Source: Alphaproteobacteria bacterium (lineage in GTDB: Bacteria > Pseudomonadota > Alphaproteobacteria > MPNO01 > UBA830). Taken from it: DNA of 64,000 nucleotides. The notes below the pieces were generated by a model. That model did not search any database. It saw only the letters and a list, made by a program, of their open reading frames with translations, and was not told the DNA's origin. Below, one piece after another: positions 1 to 64,000 of this stretch; within the stretch, counting starts at the first letter, position 1; each line of letters starts with the position of its first letter. The translations under genes were made by a program, and so were the position numbers. The DNA is taken from assembly GCA_964291215.2 (NCBI GenBank), contig OZ219790.1, positions 1,888,001 through 1,952,000 on the forward strand, given 5' to 3'.

Positions 1-2482
1 CCCGTGGTGGGATCGGGCGGCCTCTCCCGCGGCCAGATCTCCTTATTCCGCGCATAGGCCATCGTAAAGACCGTCGCCTGCTCGTCGATCCCGATCGCGG
101 CCGGCGGATCGCCCGGCCCGCACAGCAGGTCTCCGCGCCGATACACATACTCGCCCTGCTCGATGCCCCGCCGCACGCCGCGCACGAAGATGTCGTCGCC
201 CGCCAGGATCGGCAGGGCCGGGTCGCGGCGGAACTCGTCGCGCAACGACCGCGTCGACATCTGCCCCTTCCCGAGCGGCGTCCGGTCGCGCACATAGGCC
301 GGCGAATCCGGCTCGTCCTCGGGCAGGCGCAGCTTGTTCAGATCACGCAGCGCCCGCACGACCTGCTGCTGCCCCGCGCCCGGCCGATCCGAGGCCGAGT
401 GCATGTCGATCGCCGTATGCGCCAGATCGATGTCGCCCCCGCCGACACGGTGGCGCGAGGGGTAGAACACATGCCGGTAGCATTGCTGCACGGCAAGCGC
501 CAGGTCATGCTCCGAACGCGCCTCCATCTCACGCAGCTGGGCCTGCTGGTGCTCCGCCAGATCGACCAGACGTTCCGGCTTCTTCATGTCCCGCAGCGCC
601 AGCCGGCGGCGGGTCCGGCGGCGCATGTCCTCCCCGCGCTCCCCGTCGGCGGCCACGAAGACCAGATTGTTGCGGAGCAAGCGCAGGGCGGCACCTTCCG
701 ATCCCTTCCGCTCAAAGATGCGCCCGATCAACGCCGGCACAGCCTCGACCGAGGCGCCGACGGTCACGGCATCATAGCCGAGAACCACCAGTTTCGGGCG
801 GCCGTCCCCAACCTCGTCGGCCACGTCGAACGGGCCGCCCGGAAACGGTACCGCCTCCAGCGTCCCGCCGCGGAAAATCGTGCCGATCCGGTCGTTCAGC
901 TCCGCCCGCACGTCCCCGGCGTCGATATGGTCTTCCGTGCGCCGGATCATCTGGTTCAGATTGGCCTCCGCCAGAAAGCGCATCGGCGCGCCGGGGCGGT
1001 CGTCGAGGTAGGCGGACTCGGCAATGAACCTTTTGCGCGCCTCCTCGACGAAGCCGATGTCCATCGACGCGCCCAGCACCGAATAGCGCAGCCGCTCCGG
1101 CGATACCCCCTTCAGCGGGTCGTTGAACGCCAGCGTGTGCATGAAGATGGCGCGGGCGACACAGGAGGCGTAGGGCGGCAGTCCCCCGTGATGCGCGGCG
1201 TCTATCTCCTCGGACAGCGCCGCCTTGCCGCCCCCGGACACGTCGTTGGAAATGGCCGGCGCAAACGCCGACTGCCCGAGACGGGTCACGATCTCCTGCC
1301 GGACGGGTCCGTGGCCCGGGTCGATATGGTGCAGGTGGATGGCCGTCGCGTGGGCCGGCCGCTCCGCCCACAGATGGGCCACCGTGCGCGCCAGCAGCCG
1401 CAACATGCCCCGCACACGCTGGAAATTGCCGAGCGTCGCCGTCTTCGCCGTCAACGTGTCCAGAACCTCCGGGTGAAGAGGATAGCTCGAAAGGAACGCC
1501 GCGGCCGCTTCCGGGCGGTTGGCAGCCTCCGGCAAAGCGTCCGCGTGGGCGCTCCACTGCGCCCGGTAGGCGTCCGCGGCAGCAGCGGCCGCCGTCTCGT
1601 CTATCGACTCGAACAGGCGGCGGCGGAGCACCCAAGCCGTCTCGTCCTCTTCGGTGGGGTTGAGCAGTGTAGCCTTGCGCGCCGACACGCTCTCCGCCTC
1701 CGCCATGCCGTCGGCGATGAACCGGTTCTCGTCGCGGTAAGCGTCGGTCGCCCGTCCGTCCTTGCCGATCGCCAGCGTATGGACGAGGGCGGCGTTCGGC
1801 GCGCCTTCCACGGCCTTGAACAGCGAGGTCAGGAACGCTGTCAACTGGTCGCGGGCGTGGCCGAGAGCCGCTGCCTTGCGCAGATAGACCGACAGCTCGT
1901 CGAGCAGGATCAGCGCCGGTTCGCCGCCGAACAGCTCACGCAGCGTTTCGGCCCCGGGCGCGATCCGGCGCTCGTGCGCACCCGCTCATATCCGTCCCGG
2001 CCCGCCAAGGCCGTGGCGATCTCGCCCCACGGCGTAAAGGCGAGATGCCCGCCTTCCATCCGGCGCCCGTTGGCCGGATCCGCGTTTTCCCCGTCAAAGG
2101 CGGCAATGCGCACACGGCCCCGCGGCAGAAGCGCGGGATCGACGAACTCGGAAATCCCCGGCAAATCGACGCCGCCGCCCGCAGCGTGGCACAGCGCGAT
2201 CAGGCCGTGCGACTTGCCCCCGCCATAGGAGGTGTCAAGACGGAAGATCGACGCCGCTTCGCCGCCCGCGCCGCTCAGCCGGGCGCAGACATTGGCCAGA
2301 AGGCTCTTCAAACCTCTCGTCGGGTAGGTATTGGCGAAGAACCGGGCCGGATCGACATAGTCGGCCGCGCCCTCGCCAACCACCACCTGAGACAGGTCCG
2401 CCGCGAAATCGGCCTCCGTCACGGCGCCCGCCAGGACATCAGCGCGCGGGCGGCAGGACTCGAAAATCGTCGGTATCGTCAT
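1..2482 (-). pseudogene. DUF499-family AAA+ ATPase (component of restriction-like/Gao_RL-type defence loci); frameshifted near 1975 and running off the left edge of the window
   Basis: ORF 1910-2482 begins TIFESCRPRADVL..EADFAADL..FFANTYPT..LDTSYGGGKSH (Walker A). A second frame continues from 1973 as ERRIAPGAETLRELFGGEPALILLDELSVYLRK (Walker B)..NPTEEDETAWVLRRRLF and stays in register to position ~3. Confidence 0.85.
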
Positions 2483-2921
2483 CGCGCGCCCTCGGCCCTC
2501 CTGCTTCTGTCAACCGGGCCCGCTGCGCCGATCCCGGATCTCCGGAACCGCCGGCCCAGCATGTCTCCATCGGCGACAGGCCGCGGCTTCGCGCCGTCAC
2601 GACACAGACGGCAGCCATCGTCGCTCCCGCCTCGTATCCGCCAGTCAACGCTTGCGCGAAACATACGCCAACACGGGCAAGGCTGTCCAATCGCCGGCGG
2701 GCCTTCACCTCATCATCGCGACTGCTCACCGGCCAGCAAAGAAACCGTCCCGGCAGACCAAGAGACCAAGGCCGCTGCCCCCCCGGAAGCACAAGCCTGA
2801 ACGCCAGCACGAAGGCACCCAACTCCCGCAAGCTGTCGCGCCATTGCCGCTGCTCTTCCTCCGTCAGCACACTCAAGCTCCATGCCGAACGTCATTTGGC
2901 CCGTGCCATAGCGGTACCGCT

Positions 2922-3115
2922 CAGGACTTTCCCATGCTGTGGTTGATGTTCTGAATGACCGCTGAACGGAGCACAAATTTCCGCATTCTTGCCAGGATTT
3001 CCGGCTGCGACGACCCGTGAACGGCTCCGCGGCCAGAAAACCCGGCAAAGTTGGGCCTGTGCAACCTCCTTCCATCAGCAGTCGGCAAGATCGAATGCAA
3101 CGCGGGAAAGTCCTG
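2922..3115. mobile_element. MITE family A, copy 1 (~194 bp)
   Basis: Ends CAGGACTTTCCC...GGGAAAGTCCTG with an imperfect TIR extending to ~40 bp; a diverged second copy lies at 11935-12113. Confidence 0.8.
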
Positions 3116-3206
3116 GAGCTGCACCACCATCTGGTTCCCGATGGCACGATCCGGTATAACGATGGCCGGGCTGCAGCGACCCAAGCTAGCGCACGGTGCC
3201 ATCGCC

Positions 3207-5315
3207 ATGAATACAGCCATCGCCGAGCGGCCCCGCTCCGACGCGTCCCGTCCCTTCGAGATTGTCTCGGACTTCAGGCCTGCGGGCGACCAGCCGCAGG
3301 CGATCACGGCGCTCCTTGACGGCGTCACTGCCGGCGAACGGGACCAGGTGCTGCTCGGGGTGACGGGCTCGGGCAAGACCTTCACGATGGCCCATGTCAT
3401 CGAGCAGCACGCGCGACCCACGCTCATTCTGGCGCACAACAAGACCCTTGCCGCCCAGCTCTACGGAGAGATGAAGACGTTCTTTCCATACAACGCCGTC
3501 GAATACTTCGTTTCATATTACGACTACTATCAGCCGGAAGCCTACGTACCCCGGTCAGACACCTACATTGAGAAGGATGCCTCGATCAACGAGCAGATCG
3601 ATCGCATGCGCCATTCCGCTACCCGTGCGCTGCTCGAACGGGACGACGTGATCATCGTTGCAAGCGTGTCCTGCATCTTCGGCATCGGATCGCTCGCGAC
3701 CTACCAGGCAATGACGATTCCCCTGCATCCGGGGCAGACCATCGAGATGGGCGACCTCACGAGAGAGTTCGTCGCCCTGCAGTACCGGCGCAACGACACG
3801 AACTTCATCCGCGGAACCTTCCGCGTGCGCGGCGATACGGTCGAGATCTTTCCTGCCCACTATGAGGACAGGGCCTGGCGCCTGTCCTTCTTCGGCAATG
3901 AGATCGAAGCGATCAGCGAATTCGATCCGCTGACGGGCGAACGCATAGCCGTGCTTCAGGAAATTGTCGTCTATGCCAACAGCCACTACGTGACGCCGAG
4001 ACCGACGATCCGCCAAGCGATTCAGCACATCCGCAACGAGCTGAAGGAACGGCTGGAGTGGTTCGAGGCCGAGGGCAAGTTGCTCGAGGCGCAGCGGCTG
4101 CGCGAGCGCACGCGGTTCGATCTCGAGATGCTGGAAGCGACCGATCACTGCACCGGGATCGAGAACTACTCACGCTACCTGACCGGCCGGGCGGCCGGAG
4201 AACCTCCACCCACCCTGTTCGAATATCTTCCCGACAACGCGCTCCTGATCGTGGACGAGAGCCATGTCACGATCCCCCAGGTCGGCGGAATGTTCCGGGG
4301 CGACTTCAACCGCAAGTCCACTCTCGCCGAGTTCGGCTTCCGGCTCCCCTCATGCGTCGACAACAGGCCGCTCAAATTCGAGGAATGGGACGCAATGCGG
4401 CCGCAGACAATCTATGTCTCCGCAACGCCGGGCCCGTGGGAGTTGGAACAGGCCGGCGGAACCTTCGTCGAGCAGGTCATCCGCCCGACCGGGCTGATCG
4501 ATCCGATCTGCGTGGTTCGTCCGGTCGCCAACCAGGTCGACGACCTGTTGCGGGAATGCCGGACCCGCGCCGAGGCCGGGCAGCGGGTCCTGGTGACGAC
4601 CCTGACCAAGCGCATGGCGGAACACCTGACGGAATACATGCATGAAGCCGGCCTGAGGGTCCGCTACCTGCACTCCGATATCGACACGCTGGAGCGCATC
4701 GAGATCATCCGCGATCTGCGGCTGGGCGCTTTCGACATCCTGGTCGGCATCAACCTGTTGCGCGAGGGGCTCGACATTCCCGAGTGCGCGCTCGTCGCCA
4801 TCCTCGACGCGGACAAGGAAGGTTTTCTGCGCTCGCGGACATCCCTGATCCAGACAATTGGACGCGCCGCCCGCAATGTCGACGGCCGTGTCATACTCTA
4901 TGCCGACATCGAGACGGAATCGCTCCGCTACGCGATCGAGGAGACCGACCGCCGTCGCAACCTGCAGGAAGCTTACAACGCCGCGCAGGGAATCACCCCG
5001 GAAAGCGTGAAGAAGAACATCGCGGATGTCCTCGAGAGCGTCTACGCCCAGGATTCGTTTACGATCGGAACGGATGACGACGAGACCCCACACATGATCG
5101 GGCACAATATCGAGAGCTACATCGCGGATCTCGAGGAACGGATGAGGGAAGCCGCCGCCAATCTCGAATTCGAGGAGGCGGCACGGCTTCGCGACGAACT
5201 CCGCCGCATCGAGAATGTCGAGCTTGGCATCCCGATGGGGCCGCGCCGCTTGCAGGCGCGCATGGACGCTGCCGCCAGGCGTCACCGCAAGTCGAAGGGC
5301 CGAAAGCGGCACTGA
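3207..5315 (+). CDS. uvrB: Excinuclease ABC subunit B
   Basis: [41 protein letters not shown] motifs and a C-terminal UVR domain; start placed at ATG 3207. Confidence 0.97.
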
Positions 5316-5528
5316 GCAAGGAGGCGCCCGAGGTGGAATCCACGGGCCGGCGGCGGAACCGATTTCTGGCCTTGTCGCGCCGCAAGCGCCATATCACAAT
5401 CTCACCATTGTATTTCTGACAAACATCGGAGCGGAATCGAGCCATGCGCGGCCACCCGAAACAGATCATGGATCATGCTTCGGCCCTGCCCGAAGCCACA
5501 CCGATTTGCCCGGGCGCCCTCCTTCACC

Positions 5529-5700
5529 TTGGTGATCCCGATGCTGACCCAGCACTACGCAATGCTGAAGAGAAGCCTGATCTATTCCGGGATGACGGGC
5601 GGCAAGCAGCTGGTGGTGCTGGTGGCCAGAAGGAGGCGGTCGCCATGGCAGTGCGCAACGCCTCAAGACGCCGGCGCCGGTTGCGACTGGACGAGTGGCC
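5529..5700 (+). pseudogene. Fragment of a RecD2-like helicase C-terminus
   Basis: LVIPMLTQHYAMLKRSLIYSGMTGGKQLVVLV followed after a frameshift by GQKEAVAMAVRN resembles RecD2 motif VI (MLQRNLLYTGVTRGKxLVVLVGQKKA). Confidence 0.65.
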
Positions 5701-5739
5701 GGCCGGAGCAACGGATAGAGCCGAAGCAGTGGCGGCCGG

Positions 5740-6552
5740 ATGTGCGTCGTGTCCATAGAAGACGTCATGTACGAAATATTCGGGCCGCTGTCGCAAGGCG
5801 CTCCGGGAAACGACGCTTCGACGCTGCGCGCTCTGGATGCGGTGCCGCACCGGGATACCCTTCGACGAGTGCTCGACCTGGGTGCGGGCCACGGACGGAC
5901 AACCCTCGCCCTGGCGCAGGCGCTTCCGGATGCCCTCATCACAGCGGTCGAGATCCACGAGCCCTTCGTCGAGCGAATCGCCGAACGCTTCCGCAAGTCA
6001 GGCCATGCGGACCGCGTCCATGCGATGTGCGGGGATATGGCGAAGATTGATGTTGTCGCGGGGAGTGTCGACCTGATCTGGGCCGAAGGCTCAATCTACG
6101 TCGTGGGCATGGAGCGAGCGCTCGTCATGTGGCGCCCCTGGCTTCGATCGGACGGTTGCCTGGCATTCAGTGACTTCGTTCGGTGGGCCGGCGGCCTTTC
6201 GAAAGAAGCCCGCGCGTTCTGGGCGGTCGAATATCCGGACATGGCGTCCGAAGCGGAGATTCGTTCGCGCGCGGGAGCCGCCGGCTACCGGGTTGTCTGC
6301 AGTTTCCGGATGCCGAGGGACGCGCACGAGGCCTACTACGTCCCGCTGGAGGCGCGCATGGCCGAGTTTGCGGGGAGCGCCGACGCGGACGTGCTGAAAG
6401 TGCACGAGGGCATTCGAAAGGAGATCGACATCGTCCGACGCTACTGCGACGAGGCGGGCTACACGTTCTTCGTTCTTCAGCGCGCCGACGGTCGCGCCCG
6501 GGTTGCCGGCGACAACGGGGCGGATTCGGTGGGTTGGGCGGCAAGTCGGTAA
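5740..6552 (+). CDS. Class I SAM-dependent methyltransferase
   Basis: VLDLGAGHG SAM-binding motif and DLIWAEGSIY; start uncertain (5740-5767). Confidence 0.88.
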   Translation: MCVVSIEDVMYEIFGPLSQGAPGNDASTLRALDAVPHRDTLRRVLDLGAGHGRTTLALAQALPDALITAVEIHEPFVERIAERFRKSGHADRVHAMCGDMAKIDVVAGSVDLIWAEGSIYVVGMERALVMWRPWLRSDGCLAFSDFVRWAGGLSKEARAFWAVEYPDMASEAEIRSRAGAAGYRVVCSFRMPRDAHEAYYVPLEARMAEFAGSADADVLKVHEGIRKEIDIVRRYCDEAGYTFFVLQRADGRARVAGDNGADSVGWAASR

Positions 6553-6574
6553 GGAGGATCGAGCCAGCCGGGGC

Positions 6575-6767
6575 CACGACGATCCCATGCTAATTTGAAG
6601 ACGCGAAATCCGAATGCGTTGGGGTTCGGCTCATCACAGATCGCCTCCTTGATCGCAATTTTCGTGTCAAGAAGGCCCCATTGAGCCTTGGCGGCACGAT
6701 TGCAGCGCGACGCAAACTGAGAAAATCTCGCCAGTCGTCGCCGGATTAGCAGCGTGGAATCACCGTG
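6575..6767. mobile_element. MITE family B, copy 1 (193 bp) with a 10-bp target-site duplication
   Basis: TIR CACGACGATCCCATGCT / GCGTGGAATCACCGTG; flanking direct repeat CAGCCGGGGC at 6565-6574 and 6768-6777; homologues at 12124 and 26299. Confidence 0.88.
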
Positions 6768-7124
6768 CAGCCGGGGCGGTCAGGGGACGGTCGGGCTGCC
6801 CGGCTGGAAACAGGCTGCCAGATGCCGCGCGGAACGAAGCAACACGCTACTCAATCGCGACGAAGGAGGCGCTCCCGATCCCTTGGCCTGTCCCGTCCAC
6901 AATGGACGGAACCCGAACAATGGCAGGGAGGATTGGTGAAAGAGCCAAGCCTGCTGTTTGGCAGAATAGCTTCCCTGGATCGACTGCGGGGCTGATCTGC
7001 CGCTGCGAAATGCCGAGGGACATACACCAGCCAGCAATGGAAATTCGATATTCCAAGGTAACTGCTCACCCCCTGGTTCCGGCTTGATGTCGGGGTAGAG
7101 CAACGAACGGGTTTTCGTGGAGAT

Positions 7125-7153
7125 TTGACACTGCAGGCCGATTCGTTTAGTGG
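7125..7153 (+). promoter_or_regulatory. Sigma70-like promoter inside the IS66 left end (same sequence at 8692-8720)
   Basis: TTGACA-17 bp-TAGTGG, followed by a GGGGA RBS-like motif and GTG at 7182. Confidence 0.45.
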
Positions 7154-7181
7154 TGGTAATCGAGAACGACGGGGACCGCCA

Positions 7182-7310
7182 GTGGGCTACTTTGGATCGA
7201 AGGCGACGAGCGGGCTGTGCCAGCTGCTTCCGGGGCTCCAGCCCCCGCATGATCTGTATGTGAAAACGCATCTCGGAAGCGGCGCGCTGATGAAGCGCAA
7301 GGCCGGGTGA
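7182..7310 (+). CDS. 42-aa leader ORF resembling the N-terminus of a D12-class DNA adenine methylase (in IS copy 1)
   Basis: GYFGSKATSGLCQ..QPPHDLYVKTHLGSGALMKRK; its stop overlaps the transposase start (TGATG). Confidence 0.55.
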   Translation: MGYFGSKATSGLCQLLPGLQPPHDLYVKTHLGSGALMKRKAG

Positions 7311-8624
7311 TGGCGACGGTCAACGCGGCGCGCGAGGAGTTCGAAGCGGCCAGGACCGCGGCGCTGCCGGCAAGGTGGCGGAAGAGGCCGTCATCCGCGT
7401 CTTCGTCATCCTGCTCGACATCCTCATCGTCGTCCTTCTGGAGAAGACTACGCACGAGCCGGAACTCTGGTCTGCCGCCGTCACAGACGGACAAGAGCGT
7501 GCCGGAAGCAACGGCAAGGGCCCGAAGCCGAACCGGCAGATGGGCGACAACCTGCGCAAGACCATCGTCGAGGAAACGGTCGCGGCCTGCGACGCCTGCG
7601 GCGCCGACATCGACGGCCCCGTCGATCGGGAGCGCCGCGTCCTCTATGACATCGTGTTCGAGGTCGTCGAGCGCCGCGCCGAGATCAAGGAATGTCCGAA
7701 GTGCAAGGCCCGGGGCCGGTTCCCCGACAACATCCCGTGCAGTACGGCATCCAAGCCCTCGTCATCAACCTGCTGGTCGCCCAGATGCTGTCCCTGCGCC
7801 GTGCTGTCGCGCTCGTGCAGGCGATCTCCGGCATCAAGCTCTCCGAGGCCTCGGCTATGCTTTCACGATGCGTCATGGGAGGAGACCGCCGTGGCGCACC
7901 TCCTGCAACGCCCGATGTCGACGATTTCGGATCAACAGTAAGTGGCTCCATGTCGTGGGACCCTGACGTGCAAGTTCCCGCACCGCAAGCGCGGGCAAGA
8001 GATCGGCATCATCCCGTGCTACAAGGGCGTCCTGGGCCTCGTACATGGCAGTGTAGCCACCAGTTGTGCGGCAGCCACCTGCTGCGCGAACTGACCTTTG
8101 TCGTCGAGGCTACCGCTGGGCGCGACTGATGAAGAGCCTGCTCCGCGAGGTCTGCCACAAGGTCAACAAGAGCGCATCCAAAACCCTGAACGACGCCGGG
8201 CGCAAGCGCTACCGCACCATCAGGGCGCCAGGGAACTGCCCGACATCCGCCGCCGCCGAAAGGAAAACGTGGACGCAAGTCCGACGCGCACAACCTGCAC
8301 GAACGTCTCGTGAAACACGAAAACCTGCACTTCACAGACGACCCCAACGTCAGCTTCACCAACAATGCCGGAGAACAGAAGATCAGGATGGCAAAGCTCA
8401 AGGTGTCCGGATGCTTCCGCTCCACGCAAAAGCATGGTGCCGGGGCTCAAGCTACCTCACCTCCATGGCCGCACTCGGCTACAACCCACTCGTCGCCACC
8501 CAGATCGCCCTCGACGGAAAAGCCGCAGACATCATCAACGAGCACTACGACCAATCAGAACCCAACTAGGGGTGAGTAGATACTATTCCAAGTTTTTTCT
8601 CTGGTTGCCTATGCTTTGAAAATA

Positions 8625-10167
8625 GTAACTGCTCACCCCCTGGTTCCGGCTTGATGTCGGGGTAGAGCAACGAACGGGTTTTCGTGGAGATTTGACACTG
8701 CAGGCCGATTCGTTTAGTGGTGGTAATCGAGAACGACGGGGACCGCCAGTGGGCTACTTTGGATCGAAGGCGACGAGCGGGCTGTGCCAGCTGCTTCCGG
8801 GGCTCCAGCCCCCGCATGATCTGTATGTGGAAACGCATCTCGGAGGCGGCGCGCTGATGAAGCGCAAGGCCGGGTGATGGCGACGGGCGGCGCGCGAGGA
8901 GTTCGAAGCGGCCAAGACCGCGGCGCTGCCGGCAAGGTGGCGGAAGAGGCCGTGATCCGCGTCTTCGTCATCCTGTTCGACATCCTCATCGTCGTCCTTC
9001 TGGAGAAGACCACGCAAGAGCCGGAACTCCGGTCTGCCGCCGTCACAGACGGACAAGAGCGTGCCGGGAGCAACGGCCCGAAGCCGAACCGGCAGATGGG
9101 CGACAACCTGCGCAAGACCATCGTCGAGGAAACGGTCGCGGCCTGCGACGCCTGCGGCGCTGACATCGACGGCCCCGTCGATCGGGAGCGCCGCACGACA
9201 TCGTGTTCGAGGTCGTCGAGCGCCGCGCCGAGATCAAGGAATGCCCGAAGTGCAAGGCCCGGACCAAGGGCCGGTTCCCCGACAACATCCCGTGCAGTAC
9301 GGCATTCAGGCCCTCGTCATCAACCTGCTGGTCGCCCAGATGCTGTCCCTGCGCCGTGCCGTCGCGTTCGTGCAGGCGATCTCCGGCATCAAGCTCTCCG
9401 AGGCAACCTGCCTCGGCTATGCTTTCACGATGCGCTCGTGTCATGGGAGGAGGCCGCCGTGGCGCACCTCCTGCAACGCCCGATGTCGACGAGACCGGAT
9501 TTCGGATCAACAGTAAGTGGCTCCATGTCGTGGGACCCTGACGTGTAAGTTCCCGCACCGCAAGCGCGGGCAAGAGATCGGCCCGTGCTACAAGGGCGTC
9601 CTGGGCCTCGTACATGGGCCAGTGTAGCCACCAGCTGTGCGGCAGCCACCTGCTGCGCGAACTGACCTTTGTCGTCGAGGCTACCGCTGGGCGCGACTGA
9701 TGAAGAGCCTGCTCCCTGCCACAAGGTCAACAAGAGCGCATCCAAAACCCTGAACGAGGCTGACCGCCGGGCCGTGCGCAAGCGCTACCGCACCATCAGG
9801 GTGCCAGAGAACTGCCCGACATCCCGCCGCCGACGAAAGGAAAACGTGGACGCAAGTCCGACGCGCACAACCTGCACGAACGTCTCGTGAAACACGAAAA
9901 GTCAGTCCTGCGCTTCACAGACGACCCCAACGTCAGCTTCACCAACAATGCCGGAGAACAGAAGATCAGGATGGCAAAGGTCAAGGTGTCCGGATGCTTC
10001 CGCTCCACGCAAAAGCATGGTGCCGGGGCTCAAGCTACCTCACCTCCATGGCCGCACTCGGCTACAACCCACTCGTCGCCACCCAGATCGCCCTCGACGG
10101 AAAAGCTCGCAGACATCATCAACGAGCACTATGGCCAATCAGAACCCAACTAGGGGTGAGTAGATAC
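8625..10167 (+). mobile_element. Decayed IS66-family element, copy 2
   Basis: Same termini as copy 1; its own 8-bp TSD TGAAAATA at 8617-8624 and 10168-10175. Confidence 0.92.
8749..8877 (+). CDS. 42-aa DNA adenine methylase-like leader ORF (in IS copy 2)
   Basis: GYFGSK..PPHDLYVETHLGGGALMKRK, resembling motif X and motif I. Confidence 0.55.
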   Translation: MGYFGSKATSGLCQLLPGLQPPHDLYVETHLGGGALMKRKAG

Positions 10168-10214
10168 TGAAAATATCCGAATTTGATGTTTAGAGGCATC
10201 AAAGAACACCAAGA

Positions 10215-11069
10215 TTGAAGCCCTTTCTGGACCGAGGCCTACCCGGTTTCCTCGTCGATGCAGCATGGCTGAAGCGCTTCGGGATCGACCCCAAATCTAT
10301 CCACAATTACGCCGAGCGGGGCTGGCTGGAGCGGGTGGTGCGCGGAGTCTACCGCCGCCCGTTGCCCCATACCGATCAGGCGGGGCACCCGATTATCCGA
10401 CTGGAGACCGACTGGCAGTTCCTGCTGCTGTCGATCCAATGGATCATGGAACATGATGCCCATCTGGGTGGTTTGAGCGTGCTCGGCTTCCATGGGCTCG
10501 CCCACTATCGGCCGCTTGGTGGCGGGAAGCGTGTCTGTCTCTATGGCGAAGCCCCCTCCCGGCTGGCGCGCCTTCCAGGCAAGACACAGTTTGTCGTCCG
10601 CTCGCGCGCCCTGTTCGGCAATGGCCTCACCGATGTCGAGAATACCGAGCACCAGCTTGAGAGCGCGCCCGGGGCGAGGACAGGGCACGGCCCGACGGTG
10701 AGCCCCTGGCGCTGGCCGCTCAAGGTTTCGTCTCCCGAACGTGCCATCCTCGAAGCGCTCGGCGAACTGCCGGCCCACGCGACCTTCGACGATCTGGACA
10801 TGATCTTTCAGGGGTTGGCGAACCTGCGCCCCGAGCGCCTGATGACCCTGCTGCGCGCTTGTAGAAGCATCAAGGTCAAGCGCCTGTTTTTCGTGTTCGC
10901 CGACCGGCATGAGCATGTCTGGTTGAAGCATCTGGACAAGAGCGCCATCGATTTCGGTTCCGGTCCGCACGCGCTGATGAAGGGTGGAAAACTGCACCCG
11001 GTCTACCGGATCTATGTGCCCGAGGCGCTTCTGCCTGTCGATCTCGACGACGACGCGAGCCATGCATGA
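10215..11069 (+). CDS. abiEi: Type IV toxin-antitoxin antitoxin, AbiEi family
   Basis: GFLVDAAWL..Y..RGWLERVVRGVYRRP, SSPERAILE, LLRACRSIKVKRLFFVFA; overlaps the downstream toxin start; 5' end uncertain. Confidence 0.88.
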   Translation: MKPFLDRGLPGFLVDAAWLKRFGIDPKSIHNYAERGWLERVVRGVYRRPLPHTDQAGHPIIRLETDWQFLLLSIQWIMEHDAHLGGLSVLGFHGLAHYRPLGGGKRVCLYGEAPSRLARLPGKTQFVVRSRALFGNGLTDVENTEHQLESAPGARTGHGPTVSPWRWPLKVSSPERAILEALGELPAHATFDDLDMIFQGLANLRPERLMTLLRACRSIKVKRLFFVFADRHEHVWLKHLDKSAIDFGSGPHALMKGGKLHPVYRIYVPEALLPVDLDDDASHA

Positions 11070-11934
11070 ACGCTGTGTCGAGCAGGTCCGTTTGCTGATG
11101 CGCCTTCTGCCGGCCATTGCGGCGGCGGAGGTCTTTGCGCTCAAAGGCGGTTCAGCCATCAATCCCTTCTACCGGGATATGCCGCGTCTGTCGGTCGACA
11201 TCGATCTGACCCATGTGCCGATCGAGAATCGTGCCTCCTCTCTTCACCATATCAATGCCACGCTCGACCGGATTATGGCCTCGTTCGGCCGCAGCAACGG
11301 GGATGGGCGGTTCCAGCGCATCGCCGGCGGTGGGAACCTGGAAACCCGCAAAATGGCCTCGCGCGGTACGGCGAGGGTGAAGATCGAGACCTCGCCTGTC
11401 ATGCGCGGGACGGTGCTGTCGCCGGTGCCGATGAGGGTTTCGGGCGCGGTAAAGGAGGCCTTCGGCTTTGCAGAGATGCCGGTGGTCGCCATTGAGGATC
11501 TCTTTGCCGGCAAGCTGCATGCCGCCCTCGACCGCCAGCATCCGCGCGGTCTCCATGATGTCCACCTGCTCTACGAGAATGAGGGGCTGACGGACGATTT
11601 ATGCCGGGCCTTTCTGGTCTATGTCCGTGCATCCGGTCGTCCGCCGCACGAACTGCTGGCGCCGCCGGCTATCCCGACAGAAGAACGGTACACGGAGGAA
11701 TTCGTTGAGATGACGCGAGAGGAGATTGCGCTGTCCAATCTCGAAGCTGTCCGATCTCGAAACAGCGCGGACGCGTCTGATCGCGGATATCCAAAGCCGC
11801 TCGACTGGCAAGTCCGCAACATTCCTGCTGTCGCTTCACGACGCCCAACCGGATTTCGCTCTCATCAACCTGCCTCAGGCCGAACGGCTTCCCGCCGTCC
11901 AATGGAGGCTTGTCAAGCTGCGCAGGCTCAAGGC
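11062..11934 (+). pseudogene. abiEii: AbiEii/AbiGii nucleotidyltransferase toxin; frameshifted and truncated at the 3' end
   Basis: FALKGGSAIN..PRLSVDIDL and GKLHAALDRQHPR. A 16-bp tandem duplication (11730-11761) shifts the frame, the C-terminus (LPAVQWRLVKL) lies in another frame, and MITE A follows. Confidence 0.85.
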
Positions 11935-12113
11935 CAGGACTTTCCCGCCTGTTGTTGATGTCTTGAATGACCGCTGAACGGGGCACAAATTTCTGCATTC
12001 TTGCCAGGTTTTCCGGCTGCGGCGACCCGGCCCCGCGGCCAGAAAACCCGGCAGGCTGTGCCCCCCCCTCCATCGGCAGTCGGCAAGATCGAATGCAGCG
12101 TGGGAAAGTCCCG
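11935..12113. mobile_element. MITE family A, copy 2
   Basis: CAGGACTTTCCC...GGGAAAGTCCCG; colinear with 2922-3115. Confidence 0.8.
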
Positions 12114-12123
12114 GGGGATCAAA

Positions 12124-12315
12124 CACGATGATCCCATGCTGTTTCGGAGACGCGAAATCCGAGTGCGTTGGAGCTCGCGTCATCACAGATCGCCCCTTGA
12201 TCGCAATTTTTCGCGCCGAGAAGGTCTCATTGAGCCTTGGCGGCACGATTGCAGCGCGACGCAGACCGAAAAATCTCGCCGGTCGCCGCTGGATTAGCAG
12301 CATGGGATCGTCGCG
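12124..12315. mobile_element. MITE family B, copy 2
   Basis: CACGATGATCCCATGCTG...CAGCATGGGATCGTCGCG; degenerate TSD GGGATCAAA / AGGATCGAA. Confidence 0.85.
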
Positions 12316-12510
12316 AGGATCGAAGGGCGCGCGTTGACATCAGCGCTCACCCGTGCGACGCTCATTTCGAGTGACCCGGCCGCCCCGCTACCCACGCCGG
12401 ACTTGGCGGATCGCCCTTTTCGGGCATGTCCGATTGCATTTCGTCACGTCAACAGCAACCGGCCTGCAGTCTTGGACCCAGGTGCGGCAACCCAACCGGA
12501 AGAGGCCGAC

Positions 12511-13761
12511 GTGCGCTGCGAAGTGGTTGCCATCGGAACCGAACTGCTCCTAGGCCAGATCACCGACACGAACTCGACCTGGATCGGCGAGCAGCTCGCG
12601 CGGGTCGGGATCGATTCCCATTATCAGGTCAAGGTCGGAGACAACTTTACGCGCATCACCGCCTGCCTGCGCCTTGCGCTCGAGCGATCCGACGCCGTGA
12701 TCTGCTGCGGTGGACTGGGGCCGACCCAGGACGACATCACCCGCGAGGTCATCGCCGAGGTCGCCGGAGTCGGCCTGCTTCGCGATCCGGAGGTCGAACG
12801 GCGGATCGTCGAAAGGTTCGCCGCGCGCGGCCGGACCATGACCGAGAACAACCGCCACCAGGCCAATATCCCCGACGGGGCGACCGTCATACCCCAGATG
12901 CCGGGAACCGCGCCGGGCTTCATGTGCCCGGTCGAGAACCGGGCGATCTATGCCGTGCCCGGAGTTCCGTCCGAGATGCGGCAGATGATGGAGGGTTTCG
13001 TGCTGCCCGACCTCCGGCGCCGCTCGGGAACGACGGCCGTCATCCGGAGCCGGACTCTGCGTACCTGGGGGCACAGTGAATCCGGGCTTGCGGAGATGCT
13101 CGCCGGCCGCATCGAGGCGCTCGACAGGACCGGTAATCCGACCCTTGCCTTTCTGGCGAGCGGCGTCGAGGGCCTCAAGGTGCGGATCACCGCGAAGGCC
13201 TCAGACGAGGCCGAAGCGGAGCGGATCATCGCCCGGGAGGAAGAGCGCGTGCGGGCGCTCCTGGGCGAGATTGTCTTCGGCGTCGATGACCAAACCATGG
13301 AAGCGGTGATCGTCGAGCGGCTGCGCGCCGAGAGACAGACGCTGGCCGTGTCCGAGAGCCTGACCGGCGGCCTGATCTCGACCCGACTCAGCGCCGCCGA
13401 CCCGGAGATGGCGACCTTTGTCGGCGGCTGGACGCGGCCCTGGGCGGCCGCCAACACCGCGGCGCCGCTACCGGGTCCCGAGCGCGCGAAGTGGATGGCC
13501 AGCGATGTGCGGGCCGCGCATGAGGCCGATGTTGGCATAGCCGCAACCGGTCCGTTGCCCGGCGAACAGGCCGCCCCGGGAACGGTCTTCATGGCCATCG
13601 CCACCGCACGGGAGACGGTGGCGCACCAGGTCGCGCTTCCAGGAGATCCGCCGCAGGTGCGGGAATACGCGGTGATCAATCTCCTCAACATGCTCCGCAG
13701 GACCCTCATCGGTGAACCTGCGGCCAGCCCTGCCGAACGCGGACGGTCCGGCGCGAGTTGA
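12511..13761 (+). CDS. cinA: CinA family competence/damage-inducible protein (MocF-like plus PncC-like domains)
   Basis: IGTELLLGQITDTN, GGLGPTQDDIT, PGVPSEM, ESLTGG; GTG start at 12511. Confidence 0.9.
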   Translation: MRCEVVAIGTELLLGQITDTNSTWIGEQLARVGIDSHYQVKVGDNFTRITACLRLALERSDAVICCGGLGPTQDDITREVIAEVAGVGLLRDPEVERRIVERFAARGRTMTENNRHQANIPDGATVIPQMPGTAPGFMCPVENRAIYAVPGVPSEMRQMMEGFVLPDLRRRSGTTAVIRSRTLRTWGHSESGLAEMLAGRIEALDRTGNPTLAFLASGVEGLKVRITAKASDEAEAERIIAREEERVRALLGEIVFGVDDQTMEAVIVERLRAERQTLAVSESLTGGLISTRLSAADPEMATFVGGWTRPWAAANTAAPLPGPERAKWMASDVRAAHEADVGIAATGPLPGEQAAPGTVFMAIATARETVAHQVALPGDPPQVREYAVINLLNMLRRTLIGEPAASPAERGRSGAS

Positions 13762-13882
13762 CCGAGGACCGCGTGATGTTAGATTTTCGAGGGCCGGCGC
13801 GGGTGACAGGCTGGGGAAGCGACGCGCGATTTTCCTGAATCTGCCCGATTCCGGCGATCCCGTTTCTGGAATCGGAAGACCG

Positions 13883-15073
13883 ATGCTGCAAACTCCGGAT
13901 GACCCGAACGGGCCGGCACAGGACCTGATCGACAAGGCCGAGGCGCTGGTCCCGGTGCTGGCAGAACGCGTCGAAGAGGCGGAAGCGTTGCGCCGCGTTC
14001 CCGACAGCTCGATCGACGATCTCCGCCGTTCAGGCTTTTTCCGGGCAGCCCTTCCGAAACGATACGGAGGCCACGAACTCGGCCTGGATCACGTGATCGA
14101 GGCCGTGTCGCGCCTCGGGCGCGGCTGCGGATCGACCGCATGGGTGTTCGGGATCTTCTGCGATCACATGATGACGATGGGCATGATGCCTCGGCAGACC
14201 CAGGACGAGATCTGGAGCGAGGACTCCGACACGCTGGTGTCCTCGGGGCTCGCGCCGGCCGGCCAGACAGAGCGGATGCCGGGCGGCGTGAAGCTCAGCG
14301 GGAGATGGCAGTTCTCGAGCGGCTGCGACCACGCGGCCTGGGTCTTCGTTCAGAGTTTCATCCCTCCCGATGACGAGGGCGGCGCCGCAACACCCGGCTA
14401 CTTCCTCCTGCCGCGCGACTCCTTCGAGATCGTCGACACATGGTACGTCGCCGGGCTGAAGGGAACCGGCAGCAAGGACATCGTCATCGACGGGGCCTTC
14501 GTTCCCGAACATCGCATCCAGGCACTGGAGCTGTTCAATGCCGGGACCGGACCCGGCGGCCAGGTCAACGAGGGCGCGATCTACCGTCTCCCCCGGATCG
14601 CAACGATTCCGTTTTCCCTGGTCGCGCCGGCGATCGGCATCTTGGATGCCATGATAGAAGCCTTCATCGAGCGCGTCGGCGGCCGCGAGACGCGTGGTTT
14701 CCGCCATGCCGAGCTGACGACCATGCAGTTGCGCCTCGCCGAATCCACGGCGGAGCGCGACTGCGCGAGGCTGCTGCTGCAGCGCGCCACCGCGGACACC
14801 ATGGCAAGCATGATGGAGGACGGCGGTCTCGATCTCGAACAGCGGGCCAGGAACCGTCGGGACATGGCGTATGTAGCCGTACTCTGCATGCGCGCGGCTG
14901 ACCGCCTGTTTCAGGCCGTGGGCGCCGGCGGGCTGTTCGACGGCAACGACATGAGGCGCCATCACGCCGACATCCGGGCTATCAGCGTCCACTACATCAA
15001 CAGCTGGGATATCTCCGGCCCGATCTACGGCCAGATGGCCCTGGGGCTCGAACCCACCAGCCCGCTGGTCTGA
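13883..15073 (+). CDS. Acyl-CoA-dehydrogenase-fold flavin-dependent monooxygenase, oxygenase subunit (HsaA/C2-hpah-like)
   Basis: PKRYGG, CGSTAW, GRWQFSSGCDHA, DTWYVAGLKGTGSKD. Confidence 0.85.
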   Translation: MLQTPDDPNGPAQDLIDKAEALVPVLAERVEEAEALRRVPDSSIDDLRRSGFFRAALPKRYGGHELGLDHVIEAVSRLGRGCGSTAWVFGIFCDHMMTMGMMPRQTQDEIWSEDSDTLVSSGLAPAGQTERMPGGVKLSGRWQFSSGCDHAAWVFVQSFIPPDDEGGAATPGYFLLPRDSFEIVDTWYVAGLKGTGSKDIVIDGAFVPEHRIQALELFNAGTGPGGQVNEGAIYRLPRIATIPFSLVAPAIGILDAMIEAFIERVGGRETRGFRHAELTTMQLRLAESTAERDCARLLLQRATADTMASMMEDGGLDLEQRARNRRDMAYVAVLCMRAADRLFQAVGAGGLFDGNDMRRHHADIRAISVHYINSWDISGPIYGQMALGLEPTSPLV

Positions 15074-15105
15074 CCGCCCGGGGGCATGCGCGTCCGGCCG
15101 GCGCG

Positions 15106-16551
15106 TCAGTCCCGCGGCAGTTTCAGTTCGTCCAGCGGCGGCAGACCGTACTCGCCCCAGTTTTCCTCAACCTCGCGCATCCGCGCCGCCGGCGGCAGGG
15201 AGAGGGCCGGAAAGTCCCATTTCCTGGTCGCATCGACGATCATCTTGGCGCCTCTGATCTCCGAACCGCTGCGGCCGGGCTCGAACGACGAGGGATCGAG
15301 TTCGACCGGCGCCGTATCCCCGATCAGCCTGATGTCCCTGTCCGGCCGCACACGCCAGGCCATCACCCAGTCCCGCATGAACGGGTCCTCGATATCGACA
15401 TCGTCGTCGCACACGACGATCCACTTGAAGTAGCTCATCCCGAAATGCCCGAGCACGCCAAATGCCGTCTGGTCGACATGGCCAGCATACATCTTGCGCA
15501 TGCTGATCCACAGCGTCGCCGTGCCGCCACCGGCCTCAAGGACATGAACGGCGCGGATTCCGGGCAGGTTGAGATCCTCGGCCAGATGCTTCTTCAGGCC
15601 CGCCTCCAGCAGCGCGCGCTTGATCATGGAGGATTCGGACGGCGGAAACTGACTGATGACGCCCATGACGATCGGCTCCCTGCGGTGGGTGATGCAGGTG
15701 ACGCGGAACACCGGCCCCTCGCGGCCGCCGGCCATATGGCCGGTGAACTCTCCGAACGGCCCCTCGGGCTCGGTCTCGTCGATGAGTATCTCGCCCTCAA
15801 CCACGATCTCGGCGTGTGCGGGGACCTCGAGATCCACCGTTTCGCACCTGACGAGCTCGATTGGCGCGCCGCGGATTCCACCCGCGACCGCAAGTTCGTC
15901 GGCCCCGTAGCGCGCCGGCGCCACGAGGTATTGCACCGGATCGCCGCCGATGAAGAAGGCCGCCGGCATGTGCTGCCCGCGGCGCTTCCACTTCTCGTAG
16001 TGGATCGCGCCGCCGCGGTCGGGTGCACCAAACAGGATACCCGTACGATCCCGCCCCTTGATCTGGCAGCGGCGGATGCCGATGTTGCGGTGCCCGCTGT
16101 CCGGGTCCTTCGTCACCCAGAGCGGCGTCAGATAGGGACCCGCGTCCTTTTCCGGCGTCCACACAGGCACCGGCAGCTTGCCAAGGTCGACCGCGTCGCC
16201 GCGCAGTATCACCTCCTTGCAGGGTCCGCCCTCAACGACGACGGGCTCGATCGGCGCCGTCATTCCGGCGGTCACGCAGGCATGGATCGCCTCAAGGCTG
16301 TTCTCGCAGCCGAGCGCGGTGGCGATCATGCGGCGCGACGATGCGGTCACGCCGGCCACGATGCGCCCGTCCGCAAAGCCCCTGACATTGCGGAAACCGA
16401 TGCCGTAGCGGTTGTCCTCGTCCATCGCCCGGAAGATCATTCGGAGGACGGTGCCGACCTCCCAGTCCTTGTCCACTTCCTTGTCAACCCATCTGAAAAG
16501 CCCCTGCTGTTCGAGGACCCGGAGCCATGTCCGCAGACTTTCATATGCCAT
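15106..16551 (-). CDS. UbiD-family (prFMN-dependent) decarboxylase
   Basis: DAGPY, NIGIRRCQ, VPAHAEIVVEG, EGPFGEFTGH, VCDDDVD. Confidence 0.92.
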   Translation of the reverse strand: MAYESLRTWLRVLEQQGLFRWVDKEVDKDWEVGTVLRMIFRAMDEDNRYGIGFRNVRGFADGRIVAGVTASSRRMIATALGCENSLEAIHACVTAGMTAPIEPVVVEGGPCKEVILRGDAVDLGKLPVPVWTPEKDAGPYLTPLWVTKDPDSGHRNIGIRRCQIKGRDRTGILFGAPDRGGAIHYEKWKRRGQHMPAAFFIGGDPVQYLVAPARYGADELAVAGGIRGAPIELVRCETVDLEVPAHAEIVVEGEILIDETEPEGPFGEFTGHMAGGREGPVFRVTCITHRREPIVMGVISQFPPSESSMIKRALLEAGLKKHLAEDLNLPGIRAVHVLEAGGGTATLWISMRKMYAGHVDQTAFGVLGHFGMSYFKWIVVCDDDVDIEDPFMRDWVMAWRVRPDRDIRLIGDTAPVELDPSSFEPGRSGSEIRGAKMIVDATRKWDFPALSLPPAARMREVEENWGEYGLPPLDELKLPRD

Positions 16552-16923
16552 TGCGCGTCTCCTCCATGCTGTCACGGCATGCGCACGACCCGCGCCCGCC
16601 GAGCCGGCGGGACAGTCGTAATGCGACCTGCTTGTGCGAAGCGCCGGGGTGCGGCGGCTGCCGGCCCGTCCCAGGCCGTTCCCGCAACGTCGAGGGCGAT
16701 ATGCACGACTTCCCGCCCGCCATCAACCTCGCAGTCGGATGCCCGCACAGCGGTCCCGGCATCCTCGGGCGTGAACATGTGCCATCGGAGGAGCCCGGGT
16801 TCCTCGCGGCGGCGCCACCGGAGCTGTCGCCGCAAGCACCTTCCCGGAGAACTCCTGCGAGCCGTGCCGGTATCTGGCGTGGAACGGGCGCACGGAACGG
16901 CCCGGCGGCAATGGTGGCCGGTG

Positions 16924-18675
16924 TCAGCCGGATCCGGCGCGCCCTCCCGATACCCCGTCCGCGGAGGAGTCATCGGACGGCATGATGACATCGGCCAGAA
17001 GGGCGTAGTCGTCGGCGCGGTGCATATCGATGATGCGGCGGATCTGGCCCTCGTCGGCGCCATATCCGCGCAGGACCGCTTCACCAAGCTGCAGGCTCAA
17101 TTCGTAGGTTTCGTGGACGATGCCGCTGGCCCCCGCCTCGTGAAGACGGTGCATGTGCGGGTTGTCGCGCGCGCGCGCATAGATCTCGAGCCCCGGGTAG
17201 CGGGCCCGCAGCTGGTGCACCACCCGCTCCGCCCCGGCAGCGTTGTCGAGAATGATGACGGCAGCGCGGGCGCGCGAGATCCCCACCGCCTCGAGAACCT
17301 CGAGCCTGCTCGCGTCGCCATAATACACCGACAGGCCCATGGCCCTCGCCCGCGCGACCCGCGTCGGCTCGAACTCGAGCGCAACATACGGAATATCCGC
17401 TGTCGTCAGGGCCTTCATCAGCGATTGCCCGACACGGCCAAAACCCGCGATCACGACATGGTTGGCAAGATCGGTCGTCTCCGCCCGCATCTGTTCGTGA
17501 TCGTCAGCTGGAAGGGTATCGAAATAGTCGTGAAGACGGCTCCCGATCGCCAGCGCAAGCGGCGTCAGGATCATGCTCACGACGATGACGGCGGCGAGGA
17601 TGGTGGTATCGTTCCGACTGAGAATTCCCAGCTCCCCCGCCATCGCAAAGATCACGAAACCGAACTCGCCTGCTCCGCCGAGCAGGAACGCCGTATTGGC
17701 GCCGATGCCGGCCGGGACACCCGAGCATCGGCAGAGTCCGAATATGATCGCAGCCTTGAGGGCGAACAGCACCGCGACCAGGCCGAGCACCAGCAACACG
17801 TGATTCCCGATCACGTCCAGGCTCAGGCCAATGCCGACGGTCATGAAGAAAAGGCCGAGGAGCAGGTCTCCGAACGGCCGGGTATCGGCCGCGACCTGGT
17901 GGCGAAATTCGGTTTCGGCGAGGAGCAGGCCGGCGAGGAAGCCACCGATGGCAAGCGACAGCCCGACCGACGCCGTCAGCCAGCTCATCCCGAGAAGCAC
18001 GGCAAGCGTCACCGCAGCGAACAGTTCCGTGCTGCGCCCGACCGCAATGACCCGGAGCAGCGGACGCAAGACAAGACGGCCGACCAGGACAACGACAGCC
18101 AGCGCCAATACCGCCTTGCCGAGCGGCAGGAGGATGGATCCGAACGTTCCGCCACCGTTGTCTGCCATCGCAGCAACCAGAGCAAGAAGCGGCACAACGG
18201 CCAGATCCTGGAGAAGGAGGATGGCGAAGGCGAGGCGGCCCCTGCGGGAGGTAAGCTGGCCGCGCTCGGACAGAAGCTGAAGGACAACCGCCGTCGACGA
18301 CAGGGCCAGGCCGGCGCCGATGACGACGCCGCTGTGGATCGGGTAGCCGACGGCGACTGCTATTGCGGCGATGGCGGCCGCGGTCAACGCCACCTGGGCA
18401 GTCCCGAGTCCGAAGATCAGGTTTCTGATGACCCGCAGACGCTCCACGCTGAGTTCAAGCCCAACCGAGAACAGCAGGAAGACGACACCGAGCTCGGCGA
18501 TGCTCTGGACCGTGTACGAACTCGCGACCAGCCCGAGCACGTCCGGCCCGATTATAACTCCAGCCGCCAGATATCCGAGCACCAGGCTGGACCGCAGACG
18601 CTGGAACACCGGGGCGACGATCACAGCTGCGATCAGGAAGATCAGCGCTTCGGAAAGGAAATCTGCGTCATGCAT
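16924..18675 (-). CDS. CPA2-family K+/H+ antiporter with a TrkA-N (KTN) domain, KefB/KefC-like
   Basis: LGYLAAG..GP, ELGVVFLLF, ALSSTA, LLLQDLA, GFGRVGQ, YYGDAS. Confidence 0.93.
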   Translation of the reverse strand: MHDADFLSEALIFLIAAVIVAPVFQRLRSSLVLGYLAAGVIIGPDVLGLVASSYTVQSIAELGVVFLLFSVGLELSVERLRVIRNLIFGLGTAQVALTAAAIAAIAVAVGYPIHSGVVIGAGLALSSTAVVLQLLSERGQLTSRRGRLAFAILLLQDLAVVPLLALVAAMADNGGGTFGSILLPLGKAVLALAVVVLVGRLVLRPLLRVIAVGRSTELFAAVTLAVLLGMSWLTASVGLSLAIGGFLAGLLLAETEFRHQVAADTRPFGDLLLGLFFMTVGIGLSLDVIGNHVLLVLGLVAVLFALKAAIIFGLCRCSGVPAGIGANTAFLLGGAGEFGFVIFAMAGELGILSRNDTTILAAVIVVSMILTPLALAIGSRLHDYFDTLPADDHEQMRAETTDLANHVVIAGFGRVGQSLMKALTTADIPYVALEFEPTRVARARAMGLSVYYGDASRLEVLEAVGISRARAAVIILDNAAGAERVVHQLRARYPGLEIYARARDNPHMHRLHEAGASGIVHETYELSLQLGEAVLRGYGADEGQIRRIIDMHRADDYALLADVIMPSDDSSADGVSGGRAGSG

Positions 18676-18983
18676 GGGCGTTTCGCGCCTGCGCCGCGGG
18701 CTTGCTCCCGACGGGGACTGCGGAGCCGCCTCCCGGCCCGAATCTTCCGGCAGCACTCCCGACGCGCGCGGCGTCGTGTATAATCGTGTCGGCTGCTACC
18801 GTCCCCTGCGCCGAAGATATCGCAGTTCGCAGGGTTCATACCGAATCAGGTTACCTCCCGTTCCGGGAAAACGCGGCAGAGCCCTGTGTCCGGAGATCCC
18901 ATGCAGACAGCAGCAGTTCCTATATCCCCGGGGGTTTCCGGCGGTGCTCGAGCGATTGGACGCGCACCCGGCAGGCGTCGCCG

Positions 18984-19961
18984 ATGACTTATCTGCTCAT
19001 CGCCGCAGGCCTCGCGCTTCTCCTGTTCGGCGGTGAAGCGGTCGTCCGCGGCTCGGTGGCCCTTGCCGACCGCCTCGGCGTCTCGCCGCTCATCGTCGGC
19101 CTGACCATCGTCGGATTCGGAACGTCGGTTCCCGAACTGGTGGTCAGCGTCAACGCCGCCCTGTCCGGTTCTCCCGGCATCGCCGTCGGCAATGTCATCG
19201 GCAGCAACATCGCCAACAGCATGCTCATTCTCGGCGTCGGCGCCCTTATCCTCCCGATCGCCGTCACCCCGCTGGCGGTGCGGCGCGACGCGCTCTGCAT
19301 GGTGGCGGCAACGCTTGTCTTCATCGGGCTCGGCCTGACCGGCGGCCTCGTCTGGTGGCACGGCGCTCTTCTCGTCTGCGTGCTGTGCTGCTACATCCTC
19401 GGAACCGTCTGGCAGGATACCCGGACCCAGGACGCGGCGGCGGACCTCCACCGCAACGAAGCCGGAGAGCCCGGCTTTGCCAGGCTGCACACCGGCCTCG
19501 TGTTCGCCATCGTCATCGCCGGAATCTGCGCGGTCGTCGTCGGCGCTGAATGGCTGGTCGACGGCGCGACGACGGTCGCGCGGCAGGTCGGCGTTCCCGA
19601 CGAGGTAATCGGCCTGACCCTGGTCGCCTTCGGCACGTCGTTGCCCGAACTCGCCACCGCCATAGTTGCAGCCTATCGCGGTCATCCGGACGTGTGCGTA
19701 GGCAACGTTCTCGGCAGCAACATCTTCAACCTTTTCGGAATAGCAGGCATCACCGCCCTGTTCGCACCGCTTCCGTTCTCCGCCCAGATCATCGGGTTCG
19801 ATCTCTGGGCAATGCTCGGCGCCACCCTGCTCCTGCTGCCGTTCATGCTGACCGGCCTTCGCATCAGCCGCCTTGAGGGCGCCATCCTCGCTGTCCTCTA
19901 CGGTGCCTATGTGACCGCGGTCTTCCTTGGCTGGGGCAGCCGCATCGCCGGCGCGTCTTGA
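18984..19961 (+). CDS. Ca2+/Na+ antiporter (YrbG family)
   Basis: Two alpha repeats, GTSVPE..GNVIGSNIAN and GTSLPE..GNVLGSNIFN. Confidence 0.93.
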   Translation: MTYLLIAAGLALLLFGGEAVVRGSVALADRLGVSPLIVGLTIVGFGTSVPELVVSVNAALSGSPGIAVGNVIGSNIANSMLILGVGALILPIAVTPLAVRRDALCMVAATLVFIGLGLTGGLVWWHGALLVCVLCCYILGTVWQDTRTQDAAADLHRNEAGEPGFARLHTGLVFAIVIAGICAVVVGAEWLVDGATTVARQVGVPDEVIGLTLVAFGTSLPELATAIVAAYRGHPDVCVGNVLGSNIFNLFGIAGITALFAPLPFSAQIIGFDLWAMLGATLLLLPFMLTGLRISRLEGAILAVLYGAYVTAVFLGWGSRIAGAS

Positions 19962-19992
19962 TCGTCCGGCGCCGCCGCTGCATGCTTCGACG

Positions 19993-20766
19993 ATGATTTC
20001 GGGTTCCAGAGGCAACGCGCTTGTGACCGGCGCGGCAAGGCGAATCGGGCGCGCCATCGCCCTCGCGCTTGCCGACGACGGCTGGGCGGTCGGCATACAC
20101 TGCCGAAATTCCCGGGCGGAAGGCAAGGCGCTGGCCGGCGAGATCAACAGCTCCGGCCGAACCGCCTACCTTGTCGACGCGGACCTGTGCGACGACACGG
20201 CCTGCCGCCGCATGATGGCAGCAGCGGCAGCGGCCGCCGGCCCGGTCGCCTGCCTCGTCAACAACGCTTCGGTTTTCGGGCGCGACACCATCGAGAACGT
20301 GTCCCGGGAGGGCTGGGACCAGCACATGAACACCAACTTGTGGGCGCCTCTTCTTTTGTCCCAGATCATGGCCGCCGGCCTCCCCGGCGGCCGCCAGGGC
20401 AACATTGTCAACATCGTCGACGAGAGGGTGGTCAACCTGCCGCCCGGCTTCATCTCCTACACCACGAGCAAGGCGGCTCTCTGGGCAATGACGCGCTGTC
20501 TCGCGCTCGCGCTCGCGCCGCGCATCCGCGTCAACGCCGTTGGCCCCGGCCCCACCCTCCCGAGCCCGCGCCAGACAGCCGAACAGTTTGCCCTCCAGGC
20601 GGCCGCCGTGCCGCTGGAACACGGCGCCACGGCCGAGGAAATCGCCCGCGGGGTGCTGTATATTCTTCAGTCGCCGTCGATGACCGGACAACTGATCACG
20701 CTTGATGGCGGCCAGCATCTCGGCTGGCATTTTCCCGGCCGCGACCATGACGGGATCGAGGAATAG
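19993..20766 (+). CDS. SDR oxidoreductase, pteridine reductase/FolM-like
   Basis: TGAARRIG, NNAS, YTTSK; adjacent to folB. Confidence 0.88.
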   Translation: MISGSRGNALVTGAARRIGRAIALALADDGWAVGIHCRNSRAEGKALAGEINSSGRTAYLVDADLCDDTACRRMMAAAAAAAGPVACLVNNASVFGRDTIENVSREGWDQHMNTNLWAPLLLSQIMAAGLPGGRQGNIVNIVDERVVNLPPGFISYTTSKAALWAMTRCLALALAPRIRVNAVGPGPTLPSPRQTAEQFALQAAAVPLEHGATAEEIARGVLYILQSPSMTGQLITLDGGQHLGWHFPGRDHDGIEE

Positions 20767-20770
20767 CGCG

Positions 20771-21208
20771 ATGACCACCAAACGGATACGGCCCGTGCCG
20801 CTGACAACGGCGGACCAGGTTCACGCCGCTCCGTCCCGAGCCTTGGCCGGTGCCGGCGTGCGCAGGGTCCACATCAGCGATCTGGTACTCGATTGCCTGA
20901 TCGGCGTACACCGCCACGAGCGGGACGGAACGCAGCGCATTCGCGTCAATCTCGAACTCGATGTTCCGGAACCGGGCCAGCCGCTCGACGACAGGCTGTC
21001 CAACGTCCTGTGCTACGAGGAGGTGATCTCCAAGCTGCGAAAGCTGGTCGCTTCGGGGCATGTCAATCTGGTGGAGACGCTCGCCGAACGCATGGCCGCG
21101 CTCTGCCTGGAAGAGGAGCTTGTGGCCGCGGTCCGGGTGCGGGTCGACAAGCTCGACGTGTTCTCCGACGCGGCCAGCGTCGGCGTCGAGATCGAACGCG
21201 TGAAATGA
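20771..21208 (+). CDS. folB: Dihydroneopterin aldolase
   Basis: IGVHRHE..Q, HVNLVETLAE, VGVEIER. Confidence 0.9.
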   Translation: MTTKRIRPVPLTTADQVHAAPSRALAGAGVRRVHISDLVLDCLIGVHRHERDGTQRIRVNLELDVPEPGQPLDDRLSNVLCYEEVISKLRKLVASGHVNLVETLAERMAALCLEEELVAAVRVRVDKLDVFSDAASVGVEIERVK

Positions 21209-21256
21209 CCCGGAAGAAGGCCGCCGTCGCGCCCGTCGGTCCGGCGCCTTCCAGCT

Positions 21257-23143
21257 ATGGCTGAAGGAAAAGCCGGCGACATCGCCGACGGCGGCGGGCC
21301 GCCGGCCGGATCGGCGCTTATCGCGTCGCGGCTCGGTACCCTGCCGACCGGTCCCGGCGTTTACCGGATGATCGACGCGAAGGACAAGGTCCTCTATGTC
21401 GGCAAGGCGCGCAACCTGCGCAAGCGCGTCGCCGCCTATACGCGCCCGCAGCGCCATCCCGAACGGATCCGGCAGATGGTCGCCCAGGTGCATGACCTTG
21501 AGATCGTCACGACCCACACCGAGGTCGAGGCGCTGCTGCTTGAGAGCAACCTGATCAAGAGCCTCAGGCCCCGCTACAACATCATCCTGCGCGACGACAA
21601 GTCGATGCCGTTCATACTCCTGCGGACCGACACCCCATGGCCGCAGCTGATCAAGCACCGCGGCGCGCGCAGGCGCGACGGGGAATATTTCGGGCCGTTT
21701 GCCACCGTCGGCGCGGTCAACCAGACGCTGAATGTCCTGCAGAAGGTCTTTCCCCTGAGGACCTGCGCCGACAACATCTTCGCCAACCGCACGCGGCCCT
21801 GCCTCCAGTACCAGATCAAGCGCTGCACGGCGCCGTGCGTCAACCTGATATCGGAGGACGACTACCGCGAGATCGTCGATCAGACCCGCGATTTCCTGCA
21901 CGGACGCAGCCGCGACCTCCAGCAGGCTTTCTCGGAGAAGATGACAGCAGCCAGCGAGGCGCTCGAATACGAGGCTGCGGCCATCTATCGCGACCGGATC
22001 CGCGCCCTGACCCAGGTCCAGGCACGCCAGGACATCAATGTCGAGAAGGTTGGCGAGGCCGACATCATCGCAGCTCATCAGGACGGCGGTCAGACCTGCG
22101 TCCAAGTGTTCTTCTATCGGGCCGGACAGAACTACGGCAACCGCACCTATTTCCCCAATCATCCCCGGTCCGTGTCCGTCGACGAAGTTCTCGAAGCCTT
22201 CGTCGGCCAATTCTATGCCGACAAGAAACCGCCGGCGCTCGTCCTGACCAGCCACGACCTTCCGAACCAGCCCCTCGTCCGCCAAGCCCTGTCAGTGCGC
22301 GCCGACCGCCGGGTGGCCGTGATCCGGCCCCAGCGCGGGCGGCGCCGCAAGCTGGTTTCGAACGCGCTGGCCAACGCTGCAGATGCGCTGTCGCGACGCA
22401 TGTCGGAAAGCGCCGCCCAGAGAACTCTGCTCGAGCGCGTTGCCGAACTGTTCGACCTCGACACTCCGCCCCGGCGCATCGAGGTCTACGACAACAGCCA
22501 TATCGGGGGAACCAACGCGCTCGGCGCGATGATCGTCTCGGGCCCGGGTGGGCTCGAGAAGGCCGCCTACCGCCGTTTCGGGATCAGGCCCGGCAACATG
22601 GCACCCGGCGACGACTACGCGATGATGCGCCAGGTCCTGACGAGGCGATTCTCGCGCGCCCTTCGGGAAGATGCCGGCCGCGAAACCGGAAACTGGCCAG
22701 ACCTGGTTGTCATCGATGGCGGGCCCGGCCAGCTCTCTGCCGCAATCGAAGTGCTGTCAGAACTCGGCATCCATGACCTTGCGACCGTCGCGATCGCGAA
22801 GGGTCCGGACCGGAACGCGGGGCGGGAGCGTTTCCACATCCCCGGCCGGCAGCCCTTCTCTCTACCCGTGAACGATCCGGCGCTTTATTTCCTCCAGCGC
22901 CTGCGCGACGAAGCCCACAGGTTCGCGATTGGCGGCCATCGCCAGAAGCGGAAGAAGGACATCGGACGTTCGCTGATCGACGAGATCTCCGGGGTCGGCG
23001 CGGCGCGCAAGCGCGCGCTGCTCCACCATTTCGGCTCCGCGGCCAGCGTATCGCGGGCCGGGCTTGCCGACCTCGAGGCGGTCAACGGAATCAGCAAGGC
23101 GATGGCCCAAAGAATATATGACCATTTTCACCCAAACGAATAG
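21257..23143 (+). CDS. uvrC: Excinuclease ABC subunit C
   Basis: GIY-YIG motif PGVY..LYVGKA, EVYDNSH, IDGG, RDEAHRFA and an HhH domain. Confidence 0.97.
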   Translation: MAEGKAGDIADGGGPPAGSALIASRLGTLPTGPGVYRMIDAKDKVLYVGKARNLRKRVAAYTRPQRHPERIRQMVAQVHDLEIVTTHTEVEALLLESNLIKSLRPRYNIILRDDKSMPFILLRTDTPWPQLIKHRGARRRDGEYFGPFATVGAVNQTLNVLQKVFPLRTCADNIFANRTRPCLQYQIKRCTAPCVNLISEDDYREIVDQTRDFLHGRSRDLQQAFSEKMTAASEALEYEAAAIYRDRIRALTQVQARQDINVEKVGEADIIAAHQDGGQTCVQVFFYRAGQNYGNRTYFPNHPRSVSVDEVLEAFVGQFYADKKPPALVLTSHDLPNQPLVRQALSVRADRRVAVIRPQRGRRRKLVSNALANAADALSRRMSESAAQRTLLERVAELFDLDTPPRRIEVYDNSHIGGTNALGAMIVSGPGGLEKAAYRRFGIRPGNMAPGDDYAMMRQVLTRRFSRALREDAGRETGNWPDLVVIDGGPGQLSAAIEVLSELGIHDLATVAIAKGPDRNAGRERFHIPGRQPFSLPVNDPALYFLQRLRDEAHRFAIGGHRQKRKKDIGRSLIDEISGVGAARKRALLHHFGSAASVSRAGLADLEAVNGISKAMAQRIYDHFHPNE

Positions 23144-23181
23144 AATGCGGCAGATCTTCGGAAATTTGTTCTGGCCGCTCC

Positions 23182-23769
23182 ATGAGCCCAACCCTGCCCA
23201 ATGTGCTGACGCTGCTGCGCGTGGCCGCCGTTCCGGTTTTCGTCGGCGCCTTCTTCCTCGACAGCGCCAGCGGCCAGTGGCTCGCGCTCGCGGTCTTCGC
23301 GACCGCCGCGGTCACGGACTTCTTTGACGGCTATCTTGCGCGCCGTGACGGCCTGTATTCGGATTTCGGGCGTTTCCTCGATCCCGTCGCTGACAAGCTC
23401 CTGATTGCGACAGCGCTCATGATGATGGTCGCCTTCGGCCAGATCGCCGGGCTGGCGATCATCCCGGCGGTAATCATTCTGTGCCGGGAAATTCTCGTCT
23501 CAGGATTGCGGGAGTACCTGGCCGCCATCGAGGTCGATCTGCCGGTAAGCTACGTCGCCAAGTGGAAGACGACGATCCAGATGCTCGCTCTCGGCTTCCT
23601 GATCGTCGGCGACGCAAGCCATCCGCCGGTCCCGCCCGAGATACCGATCCGGTTGATCGGAGAAGCCGGCCTCTGGCTCGCCGCCGCGGTCACCGTGTTC
23701 ACCGGCCTCGACTATATGCGCACCGGCCTCCGCCACATGGACACCAGCGCCGGGAACCACAGGTCATGA
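23182..23769 (+). CDS. pgsA: CDP-diacylglycerol--glycerol-3-phosphate 3-phosphatidyltransferase
   Basis: PNVLT, DFFDGYLAR..GRFLDPVADK; lies directly after uvrC. Confidence 0.95.
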   Translation: MSPTLPNVLTLLRVAAVPVFVGAFFLDSASGQWLALAVFATAAVTDFFDGYLARRDGLYSDFGRFLDPVADKLLIATALMMMVAFGQIAGLAIIPAVIILCREILVSGLREYLAAIEVDLPVSYVAKWKTTIQMLALGFLIVGDASHPPVPPEIPIRLIGEAGLWLAAAVTVFTGLDYMRTGLRHMDTSAGNHRS

Positions 23770-24296
23770 CCCGGCACGGCACGGTTGTCGGCATTGCCGG
23801 ATGGAGCGGCAGCGGCAAGACATCGCTGATCGTGCGGTTGATTCCCGCCCTCGTGGCAAAACGATACCGGGTGGCGACCGTCAAGCATGCGCACCACGAA
23901 TTCGACATCGACATACCGGGCAAGGACTCCTACGAACACCGCGCTGCCGGTGCTGTCGAGGTTGTCGTTTCGTCGGCGCGCCGCTGGGCCGTCGTTCACG
24001 AGAACCGCGGTGAGCCCGAACCGGCACTTGGCGACATTCTTCACCGCTTGTCGCCGGCGGATATCATCCTTGTCGAAGGCTACAAGGACGAGCCGCACGA
24101 GAAGATAGAGGTGTGGCGCGGCAACGCCGACAGGCGGCCGCTCTACGAGGACAATCCCAGCATCGTGGCGGTCGCGACCGATGATCCGGCAGGAATCCGC
24201 TCGATCCCGACTCTCGACATCAACGACGCCGCCGGCGTCGCCAGCTTCATCATCGAACGCTACGGCCTCGCGATGGCGGTCGAGAAGGCCGGCTGA
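23766..24296 (+). CDS. mobB: Molybdopterin-guanine dinucleotide biosynthesis protein B
   Basis: GWSGSGKT, VKHAHH, PGKDS, VEGYK. Confidence 0.94.
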   Translation: MTRHGTVVGIAGWSGSGKTSLIVRLIPALVAKRYRVATVKHAHHEFDIDIPGKDSYEHRAAGAVEVVVSSARRWAVVHENRGEPEPALGDILHRLSPADIILVEGYKDEPHEKIEVWRGNADRRPLYEDNPSIVAVATDDPAGIRSIPTLDINDAAGVASFIIERYGLAMAVEKAG

Positions 24297-24297
24297 T

Positions 24298-25551
24298 ATG
24301 GCCCAGCTATCCGATGACTGCTTTGCCTTCGGCGGCGAATTGATGCGGACGCACGAGGCGCTCGGGCTTCTTGCCGAACGCCTCGACACTGTCGTCGGCA
24401 CGGAACACATCTGCCTGGATGAAGCCGACGGACGAATACTCGCTGCCGACATCCGGTCTCCCCTCTCGGTGCCGCCGCATGACAACGCCGCCGTGGACGG
24501 CTACGCAGTGCGCTTCTGCGATCTGTCCGGCGACGATGAAACCCGGCTGCGCCTGTCCCAGCGCATTGCAGCCGGGGACCTTCCCGGCCCGTCCGTCGGG
24601 ACAGGCGAGGCAGCACGCATCTTCACGGGAGCGCCGATGCCGGCCGGGGCGGACACCGTGCTGATGCAGGAGGACTGCCGCGAGGCGGATGGCTACGTGT
24701 CCGTTCCGCCGGGGATCGCGCAAGGCGCAAACCGGCGTTTCGCAGGCGAGGACATTGCCGCAGATTCACGGATTCTGAGGGTCGGCTTGCGGTTGCGGCC
24801 GCAGGATATCGGACTTGCCGCCTCGACGGGCCGCGTGCGGCTTCCGGTCCGCCGCCGTTTGCGCGTAGCCCTGTTCTCGACCGGAAACGAGGTCAGGGAA
24901 CCCGGACACGATCTGCCGCCCGGATGCATCTATGACGCCAATCGCTATTCGCTCCGCGCCGCTGTCTCTCGCCTCGGCTGCGAAGTGACCGATCTCGGCA
25001 TTCTGCACGATGACTTCCGGTCCATCCGCGACACGCTTGCCGAAGCCGCCGACGCGCACGACCTGCTGATGACGTCGGCTGGCGTGTCGACGGGAGAACA
25101 GGATCATGTTCGCAGCGCCGTCGAGGCGAACGGCCGGATCCATCTCTGGAGACTCGCCATCCGGCCAGGACGGCCGGTGGCGTTCGGCCAGGTCGGCACG
25201 GTTCCCTTTATCGGCCTTCCGGGCAATCCAGTAGCGGTTCTGGTGACTTTCATGCGCTTTGCCAGGCCGGCCATCCTCCGTCTCAGCGGCTGCACGGACA
25301 CCGAGCCAAAGAGCTTTCGTGTGCGCACGGCGTTCCCGATCCGCAAGAAAGCGGGCCGTCGCGAATGGCTGCGTGTGAGGCTGGAACGGGGCGAGGACGG
25401 GCGGACGGTTGCCCACAAGTTCGAGCGCGACGGCGCAGGCATACTGACTTCAATGGTGGAATCCGACGGTCTGGCGGAACTCCCCGAGGAGCTCGCCGAG
25501 GCCAGCCCCGGGCACCCGGTGGATTTCCTGCCGTTCAGCGAGATGGGATGA
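24298..25551 (+). CDS. moeA: Molybdopterin molybdenumtransferase
   Basis: NAAVDGYA, RIFTGAPMP, STGNE, PGRP, GLPGNP. Confidence 0.95.
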   Translation: MAQLSDDCFAFGGELMRTHEALGLLAERLDTVVGTEHICLDEADGRILAADIRSPLSVPPHDNAAVDGYAVRFCDLSGDDETRLRLSQRIAAGDLPGPSVGTGEAARIFTGAPMPAGADTVLMQEDCREADGYVSVPPGIAQGANRRFAGEDIAADSRILRVGLRLRPQDIGLAASTGRVRLPVRRRLRVALFSTGNEVREPGHDLPPGCIYDANRYSLRAAVSRLGCEVTDLGILHDDFRSIRDTLAEAADAHDLLMTSAGVSTGEQDHVRSAVEANGRIHLWRLAIRPGRPVAFGQVGTVPFIGLPGNPVAVLVTFMRFARPAILRLSGCTDTEPKSFRVRTAFPIRKKAGRREWLRVRLERGEDGRTVAHKFERDGAGILTSMVESDGLAELPEELAEASPGHPVDFLPFSEMG

Positions 25552-25802
25552 TGCAGATACTCTATTTTGGATGGGTCCGTTCACGAATCGGGACATCGGT
25601 CGAGACCATGGAACTGGCGGACGGAGTCCATGACATCGCTTCCCTTGTCGAGCACCTGAGGGGCCGCGGCGGTGGCTATGCCCATGCCTTCGATGACGCC
25701 GCGGCCATACGCGCAGCTGTCAACCAGGAGATCGTGCCGCCGGACGCGCCGGTAGGAGATGGAGACGAAATCGCCTTCTTTCCGCCGATGACGGGGGGAT
25801 AG
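25548..25802 (+). CDS. moaD: Molybdopterin synthase sulfur carrier subunit
   Basis: ILYF..AVNQ..DEIAFFPPMTGG with the C-terminal GG. Confidence 0.94.
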   Translation: MMQILYFGWVRSRIGTSVETMELADGVHDIASLVEHLRGRGGGYAHAFDDAAAIRAAVNQEIVPPDAPVGDGDEIAFFPPMTGG

Positions 25803-25807
25803 GTCCG

Positions 25808-26245
25808 ATGATCAGGGTGCAGGAGGAGGATTTCGACATCGGTGCCGAAATCGGCCGCATCACGGCCGGGCGAACGGACATCGGCGGTCTGGCCAGCTTC
25901 GTCGGCCTCGTGCGCGAGATGGCCGACGGCGAAAAGATCAGCGCGATGACGCTCGAACACTATCCGGGAATGACCGAGAAACAGCTGGCCAAGGTCGAAG
26001 GCGAAGCGCGCGCCAGATGGCCGCTGCTTGATGTCCTTGTCATTCACCGGTACGGACGGCTCGAACCGGGCGAGCAGATCGTGCTCGTCATCACCGCATC
26101 AGCGCATCGGAAAGCCGCTCTGGAGAGTTGCCAGTTTCTCATCGACTGGCTGAAAACCGGAGCGCCGTTCTGGAAGCTGGAAGACCGTGAATCGGGACCG
26201 GTATGGGTAACCCAGAATTCGCGGGACCTGGATGCAGGCCCCTGA
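25808..26245 (+). CDS. moaE: Molybdopterin synthase catalytic subunit
   Basis: F.GLVR, LEHYPGM, HRYG.L, APFWK.E. Confidence 0.95.
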   Translation: MIRVQEEDFDIGAEIGRITAGRTDIGGLASFVGLVREMADGEKISAMTLEHYPGMTEKQLAKVEGEARARWPLLDVLVIHRYGRLEPGEQIVLVITASAHRKAALESCQFLIDWLKTGAPFWKLEDRESGPVWVTQNSRDLDAGP

Positions 26246-26298
26246 GAGCCGGATTTTCGCGATCCCGGAACAACGCGCAACCGTGCCCCTTCGCGGCC

Positions 26299-26405
26299 CA
26301 CGGTGATCCGGCGCTGCCAATCCAGCGACGACTGGCGAGATTTCTCAGTCTGCCTCGCGCAGCAATCGTGCAGCCAAGGCTCGATGGTGCCTTTCCCGGA
26401 CGCAG
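26299..26405. mobile_element. MITE family B, partial copy in reverse orientation
   Basis: CACGGTGATCCGGCGCTGCCAATCCAGCGACGACTGGCGAGATTTCTCAGTCTG...GCAATCGTGCAGCCAAGGCTC matches the reverse complement of the right half of copies 1 and 2. Confidence 0.7.
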
Positions 26406-26457
26406 ACGGCGGCACTGAACACCGGATCCGGCGGCATCGACGAATGGAGCAGCAACG

Positions 26458-27047
26458 ATGGAAGCCGACGAAATCATCGCCCGATACGGGCTTGTGCCCC
26501 ATCCGGAAGGCGGCCACTACCGGGAGACATTTCGTGCGGTCGCGGAGGATGGCAGCCGCGGCGCCGCCACCGCAATCTACTATCTGCCGAAGGCTGGCGG
26601 GACCTCGCCTGGCACCCAGGGTCTTCTTTTGTCCGGTTCCGTCCGACGAGGGGGCGTTGTAGGCAGATCTGGAGGTCCATTCGGGGGCGGATTTCGTTGT
26701 CGATATGCCGGTTCCGACTTTGAGACGGTGCCACCAACTTCAAGAACGGTCACTCTGACACGGTTGTCCGCCGCCGATCGCGACAACAGAATAGTCTTGG
26801 CCTGGCACCGCATCGATGCCACGGAGATCTGGCATTATTGCGCAGGCGCTCCGATTCACTTGACGCTGTCACCTGACGGCCGCACGACCACGAAATCGCG
26901 TCTGTCGACGGATATTGGCGCGGTACCGCATATCGTGGTTCCCGCCGGCACTTGGCAATGCGCCCGGTCCGATGGCGCCTGGCCGGTTGCACGGTGGCCC
27001 CTGCATTCGGGTTCTCCGGTTTCGAGCTCGCGCCGCCCGGATGGTAA
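26458..27047 (+). pseudogene. Cupin_5 (DUF985) protein interrupted by a MITE and a later frameshift
   Basis: PHPEGGHYRET..TAIYY / WHRIDATEIWH..GAP / VVPAGTWQ; the terminal GCTVAPAFGFSGFELAPPGW* is in another frame. Confidence 0.85.
26617..26799. mobile_element. MITE family C (183 bp) with a 10-bp TSD
   Basis: Imperfect TIR CAGGGTCTTCTTTTGTC / GACAACAGAATAGTCTTG; direct repeat GCCTGGCACC at 26607-26616 and 26800-26809. Confidence 0.82.
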
Positions 27048-27277
27048 ACGGGATAATCTGTCGGCCGCAAGCACCGGATACGCCCACCGCACCGGCATAC
27101 TCCGGAATCCGGCGGTGGTGTCAGACCAACGGGAACCGCGCCGCGAACCAGAAAACCGTGCTAAAATCGAGTTTCCGCGACTCGAATCGAGCCGACATCA
27201 TGCGTCCCCATGTTCCGTCCACCTGGTTGGGGCTGCATACCGTCGAACTCGAAAACGCCCCTCCGGGAAGGACCGAT

Positions 27278-28090
27278 ATGTCGAGAAACCTGCCGTGCCT
27301 GTGCCGCATCGTCGGCCTAGCCATCCTGATCTCGGGTGCGGCGCATGCCGTCGAGCTGCCTTCGACCGCAAAGTTGCGGCAGCAGATGACGGTTCCCGCC
27401 CAGGCCGTAGCTGTCCACGAGCCGCACCTCAGCGTGGGCGACAGGCATGTCGCGATCGAATATGTCGGTTTTCCAGCCGTCGACGTGCTTGAGCGCCTCT
27501 TCGGCAGGGACTGGCGGAGGCAGGGCGAGACGGTCGAATTCCGCGCCCTCGACGGTTACGTCTCGCGCATCGCCGTCACCCGGTTCCGCAGGGAAAACGC
27601 CTTTCTTGTCTTTGCCCGCAAGGACGGCAGCGCATTCACGGTCGACAATCTCGCCCAGAACCAGCGGGACGTGCCGCTTGGACCGTACTATCTCGTATGG
27701 GACAACATCTCGAATCCCGCGCTGCTGAAGGAGGGCGCTGGCAAATGGCCCTATCAGGTCAACGAGGTGAATCTGGTGAGTTTGTCCGACCGAGCCCTGT
27801 TGCCGAAGGGGCTTGATCCGCGCTTGAGCGGGGGCGTCCAGCTGGCCAAGACCCACTGTCTGAGCTGCCACAAGATCAACGGCTTTGGCGGCGAGAAATT
27901 CGAGGGCAATCTGGCCGAAATAGCGAAAGACATGTCCGAGCCCGAATTCGTCCGCTGGGTGCTGGCTCCCTCGTCGATACTGAGTCGAACAACGATGCCG
28001 CCCCTTTCCGACCGCCTCGCGGAAGGCGAGCGCCAAAGGATCGCGAAGGCCCTGTTCGGATATCTGCGTGCGGTTCCGGTCCTGCCGTAA
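27278..28090 (+). CDS. Exported monoheme cytochrome c with an N-terminal molybdopterin-oxidoreductase-like domain
   Basis: Signal peptide ending AHA, ALDGY..GPYYLVW..WPYQ, CLSCH and a distal MP ligand. Confidence 0.78.
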   Translation: MSRNLPCLCRIVGLAILISGAAHAVELPSTAKLRQQMTVPAQAVAVHEPHLSVGDRHVAIEYVGFPAVDVLERLFGRDWRRQGETVEFRALDGYVSRIAVTRFRRENAFLVFARKDGSAFTVDNLAQNQRDVPLGPYYLVWDNISNPALLKEGAGKWPYQVNEVNLVSLSDRALLPKGLDPRLSGGVQLAKTHCLSCHKINGFGGEKFEGNLAEIAKDMSEPEFVRWVLAPSSILSRTTMPPLSDRLAEGERQRIAKALFGYLRAVPVLP

Positions 28091-28163
28091 AGGCCCGCAG
28101 ACGCGCTCCGCCGCGGACGGGCTGCGAGGGCATCTGTTTCGGGGTTGCGCCTTCGGCGGCGTC

Positions 28164-29048
28164 TCAGGCCGCCACGTCCGCCTTCGCGCGCACAAGGGCC
28201 TCGTAATCCTCGCGCAATGCCCGGCTGATCGAACCGACCGGGAAATGGTGGTCGTCGATGCAGCCGACCGGCGTGACTTCGGCCGCCGTGCCGGTCACGA
28301 AGATCTCGTCGGCCCCGGGCAATTCCTCCGGCTGGATCGCGCGCTCGATCACTTCGATGCGGCGCGCCCTGGCCAGGCCGATCACCGTCTGGCGCGTGAT
28401 GCCGTCGAGAAAACAGTCCGGTGCCGGCGTGTGCAGCCTGCCCTCGCGGGCGAGAAAGATGTTCGCGCCGGTGCTCTCCGCCACCAGTCCCCGCCAGTCG
28501 AGCATCAGCGCGTCGTCATAGCCCTCGCCTTCGGCTTCGTGCTTGCTCATCGTGCAGATCATGTAGAGCCCGGCCGCCTTGGCATGCACGGGGGCGGTAT
28601 CCGGCGCCGGACGGCGCCACCTGGCGGTCTTGAGCTTGATTCCGCGGTTCCGCGCCTCGGGCGAGAAATAGGACGGCCACTCCCAGACCGCGATTGCGAC
28701 ATGTATGGTGGTCAGCTGCGCCGACACCCCCATCATCTCGCTGCCGCGCCATGCCACAGGCCGCACATAGGCGTCTGCGTAACCTTGCGCGGCCACCGTC
28801 TCGAGCGTTGCCCGCTCGAGTCTTTCCAGCGAATAGGGTATTTCAAATCCGAGTGCGGCGCCGGAATCCAGCAATCGCTGCGTATGCTCTCGAAGCTTGA
28901 AGACCTCGCCACCATAGACACGTTCACCCTCAAACACGCAACTCCCGTAATGAAGCCCATGAGAAAGGACATGCAGACGCGCATCGCGCCACGGCTTCAG
29001 AGCACCGTCATACCAGACAAGGCCATCCTGATCGTCGAAATTAATCAT
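28164..29048 (-). CDS. ilvE: Branched-chain amino acid aminotransferase
   Basis: HGLHYGSCVFEG, AKAAGLY, ESTGANIF, LDGITR, TGTAAEVTP. Confidence 0.95.
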   Translation of the reverse strand: MINFDDQDGLVWYDGALKPWRDARLHVLSHGLHYGSCVFEGERVYGGEVFKLREHTQRLLDSGAALGFEIPYSLERLERATLETVAAQGYADAYVRPVAWRGSEMMGVSAQLTTIHVAIAVWEWPSYFSPEARNRGIKLKTARWRRPAPDTAPVHAKAAGLYMICTMSKHEAEGEGYDDALMLDWRGLVAESTGANIFLAREGRLHTPAPDCFLDGITRQTVIGLARARRIEVIERAIQPEELPGADEIFVTGTAAEVTPVGCIDDHHFPVGSISRALREDYEALVRAKADVAA

Positions 29049-29132
29049 CGGTATATTCTCCACCGCCGGATCGCGAGGACATTTCATCAATCCAGCTTGC
29101 CTGCCTTATCATTTGCAGGCATACAGGTCAAT

Positions 29133-29639
29133 ATGACTGGCGCGAAACTGACGACGAATCCGCTCTTCCTTCGTGACGAGGATCTCCGCCAGGGGATCGA
29201 ACTGCTCTATTTCGCCTATCAGGACCTTGCCCGGGACGCCGACCAGATTCTCGCCGAATACGGCTTCGGCCGCGCCCATCACCGCGCAATCCATTTCGTG
29301 AACAGCAATCCCGGAATAACGGTCTCCGAACTCCTGTCGATTCTGAAGATCACCAAGCAGAGCCTGTCACGGGTCCTGGGCCAGCTCGTCCGCGACGGAT
29401 TCATCGTCCAGATGAAGAGCGAAGGCGACCGGCGCCAGAGATTGCTCAAACTCACGCCCAAGGGCGTCCAACTCGAACGGCGCCTTTCCGAGATCCAGCG
29501 CAGCAAGATAGCGCAGGCGTACCGCGAAGCTGGCGCCGAGGCAGTCGAAGGCTACTGCCAGGTTCTTGCCGGCATGATCGGAGAGGAGGGCCGGAATCGT
29601 GTCCTCGGCCAGCGCCGCGATGCCTGCGGCGGCAAGTAG
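29133..29639 (+). CDS. MarR-family regulator (PetP-like)
   Basis: GFGRAHHR..ITKQSLSRVL..DRRQR; divergent from ilvE. Confidence 0.92.
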   Translation: MTGAKLTTNPLFLRDEDLRQGIELLYFAYQDLARDADQILAEYGFGRAHHRAIHFVNSNPGITVSELLSILKITKQSLSRVLGQLVRDGFIVQMKSEGDRRQRLLKLTPKGVQLERRLSEIQRSKIAQAYREAGAEAVEGYCQVLAGMIGEEGRNRVLGQRRDACGGK

Positions 29640-29658
29640 AAGCAGCGCCGCGGACCGC

Positions 29659-30444
29659 TCATATCCTGACCGTTCCCTCCATATAGAGCGCGGCCCGTCC
29701 GCCGATGCCGACGCGCGGACCCCGGTCTTCGCAATGGAGCGTTCCGCCGCGCGCCGATATCTGGCGCGCGAGCAGATTTTTCCGGGCCAGTTTCGCCGAC
29801 CAGTAGGGAATCAGCATGCAGTGCGCGGACCCGGTTACGGGATCCTCGTCGACGCCGTGCGCTGGCGCGAAATAGCGCGACACGAAATCGCAGTCCTCGC
29901 CCGGCGCCGTTGCGATCACACCGCGCGGATAGAGTTTCGCAAGACTGCGGAACTCGGGCTCCAGCGCCGCGACCTCGGCCTTGTGCGCGAAGACGGCCAT
30001 GTAGTTCCGCCCCTCGAAAACCGCCCGCGGGACCACGCCCAGACCCCCGGCCAGCGCCTCCGGAATTTCGGTCTCGACGGCTTGATGCGCCGGAAAGTCC
30101 AGGTACAGGAGATCATCCCGGCGGGCAACCGTCATCCTCCCGCTCTGCGTGTTGAACGACACCGCCTCCCTGCCCGTCGCCATGCGCTCAAGGATCACGA
30201 ATGCCGACGCAAGCGTCGCATGGCCGCACAGCTCGACCTCGATCGTGGGCGTGAACCAGCGCAGATCGTAACCGTCCTCACCGTCGGGGACGAAGAACGC
30301 GGTCTCCGAGAGATTGTTCTCGGCAGCAATCGCCTGCATCAGCTCGTCGGGCAGCCATTCGGTCAGGGGGCATACAGCCGCCGGGTTTCCGGAGAACACC
30401 CGGTCCGCAAACGCATCGATTTGGTAAATCCGTATCCCGCTCAT
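29659..30444 (-). CDS. PhzF-family isomerase
   Basis: DAF..GNPAAV, NLSETAF, LCGHATLA, EDPVTGSAH. Confidence 0.93.
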   Translation of the reverse strand: MSGIRIYQIDAFADRVFSGNPAAVCPLTEWLPDELMQAIAAENNLSETAFFVPDGEDGYDLRWFTPTIEVELCGHATLASAFVILERMATGREAVSFNTQSGRMTVARRDDLLYLDFPAHQAVETEIPEALAGGLGVVPRAVFEGRNYMAVFAHKAEVAALEPEFRSLAKLYPRGVIATAPGEDCDFVSRYFAPAHGVDEDPVTGSAHCMLIPYWSAKLARKNLLARQISARGGTLHCEDRGPRVGIGGRAALYMEGTVRI

Positions 30445-30445
30445 C

Positions 30446-31255
30446 CTATCGGGTCCCGGCGATGGGCCGAACCGTATGGCCATGATCCAGGGGGCCGTGG
30501 CCGTGGCCGTGGCCGGGCGCGAGACGGATGGCCCGGAGCACATAGGCCTGCGCCCGTTCGACCGCGGCAAACAGCGGCAGACCTGCAGCAAGCCCGGCAG
30601 CGATGGCAGACGCCATGGTGCAGCCGGTTCCGTGGGTATGGGCCGTGGCGATACGCGCGGTCGCGAATGTATGGCACGTCTGACCGTCATAGAGGACATC
30701 GACCAGTTCCGAACCCGTCATGTGGCCGCCCTTGACGAGCGCACCGGCAGGCCCAAACCCGACAAGCTGCCGGGCCGCATCCTTCATGTCGCCGAGGCTC
30801 TCGATACGCCCGCCGAGCAGCGTCTCCGCCTCAGGAATGTTCGGCGTGATCACGGCCGCTGCCGGCAACAGCCGACGGCGCACCGCATCGACACCGTCGG
30901 CATCGAGCAGCGATGCCCCGCCTTTGGCCACCATTACCGGATCGGCCACCAACGGCACCCCGGCAGCTTCCGATTCGATGACGTCGCATACCGCATCGAC
31001 GACCTCCGCGCTATGCAGCATTCCCGTCTTGAGGCAGTCGGCTCCGATATCCGCGAGCACCACCTCGATCTGTTTGCGGATGAACCCGATGTCAACCGCC
31101 ATCACCGCATGCACGTCGCGGGTGTCCTGGGCCGTGAGCGCGGTGATCGCAGTTGCAGCATAGCCGCCAAGCGCGGTCACCGTCTTGATGTCCGCCTGGA
31201 TGCCGGCGCCGCCGCCGGAATCGGATCCGGCGATTACAAGTACCCTCCCCTTCAC
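30446..31255 (-). CDS. thiD: Hydroxymethylpyrimidine/phosphomethylpyrimidine kinase
   Basis: [28 protein letters not shown]. Confidence 0.96.
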
Positions 31256-32610
31256 GACGGGACGGGATCCGCTGCGTCGGAGATCGCATCAGCGATCTGG
31301 CCGACCACAACCTCGACGACGCCCGAGTCCTCGCCTTCAACCATGACCCGGATGACCGGCTCGGTCCCCGATTTCCTGACCAGCACCCGCCCGCCGGCCC
31401 CGAGTTGCCGCTCGCCGTTTCGGACAGCCCGGGCCACGGCTCCGTCGGCGAGCGAACGGTCGGCCACGGCCGGGATGTTGCGCAGAACCTGCGGCCACGG
31501 ATCAAAGCACCTGCCAACCTCACGTAGTGGCCGACCGGCAGCAACCATGATCGACAGCACCTGCAGCGCCGCGATCAGCCCGTCGCCGGTGGTGGAGTAG
31601 TCTCCGAGCACGATGTGGCCCGACTGCTCGCCGCCGATGTTGCACCCGCTTGAGCGCATGTGCTCGACGACATAGCGATCACCGACTGGCGCACGCACGA
31701 GCGTGAGGTCCAGATCGTCGAGAAACCTCTCGAGGCCGCGGTTGGACATGACGCTGGCAACGATCCCGTCCCCCGACAGGCGCCCTTCCTGGCGCCATGA
31801 ACGGGCGATCATGGCGAGGAGCTGATCGCCATCAAGCACCGTTCCGGCGTCGTCGGCAAGGACGACGCGGTCGGCGTCGCCGTCCAGTGAAATCCCGATA
31901 TCGGCGCCGCTGTCGCGGACCAGGCGACGCATGGCCTCGGGATGGGTGCTGCCGCAATCCCGGTTGATGTTCAGCCCGTCGGGCGAAACCCCGCAGGTCA
32001 CGACATCGGCGCCCAGCTCCCACAGCATGGCAGGCGCCACCTTGTAGGCGGCACCGTGGGCGCAGTCGAGCGCGATCTTCACCCCGTCGAGCCTGAACTC
32101 CCGCGGGAATATGGCCTTGACGAACTCGATGTAGCGCCCCTCGGCATCGCTAAGCCGCCGGGCCCGCCCGAGCCCGGACGGCGCCGCGAGGCCGTCCCTG
32201 ACGGCGGCGGCGACCAGATCCTCGATCTGCCCCTCGACCGCATCGGAAAGCTTGTGACCGTCGGGGCCGAAGAGCTTGATCCCGTTGTCCTGATAGGGAT
32301 TGTGCGAAGCCGAGATCATGACGCCGAGGTCGGCCCGCAGGCTGCGCGTCAGCATCGCCACGCCCGGCGTCGGCATCGGGCCGAGCAGGATGACATCCAT
32401 GCCGACCGCGGTAAAACCCGACATCAAGGCGGCCTCGAACATGTACCCGGAAAGGCGCGTGTCCTTGCCGATCACCACCGAATGGCGATGGTCACCGCGG
32501 GTCAGGAGGCTGCCGGCGGCCATGCCGAGCCGCAGCACCGTTTCCGCGGTCATCGGCTCGCGATTAACCCATCCGCGAAGGCCGTCGGTGCCGAACAGTC
32601 TAGCGGTCAT
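31252..32610 (-). CDS. glmM: Phosphoglucosamine mutase
   Basis: FGTDG, SASHNP, DGDADR, GGEQSGH, RKSGTEP. Confidence 0.97.
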
Positions 32611-33683
32611 CCATCCCGATCCTTCCCCACCGGCTTCGCACCGGACCCGCTCCAGTCTAGCATCAGCCGCTCACCCGCCACCGCCTGCCATACGGCGATT
32701 GCCTGGCGAATGTCCGCAACATCGTGCACGCGATGAAGCTGGACGCCCCGCGAAAGCGCGATTGCGGTCGCCATGACGGTCCCTGCAAGGCGGTCCGCGG
32801 GCCCGGCGACCTGCGCAAGCCGTCCAATGAAGCTCTTGCGCGAAACGCCGATCATCACCGCGCATCCCAGGCCATGGAACAAGGCGCCACGCTCCAGTAT
32901 CTCGACATTGTGTGCGTCCGTCTTGCCGAACCCGATCCCGGGGTCGACGGCGATGCGGTCGCGCCCGATGCCCGCGCTGACGCAGGCTTCGACCCTGCTC
33001 TCGAGCCAACCGATGACTTCAGCAGAAGCAAGCCTGTAGCGGGGCCTGTCCTGCATCGTCGCCGGCGTCCCCTGCATGTGCATCAGGACAACCGATGCCG
33101 ACGACCCGGCGACGGTTTCGAGCGCGGCCGCGTCGCCCGAGAGCGCCGTCACGTCATTGACGACGGAAACGCCGGCGGCGATGGCCTCGCGCATGACTTC
33201 GGCGCGCCACGTGTCGACGGATACCGGCAGCCCCGACCCAACGGCCGCCTCGACCACCGGCATTACGCGCCGGAGCTCCTCGCCGACGGAGATTTCCGCG
33301 GCGCCGGGGCGGGTCGATTGGCCGCCGATATCGACGATATCCGCACCGGCTTCCACCAACTCGGCCACCCGATCGATCGCCGACGCGGGATCGCTGAACC
33401 GCCCGCCGTCCGAGAAACTGTCCGGTGTGACGTTCACGACTGCGACGATGCGCGGCCGCTCAAGGCTGACGCCGGCAAATGGCGGGCGGGCGCTGGTCAG
33501 CGCCGCCACCCGCTCCGGAAACCGCCTGTCCGCCTCGGCCGCACCGAGGATCCCGAACGACGGCTCTCCCCCACCCGCGAGGCTGATCTCCTGATACTCG
33601 GCAAAGGACACCCAGCCGCCGGCCAGCGCCTGCTTGCCGCCATCCGCGAGGAGGCCAACCGGGTGCAGGACGGAATTCCTCAT
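32607..33683 (-). CDS. folP: Dihydropteroate synthase
   Basis: [33 protein letters not shown]. Confidence 0.95.
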
Positions 33684-33756
33684 CAGCCGTTTCCCGGGAA
33701 AGCCGCCGTGCCCGCAGGCGCTGCGAACCACCCGGCCGGCAGCGGGCCGGCGCGGA

Positions 33757-35697
33757 TCAGCTCCCGGGCTGCGGTTCGGGCTCAAGCCCGCCCGTTGCGG
33801 GGCCGGCGCTCGACGACCGCCGGCCTCCGGAGGTCGGCACCGACGATTTCCGCCCGGGCGCCGGCGCAGCGCTGTCGTCGGACGGACGGACGATTTCCTC
33901 GCCGCGGAGCACCGCATCGACCTCTTCGCCGGACAGGCTCTCGAACTCGAGCAATGACCGGGCCAGAGTCTCAAGATCGTCACGGCGTTCGGTCAGCACC
34001 TTGCGAGCCGTCCCTTCGGCCTCGTCGATCAACTGCCGGATCTCGATATCGATCTTTTCCGCCGTCTTGTCCGACACGTTCTTGCGCTGCGTCACCGAGT
34101 GGCCGAGAAAGACCTCCTCCTCGTTGTCGGTGTAGCGCAGCGGCCCGAGATCGTCCGAGAACCCGAACTCCGTCACCATCCGGCGCGCAAGGTCGGTTGC
34201 CTGGCGGATATCGTCGCCTGCGCCCGTGGTCACGTTCTCGATGCCGAAAACCAGCTCCTCGGCAACGCGCCCGCCGAACATCATCGCCAGCCTCGACGTG
34301 AGCTCTACCTTGGAGAATCCGTAGCGGTCGCGTTCGGGCAGCGACATGGTGACGCCAAGCGCTCGTCCCCGCGGAATTATCGTGACCTTGTGAAGCGGGT
34401 CATGCTTGGGCACCGCAAGCGCAACGAGCGCGTGTCCGGCCTCGTGATAGGCGGTCAGGGCCTTCTCTTCCTCGGTCATGACCATCGAACGCCGCTCGGC
34501 GCCCATCAGCACCTTGTCCTTGGCGTCCTCGAAATCCGCCATCGTCACCAGCCGCTTGTTGCGCCGCGCCGCGAGCAGTGCCGCCTCGTTCACCAGGTTG
34601 GCGAGGTCGGCTCCCGAGAAACCCGGCGTTCCGCGCGCAATCACCTTGGCGTCGACATCCGGGCCCAGCGGCACCTTTGTCATGTGCACGCCAAGAATCT
34701 TCTCGCGCCCGAGAACATCCGGATTGGGCACGGTCACCTGGCGGTCGAAACGCCCCGGGCGCAGCAATGCCGGATCGAGCACATCGGGCCGGTTGGTTGC
34801 GGCGATCAGGATCACGCCCTCATTGGCCTCGAACCCGTCCATTTCCACCAGCAGCTGATTGAGGGTCTGCTCGCGCTCGTCGTTGCCCCCGCCGAGTCCG
34901 GCGCCGCGGTGGCGCCCGACCGCGTCTATTTCGTCGATGAAAATGATGCAGGGCGCATTTTTCTTGCCCTGTTCGAACATGTCGCGCACGCGGCTGGCGC
35001 CGACGCCGACAAACATCTCGACAAAGTCAGAACCCGATATCGTGAAGAACGGAACATTGGCCTCGCCGGCGATCGCCCGGGCGAGAAGCGTCTTGCCCGT
35101 CCCCGGGGGGCCAACCAGCAGCACGCCTTTCGGAATCTCTCCGCCGAGGCGCTGGAACTTCCGCGGATCGCGCAGGAATTCGACGACCTCCTCAAGTTCC
35201 TGCTTCGCTTCCTCGATGCCGGCGACATCCTCGAAGGTGACACGGCCGCTGCGCTCGGTCAGCAGCCGCGCGCGCGACTTGCCGAACCCCATCGCCTTGC
35301 CGCCACCGGACTGCATCTGGCGCATGAAGAAAATCCACACACCGATGAGAAGCAGCATCGGGAACCAGGATATCAGGATGTTGAGCAGCGACGGGGACCC
35401 GTCGTCGGCCGGCACCGCCCGGATCATGACGCCATTGCTGTGAAGCTTTTCGACGAGGCCCGGATCCTGCGGCGCGTAGGTCGAGAACGGCCGGCCGTCC
35501 TTGCGCACACCGACGATCTCGTTGCCCTTGATCGTGACTTCCCGAACCTGCCCAGCCTCGACATCGGCAAGGAATTCGGAGAAAGCGGTCGCCGTTTCGC
35601 CCGAACGCCCCGAGGGTTGCTGAAACAGGTTGAACAGGGCCACGAGGAGGAGCCCGATTATGACCCATAATGCGAGGTTCTTGCCAAAGTTGCCCAC
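33757..35697 (-). CDS. ftsH: ATP-dependent zinc metalloprotease FtsH
   Basis: Two TM segments, [26 protein letters not shown]. Confidence 0.98.
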
Positions 35698-35784
35698 AGA
35701 CGAGCGCTCCAACTGCAGAGTGGCAGGCGGCCTCCGGCCGCCCTTGCGCCGGTTCCGCACCGCGTCCTGTCCCTTACAGCAGCA

Positions 35785-37137
35785 TTAGATAATACACGGC
35801 TCCGATAATGCAAGTCTGAAGGCGGGGCCGCAAAGCGGCACCGACGGCCGGAACCGCACCGAAATCTGCGCTGCTGGCCCGTCCCCGCGCCGGTAGCCGA
35901 TCGAGGGGACCTCGGCAACTTGTCCGTCCGCCCACAGCGCAGGCAGGCCAAACAGCGCCGAGGCCGGAGGCAGGCGACGCAACGGCGCACCGGCGGTCTC
36001 CGCGATCGCCTGCCAGCCCGCCTCGCCGAGCGCGCTGATTCGCGCGTCCCGATGCGCCGCCGCACCGGCCGCCGAAACGGCGACCTCGAAACGACGGTCC
36101 CAGCGGAAGGCAGCGCAGCTGCCGAGTTCCCGCACCGCACCGATCGCCCGCGGTTCGCGGCAGACGCGAAATCCATTCCCCGCAGGCTCGACCAGGCAGC
36201 CTCCAAGCGTGTGCCGGCGCACCGGCCGGCCGATCTCGAGCGCCGCCGCCAGCCGCTCGAGCCGGCGGCTGCGCGGCTCGTAGCGCCATCCGCCCACCGT
36301 CCGCAGCACCGTCGACAGCAGGCGGCGCGCGAGCACCGGCGCAGCCTGGCGGAACGCCTCGCCGTCCACTTCCGCATATCCTTCCGGGAAAATCGCCACC
36401 GCGTGCCCGGCGAGATCGGCAAGCTCGCGTTCCCGCGCCGCCCGCACCCTGCCGAGCGCTGCCGCCACCCGGCCGATATCGTCTGCCCCGACACCGCGTT
36501 CGGCAAGCCGCATGGCGGTGTGGCGAATCCGGACGCGGGCAAATCTCCGGTCATCGTTGCTGGGATCGTCGAGCCAGTCCTGACCGGCAGCCTCGAGCGT
36601 CACCACCAGCCTGTCGCGCGGAATCGCAAGCAGCGGGCGGACGACACGCACCCCGTCGCGCAGCGCGACCGCAGACATCCCGGCAAGGCCGGCAACGCCG
36701 CTGCCGCGCTGCAGGCGCATGAGCAGGGTCTCGGCCTGATCGCCGAGATGATGAGCCAGCAACAGGTGTGCGAACCCGTGGTCGCGGCACCAGCGGACCA
36801 TCAATTCGTAACGGGCTGCACGCGCCGCCTGCTGGATGGCGGCGGACGGCTTGTCACCGCGCCATTCCAGAATCCGGTGCTCGATGCGCCGCGCCGCGCA
36901 CCATTCCGCGACCCTCGACGCCTCGTCGGCGGACTCCGCGCGGAGGCCGTGATCGACGGTCAGCGCGACAAGCCGAATGCCGGCGCCAGCGGCCCACCGC
37001 CCCGCCAGCACCAGAAGCGCCATGCTGTCGGGGCCGCCCGATACCGCAGCCGCCACCCTCGACCAGCCGCCGAACGGTCCCAGCGGAGCGACAAGAGCGC
37101 TGAACTCGGAAGCCTCGATTGGCCCGGTTACGCTCAC
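35785..37137 (-). CDS. tilS: tRNA(Ile)-lysidine synthetase
   Basis: SGGPDS, DHGLR, AHHLGDQAET, DPSN. Confidence 0.95.
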   Translation of the reverse strand: MSVTGPIEASEFSALVAPLGPFGGWSRVAAAVSGGPDSMALLVLAGRWAAGAGIRLVALTVDHGLRAESADEASRVAEWCAARRIEHRILEWRGDKPSAAIQQAARAARYELMVRWCRDHGFAHLLLAHHLGDQAETLLMRLQRGSGVAGLAGMSAVALRDGVRVVRPLLAIPRDRLVVTLEAAGQDWLDDPSNDDRRFARVRIRHTAMRLAERGVGADDIGRVAAALGRVRAARERELADLAGHAVAIFPEGYAEVDGEAFRQAAPVLARRLLSTVLRTVGGWRYEPRSRRLERLAAALEIGRPVRRHTLGGCLVEPAGNGFRVCREPRAIGAVRELGSCAAFRWDRRFEVAVSAAGAAAHRDARISALGEAGWQAIAETAGAPLRRLPPASALFGLPALWADGQVAEVPSIGYRRGDGPAAQISVRFRPSVPLCGPAFRLALSEPCII

Positions 37138-38105
37138 CGGCACTTGTTGCGGTTCTGCTCGTGCTCGATGCGCCTGCCGAGCCGCGGCGCAGCTCCGGGG
37201 AACCGTTCCGCAAGGGTCTTGAAGGCGGTGCATGCCTCCTTGCGCTTGCCGAGCTCGGCAAGCGCCATCCCGAGCCTGAGCAGCGTATCGGGCGCCTTCG
37301 AGCTTCGCAAGTGCTTGCGGAAGCCCTGGCCATAGGCCAAAGCCGCCTCGCGAAACTCCTTGCGCACGTAATGAGTCTCACCGAGCCAGTAATAGGCGTT
37401 GCCGGCCAGCCTGTGGCCGGCGTGGCGCTGGAGGAACTCCTGAAGCGCCTTCTCGGCCGTCGCATAGTCGTTCTTGTCCAGCATGAGGTCGAGGGCGAAG
37501 TCATACTGGACCTGCGGCGAACCTTCGGGAAGAACGGGTTCCGCCGGCGACGTCAGCGCCCCGGTTCCGGCCACAGCATCGGCGGCGGGGATGGTGCCGA
37601 GCACGCCCTCGGGCTTTCCAAGGACGGGACCGGCGGCCGGCGGAGCAGCAGGCAACTCGGCGGCTTCTGCGCCCTGTTCCGGCTGTGACAGGTCCGCCCC
37701 GCCGGCAACGACGGCCGGCGCCTTCTGCAGATCCGCCGCCAGCGCTTCGAGCCGGCTCAGCCTGTGATCGAGCTCTTCGACAAGACCGGTCAGTTTCCTG
37801 ATCTCGATTTCCAGCTGCGCGAGGCGGATCGAATTCCGGGCGCTGGTCTGCGGCGCATCCGCGGCCGGGCGCGAGGACGCAGCGGGTCGGTTCCCGTAGA
37901 CCTCCCGCTGCAGCGCACCAAGTTCGCGCTGCAATCGGTCAAGGCGGTTGACGAGCTCTCCGGTGTCCGTGGTCTGGGCCGCGGCGGCAACCGGATCCAG
38001 GAGTGCCGCGGTCGCCAGAACGCAGACCACACGGAACAACCGGCGGGGCCCGGCCCGGCGAAGATCCCGGCCATTTGCGATGCGCGCGCTGGAACAGGCC
38101 TTCAT
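37134..38105 (-). CDS. cpoB: Tol-Pal system TPR protein YbgF/CpoB
   Basis: Coiled coil plus TPR motif NAYYWLGE..KAPD.LLRLG; lies between pal and tilS. Confidence 0.92.
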   Translation of the reverse strand: MKACSSARIANGRDLRRAGPRRLFRVVCVLATAALLDPVAAAAQTTDTGELVNRLDRLQRELGALQREVYGNRPAASSRPAADAPQTSARNSIRLAQLEIEIRKLTGLVEELDHRLSRLEALAADLQKAPAVVAGGADLSQPEQGAEAAELPAAPPAAGPVLGKPEGVLGTIPAADAVAGTGALTSPAEPVLPEGSPQVQYDFALDLMLDKNDYATAEKALQEFLQRHAGHRLAGNAYYWLGETHYVRKEFREAALAYGQGFRKHLRSSKAPDTLLRLGMALAELGKRKEACTAFKTLAERFPGAAPRLGRRIEHEQNRNKCR

Positions 38106-38171
38106 GTCAACTGTTCCGACGGAGCCGCACGGTCTCTGCGGACACCACCGGCCGTATCCGGCCCCGGCCGC

Positions 38172-38714
38172 TCAGGTGGAGCCGCCTCCGACGACCGTCA
38201 CCGCACGCCGGTTGCGGGCCCAGGCATCCTCTGTCGAGGCGGGATCGACCGGCCGTTCCTTGCCGTAGCTGATGGTCGTGATGCGATCGGCCGCGACGCC
38301 GAGCGCTATCATGTAGTCGCGGACCGAATTCGCGCGCTGTTCGCCCAGCGCCAGGTTGTATTCCCGTGTGCCCCGCTCGTCCGCGTGTCCCTCGAGCATG
38401 ATCCTCACATCCGGATAGTCCCTCAGCCACACGACCTGGTTCTGGATGACGATCCGGGCCTCTTCCGACAGGTCGTGCCGGTTGAATCCGAAGAACACGC
38501 GATCCCCGACATTGGTAACGAAGTCCTCCGAACTGCCGGGGGCGCCGGCGCCGAGACGCTCCACGATCGGGCCGCTGTTGTCGACGACCGGCGCCTGGTC
38601 GACGGCCGGACCCTTCTGGCCATCGGCCACGCTGTCGGCGTCCTCGACCGGCGAAGACTCGCATGCTGCAAGAGCCAGCCCCGCGCACACGCAGGCTAAA
38701 TACACGAGTCGCAT
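38172..38714 (-). CDS. pal: Peptidoglycan-associated lipoprotein
   Basis: Lipobox LAAC, EGHADERGTREYNLALG, SYGKERP, NRRA. Confidence 0.96.
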   Translation of the reverse strand: MRLVYLACVCAGLALAACESSPVEDADSVADGQKGPAVDQAPVVDNSGPIVERLGAGAPGSSEDFVTNVGDRVFFGFNRHDLSEEARIVIQNQVVWLRDYPDVRIMLEGHADERGTREYNLALGEQRANSVRDYMIALGVAADRITTISYGKERPVDPASTEDAWARNRRAVTVVGGGST

Positions 38715-38892
38715 TGCGTTTGTTCCCTGATCGGTTGATGAAAAAGCGCCGGATCGGCCGACAAAACGTGACCGACCTGACCCCGATATTAGCCGCACCG
38801 GTGCCGCGGCTCAACACCCCGCGCAACGGCGGCGCCGGGCGTGACGCCCCCGCACCGCAGCAGCGGGCGCCCCGGATCCGTTTCTCGGCCGG

Positions 38893-40221
38893 TCACTTCA
38901 CGAGCGGCGACCATGCAGGATCCGAACCGCCCACCGGAGTTACCACCTCGCGTTCGTTATCGCCAGTAAGATCAATGGAATAGAGCTTGGGACCCGCCTG
39001 ATTGGGGGCCTGTCGGAAGAACATCAGCACCCTCCCGTTCGGCGCCCATGTCGGCCCTTCCACGAGAAAATCCTCGACCAGAATGCGCTCGTTCGAGCCG
39101 TCGGGACCGATGACACCGATGGCGAATCGGCCGTTCCTGATTCGGGTGAAGGCGATCTGGTCGCCGCGGGGCGACCAGACCGGCGTCGCGTAGCGGCCTT
39201 TACCGAAAGTGATCCGGCGAACACCACTGCCATCGGAATTCATGACGTAGATCTGCTGCGAGCCGCCACGGTCGGAATTGAACGTTATGCGGCGACCGTC
39301 AGGGGAATAGGAGGCCGACGTGTCGATCGCCGGATTGCGGGTCAACCGCCGGACCTTGCGGGTCCGCAGGTCCATCGCGTAGATCTCGGAATTGCCGTCC
39401 TGCGCCATGCTCATGACGACCTTGTTGCCGTCAGGAGAGAAGCGCGGAGCAAAAGTCATGCCCGGGAAATCCCCGATGACTTCCTGGCGCCGGGTGTCGA
39501 TATCGTAGAGATAGGCCCGCGGCCGGCCGGCCGTGTAGGACAGGTAGGTGATCTCCTGCGCCGTCGGCGAGAAACGCGGCGTCAGCACCAGCGCCCGCCC
39601 GTCGGTCAGGAACCTGTGATTCGCCCCGTCCTGATCCATGATGGCAAGCCTCTTGATCCGCGCCATCGGCGGACCGCTTTCCGAAATGTAGACGACGCGG
39701 GTATCGAAATACCCGTCCTCCCCGGTGATCCGCTTGTAGACCTCGTCGGCGATGATGTGCGCAACCCGCCGCCACTTGTCCGGCGTCGTGGTATAGGCGA
39801 CACCCGTCATCTGTACACCGCGGAAGACATCCCACAGCCGGACCTCGACCCTGAGCTGACCGCCGGGGCGGCGCTTGACGTCGCCCGCGACCAGGGCCTG
39901 AGCGTTGATCTGGCGCCAGTCCCCGAAGCGCGGCTGCACGGCCAGCGAGGCCGCCTCCTGTATGAATGCGCGGCGGTCGATGGGCCTGAAGAGCCCGGAT
40001 CTTGCAAGGTCGGCCGACACGACATCAGCGATCAGGCGGCCATGAGGCAGACCGGCCGGCCGGGGGTCGTGAAACACGGGCACCGCGATCGGGAGCGGCT
40101 CGACGGTGCCGCGCGTCATGTCGACCCGGATCTGGGCGTTGGCCGCGCCGGCGGCGCACAGTATCGCGGCCACGGTGACGAACAGCTGCAGAACTCTCCT
40201 GATTTCCGGCATAGCTTTCAT
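38893..40221 (-). CDS. tolB: Tol-Pal beta-propeller protein
   Basis: MDQDGAN and PD40 repeats (PRFSP, YSPDG, WSP). Confidence 0.96.
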
Positions 40222-41120
40222 TCCCCAAGCATTTCCTTTGGATCGAAACTGAACACGACATCCTTCCAGATGTTGTACTGCCCGTAAGGCAGGTTGAAGG
40301 GCACGCAACGCGGGTCCCGCAGGGCCCGGAGCGCGCTTTCGGCCACGGCACGGTACACCTGATCGCTTGCGAGCCGGGCTGCATTCTCGACCACCGGACG
40401 GCCGGCGAGCGAGCCGTCAGGCTGCAGGCGTATGCGAATCGGAACCGTGATGCCGGCGACATCCTTGCCGCCGGCCGGAACGCTCCAGCATGGCTCGAGC
40501 TGGTGCCTGAGCTCGGCGATGATCACGGTTTCGTCGCCGCGACGCCGCTGCTGAAACCGCTCCTGGAGTGACGGCGTCGCCGCCGCGACTGCCTTCTCCT
40601 CGTCGGGCGCCGGTTTCGGTACCGGCGCGGCGATACGGTCCAGGTTCTTGAGGATCGTCCCCATCCGGTCTGGAGGCCTGGCGCGTGGCCTGGGCGGCTT
40701 CTTCGCCGCAACCTTCTTCACGGCCTTCGGCGACGGTTTCGTCTGGGGCTTGGGAGGCGGCGCCGGATCGGGCTCCGGCGGCGCCGGCTTGGCCCGGGGC
40801 TTCGGAACCGCGGCTGGTGCAGGAGCGGCTTCCGGGGGCACCGGCCGCGGTTCCGGGATCGTCAGCGCCGGCGACGGCGGCAGGGACGGCGCCTGCGGCG
40901 GTGCGGCCTTGGCCGCGGGCGGCGGCTTCGCGACCGGTGCGACAGGCTCAGGCCTGGCCGGCGGCCCTGTCGCTTCTAGTTCGGAAAGCGAGGCGATCTC
41001 GATGGCGACGGCGCCCATCTCGACGGGTTCGGGATCGAAGAGCCTGGGCAGGCCGAGCACCGCGAGCGCAAAGATGCAGACATGGAGCAGCACGGAAAGG
41101 AAGCTCCCGTATCCCATCAC
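40218..41120 (-). CDS. tolA: TolA-like energy transducer
   Basis: N-terminal TM with SVLLH, a Pro/Ala/Lys-rich linker, and C-terminal CW..AESA.RA..FDP. Confidence 0.88.
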
Positions 41121-41581
41121 CTGCGCTCCCCGTCCTCTGCACCGCCAGCCGTCGCGCCGAAATCCGTGACCAGCGCGACGCGGCTGAAGCCGGCAAGGTT
41201 GAGCGTGCCCATCACCTCCATGACCTTGCCGTAGGCAAGCGCCTGATCGGCGCGAATGAAGATCCGCGTATCGCGGCGGATCTCGGTGATCGCCCGCAGC
41301 CGCGCGGCCAGCGAATCCAGCGCGACCCTGGTCTCCTGCAGGAATACCTCATTGTCGCGGTTGACCGTTATGACGAGCGGCTCGTCCTGCCCCACCATCT
41401 TCGACGCCTCGGTCTTCGGCAGGTCGACCGGCACCCCGGCAGTCAGGAGCGGCGCGGTGATCATGAATACCACGAGAAGCACCAGCATGACGTCGACCAG
41501 CGGAGTAACGTTGATCTCGCTCATGGGGACATATCCCTTGGCGCGGCCGTGACCGTTCCTGCCCGACGGAGCCATCGCCAT
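41117..41581 (-). CDS. tolR: TolR
   Basis: EINVTPLVDVMLVLL, VDLP. Confidence 0.95.
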   Translation of the reverse strand: MAMAPSGRNGHGRAKGYVPMSEINVTPLVDVMLVLLVVFMITAPLLTAGVPVDLPKTEASKMVGQDEPLVITVNRDNEVFLQETRVALDSLAARLRAITEIRRDTRIFIRADQALAYGKVMEVMGTLNLAGFSRVALVTDFGATAGGAEDGERR

Positions 41582-41584
41582 CGC

Positions 41585-42310
41585 TCAGTACCCCTCGTCG
41601 GAGCGGCGCGAGAGAATCGCGCCGAACTCGCCGGCGAACGATTCGAGCCGTGCCGCATAGCGGTTGATATCGTTCGACAGCTTGTTGTAGGCAATCACTG
41701 CGGGGATCGCGGCAACGAGGCCGAGCGCCGTTGCGAACAGCGCCTCCGCGATGCCGGGCGCAACGACGGCGAGCGACGTGTTCTTGGTCACCGCAATCGC
41801 GGTGAAGCTGTTCATGATCCCCCAGACGGTGCCGAACAGGCCGATGAACGGCGCCGTCGAGCCCACCGAGGCAAGAAAGGTCATGTAGCGCTCGACATGC
41901 TCGAGTTCGCGTGTGAGCGTCACCTGCATGACGCGATCGATGCGCTCCGAAAGGCTGCGCAGCGACTCCGTGCCGCGCAGCGCGCCATCGGTCGCCCGCC
42001 GCCATTCCCGCATCGCGGACACGAATATGGCCGACATCGGATCGTCGGGATGATCGCCGATCTTCTCGAACAGGTCGTCGAGCGATCCGCCTGACCAGAA
42101 CGTCCTCTCGAACTCGTTCGCGCGACGCCCCAGACGACGCATGCGGCCGAGCTTTTCGAAGATTATCGCCCAGCACCAGAATGAGGCCAGCAGAAGCGCG
42201 ATCATCACCGCCTTGACGACAATGTCGGCCTGCGCGAACAGGCCCACGAGCGACAGGTCCGCAGCGACCGAGCCGGCAAGCGGGACGGACTGTATGGCTG
42301 ATTGTTCCAT
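41585..42310 (-). CDS. tolQ: TolQ
   Basis: PFIGLFGTVWGIM, VAPGIAEALFATA. Confidence 0.96.
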   Translation of the reverse strand: MEQSAIQSVPLAGSVAADLSLVGLFAQADIVVKAVMIALLLASFWCWAIIFEKLGRMRRLGRRANEFERTFWSGGSLDDLFEKIGDHPDDPMSAIFVSAMREWRRATDGALRGTESLRSLSERIDRVMQVTLTRELEHVERYMTFLASVGSTAPFIGLFGTVWGIMNSFTAIAVTKNTSLAVVAPGIAEALFATALGLVAAIPAVIAYNKLSNDINRYAARLESFAGEFGAILSRRSDEGY

Positions 42311-42324
42311 GAGTTTCCTGTTCT

Positions 42325-42750
42325 TCAGCGCGACGACGGCGCGCGCGGCGCCATCCGGCGCAACTGGTCGGGAATGCGGGCCGGCCGGCCGTCGGAGCGG
42401 AGGCAGACTATCTGCAGAGTCATTTCGACGAGAACTTCGCTGCCCCGGCGTACGGTCTGTCTGAACCGCAGCCGGGCGGCTGACGCGCCGGCAAGCAGTG
42501 TATGCACCTCCACAAGATCATCAAGGCGGGCCGGCCTGAGGAACTCGGCCTCGCACCGGCGCACGGCAAAGGCGAGGCCGTCCCGCTCGAGAAGCCCGGC
42601 GTGATCGAAGCCGAGCGCGCGCATCAACTCGGTGCGCGCGCGCTCGGCGAAGCGGAGATAGGCGGTGTGGTAGACCACACCGTCGGCGTCGGTGTCCTCG
42701 TAATAGACCCGCGTCTCCGGCACATGCGCGTCGTGTTGCTCAGACATCAT
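42325..42750 (-). CDS. ybgC: Tol-Pal-associated acyl-CoA thioesterase
   Basis: [25 protein letters not shown]. Confidence 0.92.
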
Positions 42751-43786
42751 CACCACCGTCGCCGTCGACCGCCGGCAGATCGAGCTGGCCCTCGTGCTCT
42801 GCCGGCGCCGTGCGGCCGATATGCCTGAAGGCATGCACGGTCAGCACCCGGCCGCGCGGTGTGCGCTGGAGGAGCCCGCTCTGCAGCAGATAGGGTTCGA
42901 TGATCTCCTCGATCGCATCGCGCGGCTCCGACAGGGCGGCGGCCAGCGTCTCGATGCCGACCGGTCCGCCCCCGTAGTTGTCGGCGACGCAGGTCAGGTA
43001 GCGCCGGTCCATGGCGTCAAGCCCGAACCCGTCGACATCGAGCCTCCGCAGCGCCCGGTCGGCAACCGCGGCGGTTATCGTGTCTCCACCGGCGAAATCG
43101 CGTACGCGGCGCAGCAGGCGCAGGGCGATGCGCGGCGTGCCGCGCGAGCGTCCCGCAATCTCGGACGCACCGTCATCAGACACCGCGACCTTGAGGACCT
43201 GGCTGTTGCGCAGCACGATCGCGGACAGCGCCTCGACCGTGTAGAACTCGAGGCGCAGCGGAATGCCAAAGCGCTCGCGCAGCGGCGTCGTGAGAAGCCC
43301 GGACCGCGTGGTCGCGCCGATCAGCGTGAACTCGGCCAGTTCGATCTGCACCGACCGCGCCGCAGGTCCCTCGCCGATGATGAGGTCCAGCCTGAGATCT
43401 TCCATGGCCGGATAGAGGATCTCTTCCACCGCGGGGTTGAGCCGGTGTATCTCGTCGATGAAGAGCACCTCGCGCGGTTCCAGATTGGTCAGGATGGCCG
43501 CGAGGTCTCCGGCCTTCGCGATCACCGGCCCTGACGTCGCCCGGAACCCGGTCCCGAGCTCGTGCGCAACGATCTGCGCGAGCGTGGTCTTGCCGAGTCC
43601 CGGCGGCCCGTGGAACAGGACATGGTCAAGCGCCTCACCACGGTTGCGGGCGGCATCGACGAACACACGCAGGTTTTCCCGCAGCGCCTGCTGGCCGACG
43701 AATTGGCCAAGGCGCTGCGGCCGCAGCGAAACCTCCGCCACGTCCTCTTCGGCGAACGACGCGGCTATCTCGCGGCTGTCGCTCAT
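42740..43786 (-). CDS. ruvB: Holliday junction helicase RuvB
   Basis: [25 protein letters not shown]. Confidence 0.97.
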
Positions 43787-44376
43787 GACGCGAGTTCCCG
43801 CAGCGCGTGGCGGACCAGGCCCTCGACGCTGGCGTCCGCGCCAAGAGTGCGCGCCGCAGCGGCCACCGCACCGTGGGCGTCGGCGCGGCTGTAGCCGAGA
43901 TTGACCAGCGCCGCGACGGCATCGCCGGCAGCCTCGCGCCCTCCGGTGTCGGCCGCCGGCGTGGACACGCCCATGTCGTCCACCTTGTCGCGCAGTTCAC
44001 CTGCGATGCGCCCGGCCAGCCGCGGGCCGACGCCGGGTGCTCTGGCGATTGTCCTTGTGTCGCCGGCGACGATGGCGTTCAACAGGTCGGACGGGCCCAG
44101 CACCGACAGGATGGCGAGTGCCGCCCGGACGCCGACCCCCTGTACCGTGGTCAACCTGCGAAACCAGTTGCGCTCGGTCGCGTCGGGAAAACCGTAGAGA
44201 TGGATGTGCTGTTCGCGGACATGGGTCTCGATGACCAGCGAGACAGGCTCTCCGGGCGCCTGAAACCGCGACAGCGTCCGCGTCGAACAGTAGACGAGAT
44301 AGCCTACCCCGCCGACATCCACGACGATGCTGTCATCATCGATTCCGTCCAGGAGGCCGGTGAGCTTGGCAATCAT
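43783..44376 (-). CDS. ruvA: Holliday junction branch-migration protein RuvA
   Basis: DVGGVGY, VQGVG, PGVG, ALVNLGY. Confidence 0.96.
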
Positions 44377-44897
44377 GGCCCGGCACCCGCGGCTTCGCGG
44401 ACCACCTTCCGGGTGCTGCGGTTGTGCGCATGACAGATCGCCACCGCCAGGGCGTCGGCGGCGTCAGCCTGTTGGGATCCCGCAGTTGGCAGCAGCACCC
44501 GCACCATCGCCTGCACCTGGCGTTTCGCGGCGTGCCCGTTGCCGACGAGCGTCTTCTTGACGTGGTTGGCGGAATATTCCGCTACATCCAGCCCCGACTG
44601 CGCCGGCGCCAGCATCACCGCCGCACGCGCATGGCCGAGCTTGAGCGTCGAGGCCGGATTGCGGTTGACGAAGGTCTCCTCGATCGCGGCCTCGTCGGGG
44701 CGGTAGGTGACCACGATATCGACAATGCCGTCGAAGAGCTCAAGCAGACGGTGCGCCAGCGGCGCGGCGCGACTGGAGGCGACGACACCGCTGGCAACGT
44801 GGCGCAGGACATTGCCGTCGACATCGATCACGCCCCACCCGGTGCGCTGGAGCCCGGGGTCGAGTCCGATCAGCCTGATTGCTCCGGCCCACGCCAT
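44373..44897 (-). CDS. ruvC: Crossover junction endodeoxyribonuclease
   Basis: IGLDPG..TGWG, IEETF, DAADALA.AICH. Confidence 0.96.
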   Translation of the reverse strand: MAWAGAIRLIGLDPGLQRTGWGVIDVDGNVLRHVASGVVASSRAAPLAHRLLELFDGIVDIVVTYRPDEAAIEETFVNRNPASTLKLGHARAAVMLAPAQSGLDVAEYSANHVKKTLVGNGHAAKRQVQAMVRVLLPTAGSQQADAADALAVAICHAHNRSTRKVVREAAGAGP

Positions 44898-44907
44898 TAC
44901 CACGTCT

Positions 44908-45654
44908 TCAGCCCGCCAGACCCTCGAGCACGTCATCGTCGACCTCGAAGTTCGCGGAGATCGACTGCACGTCGTCGCTGTCCTCGAGGGTCTCGAGAAG
45001 CCTGAACAGCGGCGCCGCGCTGTCGGCGTCCACGGCCACCGTGCTCAGGGGACGCCAGGAAAGCCCGGCGCGACCGGCGGCGCCGAACCGCTCCTCGAGC
45101 GCCTGGCGGATGTCGTTGAAATCGTCGGGCCCGCATACCACCTCGTGACCACCGCCGCCGGATTCGACGTCCTGCGCGCCGGCCTCAAGGGCAGCCTCGA
45201 ACATCTCGTCGACCGTCGCGGCACCCCCAGAATAGGCAATCTGCCCGACGCGCTCGAACATGAAGCTGACGCTGTTGGTTTCTCCGAGATTGCCGCCGAA
45301 CTTCGAAAAGGCGGCGCGGACCTCGCTCGCGGTGCGGTTGCGGTTGTCGGTGAGCGCCTCGACGATGATGGCGACGCCGCTGGGCCCGTAGCCTTCGTAA
45401 CGGATTTCCTCGAACTGTTCGCCGTCGTCGCCGCCCGAACCGCGGGCGATCGCGCGCTCCATGGTGTCCTTGCCCATATTGGCGCTCTTGGCCGAGGCGA
45501 TCGCCGCGCGGAGACGCGGGTTTCCGTCGGGATCGCTGCCTGCGCGCGCCGCAGTGGTCAGTTCGCGAATGATCTTCGTGAACACGCGGGCGCGCTTCTG
45601 GTCCTGTGCGCCCTTGCGATACATGATGTTCTTGAACTTGGAATGACCCGCCAT
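44908..45654 (-). CDS. yebC: YebC/PmpR family protein
   Basis: MAGHSKF, YEGYGP, TDNRNRT. Confidence 0.96.
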   Translation of the reverse strand: MAGHSKFKNIMYRKGAQDQKRARVFTKIIRELTTAARAGSDPDGNPRLRAAIASAKSANMGKDTMERAIARGSGGDDGEQFEEIRYEGYGPSGVAIIVEALTDNRNRTASEVRAAFSKFGGNLGETNSVSFMFERVGQIAYSGGAATVDEMFEAALEAGAQDVESGGGGHEVVCGPDDFNDIRQALEERFGAAGRAGLSWRPLSTVAVDADSAAPLFRLLETLEDSDDVQSISANFEVDDDVLEGLAG

Positions 45655-45848
45655 ATCCGCTCCGCCATGAATTCCACCACCCGTCCGCCAAGCGCTAGAC
45701 GCCCGTGTGGCATAATGCTGCACCAATATGGCAAGAATAGGGCCGCCGTCCGAGTCTTATCAGTCTAACGCACTTAACCCAAGTTGGCATTTTTTGCGTC
45801 AGTTGAAGGGGAAATTTATGCGGCAGCCTCACTCGATATACTATATGT

Positions 45849-46369
45849 CCCCACTTCCAGTCTGAAGTGCAACACCCGGCCCTCATCGCAGTGAGGGCGT
45901 AGCCCGAACGGAGATGAGGGCCGGGTGTTGCACAAGTTTTCCTCCTCTGCCCCTCTCGATTCCGCCTGGAAACAGCTTCAGTTCCTTCAACATCGAGCTT
46001 ATGCAACGCCTTTGTCGGCTTCAAGCCACTATCTAAGGCGTCAACCGCCAGGAAACAGACGAGGCTGCCCTGCGTTTCTGCCATCCTTTGCGCCTGCTTG
46101 TGACGGTAACCCCGTCCCCCGGTGTTGCGCTTGATCTCCCGGTAAATTGTTGATCGGCCCAGCTGCCGAGCAATCGCACCTTGTGAAAGACCGCTTTTCT
46201 GCCTCAATCTGGCATCGCTCTTCGTAGGTGACGGTAGCCTTTGGACATGAACAAGCTCCCTCCATCTTGTACAGGAACTTTCGCCGCTGCTGGACAGCTC
46301 CGCAACATCATGCGTCTAAAAACACATGGTCACAGCCCATCATGTGTTGCACTTCACTATGGAACGGGG
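45849..46369 (-). mobile_element. Internally deleted IS30-family element
   Basis: TIRs CCCCACTTCCAGTCTGAAGTGCAACAC / GTGTTGCACTTCACTATGGAACGGGG; fragmented HTH N-terminus TYEERCQIE..SQGAIARQLGRSTIYREIKRN. Confidence 0.82.
45867..45933. repeat. Perfect 21-bp inverted repeat (hairpin) overlapping the IS30 end
   Basis: GTGCAACACCCGGCCCTCATC, a 25-nt loop, then GATGAGGGCCGGGTGTTGCAC. Confidence 0.9.
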
Positions 46370-46411
46370 GTACCCACCAAAAACCATCAATACAATGTAG
46401 TAGGACTGCTA

Positions 46412-47428
46412 GACCAATTCTGGAAATTGCAGAACGAGGCCGTTGCCGCCAAGCGGTACGCGCTTCTCTCCAAGGGCTGGACCGAGGTTGTCGTGCTCGA
46501 CATGGGCGAGCGATTCCACAAATGGGACCATGTGACAACGCCCAAGGACGAAGGCGGACGGGTCTATATCGAGGTGCGAGAGAACGGCGAAGTCACCGTT
46601 CACGAGGGCTTTGTCACCTCGAAAGAGCATCAGCGCCGACTGCGGAAAGCGGGAAACGAAGACGAGAAGAACGTCGCCACTGCCGACCGACCCGAACTCA
46701 CCAATCCGGCGCAGAATGATCTTGAGCTCCACCGCCACGCCGCCGTGCGCCACGCCTTGTTGAGCCATCCGGGCATCGCCCTCCGGCTCATGGTCGCTTA
46801 CGCCATCGGCGGCTCAGCGCTGTGGCAAACCCAGCCCGACCCGCAGACGACGCGCAAGGAGGAAATCGCCAGGAGCATCGCGAAATCGAAGGCCGAGACC
46901 GCATTGACCGAAGAACGCAAGGCCGTTTTGAAGTGTCTCGGATTGCCCGCGCACGGTCATTCCGTCGTCCGCTCGAACGGCGACGACTATCGCGTGGCCG
47001 AGCTTTTCGCCGCGCTCTTGAAACTTGGCGACGACGAGGTGATGCGGGTGCTCGCCCTCGTCATGGCCGAGACCTTGGAAGTCGGAACCGCCGTCGTCGA
47101 AGCGCTCGGCAGCCACATCAAGGTGGACATGCGAGACTATTGGCAGGCGGACGACGCCTTCTTCGACCTTCTCCGCAACAAGGCGGCGGTCAACGCCATG
47201 CTCCGTCATATCGGCGGCAAGGCCGTGGCCGACGCCAACGTGACGGCTACGACCAAGGTGCAGAAGAAGATCATCCGGGATTTCATCACCGGCGATGGTC
47301 GGAGACAAGCCGAAGGCTGGCTGCCGCGCTATATGGAGTTCCCTTTCAAGGCCTTCAAGGCCTACACGAAAGCAGGTGGCGGGCGGCTCACAGAGAACAC
47401 GGCACGCATCAAATCGTTCGTTTCCTGA
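46412..47428 (+). pseudogene. 5'-truncated plasmid/ICE-type ParB-family protein (C-terminal part)
   Basis: FWKLQNEA..GEVTVHEG..RPELT..LHRHAAVR.AL..HP.IALRL resembles alphaproteobacterial mobile-element ParB; the ORF's N-terminus is IS-derived. Confidence 0.65.
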
Positions 47429-47656
47429 AACCGGCGGCAGGCGGGAGCGGCCCTCTCACCCGAACGGGAGGGCCGCGAGCGCCGGTCGCAGTCCGAGACG
47501 CGTCTCTCGCCTACGACCGCTTCAAGCCCAATCTACGGGATGCTGGGCATTGAACGAACAACCGAAAAGCGTGCATGGCCGATCTTCGGGCGTTCTGGCG
47601 TGACAAATACAGAAACCGCTGCGATGCTTCGTCAAACTCCGAATGGAAAGCCGATC

Positions 47657-48250
47657 ATGAGCGACGAAGAGCCAGTAAACAGAACGATTATTGACCGGGC
47701 AAATTTGCCGCAGATGTTTCCTACGCATCGGCATGAACCCGAATTTTGGGAACACCTTGGGCGGACAATCGCATCGTTCGGATTCCTAGAGGAAGTTCTA
47801 GGGAAAGCGATCTTCGCGTTCACCGCTACCCGGCGCTACAGCGAAGACGAGATTGACAAAGCGTACCAGGCTTGGCTTCCAAAACTTGAACGGGCTTTGA
47901 CCGACCAGCTTGTTAATCTTGCAGAGGCGTACGGCAAGGCGACCCGGGACAATCCCGACACGACAACCGAAAATGTCTCTGATCTTGTCAAGGATATCAA
48001 GTGTGCTGCGGCTATCCGCAATGTGCTTTGCCACGGAAGCTGGCGCGCGCCCGACGCCAACGGCGCGTCTATTCCATTGTTCGTGAATCGACAGAAAGAG
48101 ATATTTGAGACGCCAATCGACGTGTCTTTTCTGCGAAAAGTCCAAGCTCACGTAGCCGACCTATCGTGCAGCGTCATGGACACGGTTACGCACATGAGAT
48201 GGCAATTCCCTAGCCCGAAGTTCCAGCACCGATCAGACGTATCATTATGA
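47657..48250 (+). CDS. Hypothetical helical protein with a HEPN-like RxxxxH motif; 3' end replaced by an IS
   Basis: LGR.IA.FGFLE..L and IRNVLCHGSW; lower GC; IS1634 end begins at 48214. Confidence 0.6.
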   Translation: MSDEEPVNRTIIDRANLPQMFPTHRHEPEFWEHLGRTIASFGFLEEVLGKAIFAFTATRRYSEDEIDKAYQAWLPKLERALTDQLVNLAEAYGKATRDNPDTTTENVSDLVKDIKCAAAIRNVLCHGSWRAPDANGASIPLFVNRQKEIFETPIDVSFLRKVQAHVADLSCSVMDTVTHMRWQFPSPKFQHRSDVSL

Positions 48251-49170
48251 ATGTATTGACGTTTGAAAAAATCGGGTGTGTCGCTACTGGGAACGCTACA
48301 AGCGTACGCCGAGGTAGTCCAGGGCCTTTTTCTGGAGCGGCGTGGGCCGCGTGGTGACCTGGAAGGGTTGGGGCGCCCGCAAGGCGGGGCGCCACGGTGT
48401 TGCGGGTGGCGAGATCGTCGATGAGGGTGGAGAAGCTGTGCCACCCCCGGGTGTCCTCTTAGTTGCCGCCTTGGCCCGGGCGCTCGCCGAGACCTCTGCC
48501 GGCGCCACGACGGAAGACCGCCTTCGGCATCCTCGTCGTCGAACAGCATGGGCTTCAGTTTCTGGCGCATGTGCCATTCAACGTAATAGGCGAGCATGCA
48601 CAGGAAGACGTGGGTCCGGGGCGGTGGTAGACGGGACGGACCTTCAGATCCACGGTCTTGAGGCTGCGGAAGGCCCGTTCCACCGAACTCAACCGCTTGT
48701 AGGCGCGCACCGTGCCGTCGAGCTCGCTCTGCGGCAGGCGGATCACGTAGAGGAGCCTGGCCTCGGCGGCAGCCTCATCGCGCCCATAGGTGAAGACACC
48801 GTCGTCGTCGATGGACCACGTGAAGTGCTTCGCCATCTTGTACTTGCCGATGACCTTGCCGACCCTCTCCCCGATCTTCCCGGCGCTTGTCGCGCCGTGT
48901 CGCTGCTGCGATCGGTTCAGGCAGGACCTCGGTGGCCTCGAGCAGTTCCTGGCGCTTGCGGGCCCGGTCCAGCAGGGGGTTGCGGCAGAGGCGTTCGCCG
49001 GGATACGCATCGCTGGTGATCTCCACCAGGTCCCTCTCGTCGAAGAGCGACATCTCGATGTCGCCGGCCTCCACAAGGGCGCGGATGCCCCTCAAGGCGC
49101 TGATCCAGTCCAGGCCTGCGGGCTTCACCTCCTCGCGTATCCGCGCCTCGGACAGACCCTTCCGGAGCTG
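48214..49170 (-). mobile_element. IS1634-family transposase remnant with many frameshifts
   Basis: LDWISALR, LFDERDL.EI, KYKMAKHF, YKRLSSVERAFRSLKTVDLKVRPVYH, MLAYYVEWHMR; terminus CCCGAAGTTCC. Confidence 0.85.
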
Positions 49171-49369
49171 CGACGTGTATCGGACAGGACGCAATGTGTT
49201 TGTGAACTGACATCCCCGCACCATGACAACTTCAGTACAGGAAAGCCAGCGAAAACTGCAAAAAAATCTCTCGCACCAACCCGCGCCCCCCGCAAAGCCC
49301 AGGTACTGCCTTGAAAAATCAAACAGAATTTAGCGTAGGATCACCCTGCCACCCTCCTGTCGCGGGCGG

Positions 49370-50182
49370 TCAGTCGGGCAACGCCTCCTGCAGCCGCCCG
49401 CCGACGCGCACCGGCTGTATCGCCACGGCGAGTCCGGTCGCATCGTCAGTGTCGACAAGGACACCGCAGAGCGTCGCTTCAGCCCCCGCCGCTTCCATGC
49501 GCACGGTCGGCATCTTGCGTACGAACCGCTCCATGCTGATCTCCTTGCGCACCCCGATGACCGAGTCGTAGTCGCCGCACATGCCGAGGTCGGAGATGTA
49601 ACCGGTTCCGCCTGGCAGGATCTGCGCATCGGCAGTCGGTACATGCGTGTGGGTGCCGACGACAGCGGAGACACGGCCGTCGACGAAATGGCCCATGGCC
49701 ATCTTCTCGCTGGTCGCCTCGCCATGGAAATCAAGGAGAATGGCGTCGCAGTTGCCGCCAAGCCGCCACGTGCCGAGCATCGCGGACACTGCAGCAAAGG
49801 GATCGTCGAGCGGATCCATGAACAGCCGCCCCATCAGGTGGAGGACGACAAGGTTGCGCCCGCGCCCGTCCGAGATCCTTGCCACGCCGCAGCCGGGCGT
49901 GCCCGCAGGATAGTTGTCGGGCCGCAGGAGCCGGACCTCCTTGTCGAAATGGGAGATGATCTCCCTGCGGTCCCAGACATGGTTGCCGGTAGTCAGAAGA
50001 TCCGCCCCCGCCGCGAACAGCTGTTCGCAGATCTTCGGCGTGATCCCGAAACCGCTGGCCGCGTTCTCGCCGTTGACCACCGCGAAATCCACGTCATACC
50101 GTTCCCGCAAGGCGGGAAGGTGGGTCTCGACTGCCTTGCGGCCAGCGCGCCCGAACACGTCGCCACACACAAGAATGCGCAT
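49370..50182 (-). CDS. ymdB: TIGR00282/YmdB-family metallophosphoesterase
   Basis: GDV.G, NGENA, TGNH, DFHGEATSEK, GTHTHVPT. Confidence 0.95.
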   Translation of the reverse strand: MRILVCGDVFGRAGRKAVETHLPALRERYDVDFAVVNGENAASGFGITPKICEQLFAAGADLLTTGNHVWDRREIISHFDKEVRLLRPDNYPAGTPGCGVARISDGRGRNLVVLHLMGRLFMDPLDDPFAAVSAMLGTWRLGGNCDAILLDFHGEATSEKMAMGHFVDGRVSAVVGTHTHVPTADAQILPGGTGYISDLGMCGDYDSVIGVRKEISMERFVRKMPTVRMEAAGAEATLCGVLVDTDDATGLAVAIQPVRVGGRLQEALPD

Positions 50183-50199
50183 TCGCCCGAACTCCCCGG

Positions 50200-50841
50200 T
50201 TATCGGCCGCCGGCGAGCGGTACCGGACCGCTTTCGGCAATCACGGCGTCAAGCGGCTCGTCGCCACGCGCGACCGGTACCCGCGCCGATTCCTGGGCCG
50301 CGTAGGCGGCGCCGACAGCAAAGACCGGTCCGGCGCCACGAAGCTCGCGCAGGGTGCGGTCATAGTAGCCCCCGCCATATCCGAGCCGGGTGCCCGTCCT
50401 GTCGAAGGCAAGGAGCGGGGCGACCACCACCTGCGGCGTCGCAGAACGCCCGTCCGCGGGTTCCGACAGGCCGAACGCCGCGGTCCGGAGACGCTCGCCC
50501 GGGCGCCAGGACACGAACCCGAGGGGCTTGCCGGGGCCGCGCAGTACCGGGAGGACGATCCGATGCCCGGCCACCGCAAGCCGATCGATGAGCGGCCGCA
50601 CATCGATTTCGGTACGGATCGGCCAGTACAGCGCCACCACCGCGTCCGCAGAGAGCCGATCGGCGAAACTTGCGAGGAAATGGCCGGCCAGCGCCCTGCC
50701 CACCGCCGGGTGCAGGCGCGCATGCGCCCGGGCGCGGCGGTCGGCCGCCTCTGCGCGGAGCGCCGCCTTCGCAGCCTCCGCGCCTGCAGCCCCGTTATCC
50801 GCCGCCTGGACGCCGACAGCAGTCACGCGGGCCGTCCGCAC
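50200..50841 (-). CDS. ygfA: 5-formyltetrahydrofolate cyclo-ligase
   Basis: K.ALR, YWPIRTEID, PLLAFD..RLGYGGGYYDR; start uncertain. Confidence 0.93.
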   Translation of the reverse strand: MRTARVTAVGVQAADNGAAGAEAAKAALRAEAADRRARAHARLHPAVGRALAGHFLASFADRLSADAVVALYWPIRTEIDVRPLIDRLAVAGHRIVLPVLRGPGKPLGFVSWRPGERLRTAAFGLSEPADGRSATPQVVVAPLLAFDRTGTRLGYGGGYYDRTLRELRGAGPVFAVGAAYAAQESARVPVARGDEPLDAVIAESGPVPLAGGR

Positions 50842-50902
50842 CGCCGGTCCCCGGCGCAGACATCAGCACGCCGCTGGCCCGGACCACTCCATCGTGTCAC
50901 CG

Positions 50903-51292
50903 TCATCCGGTCGCCGATCCGGCGTCGTCACGGGTGCGAAGGGCGGCGAGCGCAGCCGCGAGTCCCTCGATGCGGCCGGCGGCGTCGACCAGGCCATCCG
51001 CCAGTTCCGCGCGCTCCCTCTCGGCACTGTCCGCCGCCTGCCGCGCGGCAGCAGCCTCCGCGCCCTTTTCGGCAAGCGCGGCGCGGGCCTCCTCGAGGTC
51101 GGAGGCAATCATGAGCGCAGTCATGACGAGCAGCAGCGGCTGGCTGGCGGAGCTGACGCGCGTCGCCAGCTCGCCGACCTGTTTGTCGATACCTCCGGCG
51201 AGCGCGATCACCTGGTCTTCCGTGCCGTCTTCGCACGCGATCTGGTAGCTCCGCCCACCGACCGTTATCGCAATCGTCGCCATGTCATTCAC
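50903..51292 (-). CDS. zapA: Cell division protein ZapA
   Basis: ITVGGRSYQIACEDG.E, LLVMTALMIA and a coiled coil. Confidence 0.9.
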   Translation of the reverse strand: MNDMATIAITVGGRSYQIACEDGTEDQVIALAGGIDKQVGELATRVSSASQPLLLVMTALMIASDLEEARAALAEKGAEAAAARQAADSAERERAELADGLVDAAGRIEGLAAALAALRTRDDAGSATG

Positions 51293-51506
51293 CGAGCAAA
51301 GTCCGGATCTGTCCGATGACCGCGGTCAGCCGCCGGGACGCGGCAGCCAGCGTCCGTTCGAGTTCGTAGCAGCGCACGCGCATCTCGGCGCCGTCGGCCT
51401 CCAGCGCCGCCACTGTCCGCTGTTCGAGGGTCAGGTGCCGCACCGAACCCTCGAGGGACGCAATGGCCTGGTCAAGTCTCGCTCTCGCTTCGGGCAGTCC
51501 GGACAC
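51285..51506 (-). CDS. Small coiled-coil protein upstream of zapA (DUF4164-like)
   Basis: ARARLDQAIASLE..RRLTAVIGQIRTLLGE; overlaps the zapA start; typical alphaproteobacterial position. Confidence 0.65.
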   Translation of the reverse strand: MSGLPEARARLDQAIASLEGSVRHLTLEQRTVAALEADGAEMRVRCYELERTLAAASRRLTAVIGQIRTLLGE

Positions 51507-51634
51507 GAAAACCCCTAACGCATGGATTATCTTGTTATTTACACTATATCCTGTTCCCCTGGAAGATGTCAACGCCTATATAGACCTTGGCGGCAGGCTT
51601 CCGCCACGCGGCGCCGGCAGGACAGGAAGGACAA

Positions 51635-52081
51635 GTGGAGCAGCCGCAGGACATCCGCCCGGTCTTCATCATCCACTCGCTGGCCGATGCCGCGGCGGCG
51701 GCGCTGGCGGCCACGAAGGCGGGAAAGGCGGTTACGCTTTCGAGCGCGCCGGGGGCGACGGGCTATGCCGGCGCCGGATGGTTCCTGGCCGTCCTCGCCG
51801 CGCTGGCCGAAACGCAGCCGGCGGCGGACATCGACGGCCTTCTCGACTGCGGCGACGACGCTGCAGCAGCCATCGAGGCCCTGCATGCGGGTGCGCGGTG
51901 GATCCGCCTCGACGGCGCCGGGACGGTCCTGCGGGAAGTCGCCGAACTTGCCGAATCGGCAGGAGCCAGACTCAACGGCCCTGCCGGACCGGCGCTCGAT
52001 CTCGGGAAGATCCGCGACATCGACGAAGCGTGCCGCGACTTCCTCGCCCGAACGCCGTCCCGGGGCGGCGCCGCCGTTTGA
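51635..52081 (+). CDS. Hypothetical protein
   Basis: IIHSL..LSSAPGA.GYAG.GWF..LDCGD; RBS GGAAGG upstream of GTG. Confidence 0.65.
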   Translation: MEQPQDIRPVFIIHSLADAAAAALAATKAGKAVTLSSAPGATGYAGAGWFLAVLAALAETQPAADIDGLLDCGDDAAAAIEALHAGARWIRLDGAGTVLREVAELAESAGARLNGPAGPALDLGKIRDIDEACRDFLARTPSRGGAAV

Positions 52082-52153
52082 AAACGGCGCCCCGTTGCGC
52101 TATGCAGCGAATCTGCGAGGTGGAACGTCGACACGCCCTGGAGCAAATGAAGC

Positions 52154-53074
52154 ATGCGCATCAGCCGAAAAGTCAGGACAATCCTGGCGCAATACGAAAG
52201 TGACAATCCGGGAACCAAAGGCAATCTCGCCCGCATACTGATGAGCGGCCGTCTCGGCGGCACCGGGAAGCTGGTAATCCTGCCAGTTGACCAGGGTTTC
52301 GAGCACGGTCCGGCGCGGAGTTTCGCGGCCAATCCCGAAGCCTACGATCCGCACTACCATTTCCGGCTGGCCGTCGACGCCGGCCTGTCGGCCTATGCGG
52401 CGCCGCTCGGCATGCTCGAGGCCGGCGCAGACAGCTTCGTCGGCGCGGTGCCGACAATTCTCAAGTGCAATTCGGCAAACTCGCTGGCGTCCAATACCGA
52501 CCAGGCGGTCACCGCATCGGTCGGTGACGCGCTGCGCCTCGGCTGCGCCGCGATCGGCTTCACCGTATATCCCGGTTGCGAGGACCAGTACGAGATGATC
52601 GAGGAGATCCGCGAACTCGCAGAAGAAGCGAAGTCCGCAGGCCTCGCCGTGGTTATCTGGTCCTATCCGCGCGGACCGGCGCTGTCGAAGGAAGGCGAGA
52701 CCGCGGCCGATATCTGCGCCTACGCGGCGCACATGGCGGCGCTGATCGGCGCTCACATCATCAAGGTCAAGCCGCCGACAGACGCACTCTTTCTCGACGC
52801 GGCCGCGAAGGTCTACCAGGAATTGTCGATACCGGTCGGGACGCTGACCGAACGAATTGCGCATGTCGTGCAATCCTGCTTCAATGGGCGGCGGCTGGTG
52901 GTGTTCTCCGGCGGCGAGGCCAAGGATCTGGACGGCGTCTACGATGAGGTTCGCGCGATCCGCGACGGTGGTGGCAACGGATCGATCATCGGCCGCAACA
53001 CTTTCCAGCGCCCGCGGAACGACGCCCTGAAGATGCTCGATACGATCATCCGCATCTACCGGGGACAGGCCTGA
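52154..53074 (+). CDS. fbaB: Class I fructose-bisphosphate aldolase (DhnA type)
   Basis: [31 protein letters not shown]. Confidence 0.94.
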
Positions 53075-53078
53075 TCAC

Positions 53079-53711
53079 ATTCGCGCCGCGCGCTGCCAGC
53101 TCTATCTCGTCACCCCGCCCCGCCTCGAAGGCGGCGCCGGAGAATTCGCCGACATTGCGGCCGCGGCCCTCGATGCGGGGCCGGTCGCCTGTCTCCAGCT
53201 TCGTCTGAAGAACGCCTCCGATGACGAAATCCGCGCCACCTGCGACATCCTTCGCCCCGTGGCCCAGGAGCGCGGCGTCGCCTTCGTCCTGAACGACCGC
53301 GCCGACCTGGCGGCGGAGCTCGGCTGCGACGGCGTCCATGTCGGCCAGGAGGATGTTGCCTGCGCCGAGGCCCGCACGCTGGTCGGTCCCGACGCAATCG
53401 TCGGCGTCACCTGCAAGACATCCCGGCATCTCGCCCTCGAGGCCTGCGAAGCCGGCGCCGACTATGTCGCGTTCGGCGCGTTCTTCGCCTCGCCCACCAA
53501 GGAGGCGACGACCCCCGCGGACCCGGACATCCTGTCGTGGTGGCAGGAGACGGTCACGGTCCCGTGCGTAGCCATCGGCGGCATCACCGTGGAGAACTGC
53601 GCCCCGCTGGTCGCGGCCGGCGCCGACTTGCTCGCCGTGGCGTCGGGCGTTTGGGACCATCCCGGCGGACCGGCCGTCGCGGTGCGGGACTTCGGCAGCC
53701 GGCTCACCTGA
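53079..53711 (+). CDS. thiE: Thiamine-phosphate synthase
   Basis: QLYLVTP..LQLRLK upstream of the annotated [22 protein letters not shown]; apparent ATT start. Confidence 0.9.
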
Positions 53712-53750
53712 CGTCGGACGGCCGGCAGAGGGACCAGCCCTGTCCCGGCA

Positions 53751-54803
53751 TCACGGCGACACGACCGGAACCCAGAGCACATCCTCGATCCGCGCCGCGC
53801 CGGTTGCAAGCATCACCAGCCGGTCGAAACCCATCGCAATGCCCGCGCAGTCCGGCATCCCGGCCTCGATCGCCTGCAGCAGGTCGTCGTCGGCCGGCCA
53901 TGCCGCCCGGCCTTCGCGCCGGCGCCATTCGGCGGTCTCGGCAAAGCGGCGGCGGTGCTCGGCGGGATCCGTCAGCTCGCCATAGCCGTTGGCGAGTTCG
54001 ACACCGCAAGCAAAGATCTCGAAACGCTCCGCCACCGACGGATCGCCGGGCGCGGTCCGCGCCATCGCGGCCATCGATACCGGCCAGGAATGGAGAATGA
54101 CGGGCACGTCGTGTCCGAGATGCGGCTCGACGCGCTCGAGGAATATCCGGAAGAAAACATCCTCCCAGCTGTCCCCGTCGGCTGCGCGGACGCCGACCGC
54201 GCCGGCTGCCCCGCTGAGGCGGCCGGGCGACGGCTGCCGTGGATCGTCGATCGTCGCCGCAAGCTCGATGCCTGCATGTTCGCGAAAGGCCTCTGCGACG
54301 GTCACCAATCTCCATGGCTCCGACAGGTCGCATTCCACCCCGTCGCGCGACAGCGCGGGACCGGCCAGCGCGCGCACCAGCTCCGCCGCCTCGGTGGCAA
54401 TGTCCCGCCATCCGGCCCCGGCCCGGTACCATTCGAGCATGGAGAATTCCGGATGATGCTTCCACGACCGCTCGCCGTCGCGAAACACTCTCGCCAGCTG
54501 CCAGATCCGGTCCATGCCCGCGACCAGCAGTTTCTTCATCGCGAATTCGGGCGAGGTATGAAGGTACATTCGCCGAACGTCGCCGGCCGGCGACGCCAGC
54601 GCCGTCTCGAACGCAGTCAGGTGCCGTTCGAGGCCCGGCGAGACTTGAAGTGCGGGGGTTTCGACCTCGGCGTAGCCGCGCGCCGAGAAGAACAGGCGGA
54701 GCCGGCGGATCATCTCCTGACGCCGTTCGAGGATCTGCCGCCGCCCCTCGAACAGCGGCGGCTGCCACCATGCCTTGCCTGCAGGCTGTCCGGTGCTATT
54801 CAT
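53751..54803 (-). CDS. epmA: EF-P lysine aminoacylase (GenX/PoxA)
   Basis: EVETP, LHTSPEFAMKKLL, HHPEFSMLEWYR, ELANGYGEL, GFDRL. Confidence 0.96.
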   Translation of the reverse strand: MNSTGQPAGKAWWQPPLFEGRRQILERRQEMIRRLRLFFSARGYAEVETPALQVSPGLERHLTAFETALASPAGDVRRMYLHTSPEFAMKKLLVAGMDRIWQLARVFRDGERSWKHHPEFSMLEWYRAGAGWRDIATEAAELVRALAGPALSRDGVECDLSEPWRLVTVAEAFREHAGIELAATIDDPRQPSPGRLSGAAGAVGVRAADGDSWEDVFFRIFLERVEPHLGHDVPVILHSWPVSMAAMARTAPGDPSVAERFEIFACGVELANGYGELTDPAEHRRRFAETAEWRRREGRAAWPADDDLLQAIEAGMPDCAGIAMGFDRLVMLATGAARIEDVLWVPVVSP

Positions 54804-54858
54804 GTCGCGATAATGCACGATCCCGGCGGCAACCGTCATCCCCTCGCGGAATTCGCAC

Positions 54859-55899
54859 ATGAACCCGATCCCGTCCACATTGCGAACCGGCGCCGAGCTC
54901 GCGGCAGCGGGCCTGATCGAACCGGGCCGGGAAGCGGCCACCGACGCCGTCGGCGCGCGCTACAGCGTCGCGCTCTCCCGGCATCTTGCAGAACTGATCG
55001 ACCGCGCCGATCCCAGCGATCCCATCGCGCGCCAGTTCGTGCCGTCAACCGAGGAGATGGCCGTCGGCGGCGACGAACTCGCGGACCCGATCGGCGACGG
55101 CGTCCGGTCTCCGGTCACGGGACTCATCCACCGCTATCCGGACCGGGTCCTGCTGATGCCGACACTCGCCTGTCCGGTCTACTGCCGGTACTGCTTCCGC
55201 CGCAATCGCGTCGGCCGGGCGTCGGGCGCGCCCGACGCCGGCGAACTCGACGCGGCTTTTGCCTATATCGAGGATCGCGAGGAGATCAGGGAAGTCATCC
55301 TGTCGGGAGGCGATCCGCTCACGCTCTCGGATGCGCGGCTCGCCCGCATCCTGCAAAGGATCGAGGCCGTCGACCACGTCTCGGTCATCCGCATCCACAC
55401 AAGGGCGCCGGTCGCGGTACCGTCGCGCGTGACGCCAAGCCTCATCGACGCCCTGACGCTCCGGAGGCGGCCGTGGATGGTGGTGCACTGCAACCATCCC
55501 CGCGAACTGTCGCCAGAGGTCGAGGCGGCCTTCGCCCGGCTTGCCGGGGCCGGCGTCCCGCTGCTCTCGCAGTCGGTGCTCCTTCGCGGCGTCAATGACG
55601 ACGCGGACACGCTCGCAGAGTTGATGCGGGGTCTCGTGGCGGCGGGGATCAAGCCGTACTACCTCCACCATCCCGACCGGGCCGCAGGCACCGCGCACTT
55701 CCGCCTGCCTCTGGCCGAAGGCCTGGACCTCGTGCGTGCGCTCAGGGGCCGCGTCTCGGGCCTGTGTCAGCCTACATATGTCGTTGACATCCCTGGCGGC
55801 TACGGCAAGGTCCCGGTCCTCGACGCCGTTCCCGGAGACCGCGACGGCGAATGGACGCTCAGGGACTTCACGGGCCGGGAGCACGCCTACACGGACTGA
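54859..55899 (+). CDS. epmB: Lysine 2,3-aminomutase-like radical SAM protein (EF-P modification)
   Basis: HRYPDRVL, CPVYCRYCFRR, SGGDP, QSVLLRGVND, PGGYGK. Confidence 0.92.
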   Translation: MNPIPSTLRTGAELAAAGLIEPGREAATDAVGARYSVALSRHLAELIDRADPSDPIARQFVPSTEEMAVGGDELADPIGDGVRSPVTGLIHRYPDRVLLMPTLACPVYCRYCFRRNRVGRASGAPDAGELDAAFAYIEDREEIREVILSGGDPLTLSDARLARILQRIEAVDHVSVIRIHTRAPVAVPSRVTPSLIDALTLRRRPWMVVHCNHPRELSPEVEAAFARLAGAGVPLLSQSVLLRGVNDDADTLAELMRGLVAAGIKPYYLHHPDRAAGTAHFRLPLAEGLDLVRALRGRVSGLCQPTYVVDIPGGYGKVPVLDAVPGDRDGEWTLRDFTGREHAYTD

Positions 55900-56001
55900 C
55901 CGACAGCGCTCCCGGAGCGGGCAGGTCCCGGCGGTGGCGGCGCGCCGGTTTCGGCTATAGGATCGGCGCCGCCGGGCGCCAGCGGTGACCGGGAGAGGAA
56001 C

Positions 56002-57126
56002 ATGCTGTCATCGATACCTGCCATATTCATGCGCGGCGGCACGTCGCGCGGACTGTATTTCGACCGTGCGGACCTGCCCGAAGACCGCAGCCTCTGGGAC
56101 GGCATCCTGCTGGCGGCATTCGGATCCCCCGACCCGCGCCAGATCGACGGCGTCGGCGGCACCACATCGGTGACCAGCAAGGCCGCCGTTATCTCGCCCT
56201 CCGCCCGCGACGACTGCGACGTGGACTACTTCTTCGCCCAGGTTGCCGTCGACCGGCCGGATGTGGATTACGGCCCTACCTGCGGCAACATGCTTGCCGG
56301 CGTCGGTCCCTACGCGGTCGAGACTGGCATGGTGCCGGGCGCCGACGGGGAGACCAGCGTGCGCATTCACCAGGTCAACACCGGAGGCTTGGTCGAGGCG
56401 GTGGTGCGCACCCCCGGCGGACGGGTCGAGTACGAGGGCGACGAGGTGATAGACGGCGTGCCGGGGACCGGAGCGCCCGTCCTTCTGAACTTCATGCAAG
56501 CGACCGGCTCCCATACCGGAGCGCTCTTTCCGAGTGGCGAGCGCCAGGAGGAGATCGACGGCATTGCCGTCACGCTCGTGGATGCGGCCATGCCGGTCAT
56601 GATCCTGCGCGCCGCCGATGTCGGCAAGACCGGACGCGAGACCGCGGCCGAGCTCGGCTCGGACCGCGCCTTCTTCGACCGGGTCGAGCCCATGCGCCGG
56701 GAGGCCGGGCGGCGCATGGAACTCGGAGACGTTCGCGGCAAGGTCGTGCCCAAGATCATCATCGCCGCGCCGGCGGTGGACGGCGGAACGATCGCATCGA
56801 GGTATTTCGTGCCCGACCGGCCCCACGAGACCCATGCCATCACCGGCGGAATTGCGCTCGCCTTCGCGGCGCTGTCTGACGGCACCGTGGTCCAGCCGCT
56901 GGCCGACCGCCTGCCGGCGGCCGGGCGCCCGGTGTTCTCGATCGAACATCCCGCGGGCCGCCTCGATCTGGTGCTGACCCTCGGCGAGGATGCGCCCGAA
57001 CCCGGAATCGAGGCTGCCGGGACGGTGCGCACCGCCCGCATGATCATGCGCGGAAGCGTGATGGTGCCGGAAAGGCTGCTGACCCTGACGGGCAGGCCCG
57101 GGCGTGCGGTCGACGCGATCCCGTGA
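56002..57126 (+). CDS. PrpF-family protein (4-oxalomesaconate tautomerase-like)
   Basis: MRGGTSRG, QIDGVGG..TSK, CGNML, IEHPAG, RTAR. Confidence 0.9.
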   Translation: MLSSIPAIFMRGGTSRGLYFDRADLPEDRSLWDGILLAAFGSPDPRQIDGVGGTTSVTSKAAVISPSARDDCDVDYFFAQVAVDRPDVDYGPTCGNMLAGVGPYAVETGMVPGADGETSVRIHQVNTGGLVEAVVRTPGGRVEYEGDEVIDGVPGTGAPVLLNFMQATGSHTGALFPSGERQEEIDGIAVTLVDAAMPVMILRAADVGKTGRETAAELGSDRAFFDRVEPMRREAGRRMELGDVRGKVVPKIIIAAPAVDGGTIASRYFVPDRPHETHAITGGIALAFAALSDGTVVQPLADRLPAAGRPVFSIEHPAGRLDLVLTLGEDAPEPGIEAAGTVRTARMIMRGSVMVPERLLTLTGRPGRAVDAIP

Positions 57127-57465
57127 CCGGTCGGCGCGTCCGGAATTCGCTCCGCAGGAGGGTATTTCCCGGAGCTGGCAGGCTGCGCCACGGCAACGAA
57201 AACCACGGCCGGCGCAGTTGAACCGCGCTGACCGACCTTGGCCCTTTCGCCGCGGGCCATCGCACGGTCGCCGGTCTGCCGCTCCCGCGGAGAGCAACGG
57301 CCGATTGTCCGCCCCGCCCTTCATTGCCCGCGCAACCCCGGAACACGCGCCCGTCCCGACTGTGCCGCACGGAGCGTTACGGGGCGAACCGCGCTTCCGA
57401 ATTGCCTGGCCCGGCGCAGGCTGATAGTTTGGCCCACCCTCCGGCAGCCGACCACGGAAGACACC

Positions 57466-58032
57466 ATGAAGATTCAGGCCAACACCATTCGTGCGGGGAA
57501 CGTCATCGAGCATGACGGCAAGCAGTGGAACGTGATGAAGATCGAACTGCTGCTGCCCGGCAAGGGCAACGCCTTCATCCAGGTCGAGATGCGCGACGTG
57601 CGGACCGGGAACAAGGCGAACGAGCGGTTCCGCACCTCGGAGACCGTCGAGAAGCTCATGGTCGAGGAGAGGGAGTGCACCTTTCTCTATGCCGAAGGCG
57701 ACAAGCTGACCTTCATGGACAGCGAGACCTACGACCAGTTCGAGCTCTCGCGCGACACCATCGGCGGCGCCGCCTCGTTCCTGCAGGAAGGGATGGCGGT
57801 CACCGCGAACACCATCGAGGGCGCGCTCGCCGGCATTCGCCCGCCCCAGCACGTCGCGATGGAGGTCGTCGAGGCTGATCCCGTGGTCAAGGGCCAGACC
57901 GCCTCGTCCTCTTACAAGCCGGCCATCATCGAAAACGGCGTGCGCGTGATGGTGCCGCCGCACATCGAGGCGGGCACGCGCATCGTCGTCAACACCGAGG
58001 ACGCCTCCTACGTCGAGCGCGCCAAGGACTGA
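57466..58032 (+). CDS. efp: Elongation factor P
   Basis: PGKG loop, KGQTASSSYKPA, YVERA. Confidence 0.97.
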   Translation: MKIQANTIRAGNVIEHDGKQWNVMKIELLLPGKGNAFIQVEMRDVRTGNKANERFRTSETVEKLMVEERECTFLYAEGDKLTFMDSETYDQFELSRDTIGGAASFLQEGMAVTANTIEGALAGIRPPQHVAMEVVEADPVVKGQTASSSYKPAIIENGVRVMVPPHIEAGTRIVVNTEDASYVERAKD

Positions 58033-58090
58033 CCGCGTGGCCGATACCGGATCCCGCAACGAGCCGCATCACTGACGAGGCAAGGATGCG

Positions 58091-58912
58091 ATGGCACGGC
58101 CGGGTCCCCTGATCAACCTGATGGAGAAGGCGGCGCGCAAGGCGGCGCGGCCTCTCATGCGCGATTTCGGGGAGGTCGAGCAACTCCAGGTCTCCGTCAA
58201 GGGCCCCGGCGACTTCGTTACCGAGGCCGACCGTCGCACCGAGAGCATTCTCCGCGAAGAGCTCCACAAGGCCCGCCCCGAGTTTGGCTTCCTCATGGAG
58301 GAGGCAGGCGCCGTCGCAGGGTCCGGACAAGATCGCCGCTGGATCATCGACCCCATCGACGGCACGACCAACTTCCTGCACGGCATCCCCCATTTCGCCA
58401 TCTCCATTGCCGCAGAGAGCGAGGGAGAACTGGTGGCCGGGCTCATCTTCGAGCCGCTGCGCAACGAGATGTTCTGGGCGGAGCGCGGCCAGGGCGCCTA
58501 CATGAACCGTTACCGGCTGCGCGCGTCGGAACGGGGACGGCTGGCGGATGCCCTGCTAGCGACCGGCATCCCTTTCGGGGCCCGCGCAGGCAAGAAGGCC
58601 TTCACGACCATGCTCGGGGCCGCCATGGACCGCACCGCGGGCGTCAGGCGCTTCGGCGCGGCCTCCCTCGACCTCGCATATGTCGCGGCCGGCCGCTTTG
58701 ACGGCTTCTGGGAAGTCGGCCTGTCGCCATGGGATGTCGCCGCCGGCATCATCATCGTTCGCGAATCCGGCGGGATGGTCAGCGAGATCGGCGGCGGTTC
58801 CAAAATGTTGCACGGCAACACGATTCTTGCTACCAACCCGCGCCTGTACAACGACATTCGCAGACTTTTGACTGAGGCTGTCCAGAACCGCGGCCTCGAG
58901 TTCACAGATTGA
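58091..58912 (+). CDS. suhB: Inositol monophosphatase family protein SuhB
   Basis: DFVTEAD, WIIDPIDGTTNF, WDVAAG. Confidence 0.94.
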   Translation: MARPGPLINLMEKAARKAARPLMRDFGEVEQLQVSVKGPGDFVTEADRRTESILREELHKARPEFGFLMEEAGAVAGSGQDRRWIIDPIDGTTNFLHGIPHFAISIAAESEGELVAGLIFEPLRNEMFWAERGQGAYMNRYRLRASERGRLADALLATGIPFGARAGKKAFTTMLGAAMDRTAGVRRFGAASLDLAYVAAGRFDGFWEVGLSPWDVAAGIIIVRESGGMVSEIGGGSKMLHGNTILATNPRLYNDIRRLLTEAVQNRGLEFTD

Positions 58913-59099
58913 TAGGCGGGGACCAGGTACTGTCCCGACCGGCGCCGGAAACCGGAAGGGGCCGGCCACCCGGTCACCCAGTACTCTTGCCGGGCGCGGG
59001 CACAAACCGGCCGGGGGTCGAACCCGGCTCGAGTTCGGGAATAGCGGTGTCAGCCTGCAGGAGGCCCCCGGTGGCAAAACCAGAGGACGGAAGCGACCG

Positions 59100-60254
59100 A
59101 TGACCCATCCGCAACGCTACCTGTTCCGCATGACCGGGTTCCTTGCTGCCGTCGCAATCGGCATAGCCCTGTTGTCCGAGGGCGTCAGCGACAGCTTCAT
59201 GGCCAACCCCGGCCTCAACGGGCTCATCCTCGGGGTGCTTTTCCTCGGCATAGTCTACATCTACCACACGGTGACCGTGCTCATCAGCGATGTCGGCTGG
59301 CTGGAGAATTTCCGCGCAGAACAGGCCGGCGTGCTTGCAGACGGGCGCGAGCGGAATCCAAGGATGCTGGCCCCGATGGCAGCAATGCTGGGAAACGGCG
59401 CCGAGCCGTTCAGGATGTCCTCTACGGCCATGCGCTCACTGCTCGACGGTATCTTCTCCCGGCTCGCCGAGTCGCGCGAGATCTCGCGCTACCTTATCGG
59501 TCTCCTCATATTCCTAGGCCTGCTGGGAACCTTCTGGGGGCTGCTGAAGACCATCGGAGCAGTTGGCGACGTAGTCGGCGGCCTGACCGTGGAAGGCAGC
59601 AACATGGAGACGGTCTTCGCCGACCTCAAGGCCGGGTTGCAGTCTCCCATGGCGGGAATGGCCACCGCGTTCTCGTCTTCGCTGTTCGGACTCGCCGGCT
59701 CGCTCGTGCTGGGTTTCCTCGAACTTCAGGCCGGACAGGCCCAGAATCGTTTCTCCAACGAACTCGAGGACTGGCTCTCGGGACAGGTCCGCCTCGGGAC
59801 GGGCGAAGCGAGAGCGGCTGGAGAAGCTTCCGTTCCGGCGTATATCGAGGCTCTCCTAGAGCAGACATCGGACAATCTGGAGAATCTCGAGCGCACGCTG
59901 CAGCGCGGCGAGGAAGCCCGCATCAGCGCCAACACCAGCATTACCGAACTCGCCGAGCATATCGGTGTGATCAGCGAACAGATGAAGCAGCAACAGCCGC
60001 TGTTGTCGCGGCTCACCGAAGCCCAACTCGAGATCAAGGTGGTCCTGGACCAGATGGCAGCGATTCTCTCGCGTCCAGGGTTTGGGGACGCCAGCGACGA
60101 AATTCGGGGCCATCTGCGGAGCATCGACAACCATTTCACCCGGATGCTTGACGAATCGGTCAAGGGACGGGCCCAAGTCGTCGAGGATCTCCGCAGCGAG
60201 ATCCGCGTACTGTCGCGCACCCTCGCCGCAGCGGCCGAACAGGCGCGGCGCTAG
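59100..60254 (+). CDS. MotA/TolQ/ExbB-like membrane protein with a long C-terminal helical tail
   Basis: LGLLGTFWGL and GMATAFSSSLFGL TM motifs. Confidence 0.85.
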   Translation: MTHPQRYLFRMTGFLAAVAIGIALLSEGVSDSFMANPGLNGLILGVLFLGIVYIYHTVTVLISDVGWLENFRAEQAGVLADGRERNPRMLAPMAAMLGNGAEPFRMSSTAMRSLLDGIFSRLAESREISRYLIGLLIFLGLLGTFWGLLKTIGAVGDVVGGLTVEGSNMETVFADLKAGLQSPMAGMATAFSSSLFGLAGSLVLGFLELQAGQAQNRFSNELEDWLSGQVRLGTGEARAAGEASVPAYIEALLEQTSDNLENLERTLQRGEEARISANTSITELAEHIGVISEQMKQQQPLLSRLTEAQLEIKVVLDQMAAILSRPGFGDASDEIRGHLRSIDNHFTRMLDESVKGRAQVVEDLRSEIRVLSRTLAAAAEQARR

Positions 60255-60277
60255 GCAGGTTCCGGGAGCCGCCCGAG

Positions 60278-62050
60278 ATGGCACGCATCCCCGAGCGGCA
60301 ACGACAGACGCCGGACATCTGGCCGGGCTTCGTCGACGCCCTGGCGGCGCTGCTGGTGGTGATCATCTTTCTCGTGATGATCTTTACCGTAGCGCAGTTT
60401 TTTCTCAGCGACGTTCTTGTAGGGCGTGAAAGGGCTCTCGACGATCTGAAGCGGGAGGTCACCACAGTATCCGAACTCCTGTCGCTCGAACGGACGAAGG
60501 CAAGCCGAGCGCGCGAGGATCTTGAGCAGCAAATCGCGGATCTCGGACAGCAAATTGCCGAGCGCGACGAGACCATAGCCCGTCTGATCGCAAGTTCGAA
60601 GGAACTCATCGCCCTGCTGTCCATAGAGAAGGAGCGGTACCGGGAGGCGGCAGCAGACGCCAAGACCACGAAGCAGGCGCTCGAACAGACGCGCTCCGAA
60701 CTGAAGGAAGAGCAGGACGTCAGCGCGGAAGTACGCAGGCAGATCGAAATTCTCAGTATTCTGCTTGCGGAAATCCGCGGTGACCTCGCGAGACGTACCG
60801 AGACCGTCTCGCAGTTGACCGCCAAGTCGGAAGAGCTGACGACGGCCCTGACTGCCGAAAGGGAACGGTCGGGGACGGCTGAGAAGGTCCTGGATGCGAC
60901 GGCGCGATTGCTTGAAAAGGCGCGTGCCGAACTGGCCGCCGAAAAGAAGGCCAGCGCCGAAGCCCTCGAGGAAATCAGGTCGCTGACAGCCCGGGCGGCG
61001 GCGCTTCAGCAAGATCTCGCGGACCGCGCCGAGACAATCGCCCGGTCGCGCGCCAGTTCCCGGCAGCTACAGGCGCTGCTGGCCGCCGAAAGGGAAAGAT
61101 CCGCAAGAGCCGAAGCGGAACTCGAAGCCAGGGCGCGCACGATCGCGCAGACGCGCAGCGAGCTCGCCAAGGCGCGCGAGGCCGGCGCGCAGGCCCGCAC
61201 GGAGATAGAGGTGTCGACCGCCTTGACGGAAACCCTTCACCAAGAGATCGCCGAACATCGGCAGGCCATCTCGATCCTCGGTATCCGTTCTCAGGAACTC
61301 TCGGATCTGCTGGCGGCCGAGGAGGAGCGGGCGGACAGGGCCGAAAAAGAGGCCGAATCGAAAGGACGCGCTCTGGAGCGGGAGCGCGTCCGTCTCGCCG
61401 AAGAGCGTGAAATCGGCGCCGCGGCACGCAAACGGGCAGAGGCCGTAGCGGAGCAGGTTGCGGCGCTGCGCCGGGAACTTGCCATGGTCAACACGGCGCT
61501 CGAGGCGTCCGAAACCAGGGAAGACGCAAGGTTGGCGGAAATCGTCGATCTTGAAGAACGACTCGGCCGGGCGCTCATCTCCAGGGTCGCCGAACTGGCA
61601 CGATACCGGTCCGAGTTCTTTGGCAAGCTGCGCGAGGTGCTCGGCAACCAGGAAGGCATCCGGATCGTGGGTGACCGCTTCGTGGTGCAGTCGGAGATAC
61701 TGTTCGATTCGGGATCGACGGACTTTAGCGAGAACGCGCTCGTACAGATCAACGGGCTGGCGAACACGCTGAAGGACGTCTCGGCGCGTATTCCCGATAG
61801 CGTGGACTGGGTGCTCCGGATCGATGGTCATACCGACCGCATTCCGATCAATACACCGGCATTTCCCTCGAACTGGGAACTGTCCACCGGACGGGCAATT
61901 GCCGTGGTGCGTCAACTGATCGACCGTGGGATACCCGCCGATCGGCTGTTTGCGGCCGGCTTCGGATCCAACCACCCCATCGCCAAGGATAACACCGTGG
62001 ACGCCTACCGCCTCAACCGGCGAATCGAGCTCAAGCTTACCCAGCGCTGA
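60278..62050 (+). CDS. MotB/OmpA-family peptidoglycan-binding protein with a long coiled coil
   Basis: WPGFVDAL TM with the conserved Asp, GHTD, NWELSTGRA, NRRIE. Confidence 0.9.
   Translation: MARIPERQRQTPDIWPGFVDALAALLVVIIFLVMIFTVAQFFLSDVLVGRERALDDLKREVTTVSELLSLERTKASRAREDLEQQIADLGQQIAERDETIARLIASSKELIALLSIEKERYREAAADAKTTKQALEQTRSELKEEQDVSAEVRRQIEILSILLAEIRGDLARRTETVSQLTAKSEELTTALTAERERSGTAEKVLDATARLLEKARAELAAEKKASAEALEEIRSLTARAAALQQDLADRAETIARSRASSRQLQALLAAERERSARAEAELEARARTIAQTRSELAKAREAGAQARTEIEVSTALTETLHQEIAEHRQAISILGIRSQELSDLLAAEEERADRAEKEAESKGRALERERVRLAEEREIGAAARKRAEAVAEQVAALRRELAMVNTALEASETREDARLAEIVDLEERLGRALISRVAELARYRSEFFGKLREVLGNQEGIRIVGDRFVVQSEILFDSGSTDFSENALVQINGLANTLKDVSARIPDSVDWVLRIDGHTDRIPINTPAFPSNWELSTGRAIAVVRQLIDRGIPADRLFAAGFGSNHPIAKDNTVDAYRLNRRIELKLTQR
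60554..61477 (+). repeat. Four degenerate 77-aa (231-nt) intragenic repeats
   Basis: Units begin IAERDETI, LARRTETV, LADRAETI and IAEHRQAI, each exactly 77 aa apart. Confidence 0.8.
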
Positions 62051-62127
62051 AACCCGCCGGCGCCTGGACAGGAACAGCGCGAGCAAACGCTGCGGCCGGT
62101 CCGCGCCGCAGCCGCCGCGCGGGACGG

Positions 62128-62637
62128 TCAGTTCGGCGCACGCTCGAATGTCACGAAGGAATAGTCGTGGTCGTCGCCATCGCCCGCGGGGCGGCGCTCA
62201 CGCGAGACCTCCCGCCATTCGGCGCCGAGAGGCAGAGGAAATGTCACAGTGCCCTCAGCCGCGGCATGCACCTCGGTCATGTAGATGATGTCGGCCATGT
62301 TCATCGCCTCGCGGTAGACCTCCGCGCCGCCAATGACGAGAATTTCGTCCGCCCCGAGTTCCACGGCAGCGGTGGCACCGAGATCAAGCGCCGCTCGCAA
62401 GTCGGGTACCGCGTCGACGGCACCGGACAGGCGCGTGGAATCGCGCGTGATCACGATGTTCCGGCGGCCGGGGAGCGGCCGTCCTATCGACTGGTAGGTC
62501 TTGCGGCCCATCACCACGGGTTTTCCGATGGTCAGCGCCCGAAACCGCCACAGGTCGCCGGACAGGCGCCAGGGCAGCCCCCCGTCCCTGCCGATGACGC
62601 CGTTTCCGGCGACGGCGGCAATTATCGCAACGCGCAA
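62128..62637 (-). CDS. folA: Dihydrofolate reductase
   Basis: NGVIG..LPW..D, MGRKT, RPLPGRRNIV, IGGA. Confidence 0.96.
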   Translation of the reverse strand: MRVAIIAAVAGNGVIGRDGGLPWRLSGDLWRFRALTIGKPVVMGRKTYQSIGRPLPGRRNIVITRDSTRLSGAVDAVPDLRAALDLGATAAVELGADEILVIGGAEVYREAMNMADIIYMTEVHAAAEGTVTFPLPLGAEWREVSRERRPAGDGDDHDYSFVTFERAPN

Positions 62638-62646
62638 GACGGACCT

Positions 62647-63441
62647 TCAGACCGCAACGGCTGCCGGGATATGGGGATGGAACCTGTACTCCTCGAGGGA
62701 GAAATCCTCGTAACGGAAACCGAAGATGTCGCGGATTTCGGGATTGATGCGCATCGCGGGCAGAGGATGGGGTTCGCGTTCGACCTGTTCATCCGCCTGT
62801 TCGAGATGGTTGGCATAGAGATGGGCATCGCCGAGGGTATGGACGAATTCTCCGGCCTCGAGGCCGGTTATCTGGGCCACCATCATGGTCAGCAGCGCGT
62901 ACGAGGCGATATTGAACGGCACGCCGAGGAAGATGTCCGCACTGCGTTGGTAGAGCTGGCAGGAGAGGCGGCCTTCGGCAACATGAAACTGGAAGAGGCA
63001 GTGGCACGGCGGCAGGGCCATGCGGCCGATATCGGCCACGTTCCAGGCGCTGACGATCAGGCGCCGCGACGCGCCGTCGACCCTGATTGCCTCCACCACG
63101 CGCGAAATCTGGTCGATCTCGGCGCTGTCACCGCCCTTCCAGGAGCGCCACTGCGCGCCATAGACCGGCCCCAGATCGCCGTCTTCGTCAGCCCATTCGT
63201 TCCAGATCGAAACGCCGTTCTCGTTGAGATAGCCGATATTGGTGTCGCCGCGCAGGAACCACAGCAGCTCGTGAATCACCGACTTGACATGAATCCTCTT
63301 GGTGGTCACGAGCGGAAATCCGTGCGCGAGGTCGAAACGCATCTGGTGGCCGAAGACGCTGTATGTTCCGGTACCCGTGCGATCGTCCCTGTAGACGCCG
63401 GTGTCGCGCACGCGGCGAAGAAGTTCGAGATACTGTTCCAT
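62647..63441 (-). CDS. thyA: Thymidylate synthase
   Basis: DRTGTGT, ELLWFL, ALPPCH, YQRSAD.FLGVPFN. Confidence 0.98.
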
Positions 63442-63920
63442 GCCTCACTTTTGTTCCCGCAGCCCAGACTGCCAGTGCACCGGAATCCCGGGCGGGCGGA
63501 CCGGCGCGTAACACCTGCCCCGGCGTCAACCGACGCAGCCGATCCCGGTCAGCCCTATCGTTATCCCTGGAGGCCAGCGGATCAAGCAGAATACGCCGTT
63601 GCGGGCGATCTTCCCACCCGTTCCCCCGGGGGATCCACAGCTTGTCAACAGGGCGAAACCGTCGAACCGCTCCGGACCGGCAAGCCACGGCATCGCTCCA
63701 GTCTGGCCGGGGTTCCGCAGTCCACCCGATCTTGCTGGCAACCGGTACGGGTGTGGCCGTTCCGGACCTCGGACAGGCGCAGGCGCACGATTCCGCCCTT
63801 GCAGGGCCCGATTTTCTGTGACAGCCGGCGCCATCCGACCGTTGCCTTCGCTGCCGGCTTCGGCGGCCACGGTCAGCGGCCACTCGCTGGCCCGGAGGCA
63901 GAAAGCCCCTTCTTCGGCGT

Positions 63921-64000
63921 CTACAGCCGCGCATCGACGATGCGGGCGATCAATCCGTCGAATTCCCGTCGCGTGATGAAGCGGTGCTCGACGCAGTATT
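63921..64000 (-). CDS. Probable 3' end of a gene entering from the right edge; product unknown
   Basis: ..YCVEHRFITRREFDGLIARIVDARL* with host-like GC3 codon usage; too short to identify. Confidence 0.35.
   Translation of the reverse strand, partial: YCVEHRFITRREFDGLIARIVDARL

Follow-up and report, generated by a model that had tools for sequence, protein, structure and literature searches.

In the genome of an alphaproteobacterium (hereafter G000, 99% complete) and in one distant relative, hundreds of insertion sequence (IS) copies each carry many losses of about 5-7 bases, and this deletion signature is real, lineage-restricted and patchy in its distribution. We attribute the heavy load in IS copies, with a probability of roughly 55%, to a rare seeding of such deletions anywhere in the genome, followed by their one-way, very short-patch copying between repeats through the removal of loops.

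The window, a stretch of 64,000 nucleotides of this genome, harbours two eroded IS66-family elements on the forward strand, a non-autonomous copy 1 (7058..8583) and a copy 2 (8625..10167), delimited by alignment and by Pfam matches on family copies; the matches are to PF03050 (DDE_Tnp_IS66) and fall on fragments, including one in copy 2 (G000 C1:1897617-1898018). In the window sequence, each element is flanked by its own forward-strand target duplication, of 9 bp for copy 1 (left 7049..7057, right 8584-8592) and 8 bp for copy 2 (left 8617..8624, right 10168-10175), and they therefore represent two separate insertions, 41 bp apart. Members of the IS66 family have terminal inverted repeats starting with GTA and an 8-bp target duplication, and both features are found in the window elements, with 9 bp duplicated at copy 1; across the family, 8-bp duplications are present at 106 of 159 end pairs. 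The two copies are 93.3% identical, and their global alignment contains 26 substitutions and 15 gaps (12 of 5-7 bp, one of 2 bp and two of 1 bp), in line with a preliminary description of the window that had counted about 12 multi-base gaps, all of 5-7 bp, besides roughly two dozen substitutions and a few 1-2 bp indels. Five of the 12 pieces are missing from copy 2 (7320, 7513, 7639, 8007 and 8145) and seven from copy 1 (7713, 7848, 7872, 7923, 8194, 8200 and 8324; all copy 1 positions on the forward strand, span 7320..8329), and the letters previously listed for each copy agree with ours up to their placement in microhomology. The gap at 7320 lies in an ambiguous stretch and adjoins an 80-bp deletion. 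The gaps had been regarded as copy-specific, which they are not: relative to the union of the IS66 family (114 of 115 copies, one copy of another family being left out), 31 pieces are missing from copy 1 (25 of 5-7 bp) and 29 from copy 2 (22 of 5-7 bp), 20 deletions are common to both, and of the 20 deletion calls by which they differ, 19 recur in 13-103 of the 114 family copies.

Similar losses are found elsewhere in the window. Among short multicopy repeats at 11919..12329, identified by copy comparison, the unit at 11935-12114 is missing two pieces, of 6 bp and 7 bp, that are present in 4/4 copies compared. The reverse strand at 45773..46398 holds an internally shortened fragment of a high-copy IS family in which the signature is present (family alignment, HTH_38 match). 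On the same strand, copy comparison places at 48194..49360 an IS remnant with about 28 copies and many 6-7-bp losses; previously called IS1634, it gave no Pfam match at 48.2-49.2 kb and is, as described, similarly fragmented, with seven to nine 6-7-bp pieces missing against each of the 4 copies compared, of 27. Two further lesions had been fitted to 5-7 bp losses, and each does measure 7 bp: one copy of a duplicated DUF499 gene (1960..1985, reverse strand; two-copy duplication) has lost, at about 1969, a single 7-bp unit of a tandem repeat relative to its paralogue, the longer form being seen in a short-read contig, and a single-copy cupin (DUF985) gene (26970..26990, forward strand) lacks 7 bp at about 26979 relative to the sister genome G001. 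Because repeats of 4-7 bp lie at the junctions, however, slippage can explain both. The core genes are intact in their reading frames, as stated, but core DNA does carry in-frame 6-bp losses.

Across the genome, the deletion sizes form a sharp peak at 5-7 bp. In 70 repeat families, some of which overlap, we count 258, 526 and 276 deletions of 5, 6 and 7 bp, against 73 at 3, 48 at 4, 87 at 8 and 55 at 9 bp, which corresponds to 1060 independent deletions of 5-7 bp versus 169 of 2-4 bp. Longer deletions appear to be mostly serial events, given that among 80 deletions of 10-21 bp, 59 include one of 5-7 bp, where 25 would be expected, and apparent insertions of captured DNA proved to be an artefact from one copy of another family. 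Bacterial pseudogene deletions are described as having power-law sizes with an excess of multiples of three (PMC6054270); G000 does not follow this ordinary bias, which is a power law dominated by 1-bp events with at most a 3n excess, whereas control genomes do show 1-bp dominance. The earlier argument from a narrow size class to a specific process is thus borne out, with a size-locked process supported by the spectrum, the dependence on copy number, the frequency cut-offs and the controls.

That the gaps are assembly or polishing artefacts in repeats is extremely improbable. The gap alleles at 7320, 7801, 8115 and 8145 are present in short-read contigs of 3/3 runs, although these come from one study and their contigs do not phase alleles within copies. 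The run X1, which may be the source sample, does not differ from G000 over 20 kb of single-copy DNA, while other strains do differ there, 3 of the 4 strain indels being 6-7 bp long. Moreover, one young family is free of gaps in 11 copies, a second genome has the signature with its own size mode and motif, and four other IS-rich assemblies, all complete or near-complete (G031, G033, G034 and G035), give only 12/225 gaps of 5-7 bp. Single-copy DNA is affected too, with 83 deletions in G000 against 10 in G001 over 377 kb; the proposal of a process that mutates repeated or mobile DNA therefore holds in that repeated mobile DNA is struck hardest, but not in the sense that losses are confined to it. 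In these single-copy deletions no motif is apparent (AT or GT start in 21/82, 29.1 expected), so that seeding may be a different or a selection-filtered process, and 25/82 have a junction repeat of at least 4 bp.

The deletion load correlates with copy number (rho 0.55). The median is 0.08 deletions per substitution in 46 families of <12 copies and 0.44-0.62 in 24 larger ones, 25 two-copy duplications hold 17 deletions per 1538 substitutions, and substitutions per kb show no rise with copy number. In IS copies, the load consists for the most part of identical alleles that recur from copy to copy and not of new events. Mean frequencies among copies are 0.37, 0.40, 0.47 and 0.32 for deletions of 5, 6, 7 and 8 bp, compared with 0.07-0.16 at 1-4 bp, 0.11 at 9 bp and 0.03 at 10 bp, so that a high mean frequency is reached only by those of 5-8 bp; a frequency of >50% is found for 171/514 deletions, as against 8/119 for the 1-4-bp class. 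Singleton deletions amount to about 0.05 per substitution, with far more among common alleles. As substitutions were assigned a polarity by the majority allele, the derived spectra of SNPs and of deletions can be compared only loosely.

The deletions are also decoupled from neighbouring SNPs. At distances of 1-4 bp, all four gametes occur in 45% of 51 deletion-SNP pairs (r2 0.30) and in 5% of 102 SNP-SNP pairs (r2 0.64), the pairs not being independent and some families overlapping. In the strictest comparison, limited to deletions bracketed by perfectly linked SNPs, four gametes are found for 4/16 deletions versus 10/121 SNPs (p 0.06), and with two or more copies of each for 3/16 versus 1/121 (p 0.005), in a small sample. 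In their SNPs, too, the IS copies are mosaic, and one feature of deletion-biased nonallelic gene conversion is present, with the same deletion in several paralogues and no tree that explains the pattern.

In the reading that we favour, new 5-7-bp deletions would, rarely, be seeded anywhere in the genome. When ectopic recombination then pairs an intact copy with a deleted one, the intact strand would loop out 5-7 bases, and a putative enzyme with a preference for loops starting with purine-T would nick the looped strand on both sides and reseal it; the deletion would thereby spread, while adjacent point differences would mostly stay. Loops of at most four bases would go to MutS instead, which is described as binding loops no longer than four nucleotides (PMC8235422), and loops of more than 8 would not fit. 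Imprecise clipping should leave same-size alleles at shifted positions, and the excess of these is only modest (70 vs 42 expected at an offset of 1, and 27 at offsets 2-4 vs 12 alleles of other size). The direction of transfer is inferred from allele frequencies, the strain data being unphased contigs. More tentatively, and at somewhat less than even odds, a single enzyme that moves horizontally or is repeatedly activated may constitute a homology-dependent deletion drive that clips 5-7-base purine-T loops, whereby a frameshift in one copy could sweep its family, possibly to the benefit of the host.

The edges of the deletions carry a motif, with a preferred start at purine-T (AT in G002, a distant congener, and AT or GT in G000). 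In G000 its contribution is small, adding about 0.2 nats to that of microhomology; starts at AT or GT are enriched with z 3.4-6.9 in multi-copy classes and 1.7 in 2-3-copy duplications, and the motif score increases with allele frequency (rho 0.17, n 376). In G002, AT opens 75 of the 126 deletions without microhomology, where 7.5 would be expected, the motif, AT(C), is concentrated at a single edge, on one strand, and the model fitted on G000 transfers. A 4-bp dyad like that of gyrase cleavage is absent from the fitted weights. A preferred start might also be expected of a factor that targets multi-copy or mobile DNA, perhaps under the guidance of RNA or bound transposase, and recurrently cuts the same 5-7 bases out of every copy at fixed hot sites without a template. 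Recurrent cutting would account for identical alleles on different SNP backgrounds as well as for the motif, and different deletions do overlap at some sites, as with a pair of 6-bp alleles, offset by two bases, that occur in 54 and 59 of 115 copies. We nonetheless find it rather unlikely. The sites are unclustered beyond chance, as an apparent clustering into fixed hot spots was gone after merging alleles one substitution apart, and the motif carries too little information to specify them, which makes the fresh picking of about 60 exact sites per element in each copy implausible. Two-copy duplications are barely affected, there is no coding-strand bias (0.50 vs 0.51 expected, 693 events), and the codon-phase link suggested by our first motif fit dissolved, the phases matching expectation. 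Finally, no Piwi (Argonaute) domain was found in G000, and a search of five genomes for TnpB gave one sub-threshold fragment in G000 and none in G002.

A passive origin is likewise conceivable, whereby an old burst of deletions hit master elements, the dead masters were amplified in trans, and unbiased exchange did the rest, loops of >4 bases escaping MutS while SNPs were corrected back. Dead copies have indeed been mobilised with fresh target duplications, as the 106/159 end pairs above attest, the paucity of singletons relative to common alleles and the mosaicism for SNPs are as such a history predicts, and the size limit of MutS coincides with the lower edge of the deletion sizes. It leaves unexplained, however, the drop in allele frequency beyond 8 bp, the growth of the motif with sharing, the recurrence of a similar pattern in nearly all large families, which differ in age, and its absence from other IS-rich genomes, and strains still differ by 6-7-bp indels; we regard it as distinctly unlikely.

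The mechanism first put forward, staggered double-strand cuts with 5-7-nt overhangs that are trimmed and sealed by end-joining, each gap being fresh, is not favoured by our data and is highly unlikely as the source of the load. Microhomology is enriched at the junctions (log-odds up to about 1.8) although not required (125/385 events in the first eight families are without it), and in G000 a symmetric end motif fits nearly as well as a one-strand one (0.391/0.422 vs 0.397/0.443 nats). But fresh events cannot yield the sharing and the copy-number dependence, the G002 motif is one-ended, and the enzymes were not found: neither Ku nor NucS in domain searches of G000, nor a primase-polymerase (PF01896) or ATP-dependent ligase (PF01068) in any of 5 genomes. 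End-joining could still serve as the seeding step, via a Ku-independent route.

Besides G000, the signature is found in G002, and the two genomes represent two size and motif variants, 5-7 bp at RT and 5-6 bp at AT. No comparable 5-7-bp peak was found in three congeners and five other IS-bearing genomes, G001 and G003 being among the negatives, although the negative status of one of them, G004, is soft given its small 6-9-bp bump (10/58 gaps of 5-7 bp). Our comparison of gene content is far from complete, covering some 0.7 Mb in G002 and 0.6 Mb in G001. A loss of MutS was rejected, as the protein is present in 5/5 congeners, and uvrB and uvrC are intact core genes in G000. A shufflon tyrosine recombinase (G000 C2:2557521-2558498), which belongs to an HKD-Snf2/Type IIG cassette, has intact catalytic residues, and close orthologues occur only in G000 and G002 among 31 relatives. 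The cassette helicase adjoins it in about 30/79 loci, so the recombinase probably acts as the invertase for a Type IIG locus that is phase-variable; the four outside carriers, G031, G033, G034 and G035, have only 0/17, 1/8, 3/47 and 8/153 gaps of 5-7 bp, so it is not sufficient for the signature. G000 and G002 also share an Ssp operon of the same subtype (G000 C1:876-883 kb), but phosphorothioation as the cause is not supported: its genes are also in G001 and G004, and in G269, whose SspB is 80% identical, 48/71 IS66 matches keep their full, unchanging length even as scores drop from 143 to 85 bits, judging from coordinates and lengths only. G046, G191 and G115 had no IS matches. The motif published for other Ssp systems, which may not be that of this subtype, is CCA (PMC8092258, PMC12914056), as opposed to AT(C) at the deletion edges.

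A deletion process that is size-locked and motif-led and intensifies with copy number would represent a new mutational signature and, if our reading is correct, an undescribed brake on mobile DNA that would account for the end of IS blooms in host-associated bacteria; in the open-access literature searched, we found no sequence-independent, copy-number-sensing brake on insertion sequences. It points to a putative loop-removing nuclease-ligase activity, and should the enzyme-driven form hold, it would amount to an analogue, in bacteria, of fungal repeat silencing that relies on new chemistry, and to a naturally occurring editor for short deletions. With negative genomes close by, a distant positive one and two size and motif variants, the gene should be findable by comparative genomics, and the model can be tested on heteroduplexes.

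Several known systems resemble parts of this signature. The deletional bias of bacterial pseudogenes (PMC6054270) shares with it an excess of deletions over insertions, microhomology at some junctions and the absence of Ku, but is described there as a power law with sizes 3, 6, 9 and 12 raised, while in G000 the 5- and 7-bp classes (258, 276) lie far above those of 3 and 9 bp (73, 55) and alleles are shared among copies. Sequential cleavage by TOP1 (ID4/ID-TOP1; PMC8866115), in which two cuts on one strand release a short oligonucleotide before religation, likewise combines a narrow size class with an edge motif; its deletions, as reported, are of 2-5 bp, at TNT-type repeats, transcription-linked and eukaryotic, in contrast to G000, where coding-strand bias is absent, about a third of the events (125/385) are free of microhomology, and TopIB (PF01028; 2/31 genomes) was found neither here nor in G002. 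The UvrC-dependent microimports of Helicobacter pylori (PMC9426483) document very short patches (mean 28 bp) in bacterial recombination, as we propose here, although they arise by transformation between cells and carry SNPs, and that account mentions neither a deletion bias nor a size lock. In deletion-biased nonallelic gene conversion, a deletion in one paralogue is passed on more often than it is undone, leading to cooperative shrinkage; as described, it is eukaryotic, with a bias of about 3.5-fold, a range of lengths and no size lock or edge motif mentioned, whereas the process in G000 is bacterial, locked to 5-8 bp, motif-led and confined to some congeners. Repeat-induced point mutation in fungi is a repetition-dependent form of damage that ruins transposon copies; it makes C-to-T changes through a methyltransferase-like, RID-like enzyme during the sexual cycle and requires no mutant donor. 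G000 has the same repeat-dependent excess of mutation, but here the excess is in deletions and apparently requires a donor.

The two IS66 copies of the window (7058-8583 and 8625-10167), each with its own target duplication, are set apart by 26 substitutions, 12 gaps in the 5-7-bp class and three gaps of 1-2 bp, and alignment thus bears out what the preliminary description had read by eye. Its view that the gaps are copy-specific does not hold, as 19 of the 20 differing pieces recur in 13-103 of 114 family copies. The family was collected as 159 end pairs, 106 of them with 8-bp duplications; these include 115 short copies (1435-1656 bp), of which one belonged to another family and was excluded. 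Relative to the family union, 31 and 29 pieces are missing from the window copies, 20 of them common to both, and any one family copy lacks 12-34 pieces of 5-7 bp, about equal to its substitutions. The union gives back an open frame of 483 codons, so the gaps are losses. Over roughly its initial 240 bp and final 140 bp (window 7058-7307 and 8400-8583), the family has far fewer deletions than in its transposase gene, and these ends exceed what terminal repeats alone would need. Another IS66 family, young and intact (C1:922417-923232 plus some 11 further sites), whose left end has only its first seven bases in common with the dead family, carries no gaps and less than one substitution per copy. 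An AbiEi/AbiEii type IV toxin-antitoxin pair adjoins the tandem on the right (10215-11958).

The genome under study (G000; contigs C1 and C2, 6.15 Mb, 64% GC, 99% complete) shows the same size class in its repeats at large. Over 70 repeat families, some of them overlapping (1010 copies, 86 kb of union reference), independent deletions of 1-12 bp number 189, 48, 73, 48, 258, 526, 276, 87, 55, 17, 40 and 60, with 958 events of 5-7 bp after duplicate removal; the suspected genome-wide peak is therefore present. Published deletions in bacterial pseudogenes show power-law sizes plus an excess at 3n (PMC6054270), which does not put 5 and 7 bp so far above 3 and 9. Deletions of 10-21 bp contain a 5-7-bp one in 59 of 80 cases, against 25 expected (first eight families). 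About a third of the window is repeated DNA, with at least 50 self-matches over 12% of its length. The DUF499 region (window 1-2703) differs from its one other copy (C1:1405894-1409582, 96.7% identical) by gaps of 6, 6, 6 and 7 bp. Short elements of 100-400 bp, in 17 to more than 100 copies, lie at window 2763-3127, 6563-6782, 11919-12329, 26287-26400 and 26603-26816; the 6575-type varies mostly by 1-2-bp gaps, in contrast to IS genes.

That the gaps arose in assembly is highly improbable, as the gap alleles at 7320, 7801, 8115 and 8145 occur in the short-read contigs of three of three runs (X1-X3, from one study), which do not phase alleles within copies. In a 20-kb stretch of single-copy DNA, X1 matches the assembly throughout, X2 departs from it at 4 sites and by one 7-bp indel, and X3 has 144 differing sites together with indels of 6, 1 and 7 bp. 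The 7-bp losses of two strains, called ten bases apart in a short imperfect tandem repeat (L074:14860-14876, C1:1089860-1089876), may be one event placed differently.

Deletions per substitution amount to 0.08 in families of fewer than 12 copies and 0.44-0.62 in larger ones. Only deletions of 5-8 bp reach high frequency among copies, and 171 of 514 exceed one half, compared with 8 of 119 in the 1-4-bp range. Passive amplification coupled to unbiased exchange, which we consider rather improbable, leaves the upper limit of this frequency pattern at 8 bp unexplained. At distances of 1-4 bp, four gametes occur in 45% of deletion-SNP pairs (51 pairs) but in 5% of SNP-SNP pairs (102 pairs). Between perfectly linked SNPs on both sides, they are found for 4/16 deletions and 10/121 SNPs (p 0.06) and, at a stricter threshold, for 3/16 and 1/121 (p 0.005). 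No clustering of deletion positions was found in the repeat families. On these sequence comparisons templated transfer between copies, in a direction that we infer, is the simpler reading. Untemplated recurrent cutting of mobile DNA is an unlikely alternative: fresh recurrence at exact sites demands a much greater sequence specificity than was observed, and it should also strike two-copy DNA, which is scarcely affected (17 of 45 gaps in duplications, per 1538 substitutions, are of 5-7 bp).

The proposed erosion of mobile DNA stands in so far as losses are heaviest in many-copy families, but single-copy DNA is affected too: in 377 kb aligned to the sister genome G001 (24,417 substitutions), G000 lacks 83 pieces of 5-7 bp and G001 lacks 10, whereas gaps of 1-4 bp are balanced (140 vs 122). 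Of 43 such losses within the initial 220 kb, 39 do not correspond to tandem duplications in G001. Since single-copy losses lack the edge motif, frequently have long junction repeats and mostly sit in coding DNA under selection, they reflect a seeding process that is separate or has been filtered.

That motif reads approximately C-N-S up to the cut and purine-T-C from there on; at the far edge, this strand shows a weaker preference for A ahead and a purine behind. In held-out families of G000 it improves the fit by about 0.2 nats per event; a one-strand model beats a symmetric one by a small margin, and microhomology is enriched but not required. In the distant congener G002 the motif is sharp and one-ended (AT start in 75 of 126 microhomology-free deletions against 7.5 expected; held-out gain 1.27 nats), and its events score well above random sites under the G000 model. 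Because the motif drops from z 3.4-6.9 in multi-copy classes to a weak z 1.7 where there are 2-3 copies, and is absent from single-copy DNA, we tie it mainly to the spreading step. Neither codon-phase nor coding-strand bias of the deletions was found.

Counted in sampled stretches of each genome, 452 of 636 repeat gaps are of 5-7 bp in G002 (71-75% identical to G000), with the mode moved to 5-6, while IS homologues in G001 (92% identical) remain long relative to G000. The further congeners G003 (0/2) and G004 (10/58) offer little sequence; G004 (L049-L052) has a small bump at 6-9 bp (4, 5, 2, 4, against 1, 1, 4, 1 at 2-5 bp), possibly a weak variant with longer size. Outside the genus, the size class makes up 0/17 gaps in G031, 1/8 in G033, 3/47 in G034, 8/153 in G035 and 3/14 in G030. 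A close genome being negative and a distant one positive, these data suggest a gained or switchable factor.

End-joining of staggered breaks, as initially envisaged, is very unlikely, a search for Ku in G000 having found none; nor did we find NucS or Piwi there, TopIB in G000 or G002 (31 genomes searched), or primase-polymerase or ATP-dependent ligase in five congeners, where TnpB was not found or not fitting and MutS is present in all five. Two loci fit the signature profile. The first encodes a 325-aa tyrosine recombinase with close orthologues, among 31 relatives, in G000 and G002 only, together with an HKD+Snf2 helicase, a Type IIG methyltransferase and an inverted spare specificity domain (C2:2549819-2558498, L094:1819-10498); the HKD-Snf2/Type IIG cassette is widespread, accompanying some 30 of the 79 recombinase loci, across many phyla. 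Titles of genomes that share it hint at a sponge habitat, which may apply to G000 as well. As a sufficient cause it was rejected, four outside carriers (G031, G033, G034, G035) being signature-negative. Tyrosine-recombinase matches in G000 total 61, and the genome has a three-recombinase element, presumably RIT-like, in near-identical copies (C1:452443-456096 and C2:1174852-1178505). The second locus is an intact sspABCD phosphorothioation (PT) operon with divergent sspA (C1:876313-882858, L330:10313-16858), without a match to SspE or SspFGH in the 20 kb scanned; that of G002 is of one subtype with it, its sspC split. It too was rejected as sufficient, given PT genes in G001 (a different SspABCD-FGH) and G004 (DndACD), and the comparison genome G269 (SspB 80% identical), where 48 of 71 IS66 matches have kept a full, constant length although they have diverged. 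About half of these 48 carry one in-frame TAG stop at constant length: decay by substitution only. The published Ssp motif is CCA (PMC8092258, PMC12914056), from which that of the present subtype may differ. Either locus may still contribute to the signature.

We favour, with a probability of about 0.55, rare seeding, after which loops are cut out of the intact strand when copies pair. Rare 5-7-bp deletions would be seeded anywhere; copies would then pair, leaving a loop of 5-8 nt on the intact strand, which two same-strand nicks would remove before resealing. Loops of up to four nucleotides would be taken by MutS instead, in keeping with the range given in the accessible part of PMC8235422.

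The available parts of PMC7464106 and PMC10853773 hold nothing decisive on the signature. A search of open-access literature turned up no bacterial deletion signature locked to 5-7 bp. In its effect, the process in G000 is similar to fungal RIP. Not all defining features of RIP, nonallelic conversion, TOP1 cleavage or microimports are matched; as far as the accessible parts of these papers describe them, the process works similarly to deletion-biased nonallelic conversion (PMC3280953), has a proposed geometry reminiscent of TOP1 sequential cleavage (PMC8866115) and is similar to Helicobacter pylori microimports in patch size (PMC9426483).
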